Source of the DNA: an uncultured Clostridia bacterium
GTDB taxonomy: Bacteria; Bacillota; Clostridia; Christensenellales; CAMQZB01
Assembly: GCA_947039455.1 (NCBI GenBank)
Contig: CAMQZB010000001.1
Location: 79,877 to 143,876, forward strand
Length of the DNA: 64,000 nucleotides
Reading direction: 5' to 3'
Shown: positions 1 through 64,000 of the stretch, one piece after another
Numbering within the stretch: the first letter of the stretch is position 1
Layout of the letters: each line of letters starts with the position of its first letter
Position numbers and translations under genes: made by a program
The notes under the pieces: generated by a model
Seen by the model: the letters and a program-made list of their open reading frames with translations, nothing else
What the model was told of the DNA's origin: nothing
The model's database searches: none

Positions 1-845
1 AAGAGTTAGCTTATATTGATGTTGGAGTGGGTGAAGTATTGATACTTATCCATGGAAATATGTCATCATCTGTGCATTTTTTACCGTTGATTGAGAAATT
101 GCAAGATACATACAGAGTGGTAGTTCCTGACCTACGTGGTTACGGAGACAGCACTTACAACGAAAGATTTGACTCACTTTGCCAATTAAGCAGTGATGTG
201 AAATTGTTCGCTGATGCACTTGGAATAGATACAGCATTCGTTGCTGGTTGGTCAACAGGCGGTGGAATTGCAATGGACTTAGCAGCAAAACATCCTGAAT
301 TTGTTAAATCATTATTCATAATTCAAGGCACAAGCCACAAAGGTTATCCTATTTTCAAAAAAGATGCAACGTTCCAAGCAATTGACGGCTCAGCGTACGC
401 AACAAAAGAAGAAATGGCAACTGATCCAGTGCAAGTAGCACCTGCAGTATTGATGATGGAAAACAATGACGCAGACGGTATGACAAACATCTGGAACTAC
501 GTAATATATAATGTAAACAAACCATCAAAAGAAGATAACGATTTTTACATGGCAGAGTCAATGAAACAAAAATGTATCCTTGACACCGATTGGGCGTTAG
601 CAGTGTTCAATATGAGCAATGAAAAAAGCTGTTATTCAGAAGGTGAAAATACATTAAAAGACATAAAATGCAAGTGTGCATTCACAAAAGCAATGCAAGA
701 CATTACAGTTCCACCTACAATGGTAATGGAAAATGTTGAGGCACTTTGTGATTTGGCAACATTAATAACATATGAAAACTGTGCGCATAGTCCAATCGTA
801 GACAACCTAGATCAATTAACTAGCGACATGAAAAATTTCTTTTAA
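1..845 (+). CDS. alpha/beta-fold hydrolase (5' end runs off the window)
   Basis: ORF 27..845 stays open back to nt 3 (ELAYIDVGVGEVLILIHG). It has an HG oxyanion motif, a GWSTGG nucleophile elbow (G-x-S-x-G) and a C-terminal His (NCAHSP). Confidence 0.8.
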   Translation, partial: ELAYIDVGVGEVLILIHGNMSSSVHFLPLIEKLQDTYRVVVPDLRGYGDSTYNERFDSLCQLSSDVKLFADALGIDTAFVAGWSTGGGIAMDLAAKHPEFVKSLFIIQGTSHKGYPIFKKDATFQAIDGSAYATKEEMATDPVQVAPAVLMMENNDADGMTNIWNYVIYNVNKPSKEDNDFYMAESMKQKCILDTDWALAVFNMSNEKSCYSEGENTLKDIKCKCAFTKAMQDITVPPTMVMENVEALCDLATLITYENCAHSPIVDNLDQLTSDMKNFF

Positions 846-1105
846 CAACGACAATCACTCCATTAAATTTATTTTTTATTGAACCGTAGATCTTGCAAAA
901 GTGTAGATTTCTTTTGCAAGAGATATTGTTCAACATCGTATGAACATTGTTCATTAAACTATATTTAAAAATAATGGGTTGATCATTAATATAAATTAAA
1001 TATAAAATATAACAAAACCTAACATTAAAAATTAAACAGGAACTAAAAATATAAAAGTTTCTTAAAAAAATTAGAACGATACAAACTGGGGAAAAGGAGT
1101 ATAGT

Positions 1106-1924
1106 ATGATTTATGAAAATAATGGCGTAAAATTATTTTATGAGATTAAAGGTGATGAAAAAGGCACAGAAGTAGTAGCGTTTTTCAATGGAGTTATGGC
1201 ATCAACTTCAAGTTGGTACGGCTGTATTGAACCGCTAGAAAAAGCAGGATTTAAAATTTTGCTACATGATTTTAAAGGACAATTAAAATCAGATAAGCCA
1301 ATTCCTGAGAGTGGTATATATTCGTTTGAAGACCACGCTAAAGAAGCAAAAGCCTTGTTTGATAGTCTAGGAATTACAAAAGTTAACATTGTTGGAACAA
1401 GTTATGGCGGAGAAGTTGCAATGAAATTTGCTGCAATGTACCAAGATATGGTGAAGACTATTGTTGTTATTGATTCCGTTTCCGAATTAGATGAAGTGTG
1501 TAAAAACTTTGTTGAAAGTTGGAAAGTATTATGTGATTGTGGTGATGGCGAAAAGTTTTTCTACGGTATGGCTCCAAGCATTTACGGACCTGAATTTATG
1601 GAAAAGAATAAAGTATTACTTGCAAAACGAGCTATTGCTACAAAAAATATCGACAAAAGTTACTTTGTTGGTCAAAAAATCTTATATGATACCTTTGCTC
1701 AAGATGTCTATATGACTGATGAGCTTTCAAAAATAACTTGTCCAACATTAATAATTTGTGGTGAACAAGACATTTTGAAACCGCCAAAATTCAGTGATAT
1801 AATGCACAAAAACATTAAAAACAGCGAGTATGTGATTTTTCCTCACTGTGGTCATGTAACAATTTTTGAACAACAAGAAACGTTAAATACTAACATACTT
1901 GGTTTTGTAATGAAACACAAGTAA
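1106..1924 (+). CDS. alpha/beta-fold hydrolase
   Basis: 272 aa with a GTSYGG nucleophile elbow and a late His (PHCGHV). RBS aaaaggag lies upstream. It is a distant paralogue of the preceding gene. Confidence 0.8.
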   Translation: MIYENNGVKLFYEIKGDEKGTEVVAFFNGVMASTSSWYGCIEPLEKAGFKILLHDFKGQLKSDKPIPESGIYSFEDHAKEAKALFDSLGITKVNIVGTSYGGEVAMKFAAMYQDMVKTIVVIDSVSELDEVCKNFVESWKVLCDCGDGEKFFYGMAPSIYGPEFMEKNKVLLAKRAIATKNIDKSYFVGQKILYDTFAQDVYMTDELSKITCPTLIICGEQDILKPPKFSDIMHKNIKNSEYVIFPHCGHVTIFEQQETLNTNILGFVMKHK

Positions 1925-2000
1925 AAAATTAATTAACAGTTGCTTGCAAATTATTTTATTTTGTGTTAGTATATGAATATTAAAATATTTGGAGAAAAAC

Positions 2001-2207
2001 ATGGATTTGAATAGAATAAATGAGTTAGCAAAAAAGAAAAAAGAAGTGGGTCTAACTGAAGCTGAAACTATAGAACAAGGAAAACTAAGAGCGGAATATA
2101 TGGAAGTGTTCCGTAGTAATTTCAAAAATCAGCTTGACAATGTGTACTTAGTTGACGAAAAAGGCAATAAAGAAAAAATCAAAGAAAAACCAAACACAAG
2201 AAGTTAA
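2001..2207 (+). CDS. DUF896/UPF0291-family small protein
   Basis: MDLNRINELAKKKKEVGLTEAE..LRAEY resembles the YnzC-like family. The ATG at 2001 follows RBS ggag; the track start at 1989 is a TTG inside the RBS region. Confidence 0.6.
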   Translation: MDLNRINELAKKKKEVGLTEAETIEQGKLRAEYMEVFRSNFKNQLDNVYLVDEKGNKEKIKEKPNTRS

Positions 2208-2256
2208 TTCACTGCTTAGAAAATAAACAATCAACACAACAAAATAATAAAACAAA

Positions 2257-2287
2257 GGGTATTATCAATCATGATAATACCCTTTTT
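2257..2287 (+). terminator. rho-independent terminator after the DUF896 gene
   Basis: 11-bp stem gggtattatca/tgataataccc, 4-nt loop, then TTTTT. Confidence 0.8.
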
Positions 2288-2552
2288 ATTTAATCTAAAC
2301 ATAAACCAAACAAACTGCTATAAACTATTCCCATCTAATGAAATAGATTTAACAGCAAACGCAAAGATCATCAATCAATCTACATCTAACAGCAAATAAA
2401 ACCCAAGAAACATTCAAATTTCAAATTTCATTTAAAAATAAATATGAATATAATTAATCTACATCTAAAAGTAAACAAAATACCGCCAACCAATCAAATA
2501 GATTTAACAGTAATTTCAAATGTAGTGAACTACAAAATCATACTACAAAAAA

Positions 2553-3299
2553 TTACACACCTGAGGATTTAAGAAACTGTTTTGGGGTTTTGTTGAATGC
2601 CTTTTTAAAAGAAGCAATAAAATGTGATTCGGAGCAAAAAGCAAATTGATAAGCAGTTTGGGAAATAGAATAACCCTCCATAAGTAGCAGTTTTGACTCC
2701 TGAAGTTTTTGGGTTAAAATATAATCTTTTATTGATACTCCAACGACTTTTTTAAAAAGAGTGGAGAGATAATCATAAGACAAATTTGCACGAGTTGCAA
2801 GTTCTAATAAGGTTATTTTACTATGAAGATTTACGGTGATATAATTCAAACAAGAGCGAATAACGTAAGGATAATTTCTTTGATGATTAGATTTTTGAAC
2901 TTTTTTTGTTAAAACTCTAATAAATTCTACAAAGGAATCCATAACTTCGTCAGTTTTTTTCATACTGTCAATTTTAATAATATAAACATCGCTAAGGTTA
3001 GCCGCAAGAGTTTCATCAAAACCGCCAAGGACACTGTAATGGGTAGCGGTGGCGATAGAGCAAATAGCCCAATATTGAATTTGACGAAGCTCGTTGTGAG
3101 AAAGCCGTCCCATAACAACACCTTCCGCAAGATGTTTTTCAATTAGGGTTTCTAAGTATACAACATCGCCATTTTTAATACAGTTCAAAGTCAAAAGTTC
3201 AATAGCAAAAGAGCTTTGAACAAGCCCAACTTCACGCTCATTAAAAAGAGGATTATTCGTATCTGATAGGATTTGTATAGAATTTTTGTATTTTGACAT
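2553..3299 (-). CDS. AraC-family transcriptional regulator
   Basis: C-terminal double HTH (LLELATRANLSYDYLSTLFKK ... ISQTAYQFAFCSESHFIASFKKAFNKTPKQF). It is divergent from the glycosidase operon. Confidence 0.85.
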   Translation of the reverse strand: MSKYKNSIQILSDTNNPLFNEREVGLVQSSFAIELLTLNCIKNGDVVYLETLIEKHLAEGVVMGRLSHNELRQIQYWAICSIATATHYSVLGGFDETLAANLSDVYIIKIDSMKKTDEVMDSFVEFIRVLTKKVQKSNHQRNYPYVIRSCLNYITVNLHSKITLLELATRANLSYDYLSTLFKKVVGVSIKDYILTQKLQESKLLLMEGYSISQTAYQFAFCSESHFIASFKKAFNKTPKQFLKSSGV

Positions 3300-3463
3300 A
3301 ACGCACCGCCTTACTAATTATCATATAACAAATTACAAAAATATGCAACTAATATATGATATAAATAGCGTATTTATGATATTATTTAGTGAATTTATAT
3401 GGTATGTTTATAGGAGATAATTATAAATAGTATTGGCAAGATAAAGATATGAAGGAGCTGTAA

Positions 3464-5854
3464 ATGAGGAATAAAGAGATAATAGATTTATTGACCATTG
3501 ACGAAAAAATACGCTTATTAAACGGCGATGGCAGTTGGTTTACGAATAATTGCAATGGCAAATTGCCAACAATTATGATGAGTGACGGACCACACGGCTT
3601 GAGAAAGCAAGAAGTGGAGAATTATGCTGATTTAAACAACAGCGAAATCGCAACTTGCTATCCAACAGCAAGCGCAATAGCGTCAAGTTGGGATATAAAC
3701 GTAGCTAGCAAATTAGCTGAAGCCATCGCTGACGAAGCGTTGAAAGAGAAAGTCTCAATCGTTCTTGGCTGTGGAATAAATATTAAAAGAAACCCGCTAT
3801 GTGGAAGGAATTTCGAGTATTTTTCAGAAGACCCATATCTTACAGGCGAGCTTGCGACAGCATACATAAAAGCCATGGAAAGTAAAGGAGTAGGCACATC
3901 TTTAAAGCACTTTGCTTGCAATAATCAAGAAAAAAGAAGACAAACTCAAAACTCAAAAATAGACGAAAGAGCTTTGCATGAAATATATCTAAAAGCCTTT
4001 GAAACAGTAGTTAAAAACGCACAGCCAACAACAATTATGTCATCATATAACAGACTAAACGGTGAGTATGTAGGAAGAAATAAAGGGTTGTTGACTGATT
4101 TGCTAAGAGAAAAATGGGGCTTTAAAGGGTTGATAGTATCAGATTGGGGCGCAGCACTTGACATCGTGGCATGTATAAAAGCTGGAATGGATATTGAAAT
4201 GCCTGATTCATTTGGGCAACATACGTTAGAACTAAAAACAGCCTATGATAATGGCGAAATAACACTTCAGGAAATTGATCGAGCAGTAGAAAACGTGGTT
4301 GCAATGGTGGTAAATCAAAGCAAAAAAATAATTGATTCAAAAGTTGATTATGACGTACAACATAACATTGCAAAAGAGCTTGAATGCCAGTCAGCAGTAT
4401 TACTTAAAAATGTAGAAAAAATATTACCAGTTGATAAAAATAAAAAGATTTTAGTAATAGGAAATATGGCCACGGAAATGCGATTTCAAGGTGGCGGAAG
4501 TTCACATATTACAACAGTAAAAACCAAAAACGCATTAGAAAGTTTAACTGAGATTTATGAGAATATTGACTATGCAAAAGGCTATTTAGAGGATAGCACA
4601 AATAGTAAATTGCAAGGGGAAGCTGTTGAAAAAGCTAAAACAGCCGATGTGGTACTTTTCTTTGGTGGATTATCTGATAAATATGAAGGTGAAGGGTATG
4701 ATAGAGCAACTTTGAGTATCCCACCATGCCAAACTGAGCTTTTAGATAAAGTATCAGAGGTGAATGATAATATAGTTTTCGTATCTTTTGGTGGTTCACC
4801 AATTGAGATGAAATTTATAAACAATGTTAAAGGCATTTTGCAAATGTATTTAGGCGGTCAAGGGGTTGGCGAAGCCTGTGGATTGCTAATTTCAGGAGCA
4901 AGAAACCCAAGTGGAAAGCTAGCTGAAACATATCCAATAAATATAAACGACGTACCATCAACAAAGACTTTCGGAAAGGAAACTGCAAACGTGGAATACC
5001 GTGAAAGCATCTTTGTTGGCTATCGATATTTTGACACATTCAAGATACCAACATTATTTGATTTTGGTTTCGGTTTATCATATACAAATTTTGAATATAC
5101 TAACCTTGTGCTGTCAACAAATACTTATAAAAACGGCAACTTAGAAGTTATGTTTGATGTAGCAAATACAGGTGAAGTAAATGGAGCTGAAGTAGCGGAA
5201 GTATACATAAAAAACCCAGAAGGAAAATATATGAGAGCAAGCCGAGAACTTGCAGGGTTTGTGAAAATAAAGTTAGACAGCAAAGAGAAAAAAACTACAA
5301 CAGTTACAGTAAATGAACGTAGTTTTAGCATATATAATGAAGAAAAAGCTGACTTTCAAATTGCATCTGGAACGTATCAAATCATGGTGGGTTCATCGCT
5401 AAGCGATATACGATTGGAAGCAACTGTTGAAGTTTTGGGGGAAGAAATCACACTTGATCAAACTATGGAATTTTCTGAGTATTTCAATTCGGAATTAAAG
5501 ATAACAAGTGAAAAATTCAATAGTTTACTAAAGAATAAAAACCAAAGGAATTTCGATAAAATACCAAGAGGCGGTTATACAAAATACAATTCTATGAACG
5601 AGCTAGCGAAAGCTTCACTACTTGTAAAAATCGTGAAATTTGTATTGAAAAAAGTGGTGTATGGCATGAACAAAGACAAGTTAAAAACCGATCCAGCGGT
5701 TACCATGATCGTAACAGGAATGCAAGAAGGACCACTTGATTCCGTGCTAACAGCAAGCGAAGGAGCAGTGCCGTATTTCCTAGCGGAAGCCATGGTGCTG
5801 TCAGCAAATAAAAAACATATGAAAGCAATTGGCAAGTTAATAAAAAGAAAATAG
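3464..5854 (+). CDS. glycoside hydrolase family 3 (BglX-like beta-glucosidase/exo-glycosidase)
   Basis: 796 aa with GH3 N-domain motifs (MSDGPHGLRKQ, KHFACNNQE, IVSDWGA nucleophile Asp region), a C-domain and an Fn3-like domain. An extra ~110-aa basic C-terminal tail follows. Confidence 0.9.
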   Translation: MRNKEIIDLLTIDEKIRLLNGDGSWFTNNCNGKLPTIMMSDGPHGLRKQEVENYADLNNSEIATCYPTASAIASSWDINVASKLAEAIADEALKEKVSIVLGCGINIKRNPLCGRNFEYFSEDPYLTGELATAYIKAMESKGVGTSLKHFACNNQEKRRQTQNSKIDERALHEIYLKAFETVVKNAQPTTIMSSYNRLNGEYVGRNKGLLTDLLREKWGFKGLIVSDWGAALDIVACIKAGMDIEMPDSFGQHTLELKTAYDNGEITLQEIDRAVENVVAMVVNQSKKIIDSKVDYDVQHNIAKELECQSAVLLKNVEKILPVDKNKKILVIGNMATEMRFQGGGSSHITTVKTKNALESLTEIYENIDYAKGYLEDSTNSKLQGEAVEKAKTADVVLFFGGLSDKYEGEGYDRATLSIPPCQTELLDKVSEVNDNIVFVSFGGSPIEMKFINNVKGILQMYLGGQGVGEACGLLISGARNPSGKLAETYPININDVPSTKTFGKETANVEYRESIFVGYRYFDTFKIPTLFDFGFGLSYTNFEYTNLVLSTNTYKNGNLEVMFDVANTGEVNGAEVAEVYIKNPEGKYMRASRELAGFVKIKLDSKEKKTTTVTVNERSFSIYNEEKADFQIASGTYQIMVGSSLSDIRLEATVEVLGEEITLDQTMEFSEYFNSELKITSEKFNSLLKNKNQRNFDKIPRGGYTKYNSMNELAKASLLVKIVKFVLKKVVYGMNKDKLKTDPAVTMIVTGMQEGPLDSVLTASEGAVPYFLAEAMVLSANKKHMKAIGKLIKRK

Positions 5855-5865
5855 AGGATATAAAT

Positions 5866-7395
5866 ATGAAAATCATGAAAATTATAGATGCAATATTATT
5901 TTGGGTAAGTTTAGCAGTATTAATATTAGGAATAGGGTTGTTTTTAGTAATAAATAATGCTATAATAAATAATCAAGTAGTATTGATGACCTGCCTAGCA
6001 TTGGGATTAGCAGGAGGAATAGCAAGTAGATTATTGCTAGGAAAAAGCGTAAATAAGAATAAAAAATTATTTCTAATAATCGCAAGTGTAGTGCTATTAG
6101 CAACAACAGCTTTGAGTATTTACATAATCCTACAAACAGCAATTATTAACTTTTGGCAACCTGTATCATTATCAATGTCAATAACAGTAGTACTAATCAC
6201 AGGCATAGTTTTGCAATTAATATCAGCAGTTTACACTCTAATATTTCAAAGCGACAGCAAAAAAATAGTAGGTGTTTTCGTAGTAATATTATCATTTTAT
6301 GTGTCATTGTCAGGGTTCGCATTTTTGCAAAACATGAACGAGTTTGAGAATGTAGAAACATCATTTGCGTTGTTTGAGAACGGAGAAGCGGACTATACCA
6401 CATTCAGAATTCCGTCATTAATATCAATGGACAAAGACAGTATCAACGAAATCTACGGATATGAAATGGAGCATGATGTACTTCTAGCAACAGCGGAAGG
6501 ACGCAAAAATTCTTTCCATGATAGAGGTGAAATTGATATAGTAGGAAAAGTTTCAACAGATAATGGAGAAACTTGGAGTGAAGTAATGGTGTTGTTTGAA
6601 GTGGCAGGAGAAGTAGGAAAATACGGAAATCCTACGCCAGTTTACGACAGTGAAACAGGGTTAATAAATTTTCTTTGCATGACAGGCGTTGAATCAAACA
6701 ATTACAAATATTCAACATATAATATCAGATGCGAAATTAATGAAGATTTCTCAATAACAGAAACAGACAGAATTAACTTAAACGATCAACTAAATATAGA
6801 AGCAGGGGAATCAGTAGCAACAAACGCAAATAGTCTAATGATCGGCCCTGGAAAATCAATACAATTAGAAAGCGGAAGATTGATAGCACCAGCAAGTCAA
6901 AAGAATATAAGTTTTGCGATTTATAGTGATGACAATGGGCTAACATGGACAAGAAGTGGCGACTTTGGAGCTGGTAATGAGAATGAAGTGGTAGAGTTAT
7001 CAAAGGGAGAATTGATGATGGTAGCACGTGAAACAACTCCATGCGACACTACACATAATGAGCAGTACCAACGTTTTGCATACTCAAGTGACCAAGGGGA
7101 AACATGGGTACAAGCTAAAGAAAGTGAGTTAAAAACACCAGTATGTATGGCATCGCTAGCAGGGTTTGAGGATACAGTATATTTCTCATATCCTGACGAT
7201 TTCCTAACTAGAGGTAACTTGACAGTAGCAGTGTCAAAAGATAATGGAGATACATTTGATAAATTATCAATCTATCAAGGAGCAGCGGGATATTCATGTA
7301 TTGAAACAAACGGAAATGGAGATGTGTTCTTGCTATCAGAAGTGGGAGCGGTGAATTATTGTGAGCAATTAGTCTTTGCAAAAATCAAAGCGTAA
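5866..7395 (+). CDS. GH33 exo-alpha-sialidase-like protein with N-terminal 5-TM membrane domain
   Basis: About 160 aa with five hydrophobic helices, then an FRIP motif (YTTFRIPSL) and four Asp boxes (STDNGETW, SDDNGLTW, SSDQGETW, SKDNGDTF). A GYSCIE Tyr-nucleophile-like motif is also present. Confidence 0.8.
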   Translation: MKIMKIIDAILFWVSLAVLILGIGLFLVINNAIINNQVVLMTCLALGLAGGIASRLLLGKSVNKNKKLFLIIASVVLLATTALSIYIILQTAIINFWQPVSLSMSITVVLITGIVLQLISAVYTLIFQSDSKKIVGVFVVILSFYVSLSGFAFLQNMNEFENVETSFALFENGEADYTTFRIPSLISMDKDSINEIYGYEMEHDVLLATAEGRKNSFHDRGEIDIVGKVSTDNGETWSEVMVLFEVAGEVGKYGNPTPVYDSETGLINFLCMTGVESNNYKYSTYNIRCEINEDFSITETDRINLNDQLNIEAGESVATNANSLMIGPGKSIQLESGRLIAPASQKNISFAIYSDDNGLTWTRSGDFGAGNENEVVELSKGELMMVARETTPCDTTHNEQYQRFAYSSDQGETWVQAKESELKTPVCMASLAGFEDTVYFSYPDDFLTRGNLTVAVSKDNGDTFDKLSIYQGAAGYSCIETNGNGDVFLLSEVGAVNYCEQLVFAKIKA

Positions 7396-7419
7396 AATAG
7401 AGTACCAAGGAGAAAAATT

Positions 7420-8871
7420 ATGAAAAAATTAGATAATAGAACAAAATATTCCTATTCAATCGGTTGTATAGGAAGAGATATGGCGTATGTATTGGTGAGC
7501 ATGTTTTTGCTAATGTATATACAATATACAATGCAACTTTCAATCCTGCAATATAGCGTAATAACATTCATTATATTTGCCTGTTTAGTGTGGGACGCAT
7601 TCAATGATATAATCATGGGTGCGATAATCGAGAGTACGCACTTCAAAAGCGGAAAATACCGCCCATGGATAATAATCGGAGCAGTATTGAATGCAATAGC
7701 AATCATAATTTTGTTTACGGTAAGACCAGAAGGCTGGGGATTTGTAGCGTTCTTTGGAGTATCATATTTAAGTTGGGGCATGACATTTACAATGAACGAT
7801 ATAGCCTATTGGGGACTGTTACCGTCTTTGTCAAATGATGCAGGGGAGCGAAACACACTAGTATCATTAGTAACATCATGTGCAAGCATAGGACAAATAA
7901 TCGTAGCAGCCTGTGTGCCAATGTTAGTACAAGGACAAGCAGTAAAAGCCTATGGTTATGTAGCAGTAGGCATCGCAATTTTGCTAGTATTATTTCAATC
8001 AATAACGTTTTTTGGAGTAAAAGAACGTCCACGAGTAGTAGAAAAAACCGATATAGTAACATTCAAAAAGATGGCGAATGTATTAAAACGAAACGACCAA
8101 CTAATCGTAATTGGAATATGTTCACTGATTTTCAATTTAGGAATGAACACATTTATTGGATTTGGAATGAACTTCTTCTACTTTGAATTTAACTATATTA
8201 GTGGTGGAGATATGTTGTTTATGTTCACAGTAATGTTCGCAGTGGGAACGCTGTTAGCACAAATCGCATACAGTTTCCTAGCGAAAAAATTCAGCAGACA
8301 AAAGATATTAAACGTAGCAGTACCAACCGCAATCGTATGCTATTTGTTGTTCCTAAGCATAGGATATATCGTGCCAAAAAGCGGATTAACAATCAACATA
8401 CTTGGACTGATAATTTTCTTCTGTCAAGGACTAATCAACGTATCCATCGTAGTAATGCTAAACAATACAATCGAGTATGACCAGTTAAATACAGGAGAAA
8501 GACGTGACAGCATAGTATCAGCAGTGCGTTCGTTCTCAGTGAAATTAGCAGGAGCAGTACAACTTGGATTGATTGCAATCGTATTGATGTTAACTGGAAT
8601 TTATAGTCTAAGCCAAGAAATTGCAGCACTAGAAATTCAAGCAGCAAGCGGAGCGATCGGCAGAGATATGGTAATCAATAGTGCAAACGAAATAGTTGGA
8701 ATGGTAACAAGTGGACAACTATTTGCTCTTAGAAGTTGCATGGTAGCAATCCCAGTAATCGCACTTCTAGTAACATGGAGTTTGGTATCTAAAAAATACA
8801 AAATTTCAGAAGAAAAATATAATGAAATAGTAAAAGAACTAGCTGAAAAAAGCGAAAGCACAGCGGTTTAA
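7420..8871 (+). CDS. glycoside-pentoside-hexuronide (GPH):cation symporter family transporter
   Basis: 483 aa, about 12 TM helices, MelB/GPH-like N-terminus. It is embedded between glycosidase genes. Confidence 0.8.
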   Translation: MKKLDNRTKYSYSIGCIGRDMAYVLVSMFLLMYIQYTMQLSILQYSVITFIIFACLVWDAFNDIIMGAIIESTHFKSGKYRPWIIIGAVLNAIAIIILFTVRPEGWGFVAFFGVSYLSWGMTFTMNDIAYWGLLPSLSNDAGERNTLVSLVTSCASIGQIIVAACVPMLVQGQAVKAYGYVAVGIAILLVLFQSITFFGVKERPRVVEKTDIVTFKKMANVLKRNDQLIVIGICSLIFNLGMNTFIGFGMNFFYFEFNYISGGDMLFMFTVMFAVGTLLAQIAYSFLAKKFSRQKILNVAVPTAIVCYLLFLSIGYIVPKSGLTINILGLIIFFCQGLINVSIVVMLNNTIEYDQLNTGERRDSIVSAVRSFSVKLAGAVQLGLIAIVLMLTGIYSLSQEIAALEIQAASGAIGRDMVINSANEIVGMVTSGQLFALRSCMVAIPVIALLVTWSLVSKKYKISEEKYNEIVKELAEKSESTAV

Positions 8872-8901
8872 TTTTAAATAATGAAGATTACAGGAGGAAA
8901 T

Positions 8902-10668
8902 ATGATGAATGATAATAGACTTCAAATAATCAATGATAAATTTCAATTAAATGGTGAAAAATTCAATATTTATGGTGGAGCGATTCATTATTTTAGAACC
9001 GTTCCAGAATGTTGGGAAGACCGTTTAATGAAACTGAAATTAGCAGGATTTAATACTGTTGAGACATATGTTTGCTGGAATTTGCATGAAAAGAAAGAGA
9101 ATGAGTTTGACTTTACTGGAATGCTAGATTTGCGAAAATTCGTGAAACTAGCTGAGAAAGTGGGCTTGTATGCAATCGTTCGCCCAGGTCCATATATTTG
9201 CGCGGAATGGGATTTTGGTGGACTTCCTGCATGGTTGTTAAAAGACAAAAATATACAAATCAGAACTTGCGATGTGAAGTATATGGAAAAAGTTTCTCGA
9301 TACATGAAAAAAGTATTTGAAGAAATCAGCGACTTACAATTTTCAAATGGCGGAAACATCATAGCAATGCAAATTGAGAACGAGTACGGACATTATGGAA
9401 GTGACAAAGTTTATTTACAACAATTATCTGATTTAATGACCGATTGCGGACTTACTGAACTAGCATTTACATCGGATAGCCCTGTTGAAAAAACAATGAC
9501 AGGCGGAACTTTGGACGATACTTACAAAACAGTAAATTTTGGTAGCAATGTTCATGGAAACTTCAAAAACATTGAGAGTTACAACTTAACAAAACCCTAT
9601 ATGTGCATGGAGTTTTGGTGTGGTTGGTTCGACCATTTTGGTGGAAAACACAACAAAAGAAAGCCAGAGAGTGTAGCTGCATGCGTGAAAGAGTTCCTTG
9701 ATAGTGATGCAAACTTTAACTTCTATATGTTCCATGGCGGAACTAACTTTGGGTTTACTTCAGGAGCGAATTATGAATTTAAATACAAGCCAACAACTAC
9801 AAGTTATGATTATGGTGCGTTGCTAACTGAAAACGGTGATTATACAAAAGCCTATCACCTAGTGAGAGAGTTGTTGCACGCAAAACAAGGGCTAGAAATG
9901 CAACCACTTTTACCTTCACCAAAAGTGCAAAACGTAGGAAAAGTCAATCTAACAACTGTTACAAGTTTGTTCGACAATCTGGACAATATAGGCGAAAAAC
10001 ATCATAGTATTATGCCAAATAACATGGAAGATTACGGACAAAATTCAGGATTGATTTACTACAAAGCGAAAGTTACTCACGGTATAAAAAAAGAAGCAAT
10101 CGGCGTAGAAAATCTTGCTGATTACGGCTATATGTACATAAACGATAAGTTCGTGAAAAAGATGAACGGTCGACGTAATTCAATGTTGAAATTCTTCACA
10201 GGATTCCATGGAAAAATAGTAAAAGGCGACGGAAAACCATTCGATTTCTCACTTCTAGTTGACACAATGGGGAGAGTGAATTTCGGTTTCCACTTGTGCG
10301 ACAGAAAAGGTATCACAAGAGCTATCGTAATGCAACAATCGATCATGAATTTTGATGTGCACACATTGCCATTTGACAACATCGAAAAAGTGGATTACAG
10401 CGAAAATTGCGGAAGATTTCCATTGATTATGAAAGGTGAGTTTACTGCACGTGCAAATGAAGATTGCTATCTTCATCTTAAAGGATTTACCAAAGGTTTT
10501 GTATTCGTAAATGGTTTTAATTTAGGACGTTATTGGAAAATAGGACCACAAAGATCCTTGTATATTCCAAACGCAATAGTAAAAGAGAAAAACGAAATAG
10601 TAGTAGTTGAACTTGAGAAATATAAAAATGCAGTGGTGGAAATTACTGATAAACCTGATTTAGGATAG
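8902..10668 (+). CDS. GH35 beta-galactosidase
   Basis: Motifs GGAIHYFR, VETYVCWNLHE, RPGPYICAEWDFGGLPAWL and QIENEYG (acid/base Glu). The ATG at 8902 follows RBS aggagg; the track start at 8881 is probably too early. Confidence 0.9.
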   Translation: MMNDNRLQIINDKFQLNGEKFNIYGGAIHYFRTVPECWEDRLMKLKLAGFNTVETYVCWNLHEKKENEFDFTGMLDLRKFVKLAEKVGLYAIVRPGPYICAEWDFGGLPAWLLKDKNIQIRTCDVKYMEKVSRYMKKVFEEISDLQFSNGGNIIAMQIENEYGHYGSDKVYLQQLSDLMTDCGLTELAFTSDSPVEKTMTGGTLDDTYKTVNFGSNVHGNFKNIESYNLTKPYMCMEFWCGWFDHFGGKHNKRKPESVAACVKEFLDSDANFNFYMFHGGTNFGFTSGANYEFKYKPTTTSYDYGALLTENGDYTKAYHLVRELLHAKQGLEMQPLLPSPKVQNVGKVNLTTVTSLFDNLDNIGEKHHSIMPNNMEDYGQNSGLIYYKAKVTHGIKKEAIGVENLADYGYMYINDKFVKKMNGRRNSMLKFFTGFHGKIVKGDGKPFDFSLLVDTMGRVNFGFHLCDRKGITRAIVMQQSIMNFDVHTLPFDNIEKVDYSENCGRFPLIMKGEFTARANEDCYLHLKGFTKGFVFVNGFNLGRYWKIGPQRSLYIPNAIVKEKNEIVVVELEKYKNAVVEITDKPDLG

Positions 10669-10759
10669 ACAAAAGCTGCTTACTGTGTTATAATTTAAAA
10701 AGATAACAGGGATTTAGTCAAAAACTAAATTAAACTAAACGAAAAAAGAGGTATGATAT

Positions 10760-10942
10760 ATGAATAAAACGACTTTTCTTGAATACAATTTCAAATGTCC
10801 AATGTGCGGAGCTAAATTATTATTGAGAGATAGTAAAAAAGGGCAGTTTATCGGTTGCAGTCAGTTCGGACCAAGTAAGTGCGAATTTAACGCGCCAATG
10901 GAAGAGTATTTTGATATGACTCCACCAGAGAAAAGAGTATAA
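10760..10942 (+). CDS. small zinc-ribbon protein (topoisomerase-type C4 zinc-finger-like)
   Basis: CPMCGAKL..(17)..CSQFGPSKC spacing. RBS agagg lies upstream and a terminator lies downstream. Confidence 0.55.
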   Translation: MNKTTFLEYNFKCPMCGAKLLLRDSKKGQFIGCSQFGPSKCEFNAPMEEYFDMTPPEKRV

Positions 10943-10983
10943 TTTTTAATCATTCTAAAAATTAATTATAAGATGTAAAAAAG

Positions 10984-11010
10984 CTAGATTTAACCATCTA
11001 GTTTTTTTTT
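10984..11010 (+). terminator. rho-independent terminator
   Basis: Stem ctagat/atctag followed by a 9-T run. Confidence 0.6.
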
Positions 11011-11224
11011 ATGTAATCTAATCTAAATTTTAAAATTACAAATACCAACAAAAAACATATAAACGTTATAGTGAAAAAAAGAGATATTCATTAATTAAAT
11101 AATGGGTATTAATTAGTATAAGTTTAATGAAGTTAAAAAATATTAAAAGATAAGTCAATTATTTATAGATTTAGACAAAAAACTAAAATAAAAATTATTT
11201 TAATTAAAAAGTTGTAAAAAACAC

Positions 11225-11253
11225 TTGATTTTCTTCGTTATATTTGGTATAGT
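11225..11253 (+). promoter_or_regulatory. sigma-A type promoter of the tRNA operon
   Basis: TTGATT, 17-nt spacer, TATAGT with an upstream TG (extended -10). It lies about 20 nt before the first tRNA. Confidence 0.6.
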
Positions 11254-11273
11254 AATAAGGCACTAATGTGTGG

Positions 11274-11349
11274 GGGAGCTTAGCTCAGTTGGGAGAGCAT
11301 CTGCCTTACAAGCAGAGGGTCACAGGTTCGAGCCCTGTAGCTCCCACCA
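11274..11349 (+). tRNA. tRNA-Val (anticodon UAC), copy 1
   Basis: Cloverleaf folded by hand: acceptor gggagct/agctccc, anticodon stem tctgc/gcaga, loop cTTACAa, T-loop ttcgagc, encoded CCA. Confidence 0.9.
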
Positions 11350-11392
11350 TTATCGTGCAACAACTTAATACAAAATTAAATTAATTTGGTGA

Positions 11393-11468
11393 GGGAGCTT
11401 AGCTCAGTTGGGAGAGCATCTGCCTTACAAGCAGAGGGTCACAGGTTCGAGCCCTGTAGCTCCCACCA
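11393..11468 (+). tRNA. tRNA-Val (UAC), copy 2
   Basis: Identical to copy 1, offset by 119 nt. Confidence 0.9.
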
Positions 11469-11511
11469 TTATCGTGCAACAACTTAATACAAAATTAAAT
11501 TAATTTGGTGA

Positions 11512-11587
11512 GGGAGCTTAGCTCAGTTGGGAGAGCATCTGCCTTACAAGCAGAGGGTCACAGGTTCGAGCCCTGTAGCTCCCACCA
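11512..11587 (+). tRNA. tRNA-Val (UAC), copy 3
   Basis: Identical to copy 1, offset by 238 nt. Confidence 0.9.
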
Positions 11588-11606
11588 TTATTTAATTTTG
11601 AATTAT

Positions 11607-11681
11607 GCGGGAGTGGCTCAGTGGTAGAGCGTCGCCTTGCCAAGGCGAATGTCGCGGGTCCGAATCCCGTCTCCCGCTCCA
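11607..11681 (+). tRNA. tRNA-Gly (anticodon GCC)
   Basis: Acceptor gcgggag/ctcccgc, anticodon stem tcgcc/ggcga, loop tTGCCaa, encoded CCA. The T-loop reads TCCGAAT (C at the usual U55 position). Confidence 0.85.
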
Positions 11682-11685
11682 ATTG

Positions 11686-11725
11686 TACTATCTAATTTCA
11701 AGTTGAATTTAGATAGTATTTTTTT
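11686..11725 (+). terminator. terminator of the tRNA operon
   Basis: 10-bp stem tactatctaa/ttagatagta followed by a T-run. Confidence 0.75.
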
Positions 11726-11793
11726 ATACTTTTTTAGTCAAATATAGCATATAATTAAAAAAAGTAGGGGATAACCTACAATTTAACACAAAT

Positions 11794-11833
11794 AAAAAAG
11801 GATTGCAGGCACAAAAACCTACAATCCTTTTTC
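11794..11833 (-). terminator. terminator downstream of the minus-strand TetR/GNAT operon
   Basis: Stem aggattgcagg/cctacaatcct (one mismatch) flanked by an A-run and a T-run. Confidence 0.6.
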
Positions 11834-11885
11834 TATGTAATTTAACATTAATTACTCAACCTAAAACAGTATATCTAGCAATACC

Positions 11886-12227
11886 TTAAACAGTAGCCCC
11901 AGCAACAGCTTCAAGTAGTTTATCCAAGAAAGCTTCCTCACCGAATGTGTTTACCTTCCAAAAAAGACCTTGACTACCACCAGCGGTAACTGCGGAAATA
12001 AAAACTTCGCCTTGATCTTTTCCAAACAAAGTAACGTTAAGACTTAAACGATTTGAGCCAGTCCAACTGTATCTTTCAAATACCAAAATAGTGCAATTAC
12101 AATCACCAATCTCAAAAGAACTTGAGTCCTCAAGAGTGGCGGAACAACTACTGTTTAAAATTCCGTCAGTAATTAATTTCTCCATGTCAGCGAAAGTGCC
12201 AACTAATTTTCCTTCATATTTTGCCAT
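11886..12227 (-). CDS. hypothetical protein (113 aa)
   Basis: Strong RBS gggagg. It is the last gene of the TetR/GNAT operon. I cannot assign a family with confidence. Confidence 0.6.
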   Translation of the reverse strand: MAKYEGKLVGTFADMEKLITDGILNSSCSATLEDSSSFEIGDCNCTILVFERYSWTGSNRLSLNVTLFGKDQGEVFISAVTAGGSQGLFWKVNTFGEEAFLDKLLEAVAGATV

Positions 12228-12281
12228 AAAAATACCTCCCTATAAATATATATTATGATTAAATTTCGAAATTATAATATA

Positions 12282-13184
12282 TTATAAATCTTCAAAAGCA
12301 GTCCAAAAAGGGCTGTCAGGAGATTTTTCTTTGATTTCCATTTGAGCTTCTCTAGTAAGTTTAGAAAGAACAAGAACATAAGATTGCATAATTAAAGTTT
12401 TCATAACATCAACAGGAGTATCGCCACTAAGTATAACAGAAACCCAAGTTTTTTGGTCCATAAACAAAGCGGGTTTAATAAAGTCGTGTTTTTGTTGTAA
12501 AAATTCCGCCATATCGGAATCACATTTCAAAGTTAGAATAGTCAAACCGCCGAATTCTTTATGTCTAATATGAGGGGTAGTAAGACCCGCAAACATTTTG
12601 CCTTTAATCAAAAATCTATCCCAATGCCATTCAATTTTAAAATCAGTAGTAGCAGAAGGCAAAGCAAGCATAAATTTTTCTATCCAAGGGTAGTTGTTAA
12701 GTAGTGGAGTCGTTGCAGGAACTGCGCCGAAGTACTTAACCATAACTTTTTCCCCACCAAAATCAAATTCACCGTTAAAAGAAAAACCTAACTTTTTGTA
12801 AAGAGAAATAGCTTGTGGATTGTTGTCAAAAACGCTTAAATATATTTCATTGCAAGAGTATTCTGAAGTAATATGAGCCATAAGCGGAGTAAGAAGAAGT
12901 CTTGCATAACCAAGCCCTTGAAAGTCCTTATGAATAAAGAATCTATCAAGCCAAACTCGACCAGAAACCCCTTCGTCAGCCCAAACGCCATACATAGCAA
13001 ACCCAACAGCAGTGTCGCCCATGTAAATAATCACAGGACGCCATAAAGCAAGTTGGTCAGCCTCAGCAAGACAGTCAAAAGCGGACTCGCAAAGATTCTT
13101 TTGGGAATCTAAAGTAGTAAGAGATAGTGCAATTTCACGATTTTTATTTGTTACAGGAACAAAACTAATTTTTAAATTTTTCAT
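12282..13184 (-). CDS. GNAT N-acetyltransferase fused to MmcQ/YjbR-like domain
   Basis: The N-terminal half carries a GNAT motif (FIHKDFQGLGYARLLL ... LYKKLGF). The C-terminal half is YjbR-like (WHWDRFLIKGKMFAGL ... KTWVSVIL). Confidence 0.75.
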   Translation of the reverse strand: MKNLKISFVPVTNKNREIALSLTTLDSQKNLCESAFDCLAEADQLALWRPVIIYMGDTAVGFAMYGVWADEGVSGRVWLDRFFIHKDFQGLGYARLLLTPLMAHITSEYSCNEIYLSVFDNNPQAISLYKKLGFSFNGEFDFGGEKVMVKYFGAVPATTPLLNNYPWIEKFMLALPSATTDFKIEWHWDRFLIKGKMFAGLTTPHIRHKEFGGLTILTLKCDSDMAEFLQQKHDFIKPALFMDQKTWVSVILSGDTPVDVMKTLIMQSYVLVLSKLTREAQMEIKEKSPDSPFWTAFEDL

Positions 13185-13746
13185 AAGCCTCCAATTTTTC
13201 AGCAGTAGTAATAATCTGAGTAATAAATTTATCTAAATCAAACCCTTCGTTATTCAAATTTTGTTGAATAGTCATTCCGTCGCAAAGAAGTAAAATTGTC
13301 CAAGCGAGAAAATCTCCAGAAGCGGAAGAAAAAGTTTTAGAAATAGCAGTAGCGATATTCTTAGAAAAGATATCGTAACGTTCAAGAAGTTTTTCACGAA
13401 TTTCAATATTATTTTGAATAGCATTGAAAGTTAAATACATACGAGTTTTAGAAGCAGTCAAAGCGCCTTGAATAACGTATTTTAAAATACGGTGTAACGA
13501 AATATCCTTACTACGATCCGCCGTCCAACGAAGTAACTCATCCATTTGTTGATCAAGAAATTTAGTAGTAACATCAAGCAAAATCTGATCTTTTGAATTA
13601 TAGTGATAATAAAGCGTGCCTTTAGAAATATTAGCAGTAGAAGCAATTTTCGCTAAAGTAATCTCAGAAAATTCCAGTTCAGTAGTTAATAATTCGGTAG
13701 CTTGAAGAATTTTTTCCTTCACATTATCGTTTCTTGGGGCAGCCAT
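13165..13746 (-). CDS. TetR/AcrR-family transcriptional regulator
   Basis: N-terminal HTH (ITLAKIASTANISKGTLYYHYNSKDQIL). It overlaps the downstream GNAT gene by 20 nt. Confidence 0.85.
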   Translation of the reverse strand: MAAPRNDNVKEKILQATELLTTELEFSEITLAKIASTANISKGTLYYHYNSKDQILLDVTTKFLDQQMDELLRWTADRSKDISLHRILKYVIQGALTASKTRMYLTFNAIQNNIEIREKLLERYDIFSKNIATAISKTFSSASGDFLAWTILLLCDGMTIQQNLNNEGFDLDKFITQIITTAEKLEAYEKFKN

Positions 13747-13893
13747 AAATTCACCTCGTAATCTCGTTTTTCTTAGTATAACTGTAACATAAAAAACATA
13801 TTTTGTAAAGAGATAAATGAATATACATACTTACCGAAGTAGTAAAGATTAAATGATTGTTATAAAACTAACAATAAATTTTTAGATTTGATA

Positions 13894-13922
13894 TTGACAA
13901 TTGAGTATTTATGTATTATAAT
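13894..13922 (+). promoter_or_regulatory. consensus sigma-A promoter of the glp-like operon
   Basis: TTGACA, 17-nt spacer, TATAAT (perfect consensus). Confidence 0.75.
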
Positions 13923-13934
13923 AGAAGTATAAGC

Positions 13935-13954
13935 AGTCGGCTAATTGACCGACT
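13935..13954. promoter_or_regulatory. palindromic operator candidate
   Basis: AGTCGG-ctAATTga-CCGACT lies 13 nt downstream of the -10, in the TetR-divergent intergenic region. Confidence 0.5.
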
Positions 13955-13979
13955 AATGAATGATTAGGGAGAGATAAAG

Positions 13980-15695
13980 ATGAATATAAAAAAATTGCAA
14001 AAGCAGTTAGACAAGAAATTCCCAAACAAATTAACAATAAATGAGGACGAATTTTCTCGGATAGTGACTGGATCGCTAGATAGCTGGCAAGATATAATGA
14101 CAGCGTGCAGTCTTGCGGTAGACGTAAAATCGGGAAAATGTGTAGTAAATGATATTACGTTAAAGGGCATAGAAATCCCAAAAACTAAGCTACCAAAAAT
14201 CACTGACAAAACCCTTGATGGAAAAGAGTATGACGTGGTGGTAATTGGAGGCGGAATTTCAGGAGCTTCAATATTAAGAGAATTATCAAAATGGAATATC
14301 AAGGCACTTTTAATTGAAAAAGAGTCTGATTTAGCTATGCACGCAACAGGCAGAAACGATGGAGAAGTACACCCAGGAGTAGATTTGTCGTTAGGTTCTT
14401 TGAAGCAACATTATGTACTACTTGGAAACGCAATGTATGGAGACGTGTGTAAAGACCTTGACGTACCATTTATTCGTTGTGGACAGTATGTAGGAATGTT
14501 TGAAAAGTGGTCAAAACCAATAATCAAAATGTTCGTACGCAACCGCTTGAAAAAGTGTGGAGTAACAGGAACAAAATTTGTAACAGGAGCTGAAATTCAT
14601 GAAGCTGAACCAAATCTAAACAAGAATTTCAAGTTTGGAATATATAATTCAACAGCGGGAATAGTTTGTCCTTACAACATGGCGATAGCATACGCTGAAA
14701 ACGCAGTTCAAAACGGCGGGGAAGTATCATTAAACACAGCGGTTTTGAGCATGAACGTAGTTGATGGAGAGATTAAAACAATAACAACAAACCGTGGAAC
14801 AATCATCCCTAAAGTAGTAATAAATGCCGCAGGAACATTTGCTGAAGAAGTGGCGAAAATGGCAGGGGACAGATTCTATTCTATACACCCAAGAAAAGGC
14901 ACAAATTCAATATTAGATAAGAAAGCAAATGGATTGTTAAAATCAATTGCATCAGTAAAGTTGCTTAAAAGCACAGGGGGTGCACATTCAAAAGGTGGCG
15001 GAATGATGAGAACAGTAGACCACAATCTTTTGATTGGACCAAATGCAGTTGAAACATACGAAAAAGAGAATTTCGAAACAAATAAAGAGTCAATTTCTGA
15101 AGTATTTAATAAACAAAGAAACACAGCCCCAGACTTACATGAAAGGGAAATAATCACATATTTCACAGGAGTGCGTGGCCCAACCTTTGAGGAAGATTTC
15201 GTATTAGGACGAGGCAGACGAACAAAGAATTTAATTCACTGCGCAGGAATACAGTCACCAGGATTAACAACAGCCCCTGCAATAGCACTAGATTTAGAAA
15301 AATTAGCAGTTCAAATCCTTAGTGAAACAGGAAAAGTTGAGAAAAATAACAACTTCAATCCAGTTAGAAAAGGCGTACCAGTAATAAGAGAAATGGACGA
15401 TGAAACAAAGAACAAATATATAGCGAAAAACCCAGATTATGGAGTAATAATTTGTCGTTGCGAAGAGATTAGCAAAGGGGAAATTATTGACGCATTGAAC
15501 ATGAATATTTGCGTACCAACAGTTGACGGAATTAAAAAGAGATTACGTCCAGGAATGGGCAGGTGTCAAGGCGGTTTTTGCGCACCATTAGTTACAAAAA
15601 TCATAGCGGAACACCTTGGCGTGAAGCTATCGGAAGTACAAAAATCCAACGAAGGTTCAAACTTATCATACGGACTAACAAAGGGGGATAACTAA
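13980..15695 (+). CDS. FAD-dependent oxidoreductase, GlpA/LhgO-like, with BFD-like [2Fe-2S] domain
   Basis: DVVVIGGGISGASILREL dinucleotide fold and a C-terminal CRCEEISKGEI...RPGMGRCQGGFC. An ~85-aa N-terminal extension precedes the Rossmann fold. Confidence 0.85.
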   Translation: MNIKKLQKQLDKKFPNKLTINEDEFSRIVTGSLDSWQDIMTACSLAVDVKSGKCVVNDITLKGIEIPKTKLPKITDKTLDGKEYDVVVIGGGISGASILRELSKWNIKALLIEKESDLAMHATGRNDGEVHPGVDLSLGSLKQHYVLLGNAMYGDVCKDLDVPFIRCGQYVGMFEKWSKPIIKMFVRNRLKKCGVTGTKFVTGAEIHEAEPNLNKNFKFGIYNSTAGIVCPYNMAIAYAENAVQNGGEVSLNTAVLSMNVVDGEIKTITTNRGTIIPKVVINAAGTFAEEVAKMAGDRFYSIHPRKGTNSILDKKANGLLKSIASVKLLKSTGGAHSKGGGMMRTVDHNLLIGPNAVETYEKENFETNKESISEVFNKQRNTAPDLHEREIITYFTGVRGPTFEEDFVLGRGRRTKNLIHCAGIQSPGLTTAPAIALDLEKLAVQILSETGKVEKNNNFNPVRKGVPVIREMDDETKNKYIAKNPDYGVIICRCEEISKGEIIDALNMNICVPTVDGIKKRLRPGMGRCQGGFCAPLVTKIIAEHLGVKLSEVQKSNEGSNLSYGLTKGDN

Positions 15696-15697
15696 CC

Positions 15698-16948
15698 ATG
15701 ATTAATTATGATGTAGTAGTAATTGGCGGTGGCCCAGCAGGTTTAGCCGCAGCAATTTCCGCAAATAAAGCAGGTTCAAAAGTATTATTAATCGAACGTG
15801 AAGCAAGACTTGGTGGAATCCTTAAACAATGTATCCACGACGGTTTTGGAATAGTGAAATTCGGGGAAAAATTATCAGGACCAGAGTATGCGGAACGATA
15901 TATTGACGAATTTATAAAAGGAAAAATAGATTGCGAAATGCTAACTTTCGTAACAAGTATTAAAAAAACAGCGGAAGGATTTGCAATAACGGTAGTAAAT
16001 AGAACTGGAGTAATCAAATACCTAGCGAAATCAATAGTACTAGCAACAGGTTGCAGAGAGAGAACAGCAAAGCAAGTATCAATCCACGGAACACGTCCAG
16101 CAGGAGTATTCACAGCAGGTCAAGCGCAACATTTCGTGAACCTATTAGGTGAAATGGTAACAAAAAAATGCGTAATTCTAGGAAGTGGCGACATAGGACT
16201 GATTATGGCAAGAAGATTGACACTAGAAGGTGCTGAAGTTTTGGGCGTATACGAAGCAAAATCCACGCCGTCAGGGTTAACGAGAAACATACATCAATGC
16301 CTAAACGATTTCAATATCCCGTTGCATTTGTCACATACAGTAACAAAAGTTTTCGGAAGTGAAAGATTAACAAGTGTAGAGATTACAAAAGTTGACGAAA
16401 GAATGCAACCAATAGCAGGCACATCTGAGATAATAGAGTGTGATTCACTGATATTGTCAGTTGGTCTAATTCCTGAAAACGAGCTAGCTGAAAGTTTGGG
16501 AGTAGAGCTAGATAATTTCGCAAAAGGTCCAAGATGTGACGGTCAGTTTATGACATCGGTTGGAGGCGTGTTTACTTGCGGAAATGCAACACACGTAAAC
16601 GACTTGGCTGATTACGTATCAGAAAGTGGCGAGATTGCAGGAATAGGAGCAAGTGCCTATGCTGAAGCTGAAAGAGAATTAGTAAATATTGGAATGAACG
16701 AGAAAACATTGTATATTGTGCCAGAAATGATAGATTTAAAAGCAAATAATTCAAATACCATTTTGTTTTTTAGAAGCAAATACGTTTTGAACAAATGCAA
16801 GATAAATGTTATAATTGACGGAGTAAATGTATTTGCGAAAAAGTTTGCATTTTTACGACCACCAGAAATGGAGCGTATAGTGTTAAATTTTGATGAATTA
16901 AAAGTAACTAAAGATTCAAAAATTGAATTTGAAATAGTGGAGGGATAA
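15698..16948 (+). CDS. NAD(P)/FAD-dependent pyridine nucleotide-disulfide-type oxidoreductase
   Basis: DVVVIGGGPAGLAAA plus a second GSGDIGLIMA dinucleotide fold. It is a typical partner of the GlpA-like subunit. Confidence 0.85.
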   Translation: MINYDVVVIGGGPAGLAAAISANKAGSKVLLIEREARLGGILKQCIHDGFGIVKFGEKLSGPEYAERYIDEFIKGKIDCEMLTFVTSIKKTAEGFAITVVNRTGVIKYLAKSIVLATGCRERTAKQVSIHGTRPAGVFTAGQAQHFVNLLGEMVTKKCVILGSGDIGLIMARRLTLEGAEVLGVYEAKSTPSGLTRNIHQCLNDFNIPLHLSHTVTKVFGSERLTSVEITKVDERMQPIAGTSEIIECDSLILSVGLIPENELAESLGVELDNFAKGPRCDGQFMTSVGGVFTCGNATHVNDLADYVSESGEIAGIGASAYAEAERELVNIGMNEKTLYIVPEMIDLKANNSNTILFFRSKYVLNKCKINVIIDGVNVFAKKFAFLRPPEMERIVLNFDELKVTKDSKIEFEIVEG

Positions 16949-16954
16949 GAGAAT

Positions 16955-17308
16955 ATGAAACAATTTGTATGTATAGTTTGTCCCAATGGTTGCGGACTAA
17001 TGGTAGATGAAAACACAATGGAAGTTACTGGACATAAGTGTAAAAGAGGAATAGATTTTGGGGTAAATGAAGTAACAAACCCAATGCGAACGATTTGCAC
17101 AACAGTGAAAACAACGTTTGCTGAAGCGCCAGTTTTACCAGTACGAGTATCTGAAGATATTCCAAAAAGCCAGATATTTGAAGTAATGAGTGAAATAAAT
17201 AAAGTAGTATTAAGTAAAAGCGTATCAAGAGGCGATGTAATAATTGCCAACGTACTAGGATTAGGCGTTGACGTAATTGCAACATCGGATTTAATTAAAG
17301 AACTATAA
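16955..17308 (+). CDS. DUF1667 domain protein (third subunit of the flavoprotein module)
   Basis: Motif CIVCPNGCGL ... GHKCKRG, size 117 aa, and conserved gene order after the two oxidoreductases. Confidence 0.75.
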   Translation: MKQFVCIVCPNGCGLMVDENTMEVTGHKCKRGIDFGVNEVTNPMRTICTTVKTTFAEAPVLPVRVSEDIPKSQIFEVMSEINKVVLSKSVSRGDVIIANVLGLGVDVIATSDLIKEL

Positions 17309-17362
17309 AATATGATAATTGAAATATAGAAAATGAAATATAGACACTTAGGGGGAAAACAC

Positions 17363-18919
17363 ATGGGAAATCCACTTATACTAACGTTTGATATCGGCAC
17401 TCAAAGTATGCGTGCTATGTTGGTGAATAAACAAGGTGATATTGTAGCACTGGCACAAAACAAATATGAAAGACCGTACATTTCTAAAAATCCAGGTTGG
17501 GCAGAGCAACGACCTGATTTTTACTTCGATCATTTGTGTGATTTAGGAAGACAAGTAAGAGATGCAAACGCTGAACTTATGAAAGATGTCAAAGCAGTTG
17601 CAATGACTGTAATCAGAGATACAGCACTTTGCCTTGACAAAAATAATAAGGCAATTAGAGATATTATTATATGGTTAGACAAAAGGGAAACAACATATCG
17701 AAATCCAATTCCAAGAGCCAAGAGTTTATTGTTTAAAATGGTAAATATGGAAGATACGATTAAGATGCAACAACGTCAATCCGCCTGTAATTGGATTATG
17801 GAGAATGAACCTGAGGTATGGGCTGAAACAGCAAAATACGTTATGTTACCAACATATTTGAACTGTAAATTAACAGGTGTATTAAATGATTCAGTAGCAA
17901 GCATGATCGGTCATATACCAATGGATTTCAAAAACCGCAAATGGTTAGGAAAATCAGGATTAACAAGATTTGTCTTTGATATCCCTAACGAAAAATTGTG
18001 TGATTTAGTGCAACCAGGGGAAGTTCTAGGATATATCACAAAAGAAGTAAGCGAATACTCAGGTATTCCCGAAGGTTTGCCGTTAATAGCGACAGGCGCT
18101 GATAAAAGCTGTGAAACATTAGGACTATCAGTAATGAAAGACAATCAAGCAGCAATATCATTAGGGTCAGCAGCAACAATACAATTTCCAACTAAAACAT
18201 ACTTTGAGCCAAAACAATTCATACCTTCATACCCATCAGTGGTAGAAAATATGTATTTAGCAGAAATTCAAGTGTATCGTGGATATTGGATGTTGTCATG
18301 GTTCAAAAAAGAGTTTGCGTATCAAGAGGTAGAAGAAGCGAAAAAATTAGGATGTTGTCCTGAAGATGTGTTAAACAAGAAATTGCATAAAATTCCAGCT
18401 GGCTGTGATGGATTGATGGTTCAACCATATTGGGGAGCAGGATTGTGGAATCCAAACGCAAGAGGATCAATGCTAGGATTTACCGATACCCATACGAAAA
18501 TGCACGTTTATAGAGCGGTAATTGAAGGAATAAACTTCGCATTACTAGACGGAATGTACGGTATGGAGAAGCGTTCTAAACATAAGATAACTGAATTATA
18601 CGTTGGCGGTGGCGGAAGTCAATCTGATGAAATATGTCAAATCACAGCGAATATGTTTGGTTTACCAGTTAAGAGAATCCAAACCCATGAAGCCTGTGGA
18701 CTAGGTGCTTCTTTAATAGCGTTTAAGTCAATTGGTGAATTCGAAAGTTTCGACCAAGGACTAAAAAGCATGGTTCACGACAAAGACGTTTTCACTCCAG
18801 ATATGGAAGAACACAAAATCTATGCAAAAATGTATAAAGAATGCTATGTACCATTACTAAGCAAAATTGATCCATGGTACAAAAAGCTTAAAAAGATTAC
18901 AAAAAGAGAAGTTAGATAG
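17363..18919 (+). CDS. FGGY-family carbohydrate/polyol kinase
   Basis: FDIGTQSMRAM N-terminal phosphate-1 motif and GGGSQSDE near the C-terminus. The ATG at 17363 follows RBS aggggga. Confidence 0.85.
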   Translation: MGNPLILTFDIGTQSMRAMLVNKQGDIVALAQNKYERPYISKNPGWAEQRPDFYFDHLCDLGRQVRDANAELMKDVKAVAMTVIRDTALCLDKNNKAIRDIIIWLDKRETTYRNPIPRAKSLLFKMVNMEDTIKMQQRQSACNWIMENEPEVWAETAKYVMLPTYLNCKLTGVLNDSVASMIGHIPMDFKNRKWLGKSGLTRFVFDIPNEKLCDLVQPGEVLGYITKEVSEYSGIPEGLPLIATGADKSCETLGLSVMKDNQAAISLGSAATIQFPTKTYFEPKQFIPSYPSVVENMYLAEIQVYRGYWMLSWFKKEFAYQEVEEAKKLGCCPEDVLNKKLHKIPAGCDGLMVQPYWGAGLWNPNARGSMLGFTDTHTKMHVYRAVIEGINFALLDGMYGMEKRSKHKITELYVGGGGSQSDEICQITANMFGLPVKRIQTHEACGLGASLIAFKSIGEFESFDQGLKSMVHDKDVFTPDMEEHKIYAKMYKECYVPLLSKIDPWYKKLKKITKREVR

Positions 18920-18981
18920 TACTAATTTATACTAAAATAGAAGAAAATACAATCTAAATTATAGGGGAATTAGGAGAAGTT

Positions 18982-20754
18982 ATGAGCAATAAACCATATA
19001 AAGGATTTGAGCCAAAGTGGGTAACAACCCCAGCGCCAAAAGATAGCGTAAGATCAATATTCAGATGGGGCGACCCTGAATTTGTTAAGTATCCAAAAGA
19101 ATCTTTGTTTAAATTAATGAAGGAAAAGTTTGAAATGACCGATGAAGATTTTAGCAATTATCACGGCGATATTGGACTTGACAAAGTAGTTCTAAACAAT
19201 CCAACAAAGATGTCAAAAGAGCATATAGAGAGTTTTAAAAACATAGTAGGAGAAGATAATTTTTCTATCGAAGATTACGATAGATTGTCGGTAGCCTATG
19301 GTAAAACTGGATTTGATTGTATGAGATTAAGGGAAGGACTTTTCGAGAACTTGCCTGATATAGTTATATACCCAAATGCCCACAGCGAGATTGTGCAAAT
19401 AGTGAATTATTGCCAAGCTAACGGAATTCCTTTGTACGTATACGGAGGGGGCAGTTCAGTAACTCGTGGCGTTGAATGTATGAAAGGCGGAGTTTCACTT
19501 GACATGAGAAAACGCTTTAATAATGTGCTAAATTTCAACGAAATCGACCAAACAATAACAGTACAAGCGGGAATGAGCGGACCTAAGTTGGAAGAAATTC
19601 TAAACAACGCTAAATCCCTATTCAAAGCTAAAAGAGCATATACTTGCGGACACTTTCCACAAAGTTTCGAGTATTCATCAGTAGGCGGTTGGGTAGTAAC
19701 AAGAGGTGCAGGACAAAATTCAACTTACTATGGCACAATTGCGGACATGGTGGTATCTCAAAAGTATGCAACACCGATAGGCGAAATCAACACGCCACAT
19801 TATCCAAGAGAGTCAACAGGCCCTGATTTGAACGAAATAATGATGGGTGGTGAAGGTGCATTCGGTGTGTTAACGGAAGTGACTTTACGTGTATTTAGAC
19901 ATATGCCAGAAAATAGAAAACGCTTTTCTTACATATTCAAAACATGGGAAGAAGGCATGAACGCAGCACGTGAAATGATGCAAGCTGAGTGTGGAAATTC
20001 TTCAGTATTCAGACTATCCGATCAAGAAGAAACTAGCTTGATGTTGAAGCTATATAATGTAGACGATTCACCATTAAGACATTTATTGAACATGTTTAAA
20101 TTCAAAGACATGGAAAGATGTTTGTTCCTAGGATTTACTGACGGCGAACGTGGATATTCTAAAAACGTAGCGAAAAAAATCGCTAAAATAGCAAAAAAAC
20201 ACGGCGGAATGAGCCTTACTGGTTACGTATGTAAATCATGGGAACACGGAAGATTTAACGACCCATATTTACGTGATACAATGATGGATTTCGGCATAGT
20301 AACTGATACCCTAGAGTGTTCAGTGAACTGGTCAAATATGGAGCAAGTGCATATAGACGTACGTAAAATCTGCAAAGAATTACCAAATACAATAGTTACA
20401 ACCCATATGTCACATTGCTATCCACAAGGAGCTAATTTATATTTCATTTTCATAACAAAAATGGAAGAATCAGCAAAGTTCAAAGCGTATCATTCAACAA
20501 TTTTAGAAGCAATACAAAAATCAGGCGCATCAATGAGCCACCATCACGGAATAGGCAAAATGTTCGCTCCATGGCTAGAAGGTTACGTTGGCGAAAAAGA
20601 ATTCGGTATCTATAAAGTACTGAAAAACTACTTCGACAAAGATAACCTAATGAACCCAGGGGGAACAATAGGACTAGATCTAAAACCTGAAGAACGTATC
20701 CTAAAAACCGAAACCCTAAAAGAAAAAAACAAAACTAATAAAACTAAAATATAG
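18982..20754 (+). CDS. FAD-linked (PCMH/VAO-type) oxidase, alkyl-dihydroxyacetonephosphate synthase-like
   Basis: LREGLFENLPDIVIYP, GGGSSVTRG, GHFPQSFEYSSVGGWVVTRGAG, STGPDLNEIMMGGEGAFGV and the SHHHGIGK triad resemble my recollection of eukaryotic AGPS. Confidence 0.8.
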   Translation: MSNKPYKGFEPKWVTTPAPKDSVRSIFRWGDPEFVKYPKESLFKLMKEKFEMTDEDFSNYHGDIGLDKVVLNNPTKMSKEHIESFKNIVGEDNFSIEDYDRLSVAYGKTGFDCMRLREGLFENLPDIVIYPNAHSEIVQIVNYCQANGIPLYVYGGGSSVTRGVECMKGGVSLDMRKRFNNVLNFNEIDQTITVQAGMSGPKLEEILNNAKSLFKAKRAYTCGHFPQSFEYSSVGGWVVTRGAGQNSTYYGTIADMVVSQKYATPIGEINTPHYPRESTGPDLNEIMMGGEGAFGVLTEVTLRVFRHMPENRKRFSYIFKTWEEGMNAAREMMQAECGNSSVFRLSDQEETSLMLKLYNVDDSPLRHLLNMFKFKDMERCLFLGFTDGERGYSKNVAKKIAKIAKKHGGMSLTGYVCKSWEHGRFNDPYLRDTMMDFGIVTDTLECSVNWSNMEQVHIDVRKICKELPNTIVTTHMSHCYPQGANLYFIFITKMEESAKFKAYHSTILEAIQKSGASMSHHHGIGKMFAPWLEGYVGEKEFGIYKVLKNYFDKDNLMNPGGTIGLDLKPEERILKTETLKEKNKTNKTKI

Positions 20755-20770
20755 TATCACTATAAAACCA

Positions 20771-20804
20771 AAAGGCGATTAAAGCAATTTAATCGCCTTT
20801 TATT
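20771..20804 (+). terminator. rho-independent terminator
   Basis: Stem aggcgattaaa/tttaatcgcct followed by TTTT. Confidence 0.8.
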
Positions 20805-20878
20805 ACCCCTTGCAACTACACAAAGTTTGTGATATAATTGTAATTAATTATTAAATAGAAAGAAAAAAGGGAGAAAAT

Positions 20879-21274
20879 ATGAGTATAACTTATGATTTTT
20901 TAAAAGAGAGTGGCGTATTTTACATATCAACGGTAAACGTAGACGCCCCAGCATTACGTCCATTTGGAGCAGTAATGGAATATGAAAATAACTTATATAT
21001 TTCAACAGCAAACACAAAAGAAGTGTATAAGCAAATGAAAGAAAACTCAAACATTCAAATAGTAGCATTAAAACTTGCCACAAGAGAATGGATAAGAGTA
21101 AATGGAAAAGCTGTGGAGTGTAACGATATAATAGTGAAATCCGAAATGTTCAAAATGTGTCCTGTGTTGTCAACCCACTTCAAAACAGCGAACAACCCAC
21201 AATTTGCACTTTTTCAAATAACGAATATGAAATCATACATAAATTCACAACAAGGAATAACAAAAGTAGACTAA
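20879..21274 (+). CDS. pyridoxamine 5'-phosphate oxidase-like FMN-binding family protein
   Basis: 131-aa split-barrel-like sequence (GVFYISTV..PALRPFG...LYISTANTKEVYKQM). Confidence 0.65.
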   Translation: MSITYDFLKESGVFYISTVNVDAPALRPFGAVMEYENNLYISTANTKEVYKQMKENSNIQIVALKLATREWIRVNGKAVECNDIIVKSEMFKMCPVLSTHFKTANNPQFALFQITNMKSYINSQQGITKVD

Positions 21275-21319
21275 ATATAGAAAGAATATTAGTCAATGTA
21301 AAATAGGAGCGAAAAAGTA

Positions 21320-21655
21320 ATGGCAACATCACAAGATTATATCATATTTGTTAGCGACCAAATTCGTGATACGGGAGAAATTCGGTATAAGAAAATGTTT
21401 GGAGAATACATGGTTTATGTAAATGACAAACCAATTCTATTAGTGTGCAACAATACTGTTTACATAAAAAAGCTACCTGAAATTCAAGAACATATGACAA
21501 CCGCAGAACTAGGTTTTCCTTATAATTGTGCAAAAGAACATTACATATTAGACATTGAAGATAGTGAACTATCAAAAATCATAATAGACATACTAGAGCC
21601 AATAACTAAAGTACCAAAACCAAAGAAAAAACCAGTTAAAAAAATTATAGAATAG
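21320..21655 (+). CDS. TfoX N-terminal domain family protein
   Basis: 111 aa, with KKMFGEYMVYVNDKPILLVCNNTVYIK typical of TfoX_N. Confidence 0.65.
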   Translation: MATSQDYIIFVSDQIRDTGEIRYKKMFGEYMVYVNDKPILLVCNNTVYIKKLPEIQEHMTTAELGFPYNCAKEHYILDIEDSELSKIIIDILEPITKVPKPKKKPVKKIIE

Positions 21656-21811
21656 AAAGTAATATTAAAAAAAGAAAGATGGCAAAGTAAAAGAGCTATC
21701 TTTTTTTTATGTAATAAATCAAGAAAAGATAAAGAAAGAATATTATTCTATATTAAGGACTATTCCGCATATATTTATATAAAAGATAAATTTATGGGAG
21801 AATTTTTAAAA

Positions 21812-22525
21812 ATGAGAATTAAATCAAAAACATTTGTACATATTATTTGTAACGTTATGATATTCGTTTTGTTGTCAACAATACTATTATACACAGCCTA
21901 TGACGGGGTCGCTGAAGTATTTGGAGTAGAAGACGAAAACGCACCAATTTATTGTGGAAACAAGGACAGCAACAAGGTTTCACTGATGGTAAACGTGTAT
22001 TGGGGCACGGAATACATTGAAGAAATATTGGATGTACTTGACAAGTATAATTGGAAAACAACCTTCTTTATCGGAGGAATGTGGGCAGTGAAAAACTCTG
22101 ACGTATTGAATGAAATAGTATCAAGAGGCCATGAAATCGGAAGTCACGCCTATTACCATAAAGACATGGGCAAAATGACCTATCAACAGTGTTTAGATGA
22201 AATAGAAAACACTAATACACTAATAAAAACCCTAACAGGAGTAGATATGGATTTGTTTGCACCGCCGTCAGGTAGTTTTTCAAAAGAAACAATAACAGCA
22301 ACAGCGGAAGCGGGCATGAAAATGATAATGTGGACAAAAGATACTATAGATTGGCGTGACAAAAGTCACAAAATAATATATAATAGAGCAGTAAAGGATA
22401 TTTCTGGTGGTGATTTAATATTAATGCACCCAACGGAAATGACGTTGTCCGCCTTACCTGATGTGTTGGAATATTACAAAACCAATGATCTAATGGTGGA
22501 TACCGTAACAAATACAATAAAATAA
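21812..22525 (+). CDS. polysaccharide deacetylase (NodB domain; YlxY/PdaB-like sporulation deacetylase)
   Basis: N-terminal TM helix and NodB motifs (TFFIGGMW, HEIGSHAYYH, ILMHP). It sits upstream of an M16 peptidase, as with ylxY-mlpA in Bacillus. The start could also be 21794. Confidence 0.8.
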   Translation: MRIKSKTFVHIICNVMIFVLLSTILLYTAYDGVAEVFGVEDENAPIYCGNKDSNKVSLMVNVYWGTEYIEEILDVLDKYNWKTTFFIGGMWAVKNSDVLNEIVSRGHEIGSHAYYHKDMGKMTYQQCLDEIENTNTLIKTLTGVDMDLFAPPSGSFSKETITATAEAGMKMIMWTKDTIDWRDKSHKIIYNRAVKDISGGDLILMHPTEMTLSALPDVLEYYKTNDLMVDTVTNTIK

Positions 22526-22543
22526 AGAGGAAGCAACAAAATT

Positions 22544-23803
22544 ATGGAGAAAATAATAAAATTTGAAAACGGTTTAAGACTAGTGATGAACCAAAATCTA
22601 GGAATGTATTCAGTAACAACGGGACTTTGGGTAGAATCAGGTTGCTCATTTGAAACTGAAGAAAACAGCGGAATTTCCCATTTCATTGAACATAATTTGT
22701 TTAAAGGAACGGAGCGAAGAACATCTTTCGAGATTTCTGATTGTATCGATAGAATTGGCGGACAAATGAACGCCTTCACATCAAAAGAAGCTACTTGTTA
22801 TTACGTAAAATGTACCGACGAGTATTTTGGATTGTCCTTAGATTTACTAGCGGATATGTTATTAAATTCAAAGTTTGATGATGTAGAGATAGAGAAAGAG
22901 AAAGGTGTAATTTTAGAAGAAATCGCAATGGTGGAAGATACTCCAGACGATATCTGCATGGAATTATTGTCAAAAGCGATATTTAAAGATGGAGCGTTAG
23001 GGAAGAATATACTAGGCCCTGCTGAAAATATTAAAAAATTCGGCAAAAAAGATATTAAAGAGTTCATGGACTTAGCCTATAACCCAAAAAATATCGTAAT
23101 TTCAATTGCAGGAAACTTCAATATGGACAATGCGGAAAAATTAGTTAAAGAGTATTTTATTGATAAAATGCCAAATACTGGTGAAAAGTTAGTTGATTAC
23201 GCATTGAAAGAAATCACAAGCGGATATAATAGTAAAGTGAAAGACATCGAGCAATGCCACATCGCATTCGCATTTCCTTCAATTAATTACAGCGACAAAA
23301 GAATATATGAATACAGCATTCTAAACAACATTTTAGGTGGTGGAATGAGTTCAAGACTCTTCCAATCAATAAGAGAAGATAAGGGGTTAGCATATACAGT
23401 TTTCTCATTTAATTCAGTATATAAAAACGAAGGAACATTAGTAGTTTACGCAGGTGTAAACCAAAAGAACGTTCAAATGGCAACAGAAGCAATACGTGAC
23501 GAAATCAAAAAACTAGCGAAAAATGGTATAACTAAAGACGAGTTCGAAAGAGGAAAAGCCCAAACTATCGGAAGTTTCATGTTCGCACAAGAAAACACAG
23601 CAAGCCTAATGAGTATTTACGGAAAATCAATGTTGCTAAACGACACTTTATACGATATCCAAGAAAAAGTAGAAAATATGAGAGCGATAACTTATGAAGA
23701 TGTAAATGCTTTAGCAAAAACAGCCTATGATTTCACAAAAGTTTCAGGATCACAAGTTGGACGTGATGTTTCATGTAACATACTTGACGTAATGAAAAGC
23801 TAA
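22544..23803 (+). CDS. M16-family zinc peptidase (MlpA/YmxG-like)
   Basis: HFIEH (HxxEH) zinc motif, 419 aa. Confidence 0.85.
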   Translation: MEKIIKFENGLRLVMNQNLGMYSVTTGLWVESGCSFETEENSGISHFIEHNLFKGTERRTSFEISDCIDRIGGQMNAFTSKEATCYYVKCTDEYFGLSLDLLADMLLNSKFDDVEIEKEKGVILEEIAMVEDTPDDICMELLSKAIFKDGALGKNILGPAENIKKFGKKDIKEFMDLAYNPKNIVISIAGNFNMDNAEKLVKEYFIDKMPNTGEKLVDYALKEITSGYNSKVKDIEQCHIAFAFPSINYSDKRIYEYSILNNILGGGMSSRLFQSIREDKGLAYTVFSFNSVYKNEGTLVVYAGVNQKNVQMATEAIRDEIKKLAKNGITKDEFERGKAQTIGSFMFAQENTASLMSIYGKSMLLNDTLYDIQEKVENMRAITYEDVNALAKTAYDFTKVSGSQVGRDVSCNILDVMKS

Positions 23804-23858
23804 ATCAGAATTTAATAATAAAGATAAATAAATAAATATATACAGCGAGGATAAAATT

Positions 23859-24257
23859 ATGAGTACAAATGATAAAAAATTCCAAGACATAAATATGTTA
23901 GAAACAATATTTAAAATGCAAAACGAACTTGATGAAGATATAAAGAAAAAAAGAGGGCTTGAAGATATATCAAGTGAAGAATGGATACAAAAAAAAGTGT
24001 TAGCAATGCTGTCTGAGCTTGCTGAATTGCTTGATGAAGTGAATTTCAAATGGTGGAAGAATCCAAAAGAAGTAAATAAAGCTTATGTAAAAGAAGAATT
24101 AGTGGACGTTCTACACTTTTTTGTGAGCATGTGTTTATCCGCTGGAATGAGTGCAGAAGAGCTGTTTGAAATCTACATTTCCAAGAATAAAGAGAATTTT
24201 GACCGCCAATTGGGAAAAAGTAAGAAAGAAGGTTACGATATAAATCAAATTCTTTAG
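23859..24257 (+). CDS. all-alpha NTP pyrophosphohydrolase (dimeric dUTPase/MazG-like)
   Basis: LAMLSELAELLDE...KWWK...EELVDVLHFFVS pattern of acidic metal-binding helices. Confidence 0.6.
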   Translation: MSTNDKKFQDINMLETIFKMQNELDEDIKKKRGLEDISSEEWIQKKVLAMLSELAELLDEVNFKWWKNPKEVNKAYVKEELVDVLHFFVSMCLSAGMSAEELFEIYISKNKENFDRQLGKSKKEGYDINQIL

Positions 24258-24335
24258 GATTATTGTTGAAATTATTTTAATTTTATAGTATAATAAAAGT
24301 ATATCTAAATTTAAATAACAATATAGGAAGAAAAC

Positions 24336-27300
24336 ATGAAGAAAGAATTTGAAAATATAAACCATAAAGATGACACAACAACAAGAGAAACCGTCTCAAT
24401 ATTATCACTAATACTGAGCGTAGTATTACTTTTAGCATTGCTAACACGAGATACAGTGTTGGGCAGTTTTGGTCTATTAATTTCCAATATGACATTGGGA
24501 ATTTTTGGGTTTGCAGCTTATGCAATGGTATCATTTGGAATAATCACATCAGTAGTAGCGTTATTCACAAAAAAATCAAAAAACAACGGAATGATAATAA
24601 TCGCATTATGTGTAATGTTGTTTTCAGCATTAATAGCACTTCAAGTGTGGACAGCGAATGCAGGTTTGATTATCGACGACAAACTAACTTTTTCTGAATT
24701 CCTTGAGCAATCATATAAACTAGAAGCGGAAGGTATTTACGGATCCTCAGCTGGTGGAGTGATAATGAGTGCAATAATTTATTACCCAGTATCAATACTA
24801 GGAGTAAACGGCACATATATTGTTTCAGCAGTGTTATTAACAATAGGCGTATTTGGTGGAATAGCGGGAATGAAAACAAAATTCTCATCAGAAGTTATGC
24901 AAAAAGTAAACAGTAAATCAAAATCTCAACAAAAAGATTCATTAGAAGAATTTACTAAAGGCAAAAATGCAGTAAAAGTTGGCTTCGGTACAAGCATAGG
25001 TGAATTGAGAACAGGCAAAGCCGATCCAAACGATAATTTTCAACAAGGCGATTTCTATAATAGACAGTCAAATGTTGATGCAGAACCTGAAGTGGAACAA
25101 AGACTATCCGCACAAGAAATCTTGTATGGAAGACCTCCAATTACTGCAAATCAACCACAAGAAGAACAAGTTGTTGAGCAATCTAATGATGCGCAATACG
25201 GTGATATGAAAGGTTCAAGAAGAAATGCAAAACTGTTTATTTCTAATGTAGGAAAAACTACTTCATTAAACCAAAAATCAAAAAGAGAAATCAACCAAGA
25301 AGTTAAACAAAATAAGAAAGCAAAAGACATTTTGTTCAGCAATGAAGAAGATAGTAGCTTCACAATAAACAATACAAACCGCCCAAGAAACCTTTCAGAA
25401 GACAGAAACCACTTTGACCAAAGAGTAGATACAATCCGTGAAAATGACCCAAGAAACAACATCTTGAGCAACAATTACGGCGGTGAGTACGTAACTCCAA
25501 AATTCGAAGATGCAGGAATTATTGACGACGACAACTACAAAAAACCATTTATTAAAATTGATGACAACGTGAATGTAAATGAGAAAAGAAACGAAGACAA
25601 TTTAGTATCAAGAAAAGCGCTATTCAACAATAATTCAACAAACGTAGAAGTCACATCAAATGAACAAACAGCGGACAACGTTCACTATACTGACAATCAA
25701 CTATCAACCGCAACCGAAACTAGAACAGTAAACAATATAGTAAAACCACAAAGACCAGCGGAAGACCCACATGTTGACATGTTCAGAATCACAAAACCAA
25801 AAGTGCCACCAAAAATCTTAACATCAAAAGACGTAAAGAAAAAAGCACCAGTTGTTCAAATTGTGGAAGAAGTGGTAGTAGTACCTGAAAAATTCAACAT
25901 ACTAGAGCCAAGAACAACAATGACAAACGCCTATGCAGACACTGAAGAGTTCAAAACAAGTACTAAAGAATTCAAAGATTTGCTAGCATCAGGAAAGCTA
26001 AAAAACAGAGTATTAGAAGTTCCGCAAGTTGATTATAGCTTTGAGAAAAAAATAACAAAAGATGTTGCGAACATCAAAATTCTTACATCAATAGACCAGT
26101 TAAACGGCGGAAAAAAACCAGAAGACAAAATAGATAATTCATCCGCACCAAGCAGTCTATCAAGCAGTTTCACAAAAGCAATTTTGCACGCACCTATTGA
26201 CGATGTGTTTAATGAAATCAAGCTTGACCAGTTATCAAACCCACAAATGGTTGAAGAGAACAAAAAATACGCAGTGGGAGCATTCTTTAAAGACGGAATA
26301 AACATAAATTCAGTTGAGCAAACAGTTGAGAATAACAAACCTGCAAACCAAAGAAAGCCTGTTGAAGAAATAATCAACATGCCACAAGAAACTCATAGAG
26401 AAAAAGTAATTATAGAAAGCCACGTAATTCCACAAGTGCGTAACTTATTCCAACCAGAATCAAGTGTAGAAGTGGAAGAACGCAAAGTAGTTTCGCAAGA
26501 AAATACAGCGGAAATCATAAACGACAATAGTAATGGAAATAAAGCAAATGACAACACAACACATTCAGTATTCTATCCACTTAACCAAGTAAAACCAATC
26601 AAAACAGCAAATGGTGAAGTGGCATCACAACTACCAATAATCGCAAAAGAAACATATCAAGCACCAGCAAGTATAAGCAAAGCGAAAGTGCCATATGCCT
26701 TCCCACCGCTAGATTTACTTGATGATGCAAAGATGAATACAAACAAAATCTCAGAAGAAACTGAAGCGAAAGCAATTGCACTTGAAGAAATCCTAAAGAG
26801 CTTCTCAATTAATGCAAAAGTGGTAGAAACAGTGGTAGGCCCATCAGTAACACGTTACGAACTTGAGATCCAACAAGGAACACAAGTAAAACGTATTGAA
26901 CAAATCTCAAAAGATATCACAATGGGACTAGAATCACCGTCAGAAGTAATAATTCTAGCACCAATTCCAGGAAAAAATAGAGTAGGAATAGAAGTGCCAA
27001 ACCGTATAAAAGACACTGTAACAATCAAATCAGTAATTGACACGGACACATTCAGAAATTCCGAATCAAGAATAGCATTCGCACTTGGAAAACAAGTAGA
27101 CGGAACAAACGTGATGTGTGACATCGCAAAAATGCCACATATGTTGATCGCAGGATCAACAGGAACAGGAAAGAGTGTAGCGTTAAATACAATCCTAATT
27201 AGTTTGCTATACAATGCAACACCTGATGATGTAAGAATAATTTTGATTGATCCAAAACGTGTAGAATTTACTGCATATAGAGGGTTACCACATCTATTAA

Positions 27301-28142
27301 TAGACGAAATTATCTATGATTCTGAAAAAGCAATTTCATCATTAAATTGGGCAATAGACGAAATGGAACGCAGATTTATGTTGTTCCAAGCAGTGATAGC
27401 CCGTGATTTAGATTCATACAATGGAAAATTATTGCCAAATGAAAAGAAGTTGCCAAGAATAGTAATTATCATGGACGAGTTAGCGGACTTAATGTCAATG
27501 AACAAAAAAGAACTTGAAGAGAAAATCATGAGAATCGCACAAAAATCTCGTGCCGCAGGTATCCACTTAGTTCTAGCAACTCAAAGACCGTCAGTAAACG
27601 TAATCACAGGTGTAATCAAAACCAACTTGCCAAGTAGAATTTCATTCAAGTTATCAAACGGAGTGGATAGTAAAACAGTACTTGACGAAGTAGGCGCAGA
27701 GAAGTTGCTAGGAGCAGGAGACATGTTCTTTAAACCAGTAACAGCACCAGAAAAAATACGTCTACAAGGTTGTTTCGTAAGCTCAAAAGAGGTTGAAAAA
27801 GTAGTTAACTACGTAGTAACTCATAATAAAGCAGAATACGATTCAAAAGCAAAAGAGCAAATAGTGTACACGAAAAAAGAGAAAGAAGCCAGCAATTCAC
27901 AAAACGGTGAAGGTGAAACGCAACTTGACGATAAATTTGTAGACGCACTAAAATTAGCAATAGACAGTTCACAAATTTCAATATCAATGATACAAAGACG
28001 TTATAACGTAGGATTTAACCGAGCAGGAAAAATCCTTGATACAATGGAAAAACTTGGTTACGTATCGGCATTTAACGGTAGTAAACCAAGAGAAGTTAAA
28101 ATAACAAGAGAGCAATTTGAAAAAGAATTTGGGGAGTATTAA
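24336..28142 (+). CDS. ftsK: DNA translocase FtsK/SpoIIIE
   Basis: N-terminal TM helices and a very long low-complexity linker. The motor has Walker A GSTGTGKS and Walker B IVIIMDELADLM, and the gamma wHTH reads ISMIQRRYNVGFNRAGKILD. Confidence 0.95.
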   Translation: MKKEFENINHKDDTTTRETVSILSLILSVVLLLALLTRDTVLGSFGLLISNMTLGIFGFAAYAMVSFGIITSVVALFTKKSKNNGMIIIALCVMLFSALIALQVWTANAGLIIDDKLTFSEFLEQSYKLEAEGIYGSSAGGVIMSAIIYYPVSILGVNGTYIVSAVLLTIGVFGGIAGMKTKFSSEVMQKVNSKSKSQQKDSLEEFTKGKNAVKVGFGTSIGELRTGKADPNDNFQQGDFYNRQSNVDAEPEVEQRLSAQEILYGRPPITANQPQEEQVVEQSNDAQYGDMKGSRRNAKLFISNVGKTTSLNQKSKREINQEVKQNKKAKDILFSNEEDSSFTINNTNRPRNLSEDRNHFDQRVDTIRENDPRNNILSNNYGGEYVTPKFEDAGIIDDDNYKKPFIKIDDNVNVNEKRNEDNLVSRKALFNNNSTNVEVTSNEQTADNVHYTDNQLSTATETRTVNNIVKPQRPAEDPHVDMFRITKPKVPPKILTSKDVKKKAPVVQIVEEVVVVPEKFNILEPRTTMTNAYADTEEFKTSTKEFKDLLASGKLKNRVLEVPQVDYSFEKKITKDVANIKILTSIDQLNGGKKPEDKIDNSSAPSSLSSSFTKAILHAPIDDVFNEIKLDQLSNPQMVEENKKYAVGAFFKDGININSVEQTVENNKPANQRKPVEEIINMPQETHREKVIIESHVIPQVRNLFQPESSVEVEERKVVSQENTAEIINDNSNGNKANDNTTHSVFYPLNQVKPIKTANGEVASQLPIIAKETYQAPASISKAKVPYAFPPLDLLDDAKMNTNKISEETEAKAIALEEILKSFSINAKVVETVVGPSVTRYELEIQQGTQVKRIEQISKDITMGLESPSEVIILAPIPGKNRVGIEVPNRIKDTVTIKSVIDTDTFRNSESRIAFALGKQVDGTNVMCDIAKMPHMLIAGSTGTGKSVALNTILISLLYNATPDDVRIILIDPKRVEFTAYRGLPHLLIDEIIYDSEKAISSLNWAIDEMERRFMLFQAVIARDLDSYNGKLLPNEKKLPRIVIIMDELADLMSMNKKELEEKIMRIAQKSRAAGIHLVLATQRPSVNVITGVIKTNLPSRISFKLSNGVDSKTVLDEVGAEKLLGAGDMFFKPVTAPEKIRLQGCFVSSKEVEKVVNYVVTHNKAEYDSKAKEQIVYTKKEKEASNSQNGEGETQLDDKFVDALKLAIDSSQISISMIQRRYNVGFNRAGKILDTMEKLGYVSAFNGSKPREVKITREQFEKEFGEY

Positions 28143-28145
28143 ACA

Positions 28146-29459
28146 ATGAAAGTTGGAATCGTATCACTAGGTTGTGACAAAAACAGATGCAATACAGAAA
28201 CAATGTTACATTATTTGCAAGAAGGCGGTTATGAAATCACAAATAACGAAGCCGAAGCTGAAATTCTAGTAGTAAACACTTGCGCATTTATCGAATCCGC
28301 AAGAGTTGAAGCAGTGGAAACAATACTAGAAATGGCGGAGTTGAAGAAGAACGGAACCTTGAAAACACTAATAGTATCAGGCTGTTTGCCAGAGAAATAT
28401 ATTGGTGATATCTTCAACGAATTCATAGAAGTAGACGGATTTTTAGGTGTGAGAGATTATCCGATTATTTGCGACATAATCAAAAATGCGGAAAACAAAA
28501 GAGTAAATGCAGTGCATACTTGCACGTTGCCAACAAGCAATAAAAGAGTGTTGACAACGCCAGCACATTACGGCTATTTGATGATAGCAGACGGCTGTGA
28601 CAATCACTGTACCTACTGCACAATTCCACAAATACGAGGACGTTTTGTTTCAAGAAAAATGGAAGAATTAATTGATGAAGCAAAAACAATAGTGGCGGAC
28701 GGAGTAAAAGAAATAATTCTAGTGGCACAAGATGTAACAAGCTACGGAATTGACTTATACAATAGATATGCCATAGTGGAATTAATACAAGAACTATCAA
28801 AAATAGAGTATTTAAAACACATTAGATTATTGTATTGCTACCCTGAAAAAGTAACCGATGAGTTACTTGAAGAAATTGCACACAATGAAAAAGTAGTGAA
28901 ATATATGGATATCCCACTTCAACATGCGTCAACCGCCGTCCTAAAGAGAATGGGCAGATTTGGAACATATGAAGGGTATCTTGACTTATTCAATAAGATT
29001 AAAGCGAAAATCCCAGAAATTGCAATTCGCTCAACAGTGATGGTAGGATTTCCTGGTGAAACTGAAGAAGATTTTGAAAATCTAGTACAGTTTTTAGAAG
29101 AAGTGAAACCCGTTAATTGCGGAGTATTTGCCTATTCTGACGAAGAAGACGCACCGTCAAAAAACTTGCCAAATAAAGTAGATGATGATGTGAAAACTGA
29201 AAGAGAGTATGATTTAATTGAAATACTTTCTGAAATTTCTCAAGAATTTAAAGAACAATTTATTGGCAAAACTATGTCAGTAGTCTATGAAGAAATTGAT
29301 TTCGATAACGATAGATTTATCGGAAGAAGTTACATTTCAGCCCCTGATATCGACAGTCTAGTATTCTTCACAAGCACACAATTAGTGGAAGTGGGAGAAT
29401 CTTATGATGTAACAATAACAGGCATTGAAAACGATGATTTAATAGGAGAGATAAAATGA
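28146..29459 (+). CDS. rimO: ribosomal protein S12 methylthiotransferase RimO (radical SAM MTTase)
   Basis: UPF0004 N-domain (SLGCDKNRCNTE), radical SAM CDNHCTYC and a C-terminal TRAM domain. Gene order rimO-pgsA-cinA-recA is conserved. Confidence 0.85.
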   Translation: MKVGIVSLGCDKNRCNTETMLHYLQEGGYEITNNEAEAEILVVNTCAFIESARVEAVETILEMAELKKNGTLKTLIVSGCLPEKYIGDIFNEFIEVDGFLGVRDYPIICDIIKNAENKRVNAVHTCTLPTSNKRVLTTPAHYGYLMIADGCDNHCTYCTIPQIRGRFVSRKMEELIDEAKTIVADGVKEIILVAQDVTSYGIDLYNRYAIVELIQELSKIEYLKHIRLLYCYPEKVTDELLEEIAHNEKVVKYMDIPLQHASTAVLKRMGRFGTYEGYLDLFNKIKAKIPEIAIRSTVMVGFPGETEEDFENLVQFLEEVKPVNCGVFAYSDEEDAPSKNLPNKVDDDVKTEREYDLIEILSEISQEFKEQFIGKTMSVVYEEIDFDNDRFIGRSYISAPDIDSLVFFTSTQLVEVGESYDVTITGIENDDLIGEIK

Positions 29460-30049
29460 ATTTACCAAACAAATTAACAATAACAAGACTAATATTAGTA
29501 CCATTTATGGTAATATCTTTCTACCTAACACCATATGCACCAGCAGTATTTCCATTTGTAACAATGTTTATATTCGCAGTTGCAGCAGCTACTGATTTCC
29601 TAGATGGAAACATCGCAAGAAAGCATAATATCGTAACAAATTTCGGAAAATTCATGGACCCACTAGCGGATAAAGTTCTAGTTCTAGTGGCAATGATATT
29701 GATCGTAGACCAACAATTAATACCGCTACAACCGCTAGCAGCCATTGCGTTGATAGTAACGTTAGTACGTGAACTTGTGGTGTCAGGCGTAAGATTAATT
29801 GGCGCAAACAACGGAAAAGTTATCGCAGCAGATAAGTTAGGAAAAATCAAAACTGCAACACAATGTGTAGCCCTTCCATTTATCCTAATGGCATCAGCAA
29901 TAGGCGAAATCTTCGGCGCAACATCAGTTATTTATAATGTAGTATTATGGACAGGAGTTGTAGTATTAATGTTGTCAACAGTAGTATGTGTGATTTCAGG
30001 AATACAGTATATTACAAAGAATATCGAGCTATTTAAGGACGCAAAATAA
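29456..30049 (+). CDS. pgsA: CDP-diacylglycerol--glycerol-3-phosphate 3-phosphatidyltransferase
   Basis: CDP-alcohol phosphatidyltransferase motif DGNIARKHNIVTNFGKFMDPLADK. It is multi-TM. Confidence 0.9.
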   Translation: MNLPNKLTITRLILVPFMVISFYLTPYAPAVFPFVTMFIFAVAAATDFLDGNIARKHNIVTNFGKFMDPLADKVLVLVAMILIVDQQLIPLQPLAAIALIVTLVRELVVSGVRLIGANNGKVIAADKLGKIKTATQCVALPFILMASAIGEIFGATSVIYNVVLWTGVVVLMLSTVVCVISGIQYITKNIELFKDAK

Positions 30050-31281
30050 TGAATATTTCAATTTTATCTGTTGGTGACGAGTTGTTAATGGGCAAAGTTG
30101 TGAATACCAATTCAGCCTATATATCAAAAAAATTATCAGAACGTGGCTTGCCAGTTTACTATCAAATCACTTGTGCTGATACTGAAAATGACATAAAAAA
30201 TTCTCTTGATTTACTATTAAAAAATTCCGATTTAGTGATAGTGACAGGGGGATTAGGATTAACTGAAGACGATAAAACTAAAGCAGTTATTGCTAGCTAT
30301 ATTGGAAAACCTCTTGAAATTAATGAAATGGCAAAACAAAATACGCTTATTCACTTTGAAGATAGCGAATTTGAAATGCCAGAAGGGCTTGAAGGATTCT
30401 ATACAATTCCAGAAGGTGCAATGCCATTGAAGAATTATGTAGGAGTAGCGCAAGGTTTTATTTCAACACACGAAAAGAAAAAAATAGCAGTATTCCCAGG
30501 TCCGCCGGAAGAAATGACGGCGATGTTCGACAATGATTTTTCAGAAGAACTTAAAAAATGGAGTGCTACAAAAATCATCACAAAGTATTTTAAAATATAC
30601 GGAGTTGGTGAACTTGAAGTGGTTGAAAAAGTTGAAGATTTGCTTGAATTAGAGCAAAAAGGCGTGTTTTTGACAACATATTGCAACATAAAAGAAGTGA
30701 CTTTAGTTCTTCGTTACGACGAAAATAAAGTACCTTTCCCACTTGTTGAAGAAGTGATTTACGAAATTACACAACGTTTTTCAAGAAGTTTATACGCTTT
30801 TAAGAACGTGGAACTAGAGAGTGCTTTGATAAGTTTACTAGAAGCGAAAAAGAAGAAAATCGCAGTTGCCGAAAGTGTAACTGGTGGTAATATAGTAAAT
30901 AAACTGATTTCTGTACCAGGAATGAGCAAATATTTAGTGGAAGGAATAGTAACATATTCTAACGAATCAAAGGTAACAAGATTGAACGTTTCTCAAAACA
31001 CAATCGAAGAAAATACAGCAGTAAGCAGTGATGTGGCGTATGAAATGTGTCGCGGATTGCTAGAACATTCAATGGTGGATATAGCAATAGCGACCACTGG
31101 ATATGCGGGTCCCGACCAAGAAAATCACGATGTCGGGCTGGCGTACATAGCTATTGGAACGAAAGATAACATACAAGTTAACCGATATAAATTTTACGGA
31201 AATAGAGAAATGATACGAGAAGCCTGTGGCAAACAAAGTCTTTTTTCTTTAATTAACTTGATAAAATACAATGAGATATGA
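30049..31281 (+). CDS. cinA: competence/damage-inducible protein CinA
   Basis: MoCF-biosynthesis-like N-domain (ILSVGDELLMGKVVNTNS) plus a CinA/PncC C-domain (AVAESVTGG ... ATTGYAGP). Confidence 0.85.
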   Translation: MNISILSVGDELLMGKVVNTNSAYISKKLSERGLPVYYQITCADTENDIKNSLDLLLKNSDLVIVTGGLGLTEDDKTKAVIASYIGKPLEINEMAKQNTLIHFEDSEFEMPEGLEGFYTIPEGAMPLKNYVGVAQGFISTHEKKKIAVFPGPPEEMTAMFDNDFSEELKKWSATKIITKYFKIYGVGELEVVEKVEDLLELEQKGVFLTTYCNIKEVTLVLRYDENKVPFPLVEEVIYEITQRFSRSLYAFKNVELESALISLLEAKKKKIAVAESVTGGNIVNKLISVPGMSKYLVEGIVTYSNESKVTRLNVSQNTIEENTAVSSDVAYEMCRGLLEHSMVDIAIATTGYAGPDQENHDVGLAYIAIGTKDNIQVNRYKFYGNREMIREACGKQSLFSLINLIKYNEI

Positions 31282-31292
31282 GGTAGAAAAAA

Positions 31293-32330
31293 ATGGATGC
31301 AACTAAGAAAAAACAACTAGACGGAATACTGTTATCACTAGAGAAACAGTACGGAAAAGGTTCAATTATGAAACTTGGCGATAAAGCGAGTGTAGAAATT
31401 GACGTAATTTCAACAGGCTGTCTTGCAATTGACAGCGCACTTGGAATAGGCGGAGTACCATGCGGACGTATAATCGAAATTTACGGACCAGAGTCTTCAG
31501 GAAAAACAACAGTAGCGCTACACATAATTGCACAATCACAAAAGAACGGCGGAACTTGTGCATTTATTGATGCCGAGCATGCCCTAGATCCAGTGTACGC
31601 AAAAAAATTGGGCGTAGATTTAGAAGAATTATACGTTTCTCAACCTGACACAGGAGAGCAAGGACTTGAAATTACTGACGCACTTGTAAGAAGTGGAGCT
31701 ATTGATTTAATAGTAATTGACTCAGTTGCAGCGTTGACACCAAAAGCGGAAATTGAAGGGGATATGGGAGATACACACGTTGGACTTCAAGCAAGATTAA
31801 TGAGTCAAGCCTTGAGAAAACTAGCTGGAATAACAAGCAAAAGCCACACTTGTGTAATTTTCATAAACCAATTACGTGAAAAAGTCGGAGTAATGTTTGG
31901 ATCACCAGAAATCACACCAGGCGGAAAAGCATTAAAATTCTACGCAAGTGTAAGAATGGACATCAGAAAAGGTGAAGCTATTAAAGACGGAACTGATATA
32001 AACGGTAACAAAACACGTTGCAAAGTAGTGAAAAACAAACTTGCACCTCCATTTAGAATTGCGGAATTCGATATAATATACGGAGAGGGTATTTCAGCTG
32101 AAGGTTGCCTAATGGACTTTGCTGTAGACAAAGGTATTATGGAAAAAAGCGGTTCATGGTTCTCATATAATGGTGAAAGACTTGGACAAGGTCGTGAAAC
32201 TGTTAGAAATTTATTGAAAGAAAACAGAGAGCTGTTTGACGAAATTGATACTAAAACAAGAGCGGAAATTTTCGCTGATAAATCACAAGATAAAGCACAA
32301 GATAAAGCACAAGATAAAACTGAAAAATAG
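31293..32330 (+). CDS. recA: recombinase RecA
   Basis: Walker [19 protein letters not shown] and L2 loop region. The C-terminus carries three QDKA repeats. Confidence 0.98.
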
Positions 32331-32336
32331 TAATTT

Positions 32337-32367
32337 TAAAAAGCGGTATACAATATACCGCTTTTTA
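32337..32367 (+). terminator. recA terminator
   Basis: Stem agcggtata/tataccgct followed by TTTTT. Confidence 0.85.
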
Positions 32368-32419
32368 TGTATTTATTAATAAATATACAAAGAAAATTGC
32401 ATAAAAAATTGAATAGTAC

Positions 32420-32448
32420 TTGACAAATTCTTTAAAATATAATAAAAT
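32420..32448 (+). promoter_or_regulatory. sigma-A type promoter of rny
   Basis: TTGACA, 17-nt spacer, TAAAAT. Confidence 0.6.
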
Positions 32449-32535
32449 TAAATAGATTATTGATAGATATCGTAATTTATACCATTGACGTGTAAATTAA
32501 TAATTAAATATATATATACATGGAGGTACCATACA

Positions 32536-34134
32536 ATGACTAAATTTGTGTTATTGAATTCTCTTGGTGCTCTTGGAACACTGTTTCTAGTTTTAGCTGC
32601 TATCGCAATTGTTGCGATTTCAATCTTCGCTGGATTCATAATTTGCAAGAAAATATCGAATGGGAAGATAGGAGATGCAAATGCGGTTGCAGAGAAGATT
32701 ATTTCTGATGCAACAGCTGAAGCAAAAACGGTAAAAAAAGAGGCAATATTACAGGCTAAAGAGGAAGACTTACGTATTAGAGGTGAGTTGGACCAAGAAT
32801 TGAAAACACGTAGGGGTGAAATTCAAAAAAATGAACAAAGAGTTCTTCAACGTGAAGAAGTTGTAGTTAAAAAAGAAGCATCTCTAGACGTTAAAAACGA
32901 AGCATTAGATGTTGAAAAAGGAACTTTGCGTCAAAAAAATGCGGAAGCTGATAAAGTTAGAGAAAAACTAACTAATGCCCATGACAAAATTGTTGAAGAG
33001 CTTGAGAAAGTTTCAAACATGTCAAAGGAAGAAGCAAAGCATTTGCTTATTAGCGAAATTGAAGAAACAGCAAGACACGACGCAGCTAAGCTGGTTCGTG
33101 AAATTGAAAGAAATGCAAAAGAAGAAGCGGACAAAAAAGCTAAAAACATCGTAAGTTTAGCTATTCAAAAGTGCGCAACTGATCACTCATCTGAAATTAC
33201 AGTAACGGTAGTTCCACTTCCTAACGATGAACTTAAAGGAAGAATTATCGGACGTGAAGGAAGAAACATCAGAGCATTGGAAAGTGCAACTGGTATTGAT
33301 TTGATTATCGATGATACACCTGAGGTAGTAATTTTATCAGGTTTCGACCCAATTAGACGTGAAGTAGCAAGATTAACTCTTGAAAAACTTATTTCTGACG
33401 GAAGAATCCACCCAGCTCGTATCGAAGAAATCGTAAACAAATCTAAAAAAGAAGTAGAGCAAACTATTAAGGAAGCCGGAGAAGCAGCAATGTTCGACGT
33501 AGGTATCTTTGGTTTGCACCCTGAAATTATTAAACTTCTTGGAAAACTTAAGTATAGAACAAGCTACGGTCAAAATGTTTTGAAACACTCACTTGAGGTT
33601 GCATACTTGGCTGGGGCAATGGCTGCTGAACTTGATGTTGACGTAAACCTAGCAAAACGTGCTGGATTACTTCATGATATCGGAAAAGCGGTTGATTACG
33701 AAATTGAGGGAACTCATATCCAAATTGGTGGAGATCTTGCTAAGAAATACAAAGAAAGCAAGTCTGTAATCAATGCAATCATGGCGCATCACGGTGATGT
33801 TGAACCTGAAACTATTGAGGCTGTATTAGTTATGGCTGCCGATGGAATTTCTGGAGCAAGACCAGGTGCTAGACGTGAAACTTTGGACAACTATGTTAAA
33901 CGTCTTCAAAAACTTGAAGAAATTGCAAACGAGTTCAAAGGCGTAGACAAATCATTCGCAATCTCAGCTGGACGTGAAGTACGTGTTATGGTTAAACCTG
34001 AAAACGTAAACGACGAAGCAACAATTTTGTTAGCTAAAGACATTGCTAAAAAGATTGAATCTGAGTTAGATTACCCAGGACAAATCAAAGTAAACGTAAT
34101 CAGAGAGTTCAGAAGTACTGAATTAGCAAAATAA
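32536..34134 (+). CDS. rny: ribonuclease Y
   Basis: N-terminal TM helix, coiled coil, KH domain ([15 protein letters not shown]) and HD domain (LLHDIGKA). The ATG at 32536 follows RBS ggagg. Confidence 0.95.
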
Positions 34135-34156
34135 TAAAAGGTTAAACCTTTATCAA

Positions 34157-34198
34157 AAGAACTGTATTGAAATGCAAATTTCAAATACAGTTCTTTTA
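34157..34198 (+). terminator. rny terminator
   Basis: Long stem aagaactgtattgaaat/atttcaaatacagttctt followed by TTTT. Confidence 0.8.
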
Positions 34199-34238
34199 AA
34201 TTTATAATTAATTATAAGAAAGTAAAATCTAAATTTGG

Positions 34239-35087
34239 ATGGAAAATATAATGGTTAAGAGAAATAACAAAATAGATACAAATACAACAGAAATAAACAC
34301 AACAGAAACAATATACATAATTGAAAATACAAATACAATTAAAAGTTCTAATACCAATGAAATTGCAAATGCAGTAAATATTACAAATATAACAGCAACT
34401 GCAAATATTACCGAAAGCGTGAAAACAGTAGTTGATATAACAACAGTAGTAAAAGCTGATAGCCCAATGATGGCATGGGCAAAATCCCAAGCAAATGAGC
34501 ATATTGCAATGGGGCATATTGGCACTCATCTTGATACTTACGAAAAAAGCAATATACCAATTAGGTATTTCAAATCTCAAGGCATAATTTTTGATGTGAG
34601 AAATATCGAAGAAATCGGACTAACTGATATTGATATCTCAAAAGTAATGTCAAATTATTTCGTAATATTTAGAACTGGACAAATGGAGAAATTCGGTTAT
34701 GAAGGTCAAGAATATTTCAATAATCACCCACAGCTATCAAATGAATTAATAACTGCATTAATAGCCAAAAAAATACGATTTATAGGAGTAGATTGCGCTG
34801 GAATAAGACAAAATGAACAACATAAAACAGCCGACATTCTTTGCGAAAATAATGGTGTATATGTTATAGAAAATCTAGGAAATTTATACACTATTCAAAG
34901 TGCCTTATACAATGTCAAATGTGAATTAGATAATGTACAAATGAATTTAGAAAATATTCAAAGTAACCGTGACAGTGATAAAAGTAGTTCAGAGAATTTT
35001 CAACGTAATGAATTTACAGTATATACAATGTGGCACGACAACGAGAAGATGACAGGACTAAAATGCCGTGTACTAGTAGAGTTTTAA
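34239..35087 (+). CDS. putative cyclase/kynurenine-formamidase-family protein with Asn/Thr-rich N-terminal extension
   Basis: HIGTHLDT (HxGTHxD) motif at about aa 92. The start is uncertain because aa 1-76 are low complexity. Confidence 0.55.
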   Translation: MENIMVKRNNKIDTNTTEINTTETIYIIENTNTIKSSNTNEIANAVNITNITATANITESVKTVVDITTVVKADSPMMAWAKSQANEHIAMGHIGTHLDTYEKSNIPIRYFKSQGIIFDVRNIEEIGLTDIDISKVMSNYFVIFRTGQMEKFGYEGQEYFNNHPQLSNELITALIAKKIRFIGVDCAGIRQNEQHKTADILCENNGVYVIENLGNLYTIQSALYNVKCELDNVQMNLENIQSNRDSDKSSSENFQRNEFTVYTMWHDNEKMTGLKCRVLVEF

Positions 35088-35132
35088 GATAAGGCTAATT
35101 CCCATAAACCTATATTAGTGCTTAAATTAATA

Positions 35133-35170
35133 TAAAAAAATACCGCTAGTGCAACGCTAGCGGTATTTGA
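35133..35170. terminator. bidirectional terminator hairpin
   Basis: Stem taccgctag/ctagcggta flanked by an A-run and TTT. It lies between the convergent genes at 35087(+) and 35332(-). Confidence 0.65.
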
Positions 35171-35331
35171 ATATGAAATATAAAATTCTTAATTATTGTG
35201 TCATACAATCTTATAAGTATTTATATGATATTTAAGAAATTACACATTTAAAAGAAATTGCAAAGCACTAAATTAATTGCATAATACGAATGATACACAT
35301 TAAAAAGCACTTGCAAAAGCAAAACAAATTA

Positions 35332-35868
35332 CTATTTAACCAATACTTTAGAAAAGATTTCCATATCAGCAAACTCAGATCCGTTGAAAGAAAAGTTCTT
35401 TCTCACGCATTCAAACTCGTAATCTAACTTACTGAAAATCTTAGTGCTCCTAGTGTTATCAATTTCAATAGCACACTCTAAACGACGCAATTTTAGTACG
35501 TCACGAGCGATTAAAGTACCGCATTTCGCAATTTCAGTACCATAACCCAGCCCCCAAAATTGGTTGTTAACTGAAATTCCAATAGAACCCCAATTGATGT
35601 CGTTTCTAAGAAGAACAATAATCTCAAGAACGCCAACAAATTTAGAAGTAGTGGAGTCGAACACACCAAAACAGTAAATTTTGTCTTTAGTAGCATATTC
35701 AGTAAGAGCAGAAACGAATTGATTAAAGTAACGCTTAGTTAAATTATCAACAGTGCCCACATCAAATTCATTTTGTGGTGGCAGTCTATTTTCGTAACCT
35801 TCTTTCCAAAGATCGAAATCTTTAGTGGCGAATTTTCTAATATATAATCTCTCAGTTTTAAAAGTCAT
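35332..35868 (-). CDS. GNAT N-acetyltransferase (RimJ/RimL-like)
   Basis: 178 aa with the FWGLGYGTE acetyl-CoA binding motif. RBS aggag. Confidence 0.75.
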   Translation of the reverse strand: MTFKTERLYIRKFATKDFDLWKEGYENRLPPQNEFDVGTVDNLTKRYFNQFVSALTEYATKDKIYCFGVFDSTTSKFVGVLEIIVLLRNDINWGSIGISVNNQFWGLGYGTEIAKCGTLIARDVLKLRRLECAIEIDNTRSTKIFSKLDYEFECVRKNFSFNGSEFADMEIFSKVLVK

Positions 35869-35889
35869 GTTAATCTCCTAATTTCCCTT

Positions 35890-35917
35890 TAAAAAAGGGC
35901 GAACCTAAATCCGCCCA
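35890..35917 (-). terminator. leuS terminator
   Basis: On the minus strand: gggcggatttaggttcgccc followed by TTTTTT. Confidence 0.8.
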
Positions 35918-36000
35918 ATAATAATAATAGTAATAATATTGAATTAAATACCCAACTACTCACCCAACAACACAGCAACAAAAATCACCATACATAAAGC

Positions 36001-36050
36001 GGGTCAAGGGGCTCGCCCCTTGTTGGGGCATGGGGCAAACAGCCCCATTT
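36001..36050 (+). repeat. GC-rich twin-hairpin core, copy A
   Basis: gggtCAAGGGGCtcGCCCCTTGttggggcaTGGGGCaaacaGCCCCAttt. It differs from copy B only at two loop positions. Confidence 0.85.
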
Positions 36051-36084
36051 TATAACGAACCAACCAAACCAAACTAAACAAAAA

Positions 36085-38511
36085 TTATTTAGCAATAAGA
36101 TTAATAAGTCTGCCTTTAGCAACAATAGTTTTCACAATATTCAACCCATCAAGTAATGGAGCGAATTCAGGGTTAGCAAGAACAAGAGCCTTGATTTCAT
36201 CATCAGAAAGAGAGCTGTCGATTTGCATTTTGCCTTTGATTTTACTATTAATTTGAACCGCAATTTCAACGGTAGATAAAACTAATTTAGATTGGTCAAC
36301 TACTGGATAAGTTACATTGAAAATAGAGAACTTACCGCCCATAATTTCCCAAAATTCCTCAGCAAGGTGAGGAGTGAAAGGCGCAAGAAGAAGTACAAGT
36401 TTAGAAACAGCGTCTTTGAAAACTGCAACGTTAATAGCACCGTCTTGAACGTATTTATTCATAGCGTTAGTCAATTCCATCAAACGAGCGATAGCAGTGT
36501 TGAAACTAAAAATTCTCATGTCTTTGTCAACATTTTTGATAGTGTTGTTAAGAACAAATTCAAGATTGAAATCCGCATCTTTGTTGATAGTAGTAGTTTG
36601 AATAGTGGAGTATTGCGCCACAAGACGTTCAACCCTGTCAAGGTAACGAGAGATAGATTTAATACCATTATCGTTCCAAGGTCCACCTTCAATGTAAGAG
36701 AACCCGAACATCAAGTACATTCTAAACACGTCAGAACCGAATTCGTTAACATATTCGTCAGGAGAAACTACATTTCCACGAGACTTACTCATTTTTTCCC
36801 CATCAGGACCCATAATCAACCCTTGGTGAACAAGAGAAGTGAAAGGCTCATCGAAGTTCAAGTAACCTAAATCACGAAGTGCCTTAGTGAAGAAACGAGC
36901 GTACAACAAATGCATGCAAGCGTGTTCAGCACCGCCGATATATTTATCAACAGGAAGCATTTTATTAATGATAGCAGGATCGAAAGCCATTTCGGAGTTT
37001 TTATTATCAGGGTATCTAAGGTAGTACCAAGAAGAGCAAACGAAAGTATCAAGAGTATCCACATCACGAGTAGCAGGTTTGCCACAAGTAGGACAAGTAG
37101 TGTTCATGAAATCATCAGATTTAGCTAGAGGAGATTTTCCGTCTGGCTTAAATTCAACATCATAAGGAAGTTCTACAGGAAGTTGTTCATCAGGAACAGC
37201 AACATCGCCACAAGATTCGCAGTGAATAATAGGAATTGGAGCGCCCCAATATCTTTGACGAGAAACCAACCAATCACGAAGACGGTAGTTGATTTTAAAT
37301 CTACCCTTGCCCTCAGTTTCAAGATCTGAAATAATAGCATTGATGGCCTCTTTACTTTCAATTCCGTCGTATTTACCAGAGTTCACAAGAGTTCCATATT
37401 CAGTGAAAGGTAGTGCATCGTCGCCGTTTTTGCCGTTAATAACACGATCAATAGACATGTTATATTTAGTAGCGAATTCGAAATCACGTTCATCGTGAGA
37501 AGCAACGCCCATAACAACACCAGTACCATAAGTGAACAGAACATAGTCCGCAACTAAGATAGGAACACGCTTGCCGTTAACAGGATTGATAGCGTAAGAA
37601 CCAGTGAAAACACCAGTTTTTTCACGAGAAGTAGAAAGTCTATCGATTTCGCTAATAACCTTAGTTTGAGCAATATATTCAGCAACGGCAGTCTTATTTT
37701 CATCTAAAGTAAGTGTATCAACAAGAGGGTGTTCAGGAGCAAGAACGATAAAACTAACACCAAAAAGAGTATCAGCACGAGTAGTGAAGACAGTAAGAGT
37801 ATGATCAGTGCTTTCTGATTTAAAATCAACTTCGCCACCAACAGACTTACCGATCCAGTTTTTTTGCATAAGTTTAGTCTTTTCAGGCCAGTCAAGATTA
37901 TCAAGACCAGTAAGAAGTTCTTCAGCGTATTTAGTAATTTTAAAGAACCATTGAGTCAAGTTTTTCTTTTCGATAACAGTATTACAACGTTCGCAAAGAC
38001 CGTCCTTAACTTGTTCGTTAGCAAGAACAGTTTGACAGCTGTTGCACCAGTTCACAGGAGCTTCTTTGCGGTAAGCTAAATCATTTTTATAAAGTTGAAG
38101 GAACATCCATTGAGTCCACTTGTAGTAGTCAGGATCAGAAGTTTTGATTTCATTTTCCCAATCAAACATAGCGCCAATTTTTTGAAGTTGAACTTCCATA
38201 GTAGCGATATTTTTGTAAGTAGAATCTTTAGGGTGAATACCAGTTTTAATAGCGAAATTTTCCGCAGGCAAACCAAAAGAGTCGAAACCCATAGGTTGAA
38301 AAACGTTCTCGCCGTTCATACGCATAAATCTAGCATAAGAATCGGAAGGGCCGTAATTATACCAATGCCCGATGTGAAGTTTAGCAGCAGAAGGGTAAGA
38401 GAACATTTCAAGAACGTAATGTTTTTTGTCAACATTACCTTTATCGAAAGAATTTACCTTAGTTTCGTTCCACTTATCTTGCCATTTTTTTTCAATTAAT
38501 GATATATTCAT
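36085..38511 (-). CDS. leuS: leucine--tRNA ligase
   Basis: 808 aa with a HIGH motif ([10 protein letters not shown]), a KMSKS motif ([10 protein letters not shown]) and a CP1 editing domain. Confidence 0.97.
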
Positions 38512-38690
38512 TATAATAAATCTCCATAAACTTTTTTAAATTTCTATTAACTGTGAGTATAACATATTTTCGTTGAAATTCAAAGTAAAACCACTAAAAA
38601 ACAACAATATCATAGGAATTTTAAAAGATATTAACGAAAATCACATTTGCATCATATACTTAAATATATAAACCGAAAAGGAGGGTGTAA

Positions 38691-39602
38691 ATGAAAAATC
38701 ATTCACAAGGAAACGATAAATATATGAAGCAAATGCCACCTATATTTAACACAAAAGGCAGTAGCACAAAAATGCACTGTGAAGGTCATATGGAAAAATC
38801 CATGCCAGCTTATGAACCACCAATGATGAGGTCTGAGGGGGGAATGTATTGTTATGATGACACAATTATGAAATCAAAAAGCGTAAGAAATTCATGCGAC
38901 AAATCAATGATGAAATCAAAAATAAAAAAAGATTGCAATATGTATGATAAACCAATGATGAAAAAAGAATGTGATGGAATGTATTATTATGACGACGCAA
39001 TGATGATGAGAATGGACGGAACAAGAGATGTATTACCACCGTTTGAACCACCAATGGGAAATGGCGAACCAGAAGGAACGTTAGCACCATTTGAACCACC
39101 AATGACAAACCGTGAGCCAGAAGGAATTTTGCCTCCGTTTGAACCGCCATTAATTCCAGTAGGCGATCAATTGCCACCATTCGTGTTACCAGAATTACCT
39201 GATTTTGACGGTGACGATAGAATTGAAAGAAATGCAATAAGAATGATAAGCTCACTTGAAGGTTACTACAATTCACTAAACAACGCATACATATTAAGCC
39301 GAAATGAGCCATTTGAAATAAGAGAAGAAATCTTTGGATTAAGAAACAGAGCATATGTCTTATACAATGACGCAGTGAGAATAGTAGGTCAAATTCCACA
39401 AGCACTTCAAGTAGATTTAAGAAGACAACCAAGAAACTATATAGAAGCGCTAGACCAAGCATCAGTTTACGGTGATAATGCAATGAAATATATCAGAAAC
39501 CTTGCATTCTTCAACTATAACTATGCCATCGACGTTCAATTATTGTCACTATATCTTAAACTAAATGAAGACTTAAAAATCTTAAAAGAATTACTAAAAT
39601 AA
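38691..39602 (+). CDS. hypothetical Met/Pro-rich protein with PFEPP repeats
   Basis: Strong RBS aaaggaggg. The N-terminal half is Met-rich, three (L/P)PPFEPP(M/L) repeats follow, and the C-terminal ~130 aa are predicted helical. Confidence 0.6.
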   Translation: MKNHSQGNDKYMKQMPPIFNTKGSSTKMHCEGHMEKSMPAYEPPMMRSEGGMYCYDDTIMKSKSVRNSCDKSMMKSKIKKDCNMYDKPMMKKECDGMYYYDDAMMMRMDGTRDVLPPFEPPMGNGEPEGTLAPFEPPMTNREPEGILPPFEPPLIPVGDQLPPFVLPELPDFDGDDRIERNAIRMISSLEGYYNSLNNAYILSRNEPFEIREEIFGLRNRAYVLYNDAVRIVGQIPQALQVDLRRQPRNYIEALDQASVYGDNAMKYIRNLAFFNYNYAIDVQLLSLYLKLNEDLKILKELLK

Positions 39603-39684
39603 GTAACTAAAAATTAAATAGTAAAAACAGTATCAAAACAGTTGACAATAGTGGTGAAATGCAATATAATTAATAAGCATTTTA

Positions 39685-39761
39685 GCACCATTAGCTCAGC
39701 TGGATAGAGTGTTGCGCTACGAACGCAAAGGTCAGGAGTTCGAATCTCTTATGGTGCACCA
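39685..39761 (+). tRNA. tRNA-Arg (anticodon ACG)
   Basis: Acceptor gcaccat/atggtgc, anticodon stem ttgcg/cgcaa, loop cTACGaa, T-loop ttcgaat, encoded CCA. Confidence 0.9.
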
Positions 39762-39768
39762 AACGGAA

Positions 39769-39796
39769 AAAGCCTCCCAATTTTGGGAGGTTTTTT
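39769..39796 (+). terminator. tRNA-Arg terminator
   Basis: Stem cctccca/tgggagg followed by TTTTTT. Confidence 0.8.
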
Positions 39797-39923
39797 CACG
39801 TCCAAAATCATATAAATAACAATAGACAAATATAAAAATACACAAGTAGTAATAAATTATTGAGGAAAATAAAGAACATAATTAAACCCGCTAAAATAAA
39901 AATAATATATACAATAAAATTCA

Positions 39924-39952
39924 TTGACAAATAGTTGTTCGTATGATATTAT
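39924..39952 (+). promoter_or_regulatory. sigma-A type promoter of the propeller-gene islet
   Basis: TTGACA, 17-nt spacer, TATTAT, with a ~125-nt leader before the RBS aggagg. Confidence 0.6.
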
Positions 39953-40082
39953 TTATTTATGCAAATAATTGTTTGCGTAAATAAAGTTTCTTAATATTTT
40001 CACTTTAAGGAGCAACAACTTAATAATAAAAGAAGGGAGAAGAAATTAGAATAAATAAAATAGCAGGAGGAAAAAATAATTA

Positions 40083-41135
40083 ATGATAGGAAGAACTAAT
40101 GCAACATCAGGCTCGCCCATGAAAATAGGTGAAGTCACAATCAAAGATAAATTAGCTGATGGCTCATTCACAGTATGTGATGGAAGAACAGTTTTTTCAA
40201 TAACTGAAGAGTTGGTAGTCAATGGGTTAGAACCGTTCTTTGACAGTAAGAATTATATATCCAGTTGGACAGCTGGAACAAATGTATTTGATGATATAAT
40301 TACAACTATAGTCTACAGAAATGGGTTGTGGGTTATAGTTGGTAATAGTGGAAAAATATCAACAAGCATTGACGGATTAAATTGGACAGCCCGAACAAGT
40401 GGGGATACCATAACAATTAGAGCAGTAGCCTACGGAAATGGGTTGTGGATTATGGTTGGTTATAGTGGAAAAATAGCAACAAGCAGTAACGGAATAAATT
40501 GGACAGCCCGAACAAGTGGATTTAAAACTAATATGTTCGCAGTAGCCTACGGAAATGGGTTGTGGGTTGCAGTTGGTGATGGCGGACTGCTAATTACAAG
40601 CACTAACGGAATAAATTGGACAGTTCGAACAAGTTTCGTCAATACAGCAATTATTGCAGTAGCCTACGAAAATGGGCTGTGGGTTACTGTTGGTTGTAAC
40701 GATGCCTCGTCAACTAGCAACAATGGAATAAATTGGAGTACTCATTCAACAACTCTTAATCAAATAATGAACGGAGTAGTCTACCGAAATGGCTTATGGA
40801 TTTTAGTTGGTTGTAGTGGAGATCTAGTAACAAGCACTAACGGAACGAATTGGACGGAGCGAAAAAGTGGGTTTACTAAAGATGAAAACATTAACACTGT
40901 TGATTATGGCAATGGCTTTTGGGTTGCAGCAGGTGAAAATGGCATAATGTCTTCTAGCAAAGATGGAATAAATTGGTTGAGAGGTTCCATCGGTGGTGGT
41001 ACTGTTAACTCAATAATCTATGAAAATGAATCATGGATGGCAGTAGGCGAAAGTGGAAGGATATTAACTGCTGAGCTTGTTACTGAAATAACACTTCCAA
41101 ACTACAAAACACCAACATATATCAAATATAAATAA
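40083..41135 (+). CDS. seven-bladed Asp-box-like beta-propeller repeat protein
   Basis: Seven ~39-aa repeats of the form (A/V)YxNGLWVxVGxxGxIxTSxNGINWTxRTSG. Confidence 0.75.
   Translation: MIGRTNATSGSPMKIGEVTIKDKLADGSFTVCDGRTVFSITEELVVNGLEPFFDSKNYISSWTAGTNVFDDIITTIVYRNGLWVIVGNSGKISTSIDGLNWTARTSGDTITIRAVAYGNGLWIMVGYSGKIATSSNGINWTARTSGFKTNMFAVAYGNGLWVAVGDGGLLITSTNGINWTVRTSFVNTAIIAVAYENGLWVTVGCNDASSTSNNGINWSTHSTTLNQIMNGVVYRNGLWILVGCSGDLVTSTNGTNWTERKSGFTKDENINTVDYGNGFWVAAGENGIMSSSKDGINWLRGSIGGGTVNSIIYENESWMAVGESGRILTAELVTEITLPNYKTPTYIKYK
40296..41073 (+). repeat. intragenic ~117-nt tandem repeats (7 units)
   Basis: aattggacagcccgaacaagtgg occurs at 40379 and 40496. gcagtagcctacggaaatgggttgtgg occurs at 40422 and 40539. 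Both pairs are offset by exactly 117 nt. Confidence 0.85.
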
Positions 41136-41150
41136 CAGGAGAGCGAAAAT

Positions 41151-41423
41151 ATGAAACAAGTAATAATTAGTAAACAAAATAAACAAGTTCAAGTAATAGG
41201 AGATACTTATACAACACCACAAGATACTGACATATTCCAAATCACTGGCGAAGATGTGAACGTACATAACGTAGACGGTGCTAGATACGATTGGAACGGC
41301 TTTGAACATTTCGAAGTATCGAACATACCGGAAAACGTACTTGATAACCCAACAGGGTTCAAGCACGAAAACGGCGAGTTTATAGCAATCCCAGCGGAAG
41401 AAATACTGAAGTTGAAGAAGTAA
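41151..41423 (+). CDS. hypothetical protein (90 aa)
   Basis: RBS aggag, 15 nt after the propeller gene, followed by a terminator. No recognisable motif. Confidence 0.55.
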   Translation: MKQVIISKQNKQVQVIGDTYTTPQDTDIFQITGEDVNVHNVDGARYDWNGFEHFEVSNIPENVLDNPTGFKHENGEFIAIPAEEILKLKK

Positions 41424-41454
41424 ATATATAACAACAAAAAAATAAGCAAAATAA

Positions 41455-41487
41455 TAAAAAAAAGGAAGCGTAAAGCTTCCTTTTTTC
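41455..41487. terminator. terminator of the islet operon
   Basis: Stem ggaagc/gcttcc flanked by an A-run and TTTTTT. Confidence 0.7.
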
Positions 41488-41564
41488 ATACCCCGAAGTA
41501 TAACCCAAAATCTAACATCTAGATAAAACAACCAATTAATTATAATATAATAATCAAAAACCAC

Positions 41565-41604
41565 ATAAAAAAAAGATATTTGTATAAATATACAAATATC
41601 TTTT
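41565..41604 (-). terminator. tRNA-Trp terminator
   Basis: 16-bp stem aaaagatatttgtata/tatacaaatatctttt (4 terminal A-T pairs, 2-nt loop), followed by a T-run on the minus strand. Confidence 0.8.
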
Positions 41605-41607
41605 AAA

Positions 41608-41682
41608 TGGCAGGGGAGACGCGATTCGAACACGCAACCGACGGTTTTGGAGACCGCAACTCTACCGTTGAGCCACTCCCCT
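41608..41682 (-). tRNA. tRNA-Trp (anticodon CCA)
   Basis: The reverse complement folds as acceptor aggggag/ctcccct, anticodon stem gcggt/accgt, loop cTCCAaa, T-loop ttcgaat, encoded CCA. Confidence 0.85.
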
Positions 41683-41694
41683 CAATGCTATAAT

Positions 41695-41723
41695 ATTATA
41701 TATTATATAGAAAATTTAGTCAA
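41695..41723 (-). promoter_or_regulatory. sigma-A promoter of tRNA-Trp
   Basis: On the minus strand: TTGACT, 17-nt spacer, TATAAT, 12 nt before the tRNA 5' end. Confidence 0.65.
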
Positions 41724-41855
41724 ATGAATTTAGGGAGTTTTTGACGAAAAATAAATATTAATTCAAAATTGCCCAATTATGAGTGACCAACAGCGAATTT
41801 TTTGGTATAATAATAAAAAAACACGGTGAAAAAGAACCAACATAAAGGAGCTGAA

Positions 41856-42665
41856 ATGGAATTCAAATATAAACTAGGCTTTATTGGCTATGGAAATATG
41901 GCGCAAGCAATAGCACAAGGAATTGTGGGAAGCAACCTATTAAAAAGCGAAGAAATGGCTATTTTCGACCCAAACAATGAAGTAATGGAAAAGATGAAAA
42001 AGAAAGGGTACAACATCGCAAATGATAATATAGAAATCGTGGAAAATTGTGAATACGTATTTTTCGCAGTAAAGCCACAAATGTTTGAAGTGGTTGCAAA
42101 AGAAATCAGAAGTGCCTACAAGGGAAATAAATTAATAAGCATATTAGCAGGAACAACAATTACTGAATTTAAAGAAGTTTTTGGTGAAGAATGTCAAATC
42201 ACAAGAGCAATGCCAAATACACCAGCACTGGTAGGACGAGGAATCACAGGAGTGGACGTGTCGTTGTTAGATGATATATCAAAGGCGTTTGTTCTTAAAT
42301 TATTCGGAAGCATTGGAGAAGTAATAGAGATAAAAGAGAACCAAATTAATGATATAATAGCAATCTCAGGAAGCGGACCAGCCTATGTTTACCTATTTAT
42401 AAAAGGCATGTATGAGAACGCCCTAGCCCACGGATTTTCAGCGGAAATAGCGAAAAAACTAGTGGTAGGAACAGTACAAGGTTCAGCGGAAATGTTCAAT
42501 CAATCAAGTGAAAATATTGATACATTGGTGGAACGAGTATGCAGTAAAGGCGGAACTACTATTGAAGCAGTAAAGACATTTCAGCGTGAAGGGTTGGGTA
42601 ATTTAATTGACAAAGCAATAAAAGATTGTTATGATAGAGCAGTTGAATTATCGGATAACAAGTAA
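41856..42665 (+). CDS. proC: pyrroline-5-carboxylate reductase
   Basis: GFIGYGNMAQAI Rossmann motif and SKGGTTIEAV C-terminal signature. The ATG at 41856 follows RBS aaaggag. Confidence 0.9.
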   Translation: MEFKYKLGFIGYGNMAQAIAQGIVGSNLLKSEEMAIFDPNNEVMEKMKKKGYNIANDNIEIVENCEYVFFAVKPQMFEVVAKEIRSAYKGNKLISILAGTTITEFKEVFGEECQITRAMPNTPALVGRGITGVDVSLLDDISKAFVLKLFGSIGEVIEIKENQINDIIAISGSGPAYVYLFIKGMYENALAHGFSAEIAKKLVVGTVQGSAEMFNQSSENIDTLVERVCSKGGTTIEAVKTFQREGLGNLIDKAIKDCYDRAVELSDNK

Positions 42666-42691
42666 ATTAGTTGAAAGAGCGGAGGCGAGAA

Positions 42692-43144
42692 ATGAAAGAA
42701 GTTGAATTATATACCGACGGAGCCTGCAGTGGAAACCCAGGGCCGGGGGGATACGGCTGTGTCCTAATATATAAAGGTGTGCAAAAAGAGCTTTCGGGCG
42801 GATTTATGGATACCACAAACAACCGAATGGAGATGTACGGAATACTTCACGGCTTGCAAAGTATCAAAGAGCCGTGCAAAGTAACAGTCTATTCTGATTC
42901 AGCCCTTTGTGTAAACTCAATTAACAACGGTTGGTTGAATAATTGGAGAAAAAACAACTGGAAAACAAGCAGTAAAGACGACGTAAAAAACAAAGATTTA
43001 TGGCTTTTAATCCTTGTAGAATTGGCAAGACATGAAGTAACTTTTATAAAAGTAAAAGGACATTCAGACAACGAAATAAACAACCTATGCGACAGCCTAG
43101 CCACTTCCGAAATAGATAAATTAATCGTAAGAAAGAAGCGATAA
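42692..43144 (+). CDS. rnhA: ribonuclease HI
   Basis: ELYTDGACSGNPGPGGYG, NNRMEM, YSDS and GHSDNEINNLCDSLA supply the DEDD catalytic residues. Confidence 0.9.
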   Translation: MKEVELYTDGACSGNPGPGGYGCVLIYKGVQKELSGGFMDTTNNRMEMYGILHGLQSIKEPCKVTVYSDSALCVNSINNGWLNNWRKNNWKTSSKDDVKNKDLWLLILVELARHEVTFIKVKGHSDNEINNLCDSLATSEIDKLIVRKKR

Positions 43145-43148
43145 AAAG

Positions 43149-43175
43149 AAAAACACAATGAAAATTGTGTTTTTA
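43149..43175 (+). terminator. rnhA terminator
   Basis: Stem acacaat/attgtgt followed by TTTT. Confidence 0.7.
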
Positions 43176-43304
43176 TTAAATTATTAATAATTTCCGTAAT
43201 TTTCACATATATATTAATTCAAGTTATCTTGCAAAAATAGAAAAATTGTGATAAAATAAAAATAGAAAAAAAGTGATAGAATAAAACTGAAAAAAGGGGA
43301 TCAA

Positions 43305-44207
43305 ATGGATACAAGTTTAGTAATAATGGCAGCAGGAATAGGCAGTCGATTTGGCGGCGGTACAAAACAACTAGCAGAAGTAGGCCCAGAAGGTCAAATT
43401 ATCATGGATTACTCAATATTCGACGCAGTTGAAGCTGGATTTAATAAAGTAGTTTTTATAATAAGAAAAGATTTAGAAGCTGAATTCAGAGAAATAGTAG
43501 GCAATAAAACGGAAAAAATTTGTAAAGTAGAGTATGCTTTTCAAGAGCTTGATAACCTACCTAACGGACACAAATTGCCAGCTAATCGCACAAAACCATG
43601 GGGCACAGGTCAAGCAGTCCTTGCAGCGAAAAATTGTATAAATGAACCCTTTGTAGTGATAAATGCCGATGATTATTACGGTAAAGAAGCATTCCAAATG
43701 GCGCATAAATTCCTAGTTGAAAACCCTAACGCAAAAACGGATTATTGCATGGTTGGATACATATTGAATAATACATTGTCGAATAATGGCGGAGTTTCTC
43801 GTGGTGTAATCCAAGTTGACGAAAAGGATTTCCTAGTTGATATTGTTGAAACTCACAATATAACAAAAGTAGAGAGGGGCGCGGAAATAGTTAAAGAAAA
43901 CAGCTCAACACCTATTGATGTTAATTCAAAAGTATCAATGAATATGTGGGGAATGTCATGTGATTTCTTGGAAGTGCTTGAAGAAAAATTCACAAATTTT
44001 CTTGAAGAAACTAGTTCAGAAGACCTAAAAAGCGAGTTCCTTTTACCGTTAGTTATTGGGAATATGGTGAAAGAAAACAGCGTAACGGTTAAAGTTTTAG
44101 AAACTAACGATACTTGGTTTGGAGTAACTTACAAAGAAGATAAAGACAGCGTAATTGAAGAATTCAGAAAGCTAGTGGAAAAAGGAATTTACAAAAAAGA
44201 CCTTTAA
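43305..44207 (+). CDS. sugar-phosphate nucleotidyltransferase family protein
   Basis: N-terminal MAAGIGSRFGG (GxGxRF) signature, plus PWGTGQAV and INADDYYG. Confidence 0.75.
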   Translation: MDTSLVIMAAGIGSRFGGGTKQLAEVGPEGQIIMDYSIFDAVEAGFNKVVFIIRKDLEAEFREIVGNKTEKICKVEYAFQELDNLPNGHKLPANRTKPWGTGQAVLAAKNCINEPFVVINADDYYGKEAFQMAHKFLVENPNAKTDYCMVGYILNNTLSNNGGVSRGVIQVDEKDFLVDIVETHNITKVERGAEIVKENSSTPIDVNSKVSMNMWGMSCDFLEVLEEKFTNFLEETSSEDLKSEFLLPLVIGNMVKENSVTVKVLETNDTWFGVTYKEDKDSVIEEFRKLVEKGIYKKDL

Positions 44208-44249
44208 AAACCATAGTTTCCTATAAAACCAAAAACTAAATAAACTAAA

Positions 44250-44288
44250 ACAGCGTATAAGTGGATTTTTCATTTATACGCTTTTTTA
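44250..44288 (+). terminator. rho-independent terminator
   Basis: Stem gcgtataa/ttatacgc followed by TTTTTT. Confidence 0.7.
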
Positions 44289-44374
44289 CGCTAAAAATAC
44301 TCAAAAACGTGTCAAACACTGGGAAAAATGTCAAATATTGGAATATAATATAACTCATAATGCAAGATAAAACA

Positions 44375-44403
44375 TTGACTTATAAACGAACGTTTGTTAT
44401 AAT
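44375..44403 (+). promoter_or_regulatory. sigma-A promoter with embedded partial inverted repeat
   Basis: TTGACT, 17-nt spacer, TATAAT. The spacer contains CGAACgtttGTTat. Confidence 0.6.
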
Positions 44404-44447
44404 TATAATGAATGAATGTTTAGAAAAAGAATGATTGGAGATTAAAA

Positions 44448-44684
44448 ATGGCAAGAGTACTATTAACGGTAACAGCAAGATTTGAAGACGGCGGAAGAAT
44501 AATTCCATTAATAGTGTCAGTGGAAGATAAAGAATTTATGGTAACTGATGTGAAAATTCGAAGTGATAATGTGAAAGCACCATGGGGAAGTCAACCGATA
44601 AAATATGAGTGTGTAATAAAGCAAAAAATCAAGTTCATATATTTCGATAAAAACTGCAATCAATGGTATTCAATAATTAACTAA
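44448..44684 (+). CDS. hypothetical small protein (78 aa)
   Basis: RBS ggag and its own promoter. No recognisable domain. Confidence 0.5.
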   Translation: MARVLLTVTARFEDGGRIIPLIVSVEDKEFMVTDVKIRSDNVKAPWGSQPIKYECVIKQKIKFIYFDKNCNQWYSIIN

Positions 44685-44792
44685 TTTCGCCTTGTTACAT
44701 TGTAAGTAAATTAATAATACAGTAATTTTAGTATAAACAAAAGCTGTCTTGTCAATAATTGCAACTGTAATAAAAAATCAAGGAGAAATACA

Positions 44793-45305
44793 ATGAAAAA
44801 ATTTATTGGATTAGCGATTGTTTTGCTGATAGGTGTTTGCGGAATGTTGAATATAGAAATTGCCAACGAAGATTATATTCGAATACACGTAAAAGCACAT
44901 TCAAACACAACTCATGATCAAAACCTAAAATATGAGGTAAGAGATGAGATAATGGAGTACTTAACACCGAAGTTTGGAGAGATTGAAACGGAAGCGGAGA
45001 GTTATGAGATAGTGAAAAACGAATTATCAAATATACAAAAAGTAGCAAATGATTATATGCACGATGTGGGGTATAGCTACACAGCGAAAGTGGATTTAAT
45101 TGAAGAGTACTATCCAACACGCCAATATAATGGACACGTGGTTGAAAGCGGAAATTACAATTCACTAGTGGTAGAATTAGGCGAAGGCGACGGTGATAAT
45201 TGGTGGTGTGTAGTGTATCCGCCACTGTGTTTTATGAACGGCGAAAAAATTGATAGTGACGAAGTAGTATATAAATCTTGGATAAAAGAGATATTAAGTA
45301 AATGA
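44793..45305 (+). CDS. spoIIR: stage II sporulation protein R
   Basis: Signal/TM helix, then IRIHVKAHSNT..DQNLKYEVRD and GDNWWCVVYPPLCF, characteristic of SpoIIR. Confidence 0.85.
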   Translation: MKKFIGLAIVLLIGVCGMLNIEIANEDYIRIHVKAHSNTTHDQNLKYEVRDEIMEYLTPKFGEIETEAESYEIVKNELSNIQKVANDYMHDVGYSYTAKVDLIEEYYPTRQYNGHVVESGNYNSLVVELGEGDGDNWWCVVYPPLCFMNGEKIDSDEVVYKSWIKEILSK

Positions 45306-45454
45306 AATAATATCGAATTTAATCTAACCCTGAAAATTTTCCTAAAAAATCATATAAATATAGTGAAAATTGCGAAAAAACAGTATATAAACCCTAGATA
45401 AAAGAGATATTATGTTAATAAAAAAAATGTTGAGTGTAATATTAAGGGGGAAAC

Positions 45455-46156
45455 ATGGAAAAAAAACGAGTGTATATGCTTGGAATAATTACCGCAATGC
45501 TAGTATCAATACTAGCGGTATCGCTGATATTTGGAGTAGGTGAAATAGCCGAAGCCAGTTCGCTAGCCAATGGATCACGTGGTGAAGTAGTTGAAAAACT
45601 GCAAAAATCATTACAGAACGAAGGGTTCTACAACGGTAGCATTGACGGGGTGTACGGAGACGGAACAATAAAAGCGGTAAAGAGTTTCCAAAAAGCTAAA
45701 GGCATAACCGCCGATGGAATTGCAGGAGCGAAAACTTTGAAACTTCTTGGAATTGATCCAAAAGAAGTGAATAGTGAGAACGGCGCAGGCACTGGATCTT
45801 ATACGGAATCGGACGTGTACTTGCTAGCAAAAGCAATTTATGCAGAAGCACGTGGAGAAGAATATATAGGAAAAGTTGCGGTGGGAGCTGTAGTGTTAAA
45901 CAGAGTGAAATCTGCTGAATTTCCTAATACAATCAGTGGTGTAGTCTATCAACCATGGGCGTTCACAGCAGTGTTCGACGGACAAATTGGACTAGAACCA
46001 GACGAAGAATGTATGCGAGCAGCAAGGGACGCAATCAACGGTTGGGATCCAACATACGGTTGCATATATTATTATAATCCAGCCACAGCAACTAGCAGTT
46101 GGATATATGATACCAAAAAAGTAGTCCAAATTGGCAAGCATGTATTTGCAGTATAA
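45455..46156 (+). CDS. sleB: spore cortex-lytic enzyme SleB
   Basis: Peptidoglycan-binding domain (LQNEGFYNGSIDGVYGDGTIKAVKSFQ) plus a Hydrolase_2 domain (LLAKAIYAEARGE...VVLNRV). ypeB follows. Confidence 0.9.
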   Translation: MEKKRVYMLGIITAMLVSILAVSLIFGVGEIAEASSLANGSRGEVVEKLQKSLQNEGFYNGSIDGVYGDGTIKAVKSFQKAKGITADGIAGAKTLKLLGIDPKEVNSENGAGTGSYTESDVYLLAKAIYAEARGEEYIGKVAVGAVVLNRVKSAEFPNTISGVVYQPWAFTAVFDGQIGLEPDEECMRAARDAINGWDPTYGCIYYYNPATATSSWIYDTKKVVQIGKHVFAV

Positions 46157-46167
46157 GGGGGTAGCAT

Positions 46168-47745
46168 ATGATAAAAAAAGATGAAACAATTATGAAAAAA
46201 GTAGACAAATTCTCACCGTATTTATACGAAAATTCGTTTTTAGAAGTGAAAGAAGCCACAATTTACGACAGTGAATCTGGAGTTTATGAAGATATAGACA
46301 ACAGTAATGCTGAAAATAATACACATAAACAGGCTGGAAATCATAGCAACGGAAGTGACAATAATCACCATGACGGCGGTAACAACAACCACAACGGCGG
46401 AAATAAAATGCCCCACGGAAAGAAAGTTAGTAGAGTAAAGACAGTAGCAATTATCGTGCTAAGTGTCCTACTTGGAGCAACATCAATTTCTACAGTGGTG
46501 CTAGCAAATACAAACGCAACCTATATGAATATGGCGGAAAGTTCTTTCAACAAAGCGTATAATCAGTTTGTAATGGATCTAAATAATTTAGAAACAAACT
46601 TATCGAAATTATTTATAACAAATTCAAGTCAAATGCAAATAAAAGGCTTGAATGAGCTGTCAAGTCTAGCAATGTCAGCGGAAAACAATTTAACAAGTCT
46701 ACCGACAAAAAGCCAAAGCGTGAAAGATGTTTCAAAATTTTTGAACCAACTAATGGACTATTCAAAAAACCTTTCTGATAAGGTGGTGAATGGAAATAAA
46801 ATCACTGAAGAAGAAAAGCAATCTTTGAAAAAGTTGTATGAAATAAATGTGAAATTAAAAGATTCCGTAAACCAATTCCTAATGGAAAATCACGGAGAAA
46901 TGAAGATGTTTTCACAAGGAATGTTCTTAAGATCTGACATGATAGACCCAATGGAATTAACTTATGACAGCGTAAAAGAGGGTGATATAAAGTATCCAGC
47001 CTTGATTTACGACGGACCATTCAGTGATAATATTGAAGAAGCAAAAGAAGAAATTGGGCAAGAAAATATATCAGAATCTGAAGCGATAAAACAAGTAGAA
47101 AAATTCTTTGAAAAAGTACAAAACGTATCAACAATTAAAGAAGAACGAGGCGATAAAGCCTCAACGTACAGTTTCCAAGGCGAACTTGGTGACCGTAGTT
47201 TATACGCACAAGTAGCAAAAAGCAACGGAATGATCGTACTATTTGACGCATATAGACAAGTTGCCGAAGTGAATTTAACTGAAGATAAAGCAATAGCAAT
47301 AGCGAAAGATTTCATTAATAATTTAGGCTATGAAAACGTTGAAGCTGTATGGAAATTACAGTCAAACAATGTATTAATGATAAATTTTGCAACAAAATTA
47401 AACGATACTATAGTTTATTCTGAGCTTATAAAAGTAAAAATCGCACTTGATAACGGTGAAATATTAGGAATAGAAGGTTTGAATTACGCAGTAAATAGTG
47501 AAAAAGAAAAAGACTTTAAAACTGTGTTAACGGAAGATGAAGCGAGAGCGAAAGTGTCTAAGGAATTGAAAATTGACTCAGTACAAAAAGCTATAGTTCC
47601 AATAAATAAAAACCACATTATGACCTATGAATTTGCAGGAACTTACGACGGCTTGAAATTCTATGTATATATTGACGCAAAAACAGGAGCAGAAGTACGA
47701 TTTATGCGAGTAGTAAAACATGGCGAAGGACAACAAATTTTATAA
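46168..47745 (+). CDS. ypeB: germination protein YpeB
   Basis: TM anchor after a His/Asn/Gly-rich N-terminus and C-terminal PepSY-like repeats. Conserved sleB-ypeB order. Confidence 0.8.
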   Translation: MIKKDETIMKKVDKFSPYLYENSFLEVKEATIYDSESGVYEDIDNSNAENNTHKQAGNHSNGSDNNHHDGGNNNHNGGNKMPHGKKVSRVKTVAIIVLSVLLGATSISTVVLANTNATYMNMAESSFNKAYNQFVMDLNNLETNLSKLFITNSSQMQIKGLNELSSLAMSAENNLTSLPTKSQSVKDVSKFLNQLMDYSKNLSDKVVNGNKITEEEKQSLKKLYEINVKLKDSVNQFLMENHGEMKMFSQGMFLRSDMIDPMELTYDSVKEGDIKYPALIYDGPFSDNIEEAKEEIGQENISESEAIKQVEKFFEKVQNVSTIKEERGDKASTYSFQGELGDRSLYAQVAKSNGMIVLFDAYRQVAEVNLTEDKAIAIAKDFINNLGYENVEAVWKLQSNNVLMINFATKLNDTIVYSELIKVKIALDNGEILGIEGLNYAVNSEKEKDFKTVLTEDEARAKVSKELKIDSVQKAIVPINKNHIMTYEFAGTYDGLKFYVYIDAKTGAEVRFMRVVKHGEGQQIL

Positions 47746-47795
47746 AACAACATAAAATTTGTACAGTATTATAAAATATGTCGAAATATAAGGAA

Positions 47796-47826
47796 AATTA
47801 GTGGTTTTTGCCACTAATTTTTTTTA
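47796..47826 (+). terminator. sleB-ypeB terminator
   Basis: Stem aattagtgg/ccactaatt followed by an 8-T run. Confidence 0.85.
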
Positions 47827-47892
47827 TGCTTTACAACCAAAGAAAATTAGTGTATAATATTATATAATAAATAAAAAAGTAGGAGTAGAAAG

Positions 47893-48312
47893 TTGAGAGA
47901 AGCGAAGATTACAATAAAAACTAAAGACGATTTCAATGAAACCGAGATAATATTATACGGAGAAAGCTGGACCGAAGGTGACACGCAGTTTTTAGTGTAT
48001 GTTGACAAGTCGCAAGAAGACAAAACCAACAAAACGGTGATTGCATTTGACGATAATTCTCTATCCTATCAAAAATACGGCAAGTACAATATGGAGTTAA
48101 ATTTTGAAATAAACAATAAGTTAAATTTCCCGCTAGAAACGGAGTATGGAACAATGGCGGTGGAGCTTTCCACAAAGAAATTAGTAATTGAAAGAACAGA
48201 AAAAGGTGCAAATATAGATATAGATTACACCCTGATATTTTCAGAAACACAAGGTGTAAATTACAGTATAAATATAGAATTCAAGTATGTTTTAAGTAAG
48301 GAGATGATATGA
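47893..48312 (+). CDS. DUF1934-like (YwiB-like) beta-barrel protein
   Basis: 139 aa, TTG start after RBS aggag. The sequence pattern is compatible with DUF1934. Its stop overlaps the rho-like start (ATGA). Confidence 0.55.
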   Translation: MREAKITIKTKDDFNETEIILYGESWTEGDTQFLVYVDKSQEDKTNKTVIAFDDNSLSYQKYGKYNMELNFEINNKLNFPLETEYGTMAVELSTKKLVIERTEKGANIDIDYTLIFSETQGVNYSINIEFKYVLSKEMI

Positions 48313-49832
48313 TTGATCAAAAATTAGATGAAGGGGCAAAGCACTATCAAGATATACGAAAATTGTTTGATAATTATATAATCACTGAAGAAAATTTGAA
48401 AGTAATGACGATTTATAACCTACGAGCATTGGCATTTGGAGCAAAAATACAAGCTGCAGTAACAATGAAAAAAGAAGTAGTAATTGATGCGTTGCTTGAG
48501 TTCGGAAAAGGAAATACAGCGGTCTACATTCCAAGTACAAAGAAAGGAAAACCGCCTGAAATGGGCTCTAATTTTTATCCTGCCATAGAGCGTTTAAAGG
48601 AAAAAAATCAGTTAATTCCTATTAAAAAAGTAAACGTAAACGATATATTGAGTGATAGCGTTGGTGGATTTACCAATGATATTTTTCAAGAAACAAAAGA
48701 CGGAGAAAGTATAATCGAGGGTGGAATTTTAGAGATAATGCCTGATGATTTTGGATATTTACGTGGTGGAAATTACGGCTCAAAATACAGTGAAATATAC
48801 GTTTCTTCTAACATAATTAATAACCTTTTCATAAGAAATGGTGATTATGTAAAAGGTGAAGTAATTAAAAATGCAAACAACAAAGACTGTTTGAAAAACG
48901 TAATAGAAGTAAACGGAAAACCAGTAACTGATTGCTATAATCGATTAAATTTTGAAGATTTAGTTGCAGTTTTCCCTAAAGAAAAATTTCAATTATCTAG
49001 TGAAGAAAACAATGAAATGGAGTTAAGATTAATTGATTTATTTTGTCCAATAGGAAAAGGGCAACGTGGAATAATCGCAACACCTCCAAAAACTGACCCA
49101 ACAACGATTTTAAAAAGCGTATCAAAAGCTATGGTGCAAAACAATAGCAACGTGAAAGTTTTGATGTTGTTAATAGGTCAACGCCCAGAAGAAGTAACGG
49201 ACATCAAAGAATCGGTTGACGCGGAAGTGTTTTTTACAACATTTGACGATGTATGTGAGGAACAAATAGCGGTGGCGGAAACGGTTTTATCACATGGAAA
49301 ACGCCTTGTAGAAAGCGGTTATGACGTGGTAATTATGATAGACAGCATCACAAAATTAGTGAAAGCGTATAATAATGTATCATATACTTCAAGCCGAACT
49401 ATGAATGGTGAGCTTGAAGTGAATGCACTTGAAGTACCGAAAAAATTCTTTGGTTCAGCTAGAAACATCAAAAACCAAGGCAGTTTTACAATTCTTGCCA
49501 CAGCGGAAGTTGAAACGGGAAACCGAATGGACGATATGATTTACCATGAATTTATTGCGTCAGGAAATATGGAATTGCGACTTGATAGAACCTTAGCTGA
49601 AAATAGAATTTTCCCAAGCATAAATTGCGAAAAATCCTATACAATGAAAGACGATTTATTGTTAACAAAAGAGCAGTTAGACGTACAGTATTCTATTAGA
49701 AAAACATTCACATCACAAACTATCCTAGATGACACCATTTTATTAATAGACATGGTTGGAAAAACAAAAACAAACCATGAATTTATAGAAAAGTACCCAT
49801 CTTTAGTAAAGATTAAAAGCCACAACAACTAA
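48309..49832 (+). CDS. rho: Rho-family protein with degenerate ATPase motifs
   Basis: Rho_N-like helices, a CSD-like RNA-binding domain (DFGYLRG, EIYVS) and a RecA-type domain (VVIMIDSITKLVKAYN, NALEVPKKFFGSARN, GNMELRLDR). The P-loop reads TPPKTDPT instead of APPKAGKT. Confidence 0.85.
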   Translation: MIDQKLDEGAKHYQDIRKLFDNYIITEENLKVMTIYNLRALAFGAKIQAAVTMKKEVVIDALLEFGKGNTAVYIPSTKKGKPPEMGSNFYPAIERLKEKNQLIPIKKVNVNDILSDSVGGFTNDIFQETKDGESIIEGGILEIMPDDFGYLRGGNYGSKYSEIYVSSNIINNLFIRNGDYVKGEVIKNANNKDCLKNVIEVNGKPVTDCYNRLNFEDLVAVFPKEKFQLSSEENNEMELRLIDLFCPIGKGQRGIIATPPKTDPTTILKSVSKAMVQNNSNVKVLMLLIGQRPEEVTDIKESVDAEVFFTTFDDVCEEQIAVAETVLSHGKRLVESGYDVVIMIDSITKLVKAYNNVSYTSSRTMNGELEVNALEVPKKFFGSARNIKNQGSFTILATAEVETGNRMDDMIYHEFIASGNMELRLDRTLAENRIFPSINCEKSYTMKDDLLLTKEQLDVQYSIRKTFTSQTILDDTILLIDMVGKTKTNHEFIEKYPSLVKIKSHNN

Positions 49833-49876
49833 AATTCAAAAACCTAAAAAAGACCCAAAAAACACTAAAATAGCAA

Positions 49877-49929
49877 AAAACCGTTATTTACGATTGACTT
49901 AAATTCAATCAAAATAACGGTTTTTTTTA
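49877..49929 (+). terminator. rho-like gene terminator
   Basis: Stem aaaccgttattt/aaataacggttt followed by a T-run. Confidence 0.7.
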
Positions 49930-50066
49930 TATAATTATAAAAATATTTCACAATAAATTATAAAGGGAATATTCATAAATAAATAGCAAATAATATTTCA
50001 AAACTTCCTAGAAGTCCAAAGAAATTATTAAAGTAAGATTACAATCTAGCAGAAAGTTCAAAAGAG

Positions 50067-51077
50067 CTATCTAATAGCGGTAACTGATAAAAGTTCGATG
50101 TGTTTTGATAGAAAATTCTCTTTAACATCTTGAGCACGAACGTAGTCGGTGGACAGATATTTCTTGTTATCGTCAGAGAAAATAGTAGCAACAACAGCAT
50201 TTTTTCCTATAATATCTTGAGCTAAAAGAGCACCAAGGAAGTTAGCACCTGAAGAAATTCCAACACCAAGACCAAGTTTTTGAGTTAAAAGACGAGCCAT
50301 GTTGATAGCGTCGCCATCGTCAACAGCAATGATTTGATCAAGAGTATCAAGTTTCACGATTTCAGGAATAAACTCATCGGAAATGCCTTGAATACGGTGA
50401 CTTCCGTCTTTGTGACCAGTTGAAAGAGTAGGCGAACTAGCAGGTTCAAGAGGGAAAACTTTGGCATTAGGGTTAGATTCTCTAACTCTTTTGCCGATAC
50501 CCATAATAGTACCACCAGTGCCAACGCCAGCAAGAACTCCGTCGCAAACAAGCCCAATTTTTTCAAGTTGATTGACGATTTCGTTACCAGTAGTTAGATA
50601 GTGCGCCTCAACGTTATCTTCATTTGAAAATTGACGAGGCAAGAACACATTTCCCCCTAAGAACATCTCTTCAGTTTTTGCGATAGAACCTAAAAAACCA
50701 CCTTCTTCACGAGAAACAAGGCGAATTTCAGCCCCATAACTTTCAATAAGTTTGATACGTTCTTGACTCATCCAGTCAGGCATAAAAATCACAACTTTGT
50801 GACCAAGAGCGCCACCAAGAGCGGAAAAAGCGATACCCGTGTTTCCAGAAGTAGCCTCAGCAATGGTGAAACCTTCCTTTAAAGAACCGTTAGCGTAAGC
50901 CTTTTTCAAAATATGAAAAGCCACACGATCCTTGATGCTACCAGTCAAATTATAATATTCAGCCTTAGCGTAAACGTGACGAATTTCGCCCTTGAAATTG
51001 AATTCAATATCAAGAAGTGGCGTGTTAGAAATTAATGAGGAAAGCCCATTAAATTTATTTTCTATTAATTTTTCCAT
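50067..51077 (-). CDS. cysK: PLP-dependent cysteine synthase family protein (O-acetylserine sulfhydrylase-like)
   Basis: PLP lysine motif TGSIKDR, SGNTG and GTGGT loops, 336 aa. Confidence 0.8.
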
Positions 51078-51344
51078 AAATACCTCTTATTAACTATATT
51101 CTAAACTAGCGAAAAAAGTCACATAATTTAAAAAATAAAGCTATATAATTTTAATAATCATATCTTACATTAATAATTAAAAAAAGTCTACTAAATTACT
51201 TGTGATTATCAAAAAAATATTAAAAATAAATTAATTTAAAACAGCGGAGAGATAGAATTAAATTGCTGATAGAGCGAAAAATATGGTATAATAAAAGAGA
51301 AAAACAGCAAAAAAACATCTAAGATAGTAAATAAGGAGAGTAAC

Positions 51345-52130
51345 ATGGCAGTATTTAGCAAGAAAAAATTAGCAGAAACAAGAGGTGGCGGACCATTTGT
51401 CAGCGTAATATTATTGAAAGACGGTAAGTATGATTTGAACCAGTTAGCGGAAACAATCAACAGCGATTGGGGAATTAAATTACCAAATGGAAGCGTAAAC
51501 GAAACTACAAACACATTGAGTTGCAGTATCGACGGCGTGTCCGCAACGGTGACTTTAATTAATGCACCAATAGCAAATGACGAAGCTGTGAAAAACGCTG
51601 AAACTAACTTCCGTTGGGAAGAAGCAGTGGAAGTTGCAAAAGCCCACAAAGCCCATTTGCAAATAGTAATTACTACTCAAAACGAAGCATTGACGAAAGC
51701 TAGCACAACATTAGTGAAAATATCTTCAAGTGCATTAAAACAAGATATAGCAACAGGAATTCAAACAGTAGGAACAGTTTTTGCTCCTGATTTTTACGTA
51801 GATTTTGCGGAAGATTTCATAAATGATGACGCATTTCCAATTTGGAATTTAGTATTTTTCGGTTTGTATAGTAACGATCAAGGCAAAACTTTCAGCGGAT
51901 ATACAAACGGCATGAAAGTGTTCAACAAAGACGAAATAGAAATTATAGACAGCGAGTTTTCAGCCGATGAAGTGGTGGAATTGCTAACTGATATAGCAAA
52001 TTACTCAATCGAAGAAGATGTAACGCTACTAGACGGAGAAACAATCGGATTCACCGAAGACCAAAAACTTCCAATAACAAAATCCCAAGGCATAGCCCTT
52101 CCATTCGAAACAATGAAAATTAAATTCTAA
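51345..52130 (+). CDS. hypothetical protein (261 aa; possibly DUF4261-like C-terminal region)
   Basis: RBS aaggagag with an upstream extended -10 (tggtataat). The family assignment is only a recollection. Confidence 0.55.
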   Translation: MAVFSKKKLAETRGGGPFVSVILLKDGKYDLNQLAETINSDWGIKLPNGSVNETTNTLSCSIDGVSATVTLINAPIANDEAVKNAETNFRWEEAVEVAKAHKAHLQIVITTQNEALTKASTTLVKISSSALKQDIATGIQTVGTVFAPDFYVDFAEDFINDDAFPIWNLVFFGLYSNDQGKTFSGYTNGMKVFNKDEIEIIDSEFSADEVVELLTDIANYSIEEDVTLLDGETIGFTEDQKLPITKSQGIALPFETMKIKF

Positions 52131-52156
52131 TAAACAAATTACAAATTACAAATTAC

Positions 52157-52196
52157 AAAAAAAACAGCTCAGTAGAAATACCGAGCTGTTTTTTTA
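52157..52196. terminator. bidirectional terminator
   Basis: Stem cagctc/gagctg flanked by an A-run and a T-run, between convergent genes. Confidence 0.7.
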
Positions 52197-52201
52197 TTTC
52201 A

Positions 52202-52423
52202 TTATAATTCGTTTCGACCAATTAAATAGTCAATAGAAACATTGAAGTAGTCAGCTAATTTGCAAACAGCATCAAGACTAAGTTTTGTTTCACCGCTTAA
52301 ATAACGCAACAAAGTAGGCTGATTAATCCCAGATTCCACAGCAATCCTATTGACAGTCAAACCTTTAAGAATACGTAATTCTTCAAAACTACTATTAAAT
52401 TTTTCATTATAAAACTTTTTCAT
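52202..52423 (-). CDS. XRE-family helix-turn-helix transcriptional regulator (73 aa)
   Basis: LKGLTVNRIAVESGINQPTLLRYLSGE HTH_3 pattern. Confidence 0.8.
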   Translation of the reverse strand: MKKFYNEKFNSSFEELRILKGLTVNRIAVESGINQPTLLRYLSGETKLSLDAVCKLADYFNVSIDYLIGRNEL

Positions 52424-52429
52424 ATAGAT

Positions 52430-52458
52430 ATTATATAAGAAAAGGTATGATTTGTCAA
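52430..52458 (-). promoter_or_regulatory. consensus promoter giving a (near-)leaderless XRE transcript
   Basis: On the minus strand: TTGACA, 17-nt spacer, TATAAT, then 6 nt, then ATG. There is no SD sequence. Confidence 0.65.
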
Positions 52459-52543
52459 TAAACCATGAAAATGTGAGGGCAGGATATTCATATTAAAAAA
52501 AACTCGCACGTTATACGATACCTAAGACTTCTATTTAATAATT

Positions 52544-52552
52544 TGCTATAAT
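52544..52552 (+). promoter_or_regulatory. extended -10 element for the divergent small gene
   Basis: TGcTATAAT lies about 65 nt upstream of the ATG at 52617. Confidence 0.5.
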
Positions 52553-52616
52553 TAAATTGTATAAGTTATGTAAAGGTAAATCACATATAAATATAACACA
52601 AAGTGAGGTGGAAAAC

Positions 52617-52880
52617 ATGGGTATGATAAATCAGTTAAGAAGTGGGAATGTGGGTGGCACGGAAAATATTCAAATTACAATTAAAAGTACTAAACTTCTT
52701 GGTAAACTTATTAAAATAAGCGAAGAATTTACAGCAACATTAAATGATGAGCAGAAAAAATTGCATGAAAAACTAGTAGCTATAATGGAAGAGCAAAGCT
52801 ATGAAGAAAGGTGTCGAATTTATGAATACGCATTTTCGCTTGGTCTAGGACTAGGTTATGAATCAAGCAAAATAATATAA
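52617..52880 (+). CDS. hypothetical small protein (87 aa)
   Basis: The ATG at 52617 follows RBS gaggtgg. It is divergent from the XRE gene and is followed by a terminator. Confidence 0.5.
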   Translation: MGMINQLRSGNVGGTENIQITIKSTKLLGKLIKISEEFTATLNDEQKKLHEKLVAIMEEQSYEERCRIYEYAFSLGLGLGYESSKII

Positions 52881-52916
52881 TCAAAATAAAACAAACCAAA
52901 TAACACAAACATATAA

Positions 52917-52948
52917 AAGGGCAGTCACAAAGTGATTGCCCCTTTTTC
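52917..52948 (+). terminator. rho-independent terminator
   Basis: Stem gggcagtcac/gtgattgccc followed by TTTTT. Confidence 0.8.
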
Positions 52949-53113
52949 CACTAATAAAGTATAAAACACAAAAAAAGTGCAATAATTAACCTATATAAGA
53001 CAAAGACGGCGGAACAAATCAAAACACAAAATAAAACACCCACCAAAAATTATCCCCATAACCAAACCCAACTCAAACCACAACCCAACAAAAAACACTT
53101 AGAACAAAAAAGA

Positions 53114-53164
53114 GGGTCAAGGGGCTCAGCCCCTTGTTGGGGCATGGGGCAAATAGCCCCATTT
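53114..53164 (+). repeat. GC-rich twin-hairpin core, copy B
   Basis: gggtCAAGGGGCtcaGCCCCTTGttggggcaTGGGGCaaataGCCCCAttt. Confidence 0.85.
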
Positions 53165-53218
53165 AACTCACCTAAAAAAATCCAAAACCCCCCAGAACTT
53201 ACCTAAAAAACAAAAACA

Positions 53219-53252
53219 CAAAAAAAAGGCTAGTTCATAAAGAACTAACCTT
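53219..53252 (-). terminator. fba terminator
   Basis: On the minus strand: aggttagttc/gaactagcct stem followed by an 8-T run. Confidence 0.8.
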
Positions 53253-53277
53253 TGATTACGATTTAATTTAATAAAAA

Positions 53278-54207
53278 TTAAGCTTTGCCTGCACAACCTA
53301 GAACGTTGATAAGTTTGTGTGAAACGATATCAGTGATAGCGCTACGAGCAGGAGAAAGATATTGTCTAGGATCGAAGTGTGAAGGATTTTCGCTCATATA
53401 CTTTCTGATATTACCAGTGAAAGCAACACGAAGATCTGAATCGATGTTGATTTTACAAACTGACATAGCAGCAGCACGTCTAAGCAATTCTTCAGGAACG
53501 CCTTGAGCACCTGGCATAGCACCGCCGAATTCGTTAATCATTTTAACTAAGTCTTGAGGAACTGATGAAGCACCGTGAAGAACGATAGGGAAGTTAGGAA
53601 GCAATCTGCCAACTTCTTCTAAAATATCGAAACGAAGTTTAGGAGTAGATTGGAACTTGAAAGCACCGTGACTAGTACCGATAGCAATAGCAAGAGAATC
53701 AACGCCAGTTTTAGCAACGAATTCTTGAACTTCTTCAGGTCTAGTATAAGCTGAATCTTCAGAAGAAACATCAACTTCATCTTCAACGCCAGCAAGTCTT
53801 CCAAGCTCAGCTTCAACAACAACGCCTCTGTCATGAGCATATTCAACTACACGTTTAGTAGTAGCGATATTTTCAGCAAAAGAGTGGTGAGAACCGTCGA
53901 TCATAACTGAAGTGAATCCACTGTCAATACATGATTTACAAGTTTCAAAAGTGTCACCATGGTCAAGATGAAGAACAATTGGAAGACCTGAATCTTCAAC
54001 AGCAGCTTCAACTAATTTTTTCAAGTAAGTAGGGTTAGCGTATTTTCTAGCACCTGCTGAAACTTGAAGAATAAGTGGTGCGTTGTTAGCTTTACCAGCC
54101 TCAACGATACCTTGAATGATTTCCATGTTGTTAACGTTAAAAGCTCCGATAGCATAACCGCCAGCATAAGCTTTAGCAAACATTTCCGTAGTAGTAACTA
54201 ATGGCAT
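53278..54207 (-). CDS. fba: class II fructose-1,6-bisphosphate aldolase
   Basis: GGYAIGAFNVNN, VLHLDHG and GTSHGAFKF motifs. The ATG at 54207 follows RBS ggagg. Confidence 0.95.
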   Translation of the reverse strand: MPLVTTTEMFAKAYAGGYAIGAFNVNNMEIIQGIVEAGKANNAPLILQVSAGARKYANPTYLKKLVEAAVEDSGLPIVLHLDHGDTFETCKSCIDSGFTSVMIDGSHHSFAENIATTKRVVEYAHDRGVVVEAELGRLAGVEDEVDVSSEDSAYTRPEEVQEFVAKTGVDSLAIAIGTSHGAFKFQSTPKLRFDILEEVGRLLPNFPIVLHGASSVPQDLVKMINEFGGAMPGAQGVPEELLRRAAAMSVCKINIDSDLRVAFTGNIRKYMSENPSHFDPRQYLSPARSAITDIVSHKLINVLGCAGKA

Positions 54208-54430
54208 AGTGAATTCCTCCATAAAATCTAATAAAGACATTATAACACACTTATAGAAAAAATCAAATAAGAAATGGCAAAGGTTGTGAAAAAAATCACA
54301 AATAATAAAATATAATTAACACGAAACCTATTGAAATTATTGTAATAATATGGTACAATAATAAACAATATGAAGTCTATATGGAAAATATAGGCAATAA
54401 AAAGAAAATATAGTATAAGGAGCGAGAAAA

Positions 54431-55390
54431 ATGATATCAATAATCATACCTATCTACAATGAAGAGTTAGTTTTGAGCGAATCCTACAAAAGAATTAAAG
54501 AGGTAGCGGATAACTTAAAAGAAGATTACGAGCTAGTATTTATAAATGACGGCAGTAGTGACAAAAGCCTTGAAATGCTAAGAGATTTAGCAAAAACTGA
54601 CAGCAAAACAGTAGTGTTGTCATTCTCAAGAAACTTTGGTCATCAGTGTGCAGTGTCAGCTGGAATGGAGCATTGCAGTGGCGATTGCGCAATTATTATC
54701 GATGCGGATTTGCAAGACCCACCACAAGTAATATATGAAATGGTAGAAAAATGGAAAGAAGGTTACGACATAGTATACGGAAAACGTAAATCAAGAGCAG
54801 GAGAATCTTTCTTTAAAAAGATTACTGCGAAAGTGTATTATAAAATCGTGGACAGCATGTCCGAATTTAAAATTCCAAGAGATTGCGGTGACTTTAGATT
54901 AATAGACAGAAAAGTTGTTGACACCCTTAATAACATGAAAGAGCATAACAGATACTTACGTGGAATGAACGCATATGCGGGTTATAAACAGTACGCGGTG
55001 GAGTACGAGAGAGAAGCAAGGTTTGCTGGGGAAACTCACTATACAATGAAAAAAATGGTGAAACTAGCTTCAGACGGCATTATTTCTAATTCGAACAAGC
55101 CGTTAAAATTACCTATGACTTTCGGATTGATATTACTTTTCCTATCAGGATTAGGAATGTTAGCACTGATTGTACTAGCAATTTTAACTGCCACATCAAC
55201 GATAGGTTTCGCAGTACCCCTTGACTTCTGGACTATCGATGTAATCGCTATAGCCTTGTCTATCGTACTAATTTCAAACGGTGTATCTAATATGTATATG
55301 GCAAGAGTTTACGACGAAGTGAAAAATCGTCCAAGCTATATTGTTAGCGAAATGCACAACGTAAAAGAGATAGAAGATAAGAAAAACTAG
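54431..55390 (+). CDS. GT2 polyprenyl-phosphate glycosyltransferase (GtrB/ArnC-like)
   Basis: SIIIPIYNEE, FINDGSSD, IIDADLQDPP (DxD) and two C-terminal TM helices. Confidence 0.85.
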   Translation: MISIIIPIYNEELVLSESYKRIKEVADNLKEDYELVFINDGSSDKSLEMLRDLAKTDSKTVVLSFSRNFGHQCAVSAGMEHCSGDCAIIIDADLQDPPQVIYEMVEKWKEGYDIVYGKRKSRAGESFFKKITAKVYYKIVDSMSEFKIPRDCGDFRLIDRKVVDTLNNMKEHNRYLRGMNAYAGYKQYAVEYEREARFAGETHYTMKKMVKLASDGIISNSNKPLKLPMTFGLILLFLSGLGMLALIVLAILTATSTIGFAVPLDFWTIDVIAIALSIVLISNGVSNMYMARVYDEVKNRPSYIVSEMHNVKEIEDKKN

Positions 55391-55446
55391 GTAAAAATTA
55401 CCAAAATTCATAAACATTATATATAGCACAAAAGGAGAACCAAAAA

Positions 55447-56559
55447 ATGTTAGATCCAAGAGTAAAAGAATTAGCTATTAATTTAGTAAATTATTCAACA
55501 AAAGTTAAGAAAGGTGAGAACGTCCTAATTGAAGGTGCGTTCACTGATGCTGACCTAATACATGAGTGTATTAAAGAAGTATATAAAGCAGGGGGAAACC
55601 CATTCTACAACTTCACTGACCCAGCTACAAAACGCGCAATAGCAACTGGTGCTACTGAAGAATCTATCAAAGCATTGATAGAAGTAGACGCTTACAGAAT
55701 GGACAAAATGGACGTGTATATCGGAGTACGTGGTGGCTTGAACAGCTTTGAAATGGCTGATGTACCAGCAAGCGGTATTAAGCACTGGAACGGAACTTAC
55801 AACCACCAAGTACACCAACTTAGAATTAAGAAAACAAGATGGGTAGTTTTACGTTATCCAACAGCTTCATTCGCTCAAAGTGCTGGAATGTCAACTGAGA
55901 GTTTCGAAGATTTCTACTTCAATGTTTGTAACTTAGACTATTCAAAAATGGGCGAAGCTATGAAACCGTTAGTTAAATTAATGGAAAAAACTGACAAAGT
56001 AAGAATACTAGACGCAAAAACTGATTTGACTTTTTCAATTAAAGACATCAACGTAATCCCATGTGCAGGACACCTAAACATACCAGACGGAGAAGTTTTC
56101 ACAGCACCAGTTAAAGATTCAGTAAACGGATATATCCAATACTCAGCACCTTCTTTACAAGACGGCATCAAGCATGATAATATTAGATTAGTATTCAAAG
56201 ACGGAAAAATTATCGAAGCAACATCAAGCGATACTGTAGCCTTAAACAAAATATTCGACAAAGATGCAGGAGCTAGATATGTAGGGGAGTTCGCTATTGG
56301 CGTGAATCCTTATATTACAAAACCTATGCTAGATACGTTATTTGACGAAAAAATTGCAGGCTCTATCCATTTCACACCAGGTAATTCATATGACGAAGCA
56401 CCTAACGGAAACAATTCTCAATTACATTGGGATATCGTTCATATTCAAACACCAGAGTACGGCGGCGGAGAAATTTTCTTTGACGATGTGTTAATTAGAA
56501 AAGACGGAATATTTGTAATCCCTGAACTTCTTTGCCTAAACCCAGAGAACTTAAAGTAA
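55447..56559 (+). CDS. M29-family aminopeptidase (AmpS/PepS-like)
   Basis: 370 aa with a LAINLVNYSTKVKKGENVLIEG N-terminus and HWDIV near the C-terminus, typical of thermophilic metalloprotease M29. Confidence 0.8.
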   Translation: MLDPRVKELAINLVNYSTKVKKGENVLIEGAFTDADLIHECIKEVYKAGGNPFYNFTDPATKRAIATGATEESIKALIEVDAYRMDKMDVYIGVRGGLNSFEMADVPASGIKHWNGTYNHQVHQLRIKKTRWVVLRYPTASFAQSAGMSTESFEDFYFNVCNLDYSKMGEAMKPLVKLMEKTDKVRILDAKTDLTFSIKDINVIPCAGHLNIPDGEVFTAPVKDSVNGYIQYSAPSLQDGIKHDNIRLVFKDGKIIEATSSDTVALNKIFDKDAGARYVGEFAIGVNPYITKPMLDTLFDEKIAGSIHFTPGNSYDEAPNGNNSQLHWDIVHIQTPEYGGGEIFFDDVLIRKDGIFVIPELLCLNPENLK

Positions 56560-56694
56560 AAATACCTTACATTTTGTATATTAAATTACAAAATAAATCA
56601 ATGTAAAATATTTTTCTTATTTAAATTGTTAAATTTATGGCAATTCGCTTGATAAATAATACAATTTATTGTAAGATAGAGTAGTAAAAAATAA

Positions 56695-57735
<1,041 letters not shown>

Positions 57736-57754
57736 TACCCAAAAAAGTAATTAT

Positions 57755-57785
57755 AAGAACCTATCGCAAGATAGGTTCTTTTTTA
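57755..57785 (+). terminator. gap terminator
   Basis: 11-bp stem aagaacctatc/gataggttctt followed by TTTT. Confidence 0.85.
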
Positions 57786-57830
57786 CGCAAAAATTCAAAG
57801 AAAAACAAACAAACTTACCCAACCCCAACC

Positions 57831-58005
57831 CCAATCAACCCACAAATAAACCACCAAACACAATCCCAACCAACTCACAAATAAACCACCAAACACAATC
57901 CCAACCAACTCACAAATAAACCACCAAACACAACCCCAACCAACCCACAAATAAAACAACCAATACAACTCCAACCAACCCACAAATAAAACAACCAATA
58001 CAACT
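57831..58005 (+). repeat. 35-nt tandem repeat, 5 full units (a sixth, degenerate unit follows)
   Basis: Unit ccaaccaa(c/t)(c/t)cacaaataaa(c/a)ca(c/a)c(c/a)aa(c/t)acaa(t/c)(c/t)c. Units 2/3 are nearly identical and units 4/5 are identical. Confidence 0.9.
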
Positions 58006-58150
58006 CCAACCAATCCACAAAAAAAATATCAAACCCAAATAGGAACCAACACCCATACTAAAACTACACCCAAAACCAATTAAGAAACGTTTCCACCCAA
58101 AGTGGAAACCAACCCATCCAAATGAAAACCTCACCATAAGTAAACCCAAC

Positions 58151-58206
58151 GGGGTCTTGGGGTATCACCCCAAGTGGTTGGGGTCTGGGGAGTCCCAAAT
58201 TCCCAG
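58151..58206 (+). repeat. GC-rich twin-hairpin core, diverged copy C
   Basis: ggggtCTTGGGGTatcACCCCAAGtggttggggtcTGGGgagtCCCAaattccca has the same architecture as copies A and B. Confidence 0.6.
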
Positions 58207-58447
58207 TGGTTTTGCAACTTTTGCCACCCAAAAGTTGACCGCGTGCGGAACACAAAAACCAAGTTGAAAAACATACATCTTACAACTTAATTAAATCCCC
58301 CCAACCAAACCACTAAAAAAAAAACTACCAAACCAATCCAACCACTAAAAAAACAAAAAAAACTATTTTAACCAAAATAAAGGAAATACTAATAAACATA
58401 GCGTATAATTTATATGAAGGCTAGTTTTGAATTTTGGAGAAAACCAT

Positions 58448-59440
58448 ATGAATAATAAAACGTACAAAATAGAAGAAATGTTCTTATCAGAGTTTGCGAC
58501 TTTCTCAAACCAGTCAAAAGGTAGAGAAAGAGCGGAAGAGCCATGTCTTTTCCGAACAGATTTCCAAAGAGATCGAGATAGAATAATACACTCAAAAGCG
58601 TTTAGAAGACTAAAAAACAAAACCCAAGTATTTTTACGGCCAGTAGGCGATCACTTTAGAACAAGAATCACACATACGTTAGATGTAGCGCAAGTAGCTA
58701 GATCAATAGCAAGAATCTTGAACCTAAATGAAGATCTAACGGAAGCAATCGCACTTTCTCACGACTTAGGACATACACCTTTTGGTCATGCAGGAGAGCG
58801 AGCATTGTGCAACTTAACAGGGGGAGAGTTTTCTCATGTTAAACAAGGCATAAGAGTTGTAGAATTTCTTGAAAACGACGGACGAGGATTGAACTTAACC
58901 TATGAAGTACGTGACGGAATATTAAATCACAACAGCAGTGGAAAACCCAATACATTGGAAGGAAAAATTGTACATCTAGCTGATAGAATAGCATACCTGA
59001 ACCATGATATTGATGACGCAATCCGTGCTGGAGTAATAAATATCACCGACATTCCAAAAGAACTAATCGAAACGCTAGGAAAAAGTCACAGCAAAAGAAT
59101 TGACCGCATGATCACATCAATTTACACCGCCAGCAACGGCACAAACGATGTAAAAATGACACAAGAAGTTAGCGAAGCATCAAAAGCATTGCGTAAATTC
59201 ATGTTCCAAGAAGTCTATTTTTCAAAAGACAAACGTGACGAAGAAAACAAAGTAGAAGTTATGATTGAATTATTGTTTAATTACTACAAAAAAGACATGT
59301 CAAAACTACCAGAATTTTACAGAAATTTAGCTGAAAAATACGGTGATGACACAGTAATTTGTGATTACATATCAACAATGACGGACAGTTTTGTTCTAGC
59401 AATATTCCAAAAAGCCTTTGTACCTGAAACGAATTTTTAA
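58448..59440 (+). CDS. dGTPase-like HD-domain triphosphohydrolase
   Basis: FQRDRDRIIHSKAFRRL, THTLDVAQVARSI and HDLGHTPFGHAGE. Conserved position upstream of dnaG. Confidence 0.9.
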   Translation: MNNKTYKIEEMFLSEFATFSNQSKGRERAEEPCLFRTDFQRDRDRIIHSKAFRRLKNKTQVFLRPVGDHFRTRITHTLDVAQVARSIARILNLNEDLTEAIALSHDLGHTPFGHAGERALCNLTGGEFSHVKQGIRVVEFLENDGRGLNLTYEVRDGILNHNSSGKPNTLEGKIVHLADRIAYLNHDIDDAIRAGVINITDIPKELIETLGKSHSKRIDRMITSIYTASNGTNDVKMTQEVSEASKALRKFMFQEVYFSKDKRDEENKVEVMIELLFNYYKKDMSKLPEFYRNLAEKYGDDTVICDYISTMTDSFVLAIFQKAFVPETNF

Positions 59441-59492
59441 CATATCAAAAGATAAATACATACAAAAAATAAAACAATGGAGAACGTAAGAA

Positions 59493-61259
59493 GTGGCAGC
59501 CGATTTAGCAAGATTTTTAGAAGAAATAAAAAGTAAATTAGACATTACAGACGTAGTGTCAAAATACGTTACGCTAAATCAAAAAGGCGGACGACATTGG
59601 GGCTGTTGCCCATTTCACCATGAAAAAACCGCATCTTTTTCCGTTGATAGATCAAGACAGTTTTTTCACTGTTTTGGTTGTAAAGAATCAGGTGATATAA
59701 TCAAATTTATACAACAGGTAGAAGCCACGGATTTTCTTGGTGCAGTAACGATTTTAGCAAAAATGGCAGGAGTAGAAGTTCCTCAATTTTCAAAATCTAA
59801 CGGTCAAGATAATACTAAAGAGAAACTAGATAAAAGAAACCGAATATTCACATTGCTAAAAGATGTGGCAAGGTACTATAATAGTATGTTGAAAACACCA
59901 GAAGCTAAAGAAGTTAATGAATATCTAGTAAATCGTGGAATAAGCGAAAAGACAATTTCAAAGTTCGGTCTAGGTTTTTCACCAGATTGGACAAGCTCCA
60001 TAACATACTTACGAAAATTAGGTTACACTAATGACGAAATGGTAAAAGCAGGAATAGCAGGAGAGAAAAACGGACGATATTACGATGCCTACGCAGGCCG
60101 AATTATGTTTCCCGTAATAAAACAAACAGGGGAAGTAGTAGCATTTGGTGGGCGAACAATGGACAAGAACGCACAGGCAAAATATAAAAATACTGCGGAA
60201 ACTGAATTTTTTCACAAAAAAGACGTATTATATGGTTTGAACCTTATAAAAAAACTTAGATTGAAAGAGTCAGTAACAAGTATTATTTTGGTGGAAGGTT
60301 ACATGGACGCAATTAGTGTCTATGAAGCGGGTTTTGAAAATGTAGTAGCAAGCCTTGGAACGGCGTTCACAAAAGAGCAAGCCAACATGATAAGTTACTA
60401 CGTGAAAGATTTGTATATATCATATGACGGAGATTCAGCTGGAATAAAAGGCGCTCTTTTAGGTGTTGAAAAATCTAGTGGAAAAGACTTAAATATTAAA
60501 ATAGTATCAATGCCAAAAGGACTAGACCCTGACGAAATAATCAAAAAACAAGGTGTGGAAGCCTATCAAAAGTTACTGGACGAAGCAATGAGTGTAGTTG
60601 ATTTTAAGGTAGCGATAGTAAAAGAAAAATACAATATTGAAAACCAAAGCGAAAGAAAACAGTATATTGACGGAATCCTAAAAGTCATTTCGAAACTAGA
60701 CAACAAGTCGGAAGAAGATTTCTATTTACAGAAATTGCGTGACGAATCTGGTGTGAGATATGAAGCACTTGTTGAAGATTTAGAATCAATTAGACAAGGC
60801 GAAAAAACTGTTAGAGTTGTGGTGGAAGAGGAATTGAAATCAATCGAAGCCCCAATTACTGCTATCCGATATATTTTGTGCCACGTAATTGACGGCAAAA
60901 GCAAAATTGAAGATATAAAGTGTATTGAGCGGTTCTTAATTGACGAAACTCAACAAAAAATCTATCATTATCTACAAAAAAACGATAATATAAGCCAAAT
61001 AAGCTCTCTTTTTAGAACATTTGATGATAAAGAAAAATTAGAATTAGCAAATATTTTAAACGTAAAAGAAGAGAATAATATAGAGGAGGCAATCCAAGAT
61101 AAATATTATCGCGATTGTCTGTACAAATTTAAAGAAAAAGAACTGAACGAAGAATTAATTAGGTATAACTCGCTATTTAAAAAAGAAAAAGATGTCACAA
61201 GAAAAAAAGAAATAGCGGTTGAAATACAAAGGGTCATGAAAGAATTGAAAAAAACATAG
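59493..61259 (+). CDS. dnaG: DNA primase
   Basis: GTG start after RBS ggag. Zinc ribbon [18 protein letters not shown] and TOPRIM motifs ([15 protein letters not shown]). Confidence 0.95.
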
Positions 61260-61272
61260 GAGTGTAACGCTT

Positions 61273-62331
61273 ATGGGAAATGAATTCGTAGAAAATTTGA
61301 AGAAAGAGCTAGTGGAAACCTACCGAAAAGTAGGTGCAATCACGTCAGAGGAATTATTTGATAAACTTGAAAAGCATCAAATAACACCTGAAGAATTGGA
61401 GGGCATTTATAAAGCCCTTGAAGAGAACCGAATTAGAATTACTGACATAGATTTGTCCGAAAAACAGATGCATGATATTGAAACAATGTCAACAACTGCC
61501 TCAATGGACGACCCTGTGAAAATGTATCTAAAAGACATTGGTTCAATTCCGCTATTAACTTTTGAAGAAGAAGTAGAGCTGTCAAAACGTATGCTTGAAG
61601 GGGATGAGATTGCTAAAAAAGCATTGTCGGAGTCCAATTTGAGATTAGTGGTATCGATAGCAAAAAGGTATTTAGGGCGTGGTATGCAATTTTTGGATTT
61701 AATCCAAGAAGGCAATCTAGGTCTGATGAAAGCTGTAGAAAAATTCGATTATACAAAAGGATTTAAGTTCAGCACCTATGCAACATGGTGGATTAGGCAA
61801 TCAATAACACGTTCAATTGCCGACCAAGCAAGAACAATCAGAATACCAGTCCACATGGTAGAAACTATCAACAGACAAGCGAAAGCGATACGTTCATTAC
61901 TGCAAGATTTAGGCAGAGAACCAACAATTTATGAAATCGCCGAGAGATTAAATGTGTCGGTGGAAAAAGTGTTGGAAATCAAAAAAATATCCCTTGACCC
62001 AATATCATTAGAAACGCCAATCGGCACAGAAGATGATACGCATTTAGGCGATTTTATCGAAGACGACACAGCAAAAGATCCGTCAGTAGCAATTACTTCG
62101 GAAACATTGCGTGACGAATTTAATAGAGTACTTGGAACATTGACTCCAAGAGAAGAAAAAGTAATTAGATTAAGATACGGACTTGACGACGGCAAGCCAA
62201 AAACTTTAGAGGAAGTAGGACGAGCGTTCAACGTGACACGTGAGCGGATACGTCAAATAGAATCGAAAGCTTTACGAAAACTTCGTCACCCAAGTCGCAA
62301 TCAAAAACTAAGCGAATTGGGAATGAAATAG
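61273..62331 (+). CDS. sigA: group-1 RNA polymerase sigma-70 factor, copy 1
   Basis: Regions 1.2 ([11 protein letters not shown]), 2 ([30 protein letters not shown]), 3 and 4.2 ([21 protein letters not shown]). Confidence 0.9.
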
Positions 62332-62371
62332 ATAATAATTATAAATTAACATAAAGGAAGAGATACGATTA

Positions 62372-63460
62372 ATGAGTGTAGAAAACGTAGATGTAGCCAA
62401 ACTAGAAGGGGTAATAGCCCTTGTAGAAGAAGGTAAAAAGAGTGGAACGATTAAGTCTGAAGAGATATTTGATCGACTGGAAAAAGTTGAATTGTCACCT
62501 GATAAATTGGACGAGATATATGCAATATTCGAAGAAAACGGCATAAAAATCATTGATAATATAGACATGATCAAACAGGTAGCAGCTGAACCTGCACCGA
62601 ATGCGTCATTCGAGTTATACAACGATGACCTAGGAATGAATGACCCTGTAAAATTGTATTTAAAAGACATAGGAAAAGTACAATTACTATCAGCAGAAAG
62701 AGAAGTAGACCTAGCGAAACGTATGCTTGATGGCGACGACATGGCGAAACAAATACTAGCAGAAGCCAACTTGCGTTTGGTAGTGTCAATTGCAAAAAGG
62801 TATGTTGGACGTGGCTTGATGTTACTTGATTTAATACAAGAAGGCAACATGGGTTTGATGAAAGCAATCGAGAAATTCGACTATACAAAAGGCTTCAAAT
62901 TCAGTACATACGCAACATGGTGGATAAGACAATCAATCACAAGAGCGATAGCCGATCAAGCAAGAACAATCCGTGTACCAGTTCACATGGTAGAAACAAT
63001 TAACAGAAAAACAAGAGCAACAAGAGTGCTTTTGCAAAAACTTGGACGTGAACCTACAATGGAAGAAATAGCTGAAGAAATGGGTGTATCAGTGGAAAAA
63101 GTGTTTGAAATCCAAAGAATAGCACTTGATCCAGTATCATTAGAAACGCCAATCGGCGAAGAAGACGATACTCACTTAGGTGATTTTATCGAAGACGAAA
63201 ACGCTATTGCCCCAACAACTCAAGTAGCAAATTCATTGTTAAAAGAGAAGTTGATAAACGTGTTATCATCATTGACACCACGTGAAGAAAAGGTAATAAG
63301 ATTAAGATACGGACTTGACGATGGAAAGCCAAAAACATTGGAAGAAGTGGGCAAGGAGTTTAACGTAACACGAGAGAGAATTAGACAAATCGAAGCAAAA
63401 GCTTTGAGAAAATTACGTCATCCAAAAAGAAGCACGCAAATTAAGGACTTTATTGACTAA
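62372..63460 (+). CDS. group-1-like RNA polymerase sigma-70 factor, copy 2 (tandem paralogue)
   Basis: Same region structure as copy 1. The DNA-recognition helices are the same apart from S/A substitutions ([32 protein letters not shown]). The N-terminus and region 3 have diverged. Confidence 0.9.
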
Positions 63461-64000
63461 TGTTATCTAAAAGATTCGAAGAAATAATTTCAAGAATACC
63501 GAAGTGTAAAACAATGCTAGACATCGGCTGTGACCACGGCAAAGTAACATATGAGATCCTAAAAAGAGGCATATGCGAAAAAGCGTTGTTATCAGATATA
63601 TCCGAACCTAGTTTATTAAAAGCGAAAATACTAATAGAAGAAGAGTTTCCCAACAGCCAATATTTCGTATCAGACGGTGCGAAATCTGTGACGGAACACT
63701 TCGATTTTTGTATAATAGCAGGCATGGGTGGACAAGAAATATTAAAGATTTTACAATCAAATAAAATTAAAAACGCATTAATACAGCCAATGAATAACCT
63801 AGTTTTTGTAAGAAATCAAGTACAAGACATGGGTTTTATGATAGTAACAGACGAAATAATTTTCGACGAAAGATACTATAATATCATAAAAATACAGCGA
63901 AATACTGAATTTCAAGCCAACACTCAACAGTTAAGCGAAAATGAAATATACTTTGGAAAAACAAATCTTGAAAAAAGAAGTGATGAGTTTATTGCGTACT
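63460..64000 (+). CDS. trmK: tRNA (adenine(22)-N1)-methyltransferase TrmK-like (3' end runs off the window)
   Basis: Open frame from the ATG at 63460 (TAATG overlap with the sigma stop) to the window end. MLDIGCDHGKV and IIAGMGG motifs. Same position after sigA as in Bacillus. Confidence 0.7.
   Translation, partial: MLSKRFEEIISRIPKCKTMLDIGCDHGKVTYEILKRGICEKALLSDISEPSLLKAKILIEEEFPNSQYFVSDGAKSVTEHFDFCIIAGMGGQEILKILQSNKIKNALIQPMNNLVFVRNQVQDMGFMIVTDEIIFDERYYNIIKIQRNTEFQANTQQLSENEIYFGKTNLEKRSDEFIAY

Follow-up and report, generated by a model that had tools for sequence, protein, structure and literature searches.

A full-length Rho homologue with degenerate ATPase motifs is maintained by purifying selection in an uncultured lineage of Clostridia

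Rho, the textbook example of a ring-shaped RNA motor protein, is a hexameric translocase whose ATP sites lie at the interfaces between its subunits. What, then, is to be made of a gene that encodes an apparently complete Rho protein in which the residues that power the motor have been replaced, and would such a gene be retained by selection? This question is raised by a locus of an uncultured Clostridia bacterium that is present on a stretch of 64,000 nt (assembly GCA_947039455.1, contig CAMQZB010000001.1, positions 79,877-143,876 of the forward strand), to which we refer as the window; all coordinates are those of the window, and all features except one hairpin are given for its + strand.

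The open reading frame in question (48309..49832) begins with an ATG codon and codes for a protein of 507 amino acids, whose description as a full-length Rho homologue in the earlier note was borne out by Pfam, the NCBIfam model NF006886, phmmer, MAFFT and Foldseek. Pfam detects the OB-fold primary RNA-binding domain at amino acids 139-205 (48723..48923; Rho_RNA_bind, PF07497; 57.1 bits against a cutoff of 27; E=1.6e-15) and the ATP-synt_ab domain (PF00006; 88.6 bits against a cutoff of 29.5), and phmmer aligns the protein with solved E. coli Rho structures (8q3q, 1pv4) at an E-value of about 1e-84. The alignment with the Rho HMMs proposed in the earlier note gave a divided result: the score for NF006886 (422.9 bits), in an alignment that begins at amino acid 27, exceeds the cutoff of 315, but that for TIGR00767 (398.8 bits) stays below the cutoff of 509.45. 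The score for NF041509, which describes the short form of the paralogue Rho2, is 338 against a cutoff of 628, so that the protein is not classed with the short-form paralogues, and its scores for the F1 alpha and V1 B families lie far under the respective cutoffs. Preceding the OB domain is an N-terminal extension (48309..48698; delineated with NF006886 and AF2) comprising Rho_N-like helices (amino acids 1-70) and a low-confidence insertion (amino acids 71-130); Pfam Rho_N (PF07498) is not matched at E<=0.01, either here or in the nearest canonical relatives, and this N-terminal architecture is shared with two related lineages (L007 and L009). The AF2 model has a pLDDT of 81, mostly above 90 in the C-terminal domain, with N-terminal helices at residues 27-66 and values below 50 at residues 70-79 and 106-130. 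The 50 best Foldseek hits of this model are all Rho proteins (target-normalised TM 0.81-0.94, RMSD 2.1-2.9 A, about 365 aligned columns), a similarity to be read in the light of the canonical Rho alignment that served as AF2 input and would therefore have reproduced the Rho fold in any case.

Equivalent residues were assigned with HMMER/phmmer alignments to E. coli Rho and with a MAFFT alignment of E. coli Rho and 120 homologues, which agree with each other; substitutions are given in E. coli Rho numbering, in which the equivalent of R366 is M446 of the protein, encoded at 49644-49646. Both methods place G183D/K184P, D210G/E211Q and R366M where the earlier note had seen them by eye. The Walker A segment (49077..49103) reads ATPPKTDPT for APPKAGKT (G183D, K184P) and is encoded, in frame, by gca aca cct cca aaa act gac cca aca; LIGQRPEE (49170..49193) stands in place of LIDERPEE, with D210G and a substitution of the catalytic Glu (E211Q) next to an intact Arg valve, R212; and the Arg-finger segment (49635..49655) reads SYTMKDD for SGTRKEE (G364Y, R366M). 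According to the MAFFT alignment, Walker B (VIMIDSITKL; 49329..49358) retains D265 and carries R269K. The degeneration extends to the loops of the secondary RNA-binding site, where MAFFT and a conservation audit reveal a degenerate Q-loop, SYTSSRTMNGELE (49380..49418; G282S, L285M, S/T286N, G288E, D290E), and an R-loop ETGNRMD (49512..49532) with S325N; by virtue of G282S, S/T286N, G288E, D290E and S325N, in columns that are 96-100% conserved in relatives, the protein departs from the consensus of this site. Two further replacements had been listed as anomalies by the earlier note, namely K283R in the Q-loop and K326R in the R-loop; they are unremarkable, Arg being the residue found in most canonical Rho proteins of Clostridia (101/149 for K326R). 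Retained are K181, T185, R212, D265 and the NALxxPKKFFGSARN segment, and in the primary site F62, R66 and Y80; F64Y and D78E are conservative, yet affect positions that are invariant in 119/119 relatives, and RNA binding could therefore be altered or weakened. No other alignment register offers an intact GK[ST] or a catalytic Glu, since HMMER, MAFFT and the NCBIfam model are concordant. Judged by its sequence, the protein is thus a genuine Rho homologue from which all the residues known to power ATP hydrolysis are missing.

Published mutants in the corresponding residues suggest that catalytic activity would be absent. In E. coli Rho, ATP hydrolysis is strongly impaired by R366A and D265N while RNA binding is unaffected; exchange of the catalytic Glu in M. 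tuberculosis Rho abolishes ATP hydrolysis, unwinding and termination; and none of the E. coli and M. tuberculosis mutants supports growth (PMC5379054). We consider it very unlikely that the protein is still an active NTPase operating through non-canonical residues such as K181, T185, R212 and D265, even though these four are conserved and pseudoenzymes sometimes possess relocated ("migrated") catalytic residues (PMC10211241). G183D introduces a negative charge into the phosphate-binding loop, the Walker lysine is lost through K184P (or K184A, in another allele) from a loop that is not conserved between alleles, and neither catalytic Glu nor Arg finger is left, either change by itself being sufficient to inactivate the E. 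coli or M. tuberculosis enzyme (PMC5379054). With the residues for ATPase activity and for contacts with RNA in the central channel both lost, the protein is very probably unable to translocate or to serve as a motor for termination.

How far the protein has departed from its family can be gauged from the 118 alignment columns in which conservation across 119 canonical relatives reaches 95% or more. Thirty-three of these near-invariant columns are altered, compared with a median of 0 and a maximum of 9 in canonical Rho proteins, and all except two of the altered columns (31/33) fall into the ATPase (C-terminal) domain; in the OB domain, 2/9 near-invariant columns are affected (F64Y and D78E). 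The C-terminal domain is 41% identical to that of E. coli Rho, versus 53-63% for every canonical relative, and has evolved much faster than in any of the 119, while the divergence of the OB domain from E. coli remains within the canonical range. The orthologue survey envisaged in the earlier note returned the same substitutions in none of the 268 other Rho proteins inspected: the predicted motor-dead state occurs in 0/268, with G183, K184, E211 and R366 invariant throughout. Likewise, every natural Rho described in a 2024 survey of 2,730 genomes, second-copy paralogues included, keeps its ATPase motifs (PMC11347177). Related loci were not found in the species genomes of GTDB, where the pattern IGQRPEEVT gave a single chance match in a non-Rho ORF of an Acidiferrales MAG; in JGI metagenomes the pattern had no match, and a clade-specific N-terminal alignment retrieved one distant relative (35% identity) and nothing else. 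An exhaustive phmmer search of 1.84 billion representatives added one allele, P0001, as the only further member or intermediate. The lineage is very narrow and corresponds to one species-level cluster.

Within this cluster, three alleles are available: P0270, which is that of the window, P0271 and P0001. The strain of the window is also represented in ENA ERZ4740454 (NODE_67). The three alleles are found on at least six contigs from different samples, all with intact 507-codon reading frames and all with the same degenerate state, and this disposes of sequencing or assembly errors as its cause and upholds the earlier note, which had excluded a frameshift from the in-frame DNA. The pairwise dN/dS values (0.11, 0.18 and 0.19) all differ from neutrality, with P values of 2e-4, 1.5e-8 and 7e-10; by domain they amount to 0.20 (N-terminal), 0.08 (OB, the lowest value) and 0.19 (C-terminal), and neutrality is rejected separately for the N- and C-terminal domains. 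Purifying selection therefore maintains the gene, most strongly in its OB-fold domain, and a neutral pseudogene is rejected. This is what one predicts for a pseudo-enzyme and not what a decaying gene does; as in pseudoenzymes generally, catalytic motifs are missing from an ORF that is intact, and under purifying selection, in independent genomes. A dN/dS of about 0.2 nevertheless indicates only moderate constraint for a housekeeping protein that is usually highly conserved.

These data also bear on the view that the gene is a relic, that is, a copy of a protein dispensable in Bacillota that has been inactivated and now persists as a functionless ORF awaiting disruption. Rho is missing from 30.4% of Bacillota (PMC11347177) and can be dispensed with by members of this phylum in the laboratory (PMC12360218). 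Moreover, the former catalytic segments are still changing between alleles: P0001 reads ATPLKTDAT (K184A) in Walker A, a segment that must consequently still be drifting, P0271 has SNTMKDD in its Arg-finger segment, and the differences in these two segments comprise, in the numbering of the protein itself, P260L, P264A and Y444N. Variation within the lineage is not significantly enriched in the former catalytic motifs (4/24 variable positions; hypergeometric P=0.25). The dN/dS of rho is similar to the range of the neighbouring genes (0.03-0.26), and exceeds that of the neighbouring PALP gene (0.03-0.06). However, neutrality was rejected in 3/3 pairwise comparisons, no stop codon or frameshift has appeared in the 1,524 nt of any allele despite changes at about 28% of the near-invariant positions, and the Shine-Dalgarno/ATGA junction in front of the gene has been preserved, so that we regard a relic as decidedly improbable.

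This junction connects rho with an upstream gene for a DUF1934 (YwiB-like) protein of 139 amino acids (47893..48312; PF09148, E=4.6e-18), which begins with a TTG codon after AGGAG and whose protein product has exact matches in assemblies of NCBI and ENA. The sequence of the junction (48298..48312) consists of AAGGAG at 48298-48303 and the rho ATG at 48309-48311, which overlaps the DUF1934 TGA at 48310-48312. The overlap from which the earlier note had deduced coupling is thus real, but it is nothing special: it is ancestral, being found likewise in lineage L007, whose Rho has a canonical P-loop, and is therefore uninformative about the degenerate protein specifically. Upstream of DUF1934, a consensus scan has its best match of the region in a sigma-70-type promoter-like site (TTTACA-17-TATAAT; 47830..47858; 11/12 positions, consensus match only), preceded by a terminator-like hairpin with an 11-bp stem, aaaattagtggtttttgccactaatttttttt (47794..47821; terminator scan), which the scan flags for the - strand and which is followed by a T-run on the + strand as well. 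Downstream of rho, RNA folding predicts a long intrinsic-terminator-like hairpin with a U-run (49870..49932) of -20.8 kcal/mol (z = -8.3), a stability reached by 0/200 shuffles. Pfam confirms that SpoIIR, SleB and YpeB are encoded further upstream; the link with sporulation that the earlier note drew from this order found no support, as it comes down to adjacency, with the hairpin and the promoter-like site parting ypeB from DUF1934, an ECF-sigma cassette inserted between these two genes in L007, and unrelated genes upstream in other relatives.

The surroundings of the gene reveal its origin. In L003-L007, L009 and L012, rho has an orthologue of DUF1934 upstream, and in more distant relatives the order is DUF1934 - Lactamase_B_3 - rho; DUF1934-(Lactamase_B_3)-rho is hence the conserved arrangement for canonical Rho in these relatives, and the DUF1934-linked locus is the one in which L003-L007 carry theirs. 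The AAGGAG-N5-ATGA junction is identical in L012, L007 and L009, and the sister lineage L007 shares with the window the order NTP_transferase-78aa-SpoIIR-SleB-YpeB...DUF1934-rho, its Rho displaying canonical APPKAGKTT, GYGFLR and DIYV motifs. Sister lineages are represented in ENA by ERZ28619698 (lineage of scaffold_806), ERZ28620151 (scaffold_5236) and ERZ4740328. Collectively, these observations make the protein the positional orthologue of the housekeeping Rho of uncultured spore-forming Clostridia and place its degeneration, a recent event, on the terminal branch. A separate pattern between L007 and L009, in which the identity of adjacent genes falls from 93% to 75% and then to 53%, was considered as diversifying selection on the DUF1934-rho module and rejected: dS leaps from 0.06 to 1.5 at a boundary, so that the pattern reflects recent transfer of the upstream ECF-sigma cassette and is not a property of Rho.

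The position of the gene matters for an explanation in which an active Rho is encoded elsewhere and the degenerate copy modulates it, by co-assembly or by competition for rut RNA, RNAP or NusG, as a natural dominant-negative or tuning subunit of mixed hexamers. ATP sites at the hexamer interfaces would allow inactive subunits to poison or tune a ring, the interface-forming C-terminal domain is still under purifying selection (dN/dS 0.19), and the window covers 64 kb of a genome of which this contig alone comprises 407,512 bp; hetero-hexamers have been discussed for species with two rho genes (PMC11347177). Yet the degenerate gene occupies the ancestral housekeeping locus, and a recent duplicate does not exist among about 15 billion proteins, those of its own genome included, in which the identity of canonical Rho proteins to it does not exceed 49%. 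Genomes with two rho genes belong for the most part to Actinomycetota or PVC bacteria, and in these the additional copy has its catalytic residues conserved (PMC11347177). A modulator, be it through competition or within mixed hexamers, is in our estimation an unlikely explanation, if less so than a relic.

We favour, as reasonably probable, the view that the protein is a pseudo-ATPase that descends from Rho and is retained for a function independent of the motor, probably the binding of RNA; that the gene is still under selection with its motor residues gone suggests a Rho job for which no motor is needed. The protein has recently lost its residues for ATP binding and hydrolysis (Walker A Gly-Lys, catalytic Glu, Arg finger) together with those of the Q-loop and R-loop by which RNA is gripped in the central channel. 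Synthesized from a bicistronic DUF1934-rho transcript via translational coupling, with the promoter-like site, the Shine-Dalgarno sequences and the flanking terminator as putative expression signals, it would be a Rho-shaped, probably oligomeric RNA-binding protein whose primary site would bind single-stranded RNA rich in C, independently of ATP and with no translocation. The substitutions and their recent origin, the orthology and the purifying selection are demonstrated by the sequences; that ATPase activity is lost and RNA binding retained, as well as the oligomeric state and the role in the cell, we infer.

Related RecA/F1-type rings also contain non-catalytic subunits. F1 alpha and V1 B have a homologous ATPase fold and are inactive subunits retained for structural or regulatory roles. 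In F1 alpha, the catalytic Glu is replaced by Gln, the same exchange as in the Rho homologue; F1 alpha, however, has an intact GKT P-loop, binds nucleotide and always works with a catalytic partner, whereas here the P-loop is destroyed. Canonical Rho (E. coli, PDB 1PV4/3ICE; clostridial "Type 2" with an N-terminal insertion; Moreira et al., 2024) has the same domain order, namely Rho_N-like helices, insertion, OB primary RNA-binding domain and RecA-type C-terminal domain, the same predicted fold and, in related Clostridia, the same DUF1934-linked locus, but not the replacements of Walker A Gly-Lys, D210, E211, R366, G282/S286/G288 and S325. Engineered ATPase-dead proteins (E. coli R366A, D265N; M. 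tuberculosis E386A, R541A, D440N) are affected at the catalytic Glu and Arg-finger positions as well; they keep RNA binding and lose ATPase, helicase and termination activity (PMC5379054). These are single laboratory substitutions that do not permit growth where Rho is essential, whereas here many natural substitutions have accumulated in a gene that is maintained. The second-copy paralogues ("Group B" / Type 4; NF041509) are likewise atypical members of the Rho family for which hetero-hexamers have been proposed; they are without the N-terminal domain, keep their catalytic residues and occur mainly in Actinomycetota/PVC (PMC11347177), unlike the full-length, catalytically degenerate protein in the primary rho locus.

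As putative ligands, the earlier note had pointed to long G-free, YC-rich tracts in the same window. A G-free tract of 241 nt is indeed present at 57801-58041 (the longest in 200 shuffles measures 75 nt), as an array upstream of a dgt-like/dnaG/sigA operon, but with 54% A and 38% C it is A/C-rich and not pyrimidine-rich. A G-rich hairpin element gave no credible match in Rfam. To tie the degenerate Rho to these tracts is pure speculation, and we consider it a long shot that the protein forms a sole, ATP-independent Rho ring that regulates transcription or RNA fate at G-free A/C-rich intergenic tracts, possibly with DUF1934, and that this motor-independent function alone sustains selection.

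A natural full-length Rho without ATP binding, catalysis and channel contacts, yet selected, would be a natural separation-of-function allele. It could reveal roles of Rho that do not require the motor, such as RNA binding, association with RNAP or NusG, or scaffolding, and it bears on the debate between motor-driven and "stand-by"/allosteric models of termination. Furthermore, it would document an evolutionary outcome part-way between a fully functional Rho and the outright absence of the protein from about 30% of Bacillota, and the conserved translational coupling of DUF1934 and rho gives an initial functional clue to the uncharacterised DUF1934 family.

The 507-aa open reading frame at 48309-49832 (+ strand) encodes a homologue of Rho. 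Alignment to Rho profile models, as the earlier note had proposed, yielded Pfam matches to Rho_RNA_bind (aa 139-205) and ATP-synt_ab (aa 239-444) and a score of 422.9 bits with the NCBIfam Rho model NF006886, above its cutoff of 315; with the stricter model TIGR00767, the protein scored 398.8 bits, below the cutoff of 509.45. The top matches in a phmmer search of all PDB sequences were exclusively Rho proteins (E ~1e-84). The AlphaFold2 model shows the Rho fold with confidence (pLDDT 81, and mostly >90 in the ATPase domain), with the caveat that its input alignment consisted of canonical Rhos, and the best PDB hits of this model in Foldseek were all Rho (target-normalised TM 0.81-0.94).

The replacement of the P-loop, the catalytic Glu and the Arg finger, previously called by eye, is correct, since two alignments agree on the residues concerned. 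PPKTDPT pairs with PPKAGKT, LLIGQRPEEV with LLIDERPEEV, and SYTMKDD with SGTRKEE in the phmmer alignment to PDB Rho, and the same five exchanges (G183D, K184P, D210G, E211Q, R366M; E. coli numbering) emerge when MAFFT aligns the protein with E. coli Rho and 120 homologues. Lys-to-Arg exchanges at positions 283 and 326 had been flagged as well; Arg, however, is the normal clostridial state at both. Window Rho departs from the consensus at 33 of the 118 near-invariant columns (at least 95% conserved among 119 canonical relatives), while the median among canonical Rhos is 0 and their highest count 9; E. coli Rho departs at 11. The ATPase domain holds 31 of these 33 changes; the two in the OB domain (F64Y, D78E) are both conservative. 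Further exchanges affect the Q-loop (G282S, L285M, S/T286N, G288E, D290E), the R-loop (S325N) and other ATPase-domain positions (K336I/G337A/T338S, H239Q, L320E). Identity to E. coli Rho in the ATPase domain is 41%, whereas every canonical relative reaches 53-63%; in the OB domain it lies within the canonical range. A survey for the same substitutions, suggested earlier, found G183, K184, T185, E211, R212, D265, G288 and R366 invariant in another, diverse set of 149 Rho representatives, so that none of these shares the exchanges at G183, K184, E211 or R366.

Clustering at 90% identity groups three alleles of window Rho: the window sequence itself (P0270; four contigs in NCBI and ENA, the longest 407,512 bp), P0271 (4 differences) and P0001 (22 differences). 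The rho reading frame is intact in each of them, which bears out the view that the exchanges do not stem from a frameshift, and the gene order of the window recurs in the two other samples with recovered DNA. Nei-Gojobori dN/dS values of rho for the three allele pairs are 0.11, 0.18 and 0.19, and neutrality is rejected (P = 2e-4 to 7e-10); values of neighbouring genes range from 0.03 to 0.26, and those of the rho domains are 0.20 (N-terminal), 0.19 (C-terminal) and 0.08 (OB). Given three alleles, intact reading frames and the rejection of neutrality, we dismissed an artefact or pseudogene. That window Rho is a functionless relic heading for loss is contradicted by the dN/dS values and the intact reading frames, and we hold it to be quite unlikely. 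Allele differences are not significantly enriched in the former P-loop and Arg-finger segments; these read ATPLKTDAT and SNTMKDD in other alleles and are still variable, as would fit the loss of their old job. A non-canonical NTPase, a reading to which we give very little credence, is contradicted by the P-loop, which is disrupted and also varies.

The canonical Rhos most similar to window Rho (lineages L003-L006) are encoded in the arrangement DUF1934 - Lactamase_B_3 - rho. Using the DUF1934 protein in place of Rho as the query turned up two closer lineages, L007 and L009. The L007 locus (NTP_transferase-78aa-SpoIIR-SleB-YpeB-(ECF sigma + 465-aa gene)-DUF1934-rho) equals that of the window plus one inserted cassette. 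Its rho leaves the contig after 288 codons, which specify the unusual N-terminal architecture of the window protein with canonical GYGFLR, DIYV and APPKAGKTT motifs, and the AAGGAG-N5-ATGA junction is common to both. From this shared locus, architecture and junction it follows that the window gene is the orthologue of the housekeeping rho; its catalytic degeneration is later than the split from L007. Five flanking genes are 70-84% identical in amino-acid sequence between window and L007, DUF1934 is 60% identical and Rho, over residues 1-288, 52%; dN is 0.34-0.41 for Rho versus 0.10-0.22 for its neighbours. Unlike the graded series of LeuRS relatives (89, 79, 78, 75, 70%...), identity among Rho relatives drops from 96% straight to at most 49%. 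A second canonical Rho outside the window, with window Rho as its modulator, is an unlikely scenario: the gene sits at the orthologous rho position, and the protein collection that includes this genome holds no close canonical paralogue.

The cassette between ypeB and DUF1934 (L007 7959-9873; L009 1-1098) comprises the ECF-sigma gene and the 465-aa gene, the latter 93% identical between L007 and L009. Its dS of 0.06, against ~1.5 in the adjacent DUF1934 and rho, indicates a recent horizontal exchange; since dS changes at this recombination boundary, we rejected an apparent L007-L009 anomaly as a property of Rho.

The gene upstream of window rho encodes DUF1934; its TGA overlaps the rho ATG and AAGGAG precedes the overlap. 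The coupling noticed earlier is thus present, although it predates the L007 split and hence the degeneration, given the same junction in L007. A DUF1934 (YwiB-like) gene lies close upstream of rho throughout these Clostridia, with an ATGA overlap or a Lactamase_B_3 hydrolase gene between them (DUF1934-rho units: L003 6983-9407; L004 6987-9386; L005 6968-9398; L007 10001-11280; L009 1254-2161; window 47893-49832). This conserved operon link suggests a Rho-related role for DUF1934; a literature search for a DUF1934-rho link returned nothing relevant. The SpoIIR, SleB and YpeB genes lie further upstream, but the sporulation link drawn from their adjacency is unsupported: a terminator-like hairpin and a promoter-like site intervene, the cassette separates them further in L007, and the adjacency is missing in more distant relatives.

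Rho primary sites generally prefer C-rich, G-poor RNA, and this preference is the sole connection between window Rho and the G-free, YC-rich tracts once proposed as its ligands. The tracts (+ strand; 57801-58041, 241 nt; 58267-58381, 115 nt; 53013-53101, 89 nt) are real, the longest G-free run in 200 shuffles being 75 nt. They are rich in A and C; YC dinucleotides number 13-20 per 100 nt in them, versus 6.2 window-wide. The largest comprises ~5.9 tandem copies of the 35-nt unit CCAAACACAACCCCAACCAACCCACAAATAAACCA (91% matches) in a stretch of ~690 nt that separates gap (GAPDH, 56704-57735) from the dGTPase-like/dnaG/sigA operon (starting at 58427). Such tracts and G-rich hairpins together form a repeated intergenic element: A/C-rich G-free sequence flanks each of three conserved intergenic copies of a ~55-nt G-rich element, GGGTCAAGGGGCTC(A)GCCCCTTGTTGGGGCATGGGGCAAAYAGCCCCATTT (36000-36052, 53108-53168, 58148-58215), whose fold comprises two or three short GC hairpins (-28.5 kcal/mol; z ~-3.2 for two copies). 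Rfam holds no credible match, and the element may be a genome-specific repeat or a small RNA. Directly downstream of dnaG, two tandem, full-length group-1-type sigma-70 genes (61273-62331, 62372-63460; regions 1.1 to 4 in both) look like a duplicated primary sigma factor. Four tandem tRNA genes lie at 11274-11678 with ~119 nt spacing; the first three are probably identical copies, as their Rfam scores are identical.

Window Rho is probably a motor-dead Rho orthologue kept for an ATP-independent role. The motor would have been lost and the gene retained, the most plausible role being RNA binding through the primary site of a Rho-shaped oligomer. Mutating the same residues removes ATPase, helicase and termination activity and spares RNA binding (PMC5379054). 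A 2024 survey of 2,730 genomes found the ATPase motifs highly conserved, the conservative exchange K184R, seen in five species, being the only departure; second-copy Rhos, mostly of Actinomycetota and PVC bacteria, retain the catalytic residues, and 30.4% of Bacillota lack Rho entirely (PMC11347177). A 2025 review uses "catalytically inactive" only for the open-ring conformation of normal Rho and not for a degenerate protein (PMC12360218), and full-text literature searches returned no paper on a degenerate Rho. On the basis of survey, review and searches, we count the window protein, as predicted from its sequence, as a natural Rho pseudo-ATPase that is new relative to the surveyed literature.

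Follow-up and report, generated by a model that had tools for sequence, protein, structure and literature searches.

The closest described relatives of the element reported here are the single-strand origins (sso) of the ssoT type, known from the Bacillus plasmids pBAA1, pTA1060, pTA1040 and pTX14-2 and, as sso1, from ICEBs1. For pBAA1, a 1993 deletion study of the sso by Seery and Devine reportedly found that three stem-loops are needed for sso activity. A second point of comparison is offered by the REP and BIME repeats, the REP unit being laid out as a GTAG motif plus a hairpin, and a third by the rut sites of Rho-dependent terminators, which are defined on transcripts as C-rich, G-poor, unstructured tracts of at least ~70 nt. 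Here, we describe a twin-hairpin module that occurs three times in the window, the whole 64-kb stretch of DNA that we analysed, which belongs to the chromosome of a spore-forming, low-GC (about 35%) member of the Clostridia.

From end to end, the core of the window copies can be aligned with the final ~50 nt of the ssoT origins. The two share the order hairpin, GGG(G)TT linker, TGGG(G)C-loop-GCCC(C)A hairpin, and their polarity is the same, as the window copies read in the direction of the strand quoted for the functional sso. In contrast to the plasmid origins, the window copies do not carry the other ~150 nt, including the stem-loop RF01691 (Bacillus-plasmid RNA), and they are chromosomal, with flanks made of A and C only and no rep, mob or oriT nearby. 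RF01691 itself comes from the same plasmid region as the module, but it is a different stem-loop, and it has no match in the window.

Similarly, the module resembles REP and BIME repeats in part. Its hairpins are short, imperfect and rich in GC, with a conserved motif at their 5' foot; it has no coding capacity, and it is dispersed, multi-copy and intergenic, mainly at gene 3' ends and in mixed orientation. However, its units stand in tandem direct orientation and not in inverted pairs, its foot reads GGGT(C) and not GTAG, and a search for a RAYT (Y1 transposase) in the window and around 132 listed loci of the wider family found none. Moreover, classical REPs are species-specific, whereas the sequence of the module is conserved across genomes of 37-71% GC. 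Finally, the arms that surround the window copies are like rut sites in being C-rich, nearly G-free and structure-free over 90-240 nt of one strand, in an organism that encodes Rho. Unlike a rut site, copy A lies on the non-transcribed strand; for copies B and C, a place on a transcribed strand is plausible. Rut sites also have no counterpart of the conserved hairpin module. Our preferred reading, which we hold with a little less than even confidence, is that the three loci belong to a REP/MITE-like dispersed hairpin element that shares, or is derived from, the module of plasmid sso and that probably acts as folded single-stranded DNA.

Three copies of a twin-hairpin core

A first-pass annotation of the window had placed three copies of a GC-rich core on the + strand, and all three lie where it put them (Table 1). 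They are intergenic, three in 64 kb, and they follow one conserved plan of ~55 nt: a 5' GGGTC, hairpin 1, in which the pairing is kept and the sequence is variable, a G-tract linker ((T)GGGG plus 2-3 nt) and hairpin 2 (TGGGGC-loop-GCCCCA). Copies A and B had been described as differing in their loops only. Indeed, copy B has one additional base in the loop of hairpin 1 (CTCG in A, CTCAG in B), a transition separates the loops of hairpin 2 (AAACA versus AAATA), and the two are otherwise identical; both have 3-4 T directly 3' of hairpin 2. For copy C, which was said to keep the same layout, the overall plan stands, but hairpin 2 is weakened in the window by a 1-nt deletion. Its hairpin 1 is CTTGGGGT/ACCCCAAG, that of copies A and B is CAAGGGGC/GCCCCTTG, and three compensatory pair changes lie between them. 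The TTGGGGYNTGGGG motif is observed 3 times in the window against 0.07 expected, and a longer core pattern 3 times against 0.00 expected. The three loci can be read as copies of one small, non-coding, strand-specific intergenic element.

Table 1. Positions in the window of the cores, the whole elements and the features around them
Feature	Position	Strand	Details
Copy A core	35995..36052	+	GGGTC 36001-36005; hairpin 1 36005-36022; G-tract linker 36023-36030; hairpin 2 36031-36047
Copy B core	53108..53166	+	GGGTC 53114-53118; hairpin 1 53118-53136; linker 53137-53144; hairpin 2 53145-53161
Copy C core	58146..58210	+	GGGGTC 58151-58156; hairpin 1 58156-58174; linker 58175-58185; hairpin 2 58186-58197
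Copy A whole element	35931..36084	+	Core and A/C-rich arms; between leuS stop codon (36085, - strand) and leuS terminator
Copy B whole element	53005..53224	+	A/C-rich arms 53005-53113 and 53162-53224; flanked by convergent intrinsic terminators
Copy C whole element	57783..58385	+	~600 nt, A/C-rich; between gap terminator (57757-57785) and dgt-dnaG-rpoD promoter region
35-nt A/C-only tandem repeat	57784..58063	+	~7 units, 5' arm of copy C; from repeat search
Extra local hairpin, copy C element	58089..58109		
Extra local hairpin, copy C element	about 58218..58240		
G-free run, copy B	53013..53101		89 nt
G-free run, copy C	57801..58041		241 nt
G-free run, copy C	58267..58381		115 nt
leuS terminator	35916..35897	-	
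Terminator upstream of copy B	52919..52941	+	With T-run
Terminator downstream of copy B	53253..53225	-	
Rho gene	48309..49832		Rho_RNA_bind and ATPase domains

Pairing and folding of the hairpins

A covariance model (R1) was built from 10 sequences outside the window, namely seven gut scaffolds, pTX14-2, p4192 and a Desulfobaculum plasmid. Run over the 64 kb with filters off, it returned exactly three matches, on the + strand only and over model positions 1-56 of 56: copy B (39.7 bits, E 2.5e-9), copy A (36.4 bits, E 2.2e-8) and copy C (24.0 bits, E 6.6e-5). The changes confined to loops had earlier been taken as a sign of selection on structure, and an alignment of 20 members bears this out. 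In this alignment, which was fitted to the model and is hence biased toward pairing, 98.7% of the cells pair, 8 of the 12 pairs change on both sides and none of 500 shuffles matches; pairing falls to 36-65% when the 3' partners are slid by 1-3 columns.

With DNA parameters, the twin hairpin comes out as the unique best fold, in which minimum-energy and centroid structures agree, for copy A (-14.5 kcal/mol, z -2.8) and copy B (-16.7 kcal/mol, z -3.75) alike. With RNA parameters, an alternative with three small hairpins is about equally stable, and the RNA fold is more stable than that of shuffled sequence (z -2.2 to -3.1). On our preferred reading, the + strand of the module would act, when single-stranded, as a hairpin signal, most probably in the form of DNA, as in the sso.

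It was also proposed that the four G-tracts of the + strand compete with the hairpins, so that each core would be a hairpin/G-quadruplex switch regulating replication or transcription. All three copies, and most family members too, carry four tracts of G3-4, grouped in pairs of GGGTCAAGGGG and GGGGNNNGGGG. However, two of the four sit in stems with covarying partners, and the long loop of the quadruplex must contain the C-strand of hairpin 1. Moreover, hairpin 1 is kept without its G-tract in pTA1060 (CCAACGG/CCGTTGG), pTA1040 and the L119 locus (CCAGAGG/CCTCTGG). Since these homologues keep the hairpin and lose the tract, the four-tract layout is not conserved although the pairing is, and a conserved switch is hardly credible.

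The element had been recognised as no Rfam family, and the search agrees: nothing matches it at gathering thresholds, six tRNAs being the sole matches in the window. At E values of up to 10, only terminator-like noise appeared, with no RF01691 around copies B and C. The gut loci gave no Rfam matches, and the sole matches of the plasmid loci, to RF01691 and ToxI, lay in other parts of the plasmids.

Relation to plasmid single-strand origins

When the core was compared by blastn with phage and plasmid records, the matches were small Bacillus rolling-circle plasmids and ~14 human-gut scaffolds named 'Bacteriophage sp.'. At ~200 nt upstream of mobV, pTX14-2 and p4192 both read GGGGTCAAGGGG-loop-CCCCTTGTGGGGTTTGGGGCAAAGCCCC. 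In pTA1060, model R1 matches the end of the sso at L123 303-353, corresponding to 6502-6552 of the record (20.6 bits, E about 1e-3), and the published sso spans 6349-6549 (PMC4595007). Similarly, the module and the published sso (PMC4595007) share their end in pTA1040, at position 5307 of the record. The last ~50 nt of both ssoT origins consist of a hairpin, a GGGTTT linker and a TGGGC-loop-GCCCA hairpin. In addition, a primer within the 370-bp 'oriT2' region of pBMB0228 contains GGGGGTCAAGGGG (PMC4902927).

The module of the Bacillus plasmid ssoT origins is their 3'-terminal ~50 nt, immediately upstream of the oriT/mobV module, and RF01691 is another stem-loop of that region, ~100 nt upstream of the module in p4192. 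This one common place, the 3' end of the sso, is found in four different Bacillus plasmids, which suggests that the module is an integral part of the origin and not a random insertion. The window copies cannot count as complete ssoT origins, as they are without the other ssoT stem-loops, RF01691 included, and only A/C sequence lies upstream of each core.

The first-pass annotation would have been contradicted by a match to a known repeat or non-coding RNA family, and in part there is such a match. ssoT origins are already known, and the core matches the 3' end of an origin of this type; the module alone is uncharacterised, and for the terminal module as a separate, widely dispersed chromosomal repeat we found no description and no Rfam model. 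With the ~55-nt model, integrative and conjugative elements could also be searched for sso-like signals.

A dispersed intergenic family

To describe the wider family, the pattern GGGTCAAGGGG-N3-9-CCCCTTG-N1-2-GGGG was scanned over metagenome and viral collections, giving at least 120 metagenome loci and 16 viral loci. Among the matches listed, the contigs with the module span 37-71% GC, and their records include human-gut metagenome assemblies. Several contigs hold more than one copy (three in L241, two in L235, and three places in MT838343), and many loci are arrays of 2-3 hairpin units with GGGT(C/G) before each. In many family members, GGTTTT or GGTCTT comes after hairpin 2. Chromosomes, plasmids and viral contigs of many bacteria share a widespread, unnamed intergenic repeat with this core. 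The exact CCCCTTGTTGGGGCATGGGG has 0 matches in the metagenome collection and 0 in the viral one. A degenerate pattern, CCCCWWGN{0,3}TTGGGGYNTGGGG, was rejected, as it gave at least 106 chance matches in GC-rich genomes when run over genome contigs.

The module favours gene 3' ends, with mixed orientation: of 75 listed matches, 48 have a co-oriented upstream gene and 27 a divergent one. A replication-strand bias of the family was rejected, the contig GC skew being positive at 33 and negative at 36 of the listed matches, and this speaks against a function on the lagging-strand template of the chromosome. In the window, the cumulative GC skew climbs steadily, so that the + strand has leading-strand composition; that all three copies have the same orientation there could be chance.

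No recurrent neighbour gene emerged when the genes around 132 listed loci were clustered, and on this ground a recurrent relaxase, Rep, integrase or transposase beside the module was rejected. The window itself was covered through its ORFs of at least 140 aa between 1 and 33 kb and its main ORFs between 33 and 64 kb, and no transposase, integrase, relaxase or Rep turned up among them. The absence of terminal inverted repeats and of an adjacent transposase, which had been remarked on before, holds, and neither a target-site duplication nor the ends of the element nor an enzyme that would mobilise it came to light.

We could speculate that the module is a purely selfish, REP/MITE-like repeat with no host function, recognised as a hairpin by an HUH enzyme (a RAYT-like Y1 transposase, a relaxase or a Rep) that acts in trans and spreads it through genomes, and that the copies in plasmid sso/oriT regions are mere further insertions. 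Such a repeat would be expected to look much like the family does: dispersed, multi-copy, intergenic, of mixed orientation, without a linked gene and present or absent between relatives, with tandem arrays of 2-3 hairpin units and with a conserved 5' GGGT(C) at each hairpin foot that resembles the REP layout of GTAG plus hairpin. However, the window and the surroundings of the 132 listed loci show no Y1 transposase, relaxase or Rep, neither element ends nor target duplications were seen, and the position at the sso 3' end is constant in four Bacillus plasmids. We regard a purely selfish repeat as rather improbable. On the preferred reading, the chromosomal copies would be of REP/MITE type in that they are geneless, land between genes, mostly at their 3' ends, and are gained and lost among close relatives. 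If this is true, the terminal module of a classical plasmid lagging-strand origin would be one of the most widely scattered small hairpin repeats of bacteria, and plasmid single-strand origins would be connected with the REP-like repeats of genomes.

Variation among relatives

The window was compared with sister strains from ENA metagenomes (L107, L110, L111 and L112). The core of copy A is identical in L110 and L111, with varying arms, and that of copy B is identical in L107, with indels in the arms; between strains, the arms acquire small indels and substitutions while the A and B cores stay unchanged. In L112, hairpin 2 of copy C is intact (TGGGG-AAT-CCCCA) and the copy scores 26.2 bits with model R1. 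Part of the tandem array of copy C, 141 nt in all, is missing from the same strain; the count of units varies among strains. L112 also carries ~7.5 kb beyond the window, in which there are no further copies.

L109 is a close relative with the same gene order and an fba (aldolase) gene that is 95% identical. Copies B and C are absent at the orthologous sites of L109, the site of copy B being downstream of fba. Its gap-dgt spacer is 265 nt of unrelated sequence, and homology resumes near a conserved GCGTATAAT box. From the changes of the arms between strains, together with the absence from the orthologous sites of L109, it follows that the elements turn over fast. Two other loci with an fba homologue, L125 and L126, have another gene order and no element. 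L108, found through the fba homologue P0003, is an unrelated GC-rich genome.

The A/C-rich arms and their transcriptional setting

All three cores had been reported to sit beside A+C-rich, G-poor DNA, and they do. The 804 nt of arms have the composition A 0.52, C 0.31, G 0.044 and T 0.12, compared with A/C/G/T of 0.39/0.16/0.19/0.26 for the whole window; the arms of copy A have A 0.51-0.62, C 0.26-0.27 and G 0.03. The G-free run described beside copy B is real, and bigger ones lie beside copy C (Table 1). In the 64-kb window, stretches of 40-80 nt with at least 90% A+C are found only adjoining the cores, and the + strand has no G+T-rich counterpart tracts. Homology among the arms of A, B and C was rejected, as the arms cannot be aligned.

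As a general property, the A/C-rich flank is not borne out across the family. Among the listed matches, long G-free flanks number 6 versus 4 of 141, and the flanks are slightly A+C-enriched, at 0.54 and 0.52 versus 0.50 (p 7.5e-10 and 7e-4). In L166, a contig of 55% GC, the module is directly followed by (AAAACCCAAACC)x7, seven C-containing 12-nt repeats of 84 nt in all, so that G is absent over 100 nt. The A/C-only arms are specific to the lineage of the window, with L166 as one striking independent parallel, and they appear to be undescribed.

Made of A and C only, the arms would be unable to self-pair, and the hairpins would be flanked by an obligately unstructured strand. It is tempting to speculate that the arms come from slippage beside stable hairpins, which is possible as CCCCAA makes up the 3' arm in hairpins of the C type and is also complementary to the linker TTGGGG; alternatively, they were perhaps selected for their inability to pair. 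With about 800 nt at 4% G, they raise the question of whether non-pairing sequence is selected beside structured single-strand signals or whether it is a Rho loading site.

The genes of the window include those for SpoIIR, YpeB, a SleB-like hydrolase, LeuRS, aldolase, GAPDH and Rho, and the dgt-dnaG-rpoD operon. The convergent terminators that had been described around copy B are both present, and copy B lies outside both flanking transcripts. Copy C is similarly outside its two neighbouring units, gap and dgt-dnaG-rpoD. In contrast, copy A is not outside transcription units: given the position of the leuS terminator, it lies within the leuS 3' UTR, antisense to the sole transcript expected there. 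A sigma-70-like promoter on the + strand was not found upstream of any of the three copies. That the copies serve as intrinsic terminators of the - strand was rejected, a usable T-run being present in copy B alone.

The main rival to our reading places the function at the level of RNA. The element would be an insulator or Rho-dependent terminator, the arms being rut sites on read-through or antisense transcripts of the + strand, and the GC hairpins would cause pausing or would block 3' exonucleases. This would agree with a Rho gene in the window itself, with arms that are extreme C>G structure-free tracts of 90-240 nt, and with the place of copies B and C just past + strand genes and their intrinsic terminators, where a second terminator in reserve would shield the convergent fba and the dgt-dnaG-rpoD operon. 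The 84 nt of C-containing repeats after the module of L166 fit as well, as do the GGTTTT or GGTCTT that often follow hairpin 2 and the co-oriented upstream gene in 48 of 75 listed matches; the preference for gene 3' ends and these sequences after hairpin 2 are compatible with a role as RNA in general. However, at copy A the transcript expected is on the - strand (the leuS 3' UTR), so that the RNA would be G/U-rich, and the 27 of 75 listed cases with a divergent upstream gene do not fit. Moreover, nearly all members of the family are without A/C arms, and Rho-dependent termination thus cannot explain the conserved module, which, unlike ordinary terminators, is kept over contigs of 37-71% GC and in plasmid sso regions. 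We consider an RNA-level insulator or terminator unlikely.

A different role as RNA would make each copy an independent small RNA gene, with an A/C-rich transcript that carries C motifs, ends in the twin hairpin and pairs with G-rich ribosome-binding sites. The arms are indeed rich in C-rich single-stranded motifs (CCCC, CCCAAC), and the T residues after hairpin 2 of copies A and B and the z scores of the RNA fold would suit such a gene. In contrast, no promoter-like site was seen on the + strand upstream of any copy, the lengths of the elements differ widely (about 150, 220 and 600 nt for A, B and C) and their arms are unalignable, Rfam has no match, and the elements are missing from a close relative. 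Small RNA genes are very unlikely here.

To return to the preferred reading, we infer action as single-stranded DNA, and with it any priming or loading role, from the comparison with the sso. One could go further and speculate that module and A/C tract together form an unrecognised chromosomal site of single-strand initiation or loading, in which a plasmid origin module has been domesticated for chromosome maintenance. RNA polymerase, primase or a loader of the PriA type would recognise the hairpins exposed in single-stranded DNA, with the naked A/C tract as a landing pad, and the (AAAACCCAAACC)x7 array after the module of L166, which comes from an unrelated organism, would be convergent evidence for the functional pairing of the two. 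We regard such a domesticated site as distinctly doubtful.

Finally, the gut scaffolds carry the module between housekeeping genes (RuvC, YidC/Jag and cysteine synthase). The scaffolds with the element that are named 'Bacteriophage sp.' in GenBank look like fragments of bacterial chromosomes, which calls for caution in their annotation.

Parallels of the module outside the window

Rfam lists RF01691, a Bacillus-plasmid RNA, as a candidate RNA. This family corresponds to a stem-loop within the published ssoT single-strand origin (L121, 210-265; L123, the pTA1060 sso, ~155-200), and it may therefore be active as single-stranded DNA instead of RNA.

The nearly G-free, A+C-rich arms that flank the window copies have a sole strong counterpart among the 141 module instances listed. 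This is found in L166 (Ga0154020_10019362, 280-410), an unrelated contig from a metagenome, with a GC content of 55%, in which (AAAACCCAAACC)x7 lies directly 3' of the twin-hairpin module and provides a G-free run of 100 nt. In several other metagenome contigs, including L165 (2362-2485), L218 and L241, the modules are paired and point outward from a common centre of ~40 nt (GGCTTGACGG...CTGTCAGACCGCG), each being followed by GGTTTTA.TCTTTTGACC, so that the two together make up a larger inverted unit.

A repeat of ~270 nt is present in human-gut scaffolds (L114-L119 and L127-L131; GenBank MT836735-MT839842) titled 'UNVERIFIED: Bacteriophage sp.'. The surrounding genes encode RuvC, an FGGY kinase, YidC/Jag, cysteine synthase and a GH31 hydrolase, and the scaffolds look like pieces of a GC-rich bacterial chromosome rather than phage genomes.

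Other features of the window

The sigma-70 genes share 74-79% DNA identity over parts of their length, and strains L112 and L113 carry both genes as well, again as a pair. The tandem repeats of the 350-aa ORF are 60-82% identical to one another, and this ORF has no match in Pfam. The aldolase ORF (320 aa as listed versus 309 aa in close homologues) is probably overlong by 11 codons.

Coordinates of additional features in the window
Feature	Position	Description
tRNA genes	11270-11681	tRNA-Val(TAC) x3, tandem, in 119-nt repeat units, then tRNA-Gly(GCC)
Repeat-bearing ORF	40083-41135	350 aa; five tandem repeats of 117 nt (39 aa)
Rho homologue	48309-49882	N-terminal extension of ~135 aa; includes downstream stretch
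A/C-rich tract	49814-49882	Milder; between Rho stop codon and Rho terminator
Aldolase ORF	53278-54240	
Sigma-70 (RpoD-type) genes	61273-63460	Two, full-length, 352 and 362 aa, side by side after dnaG
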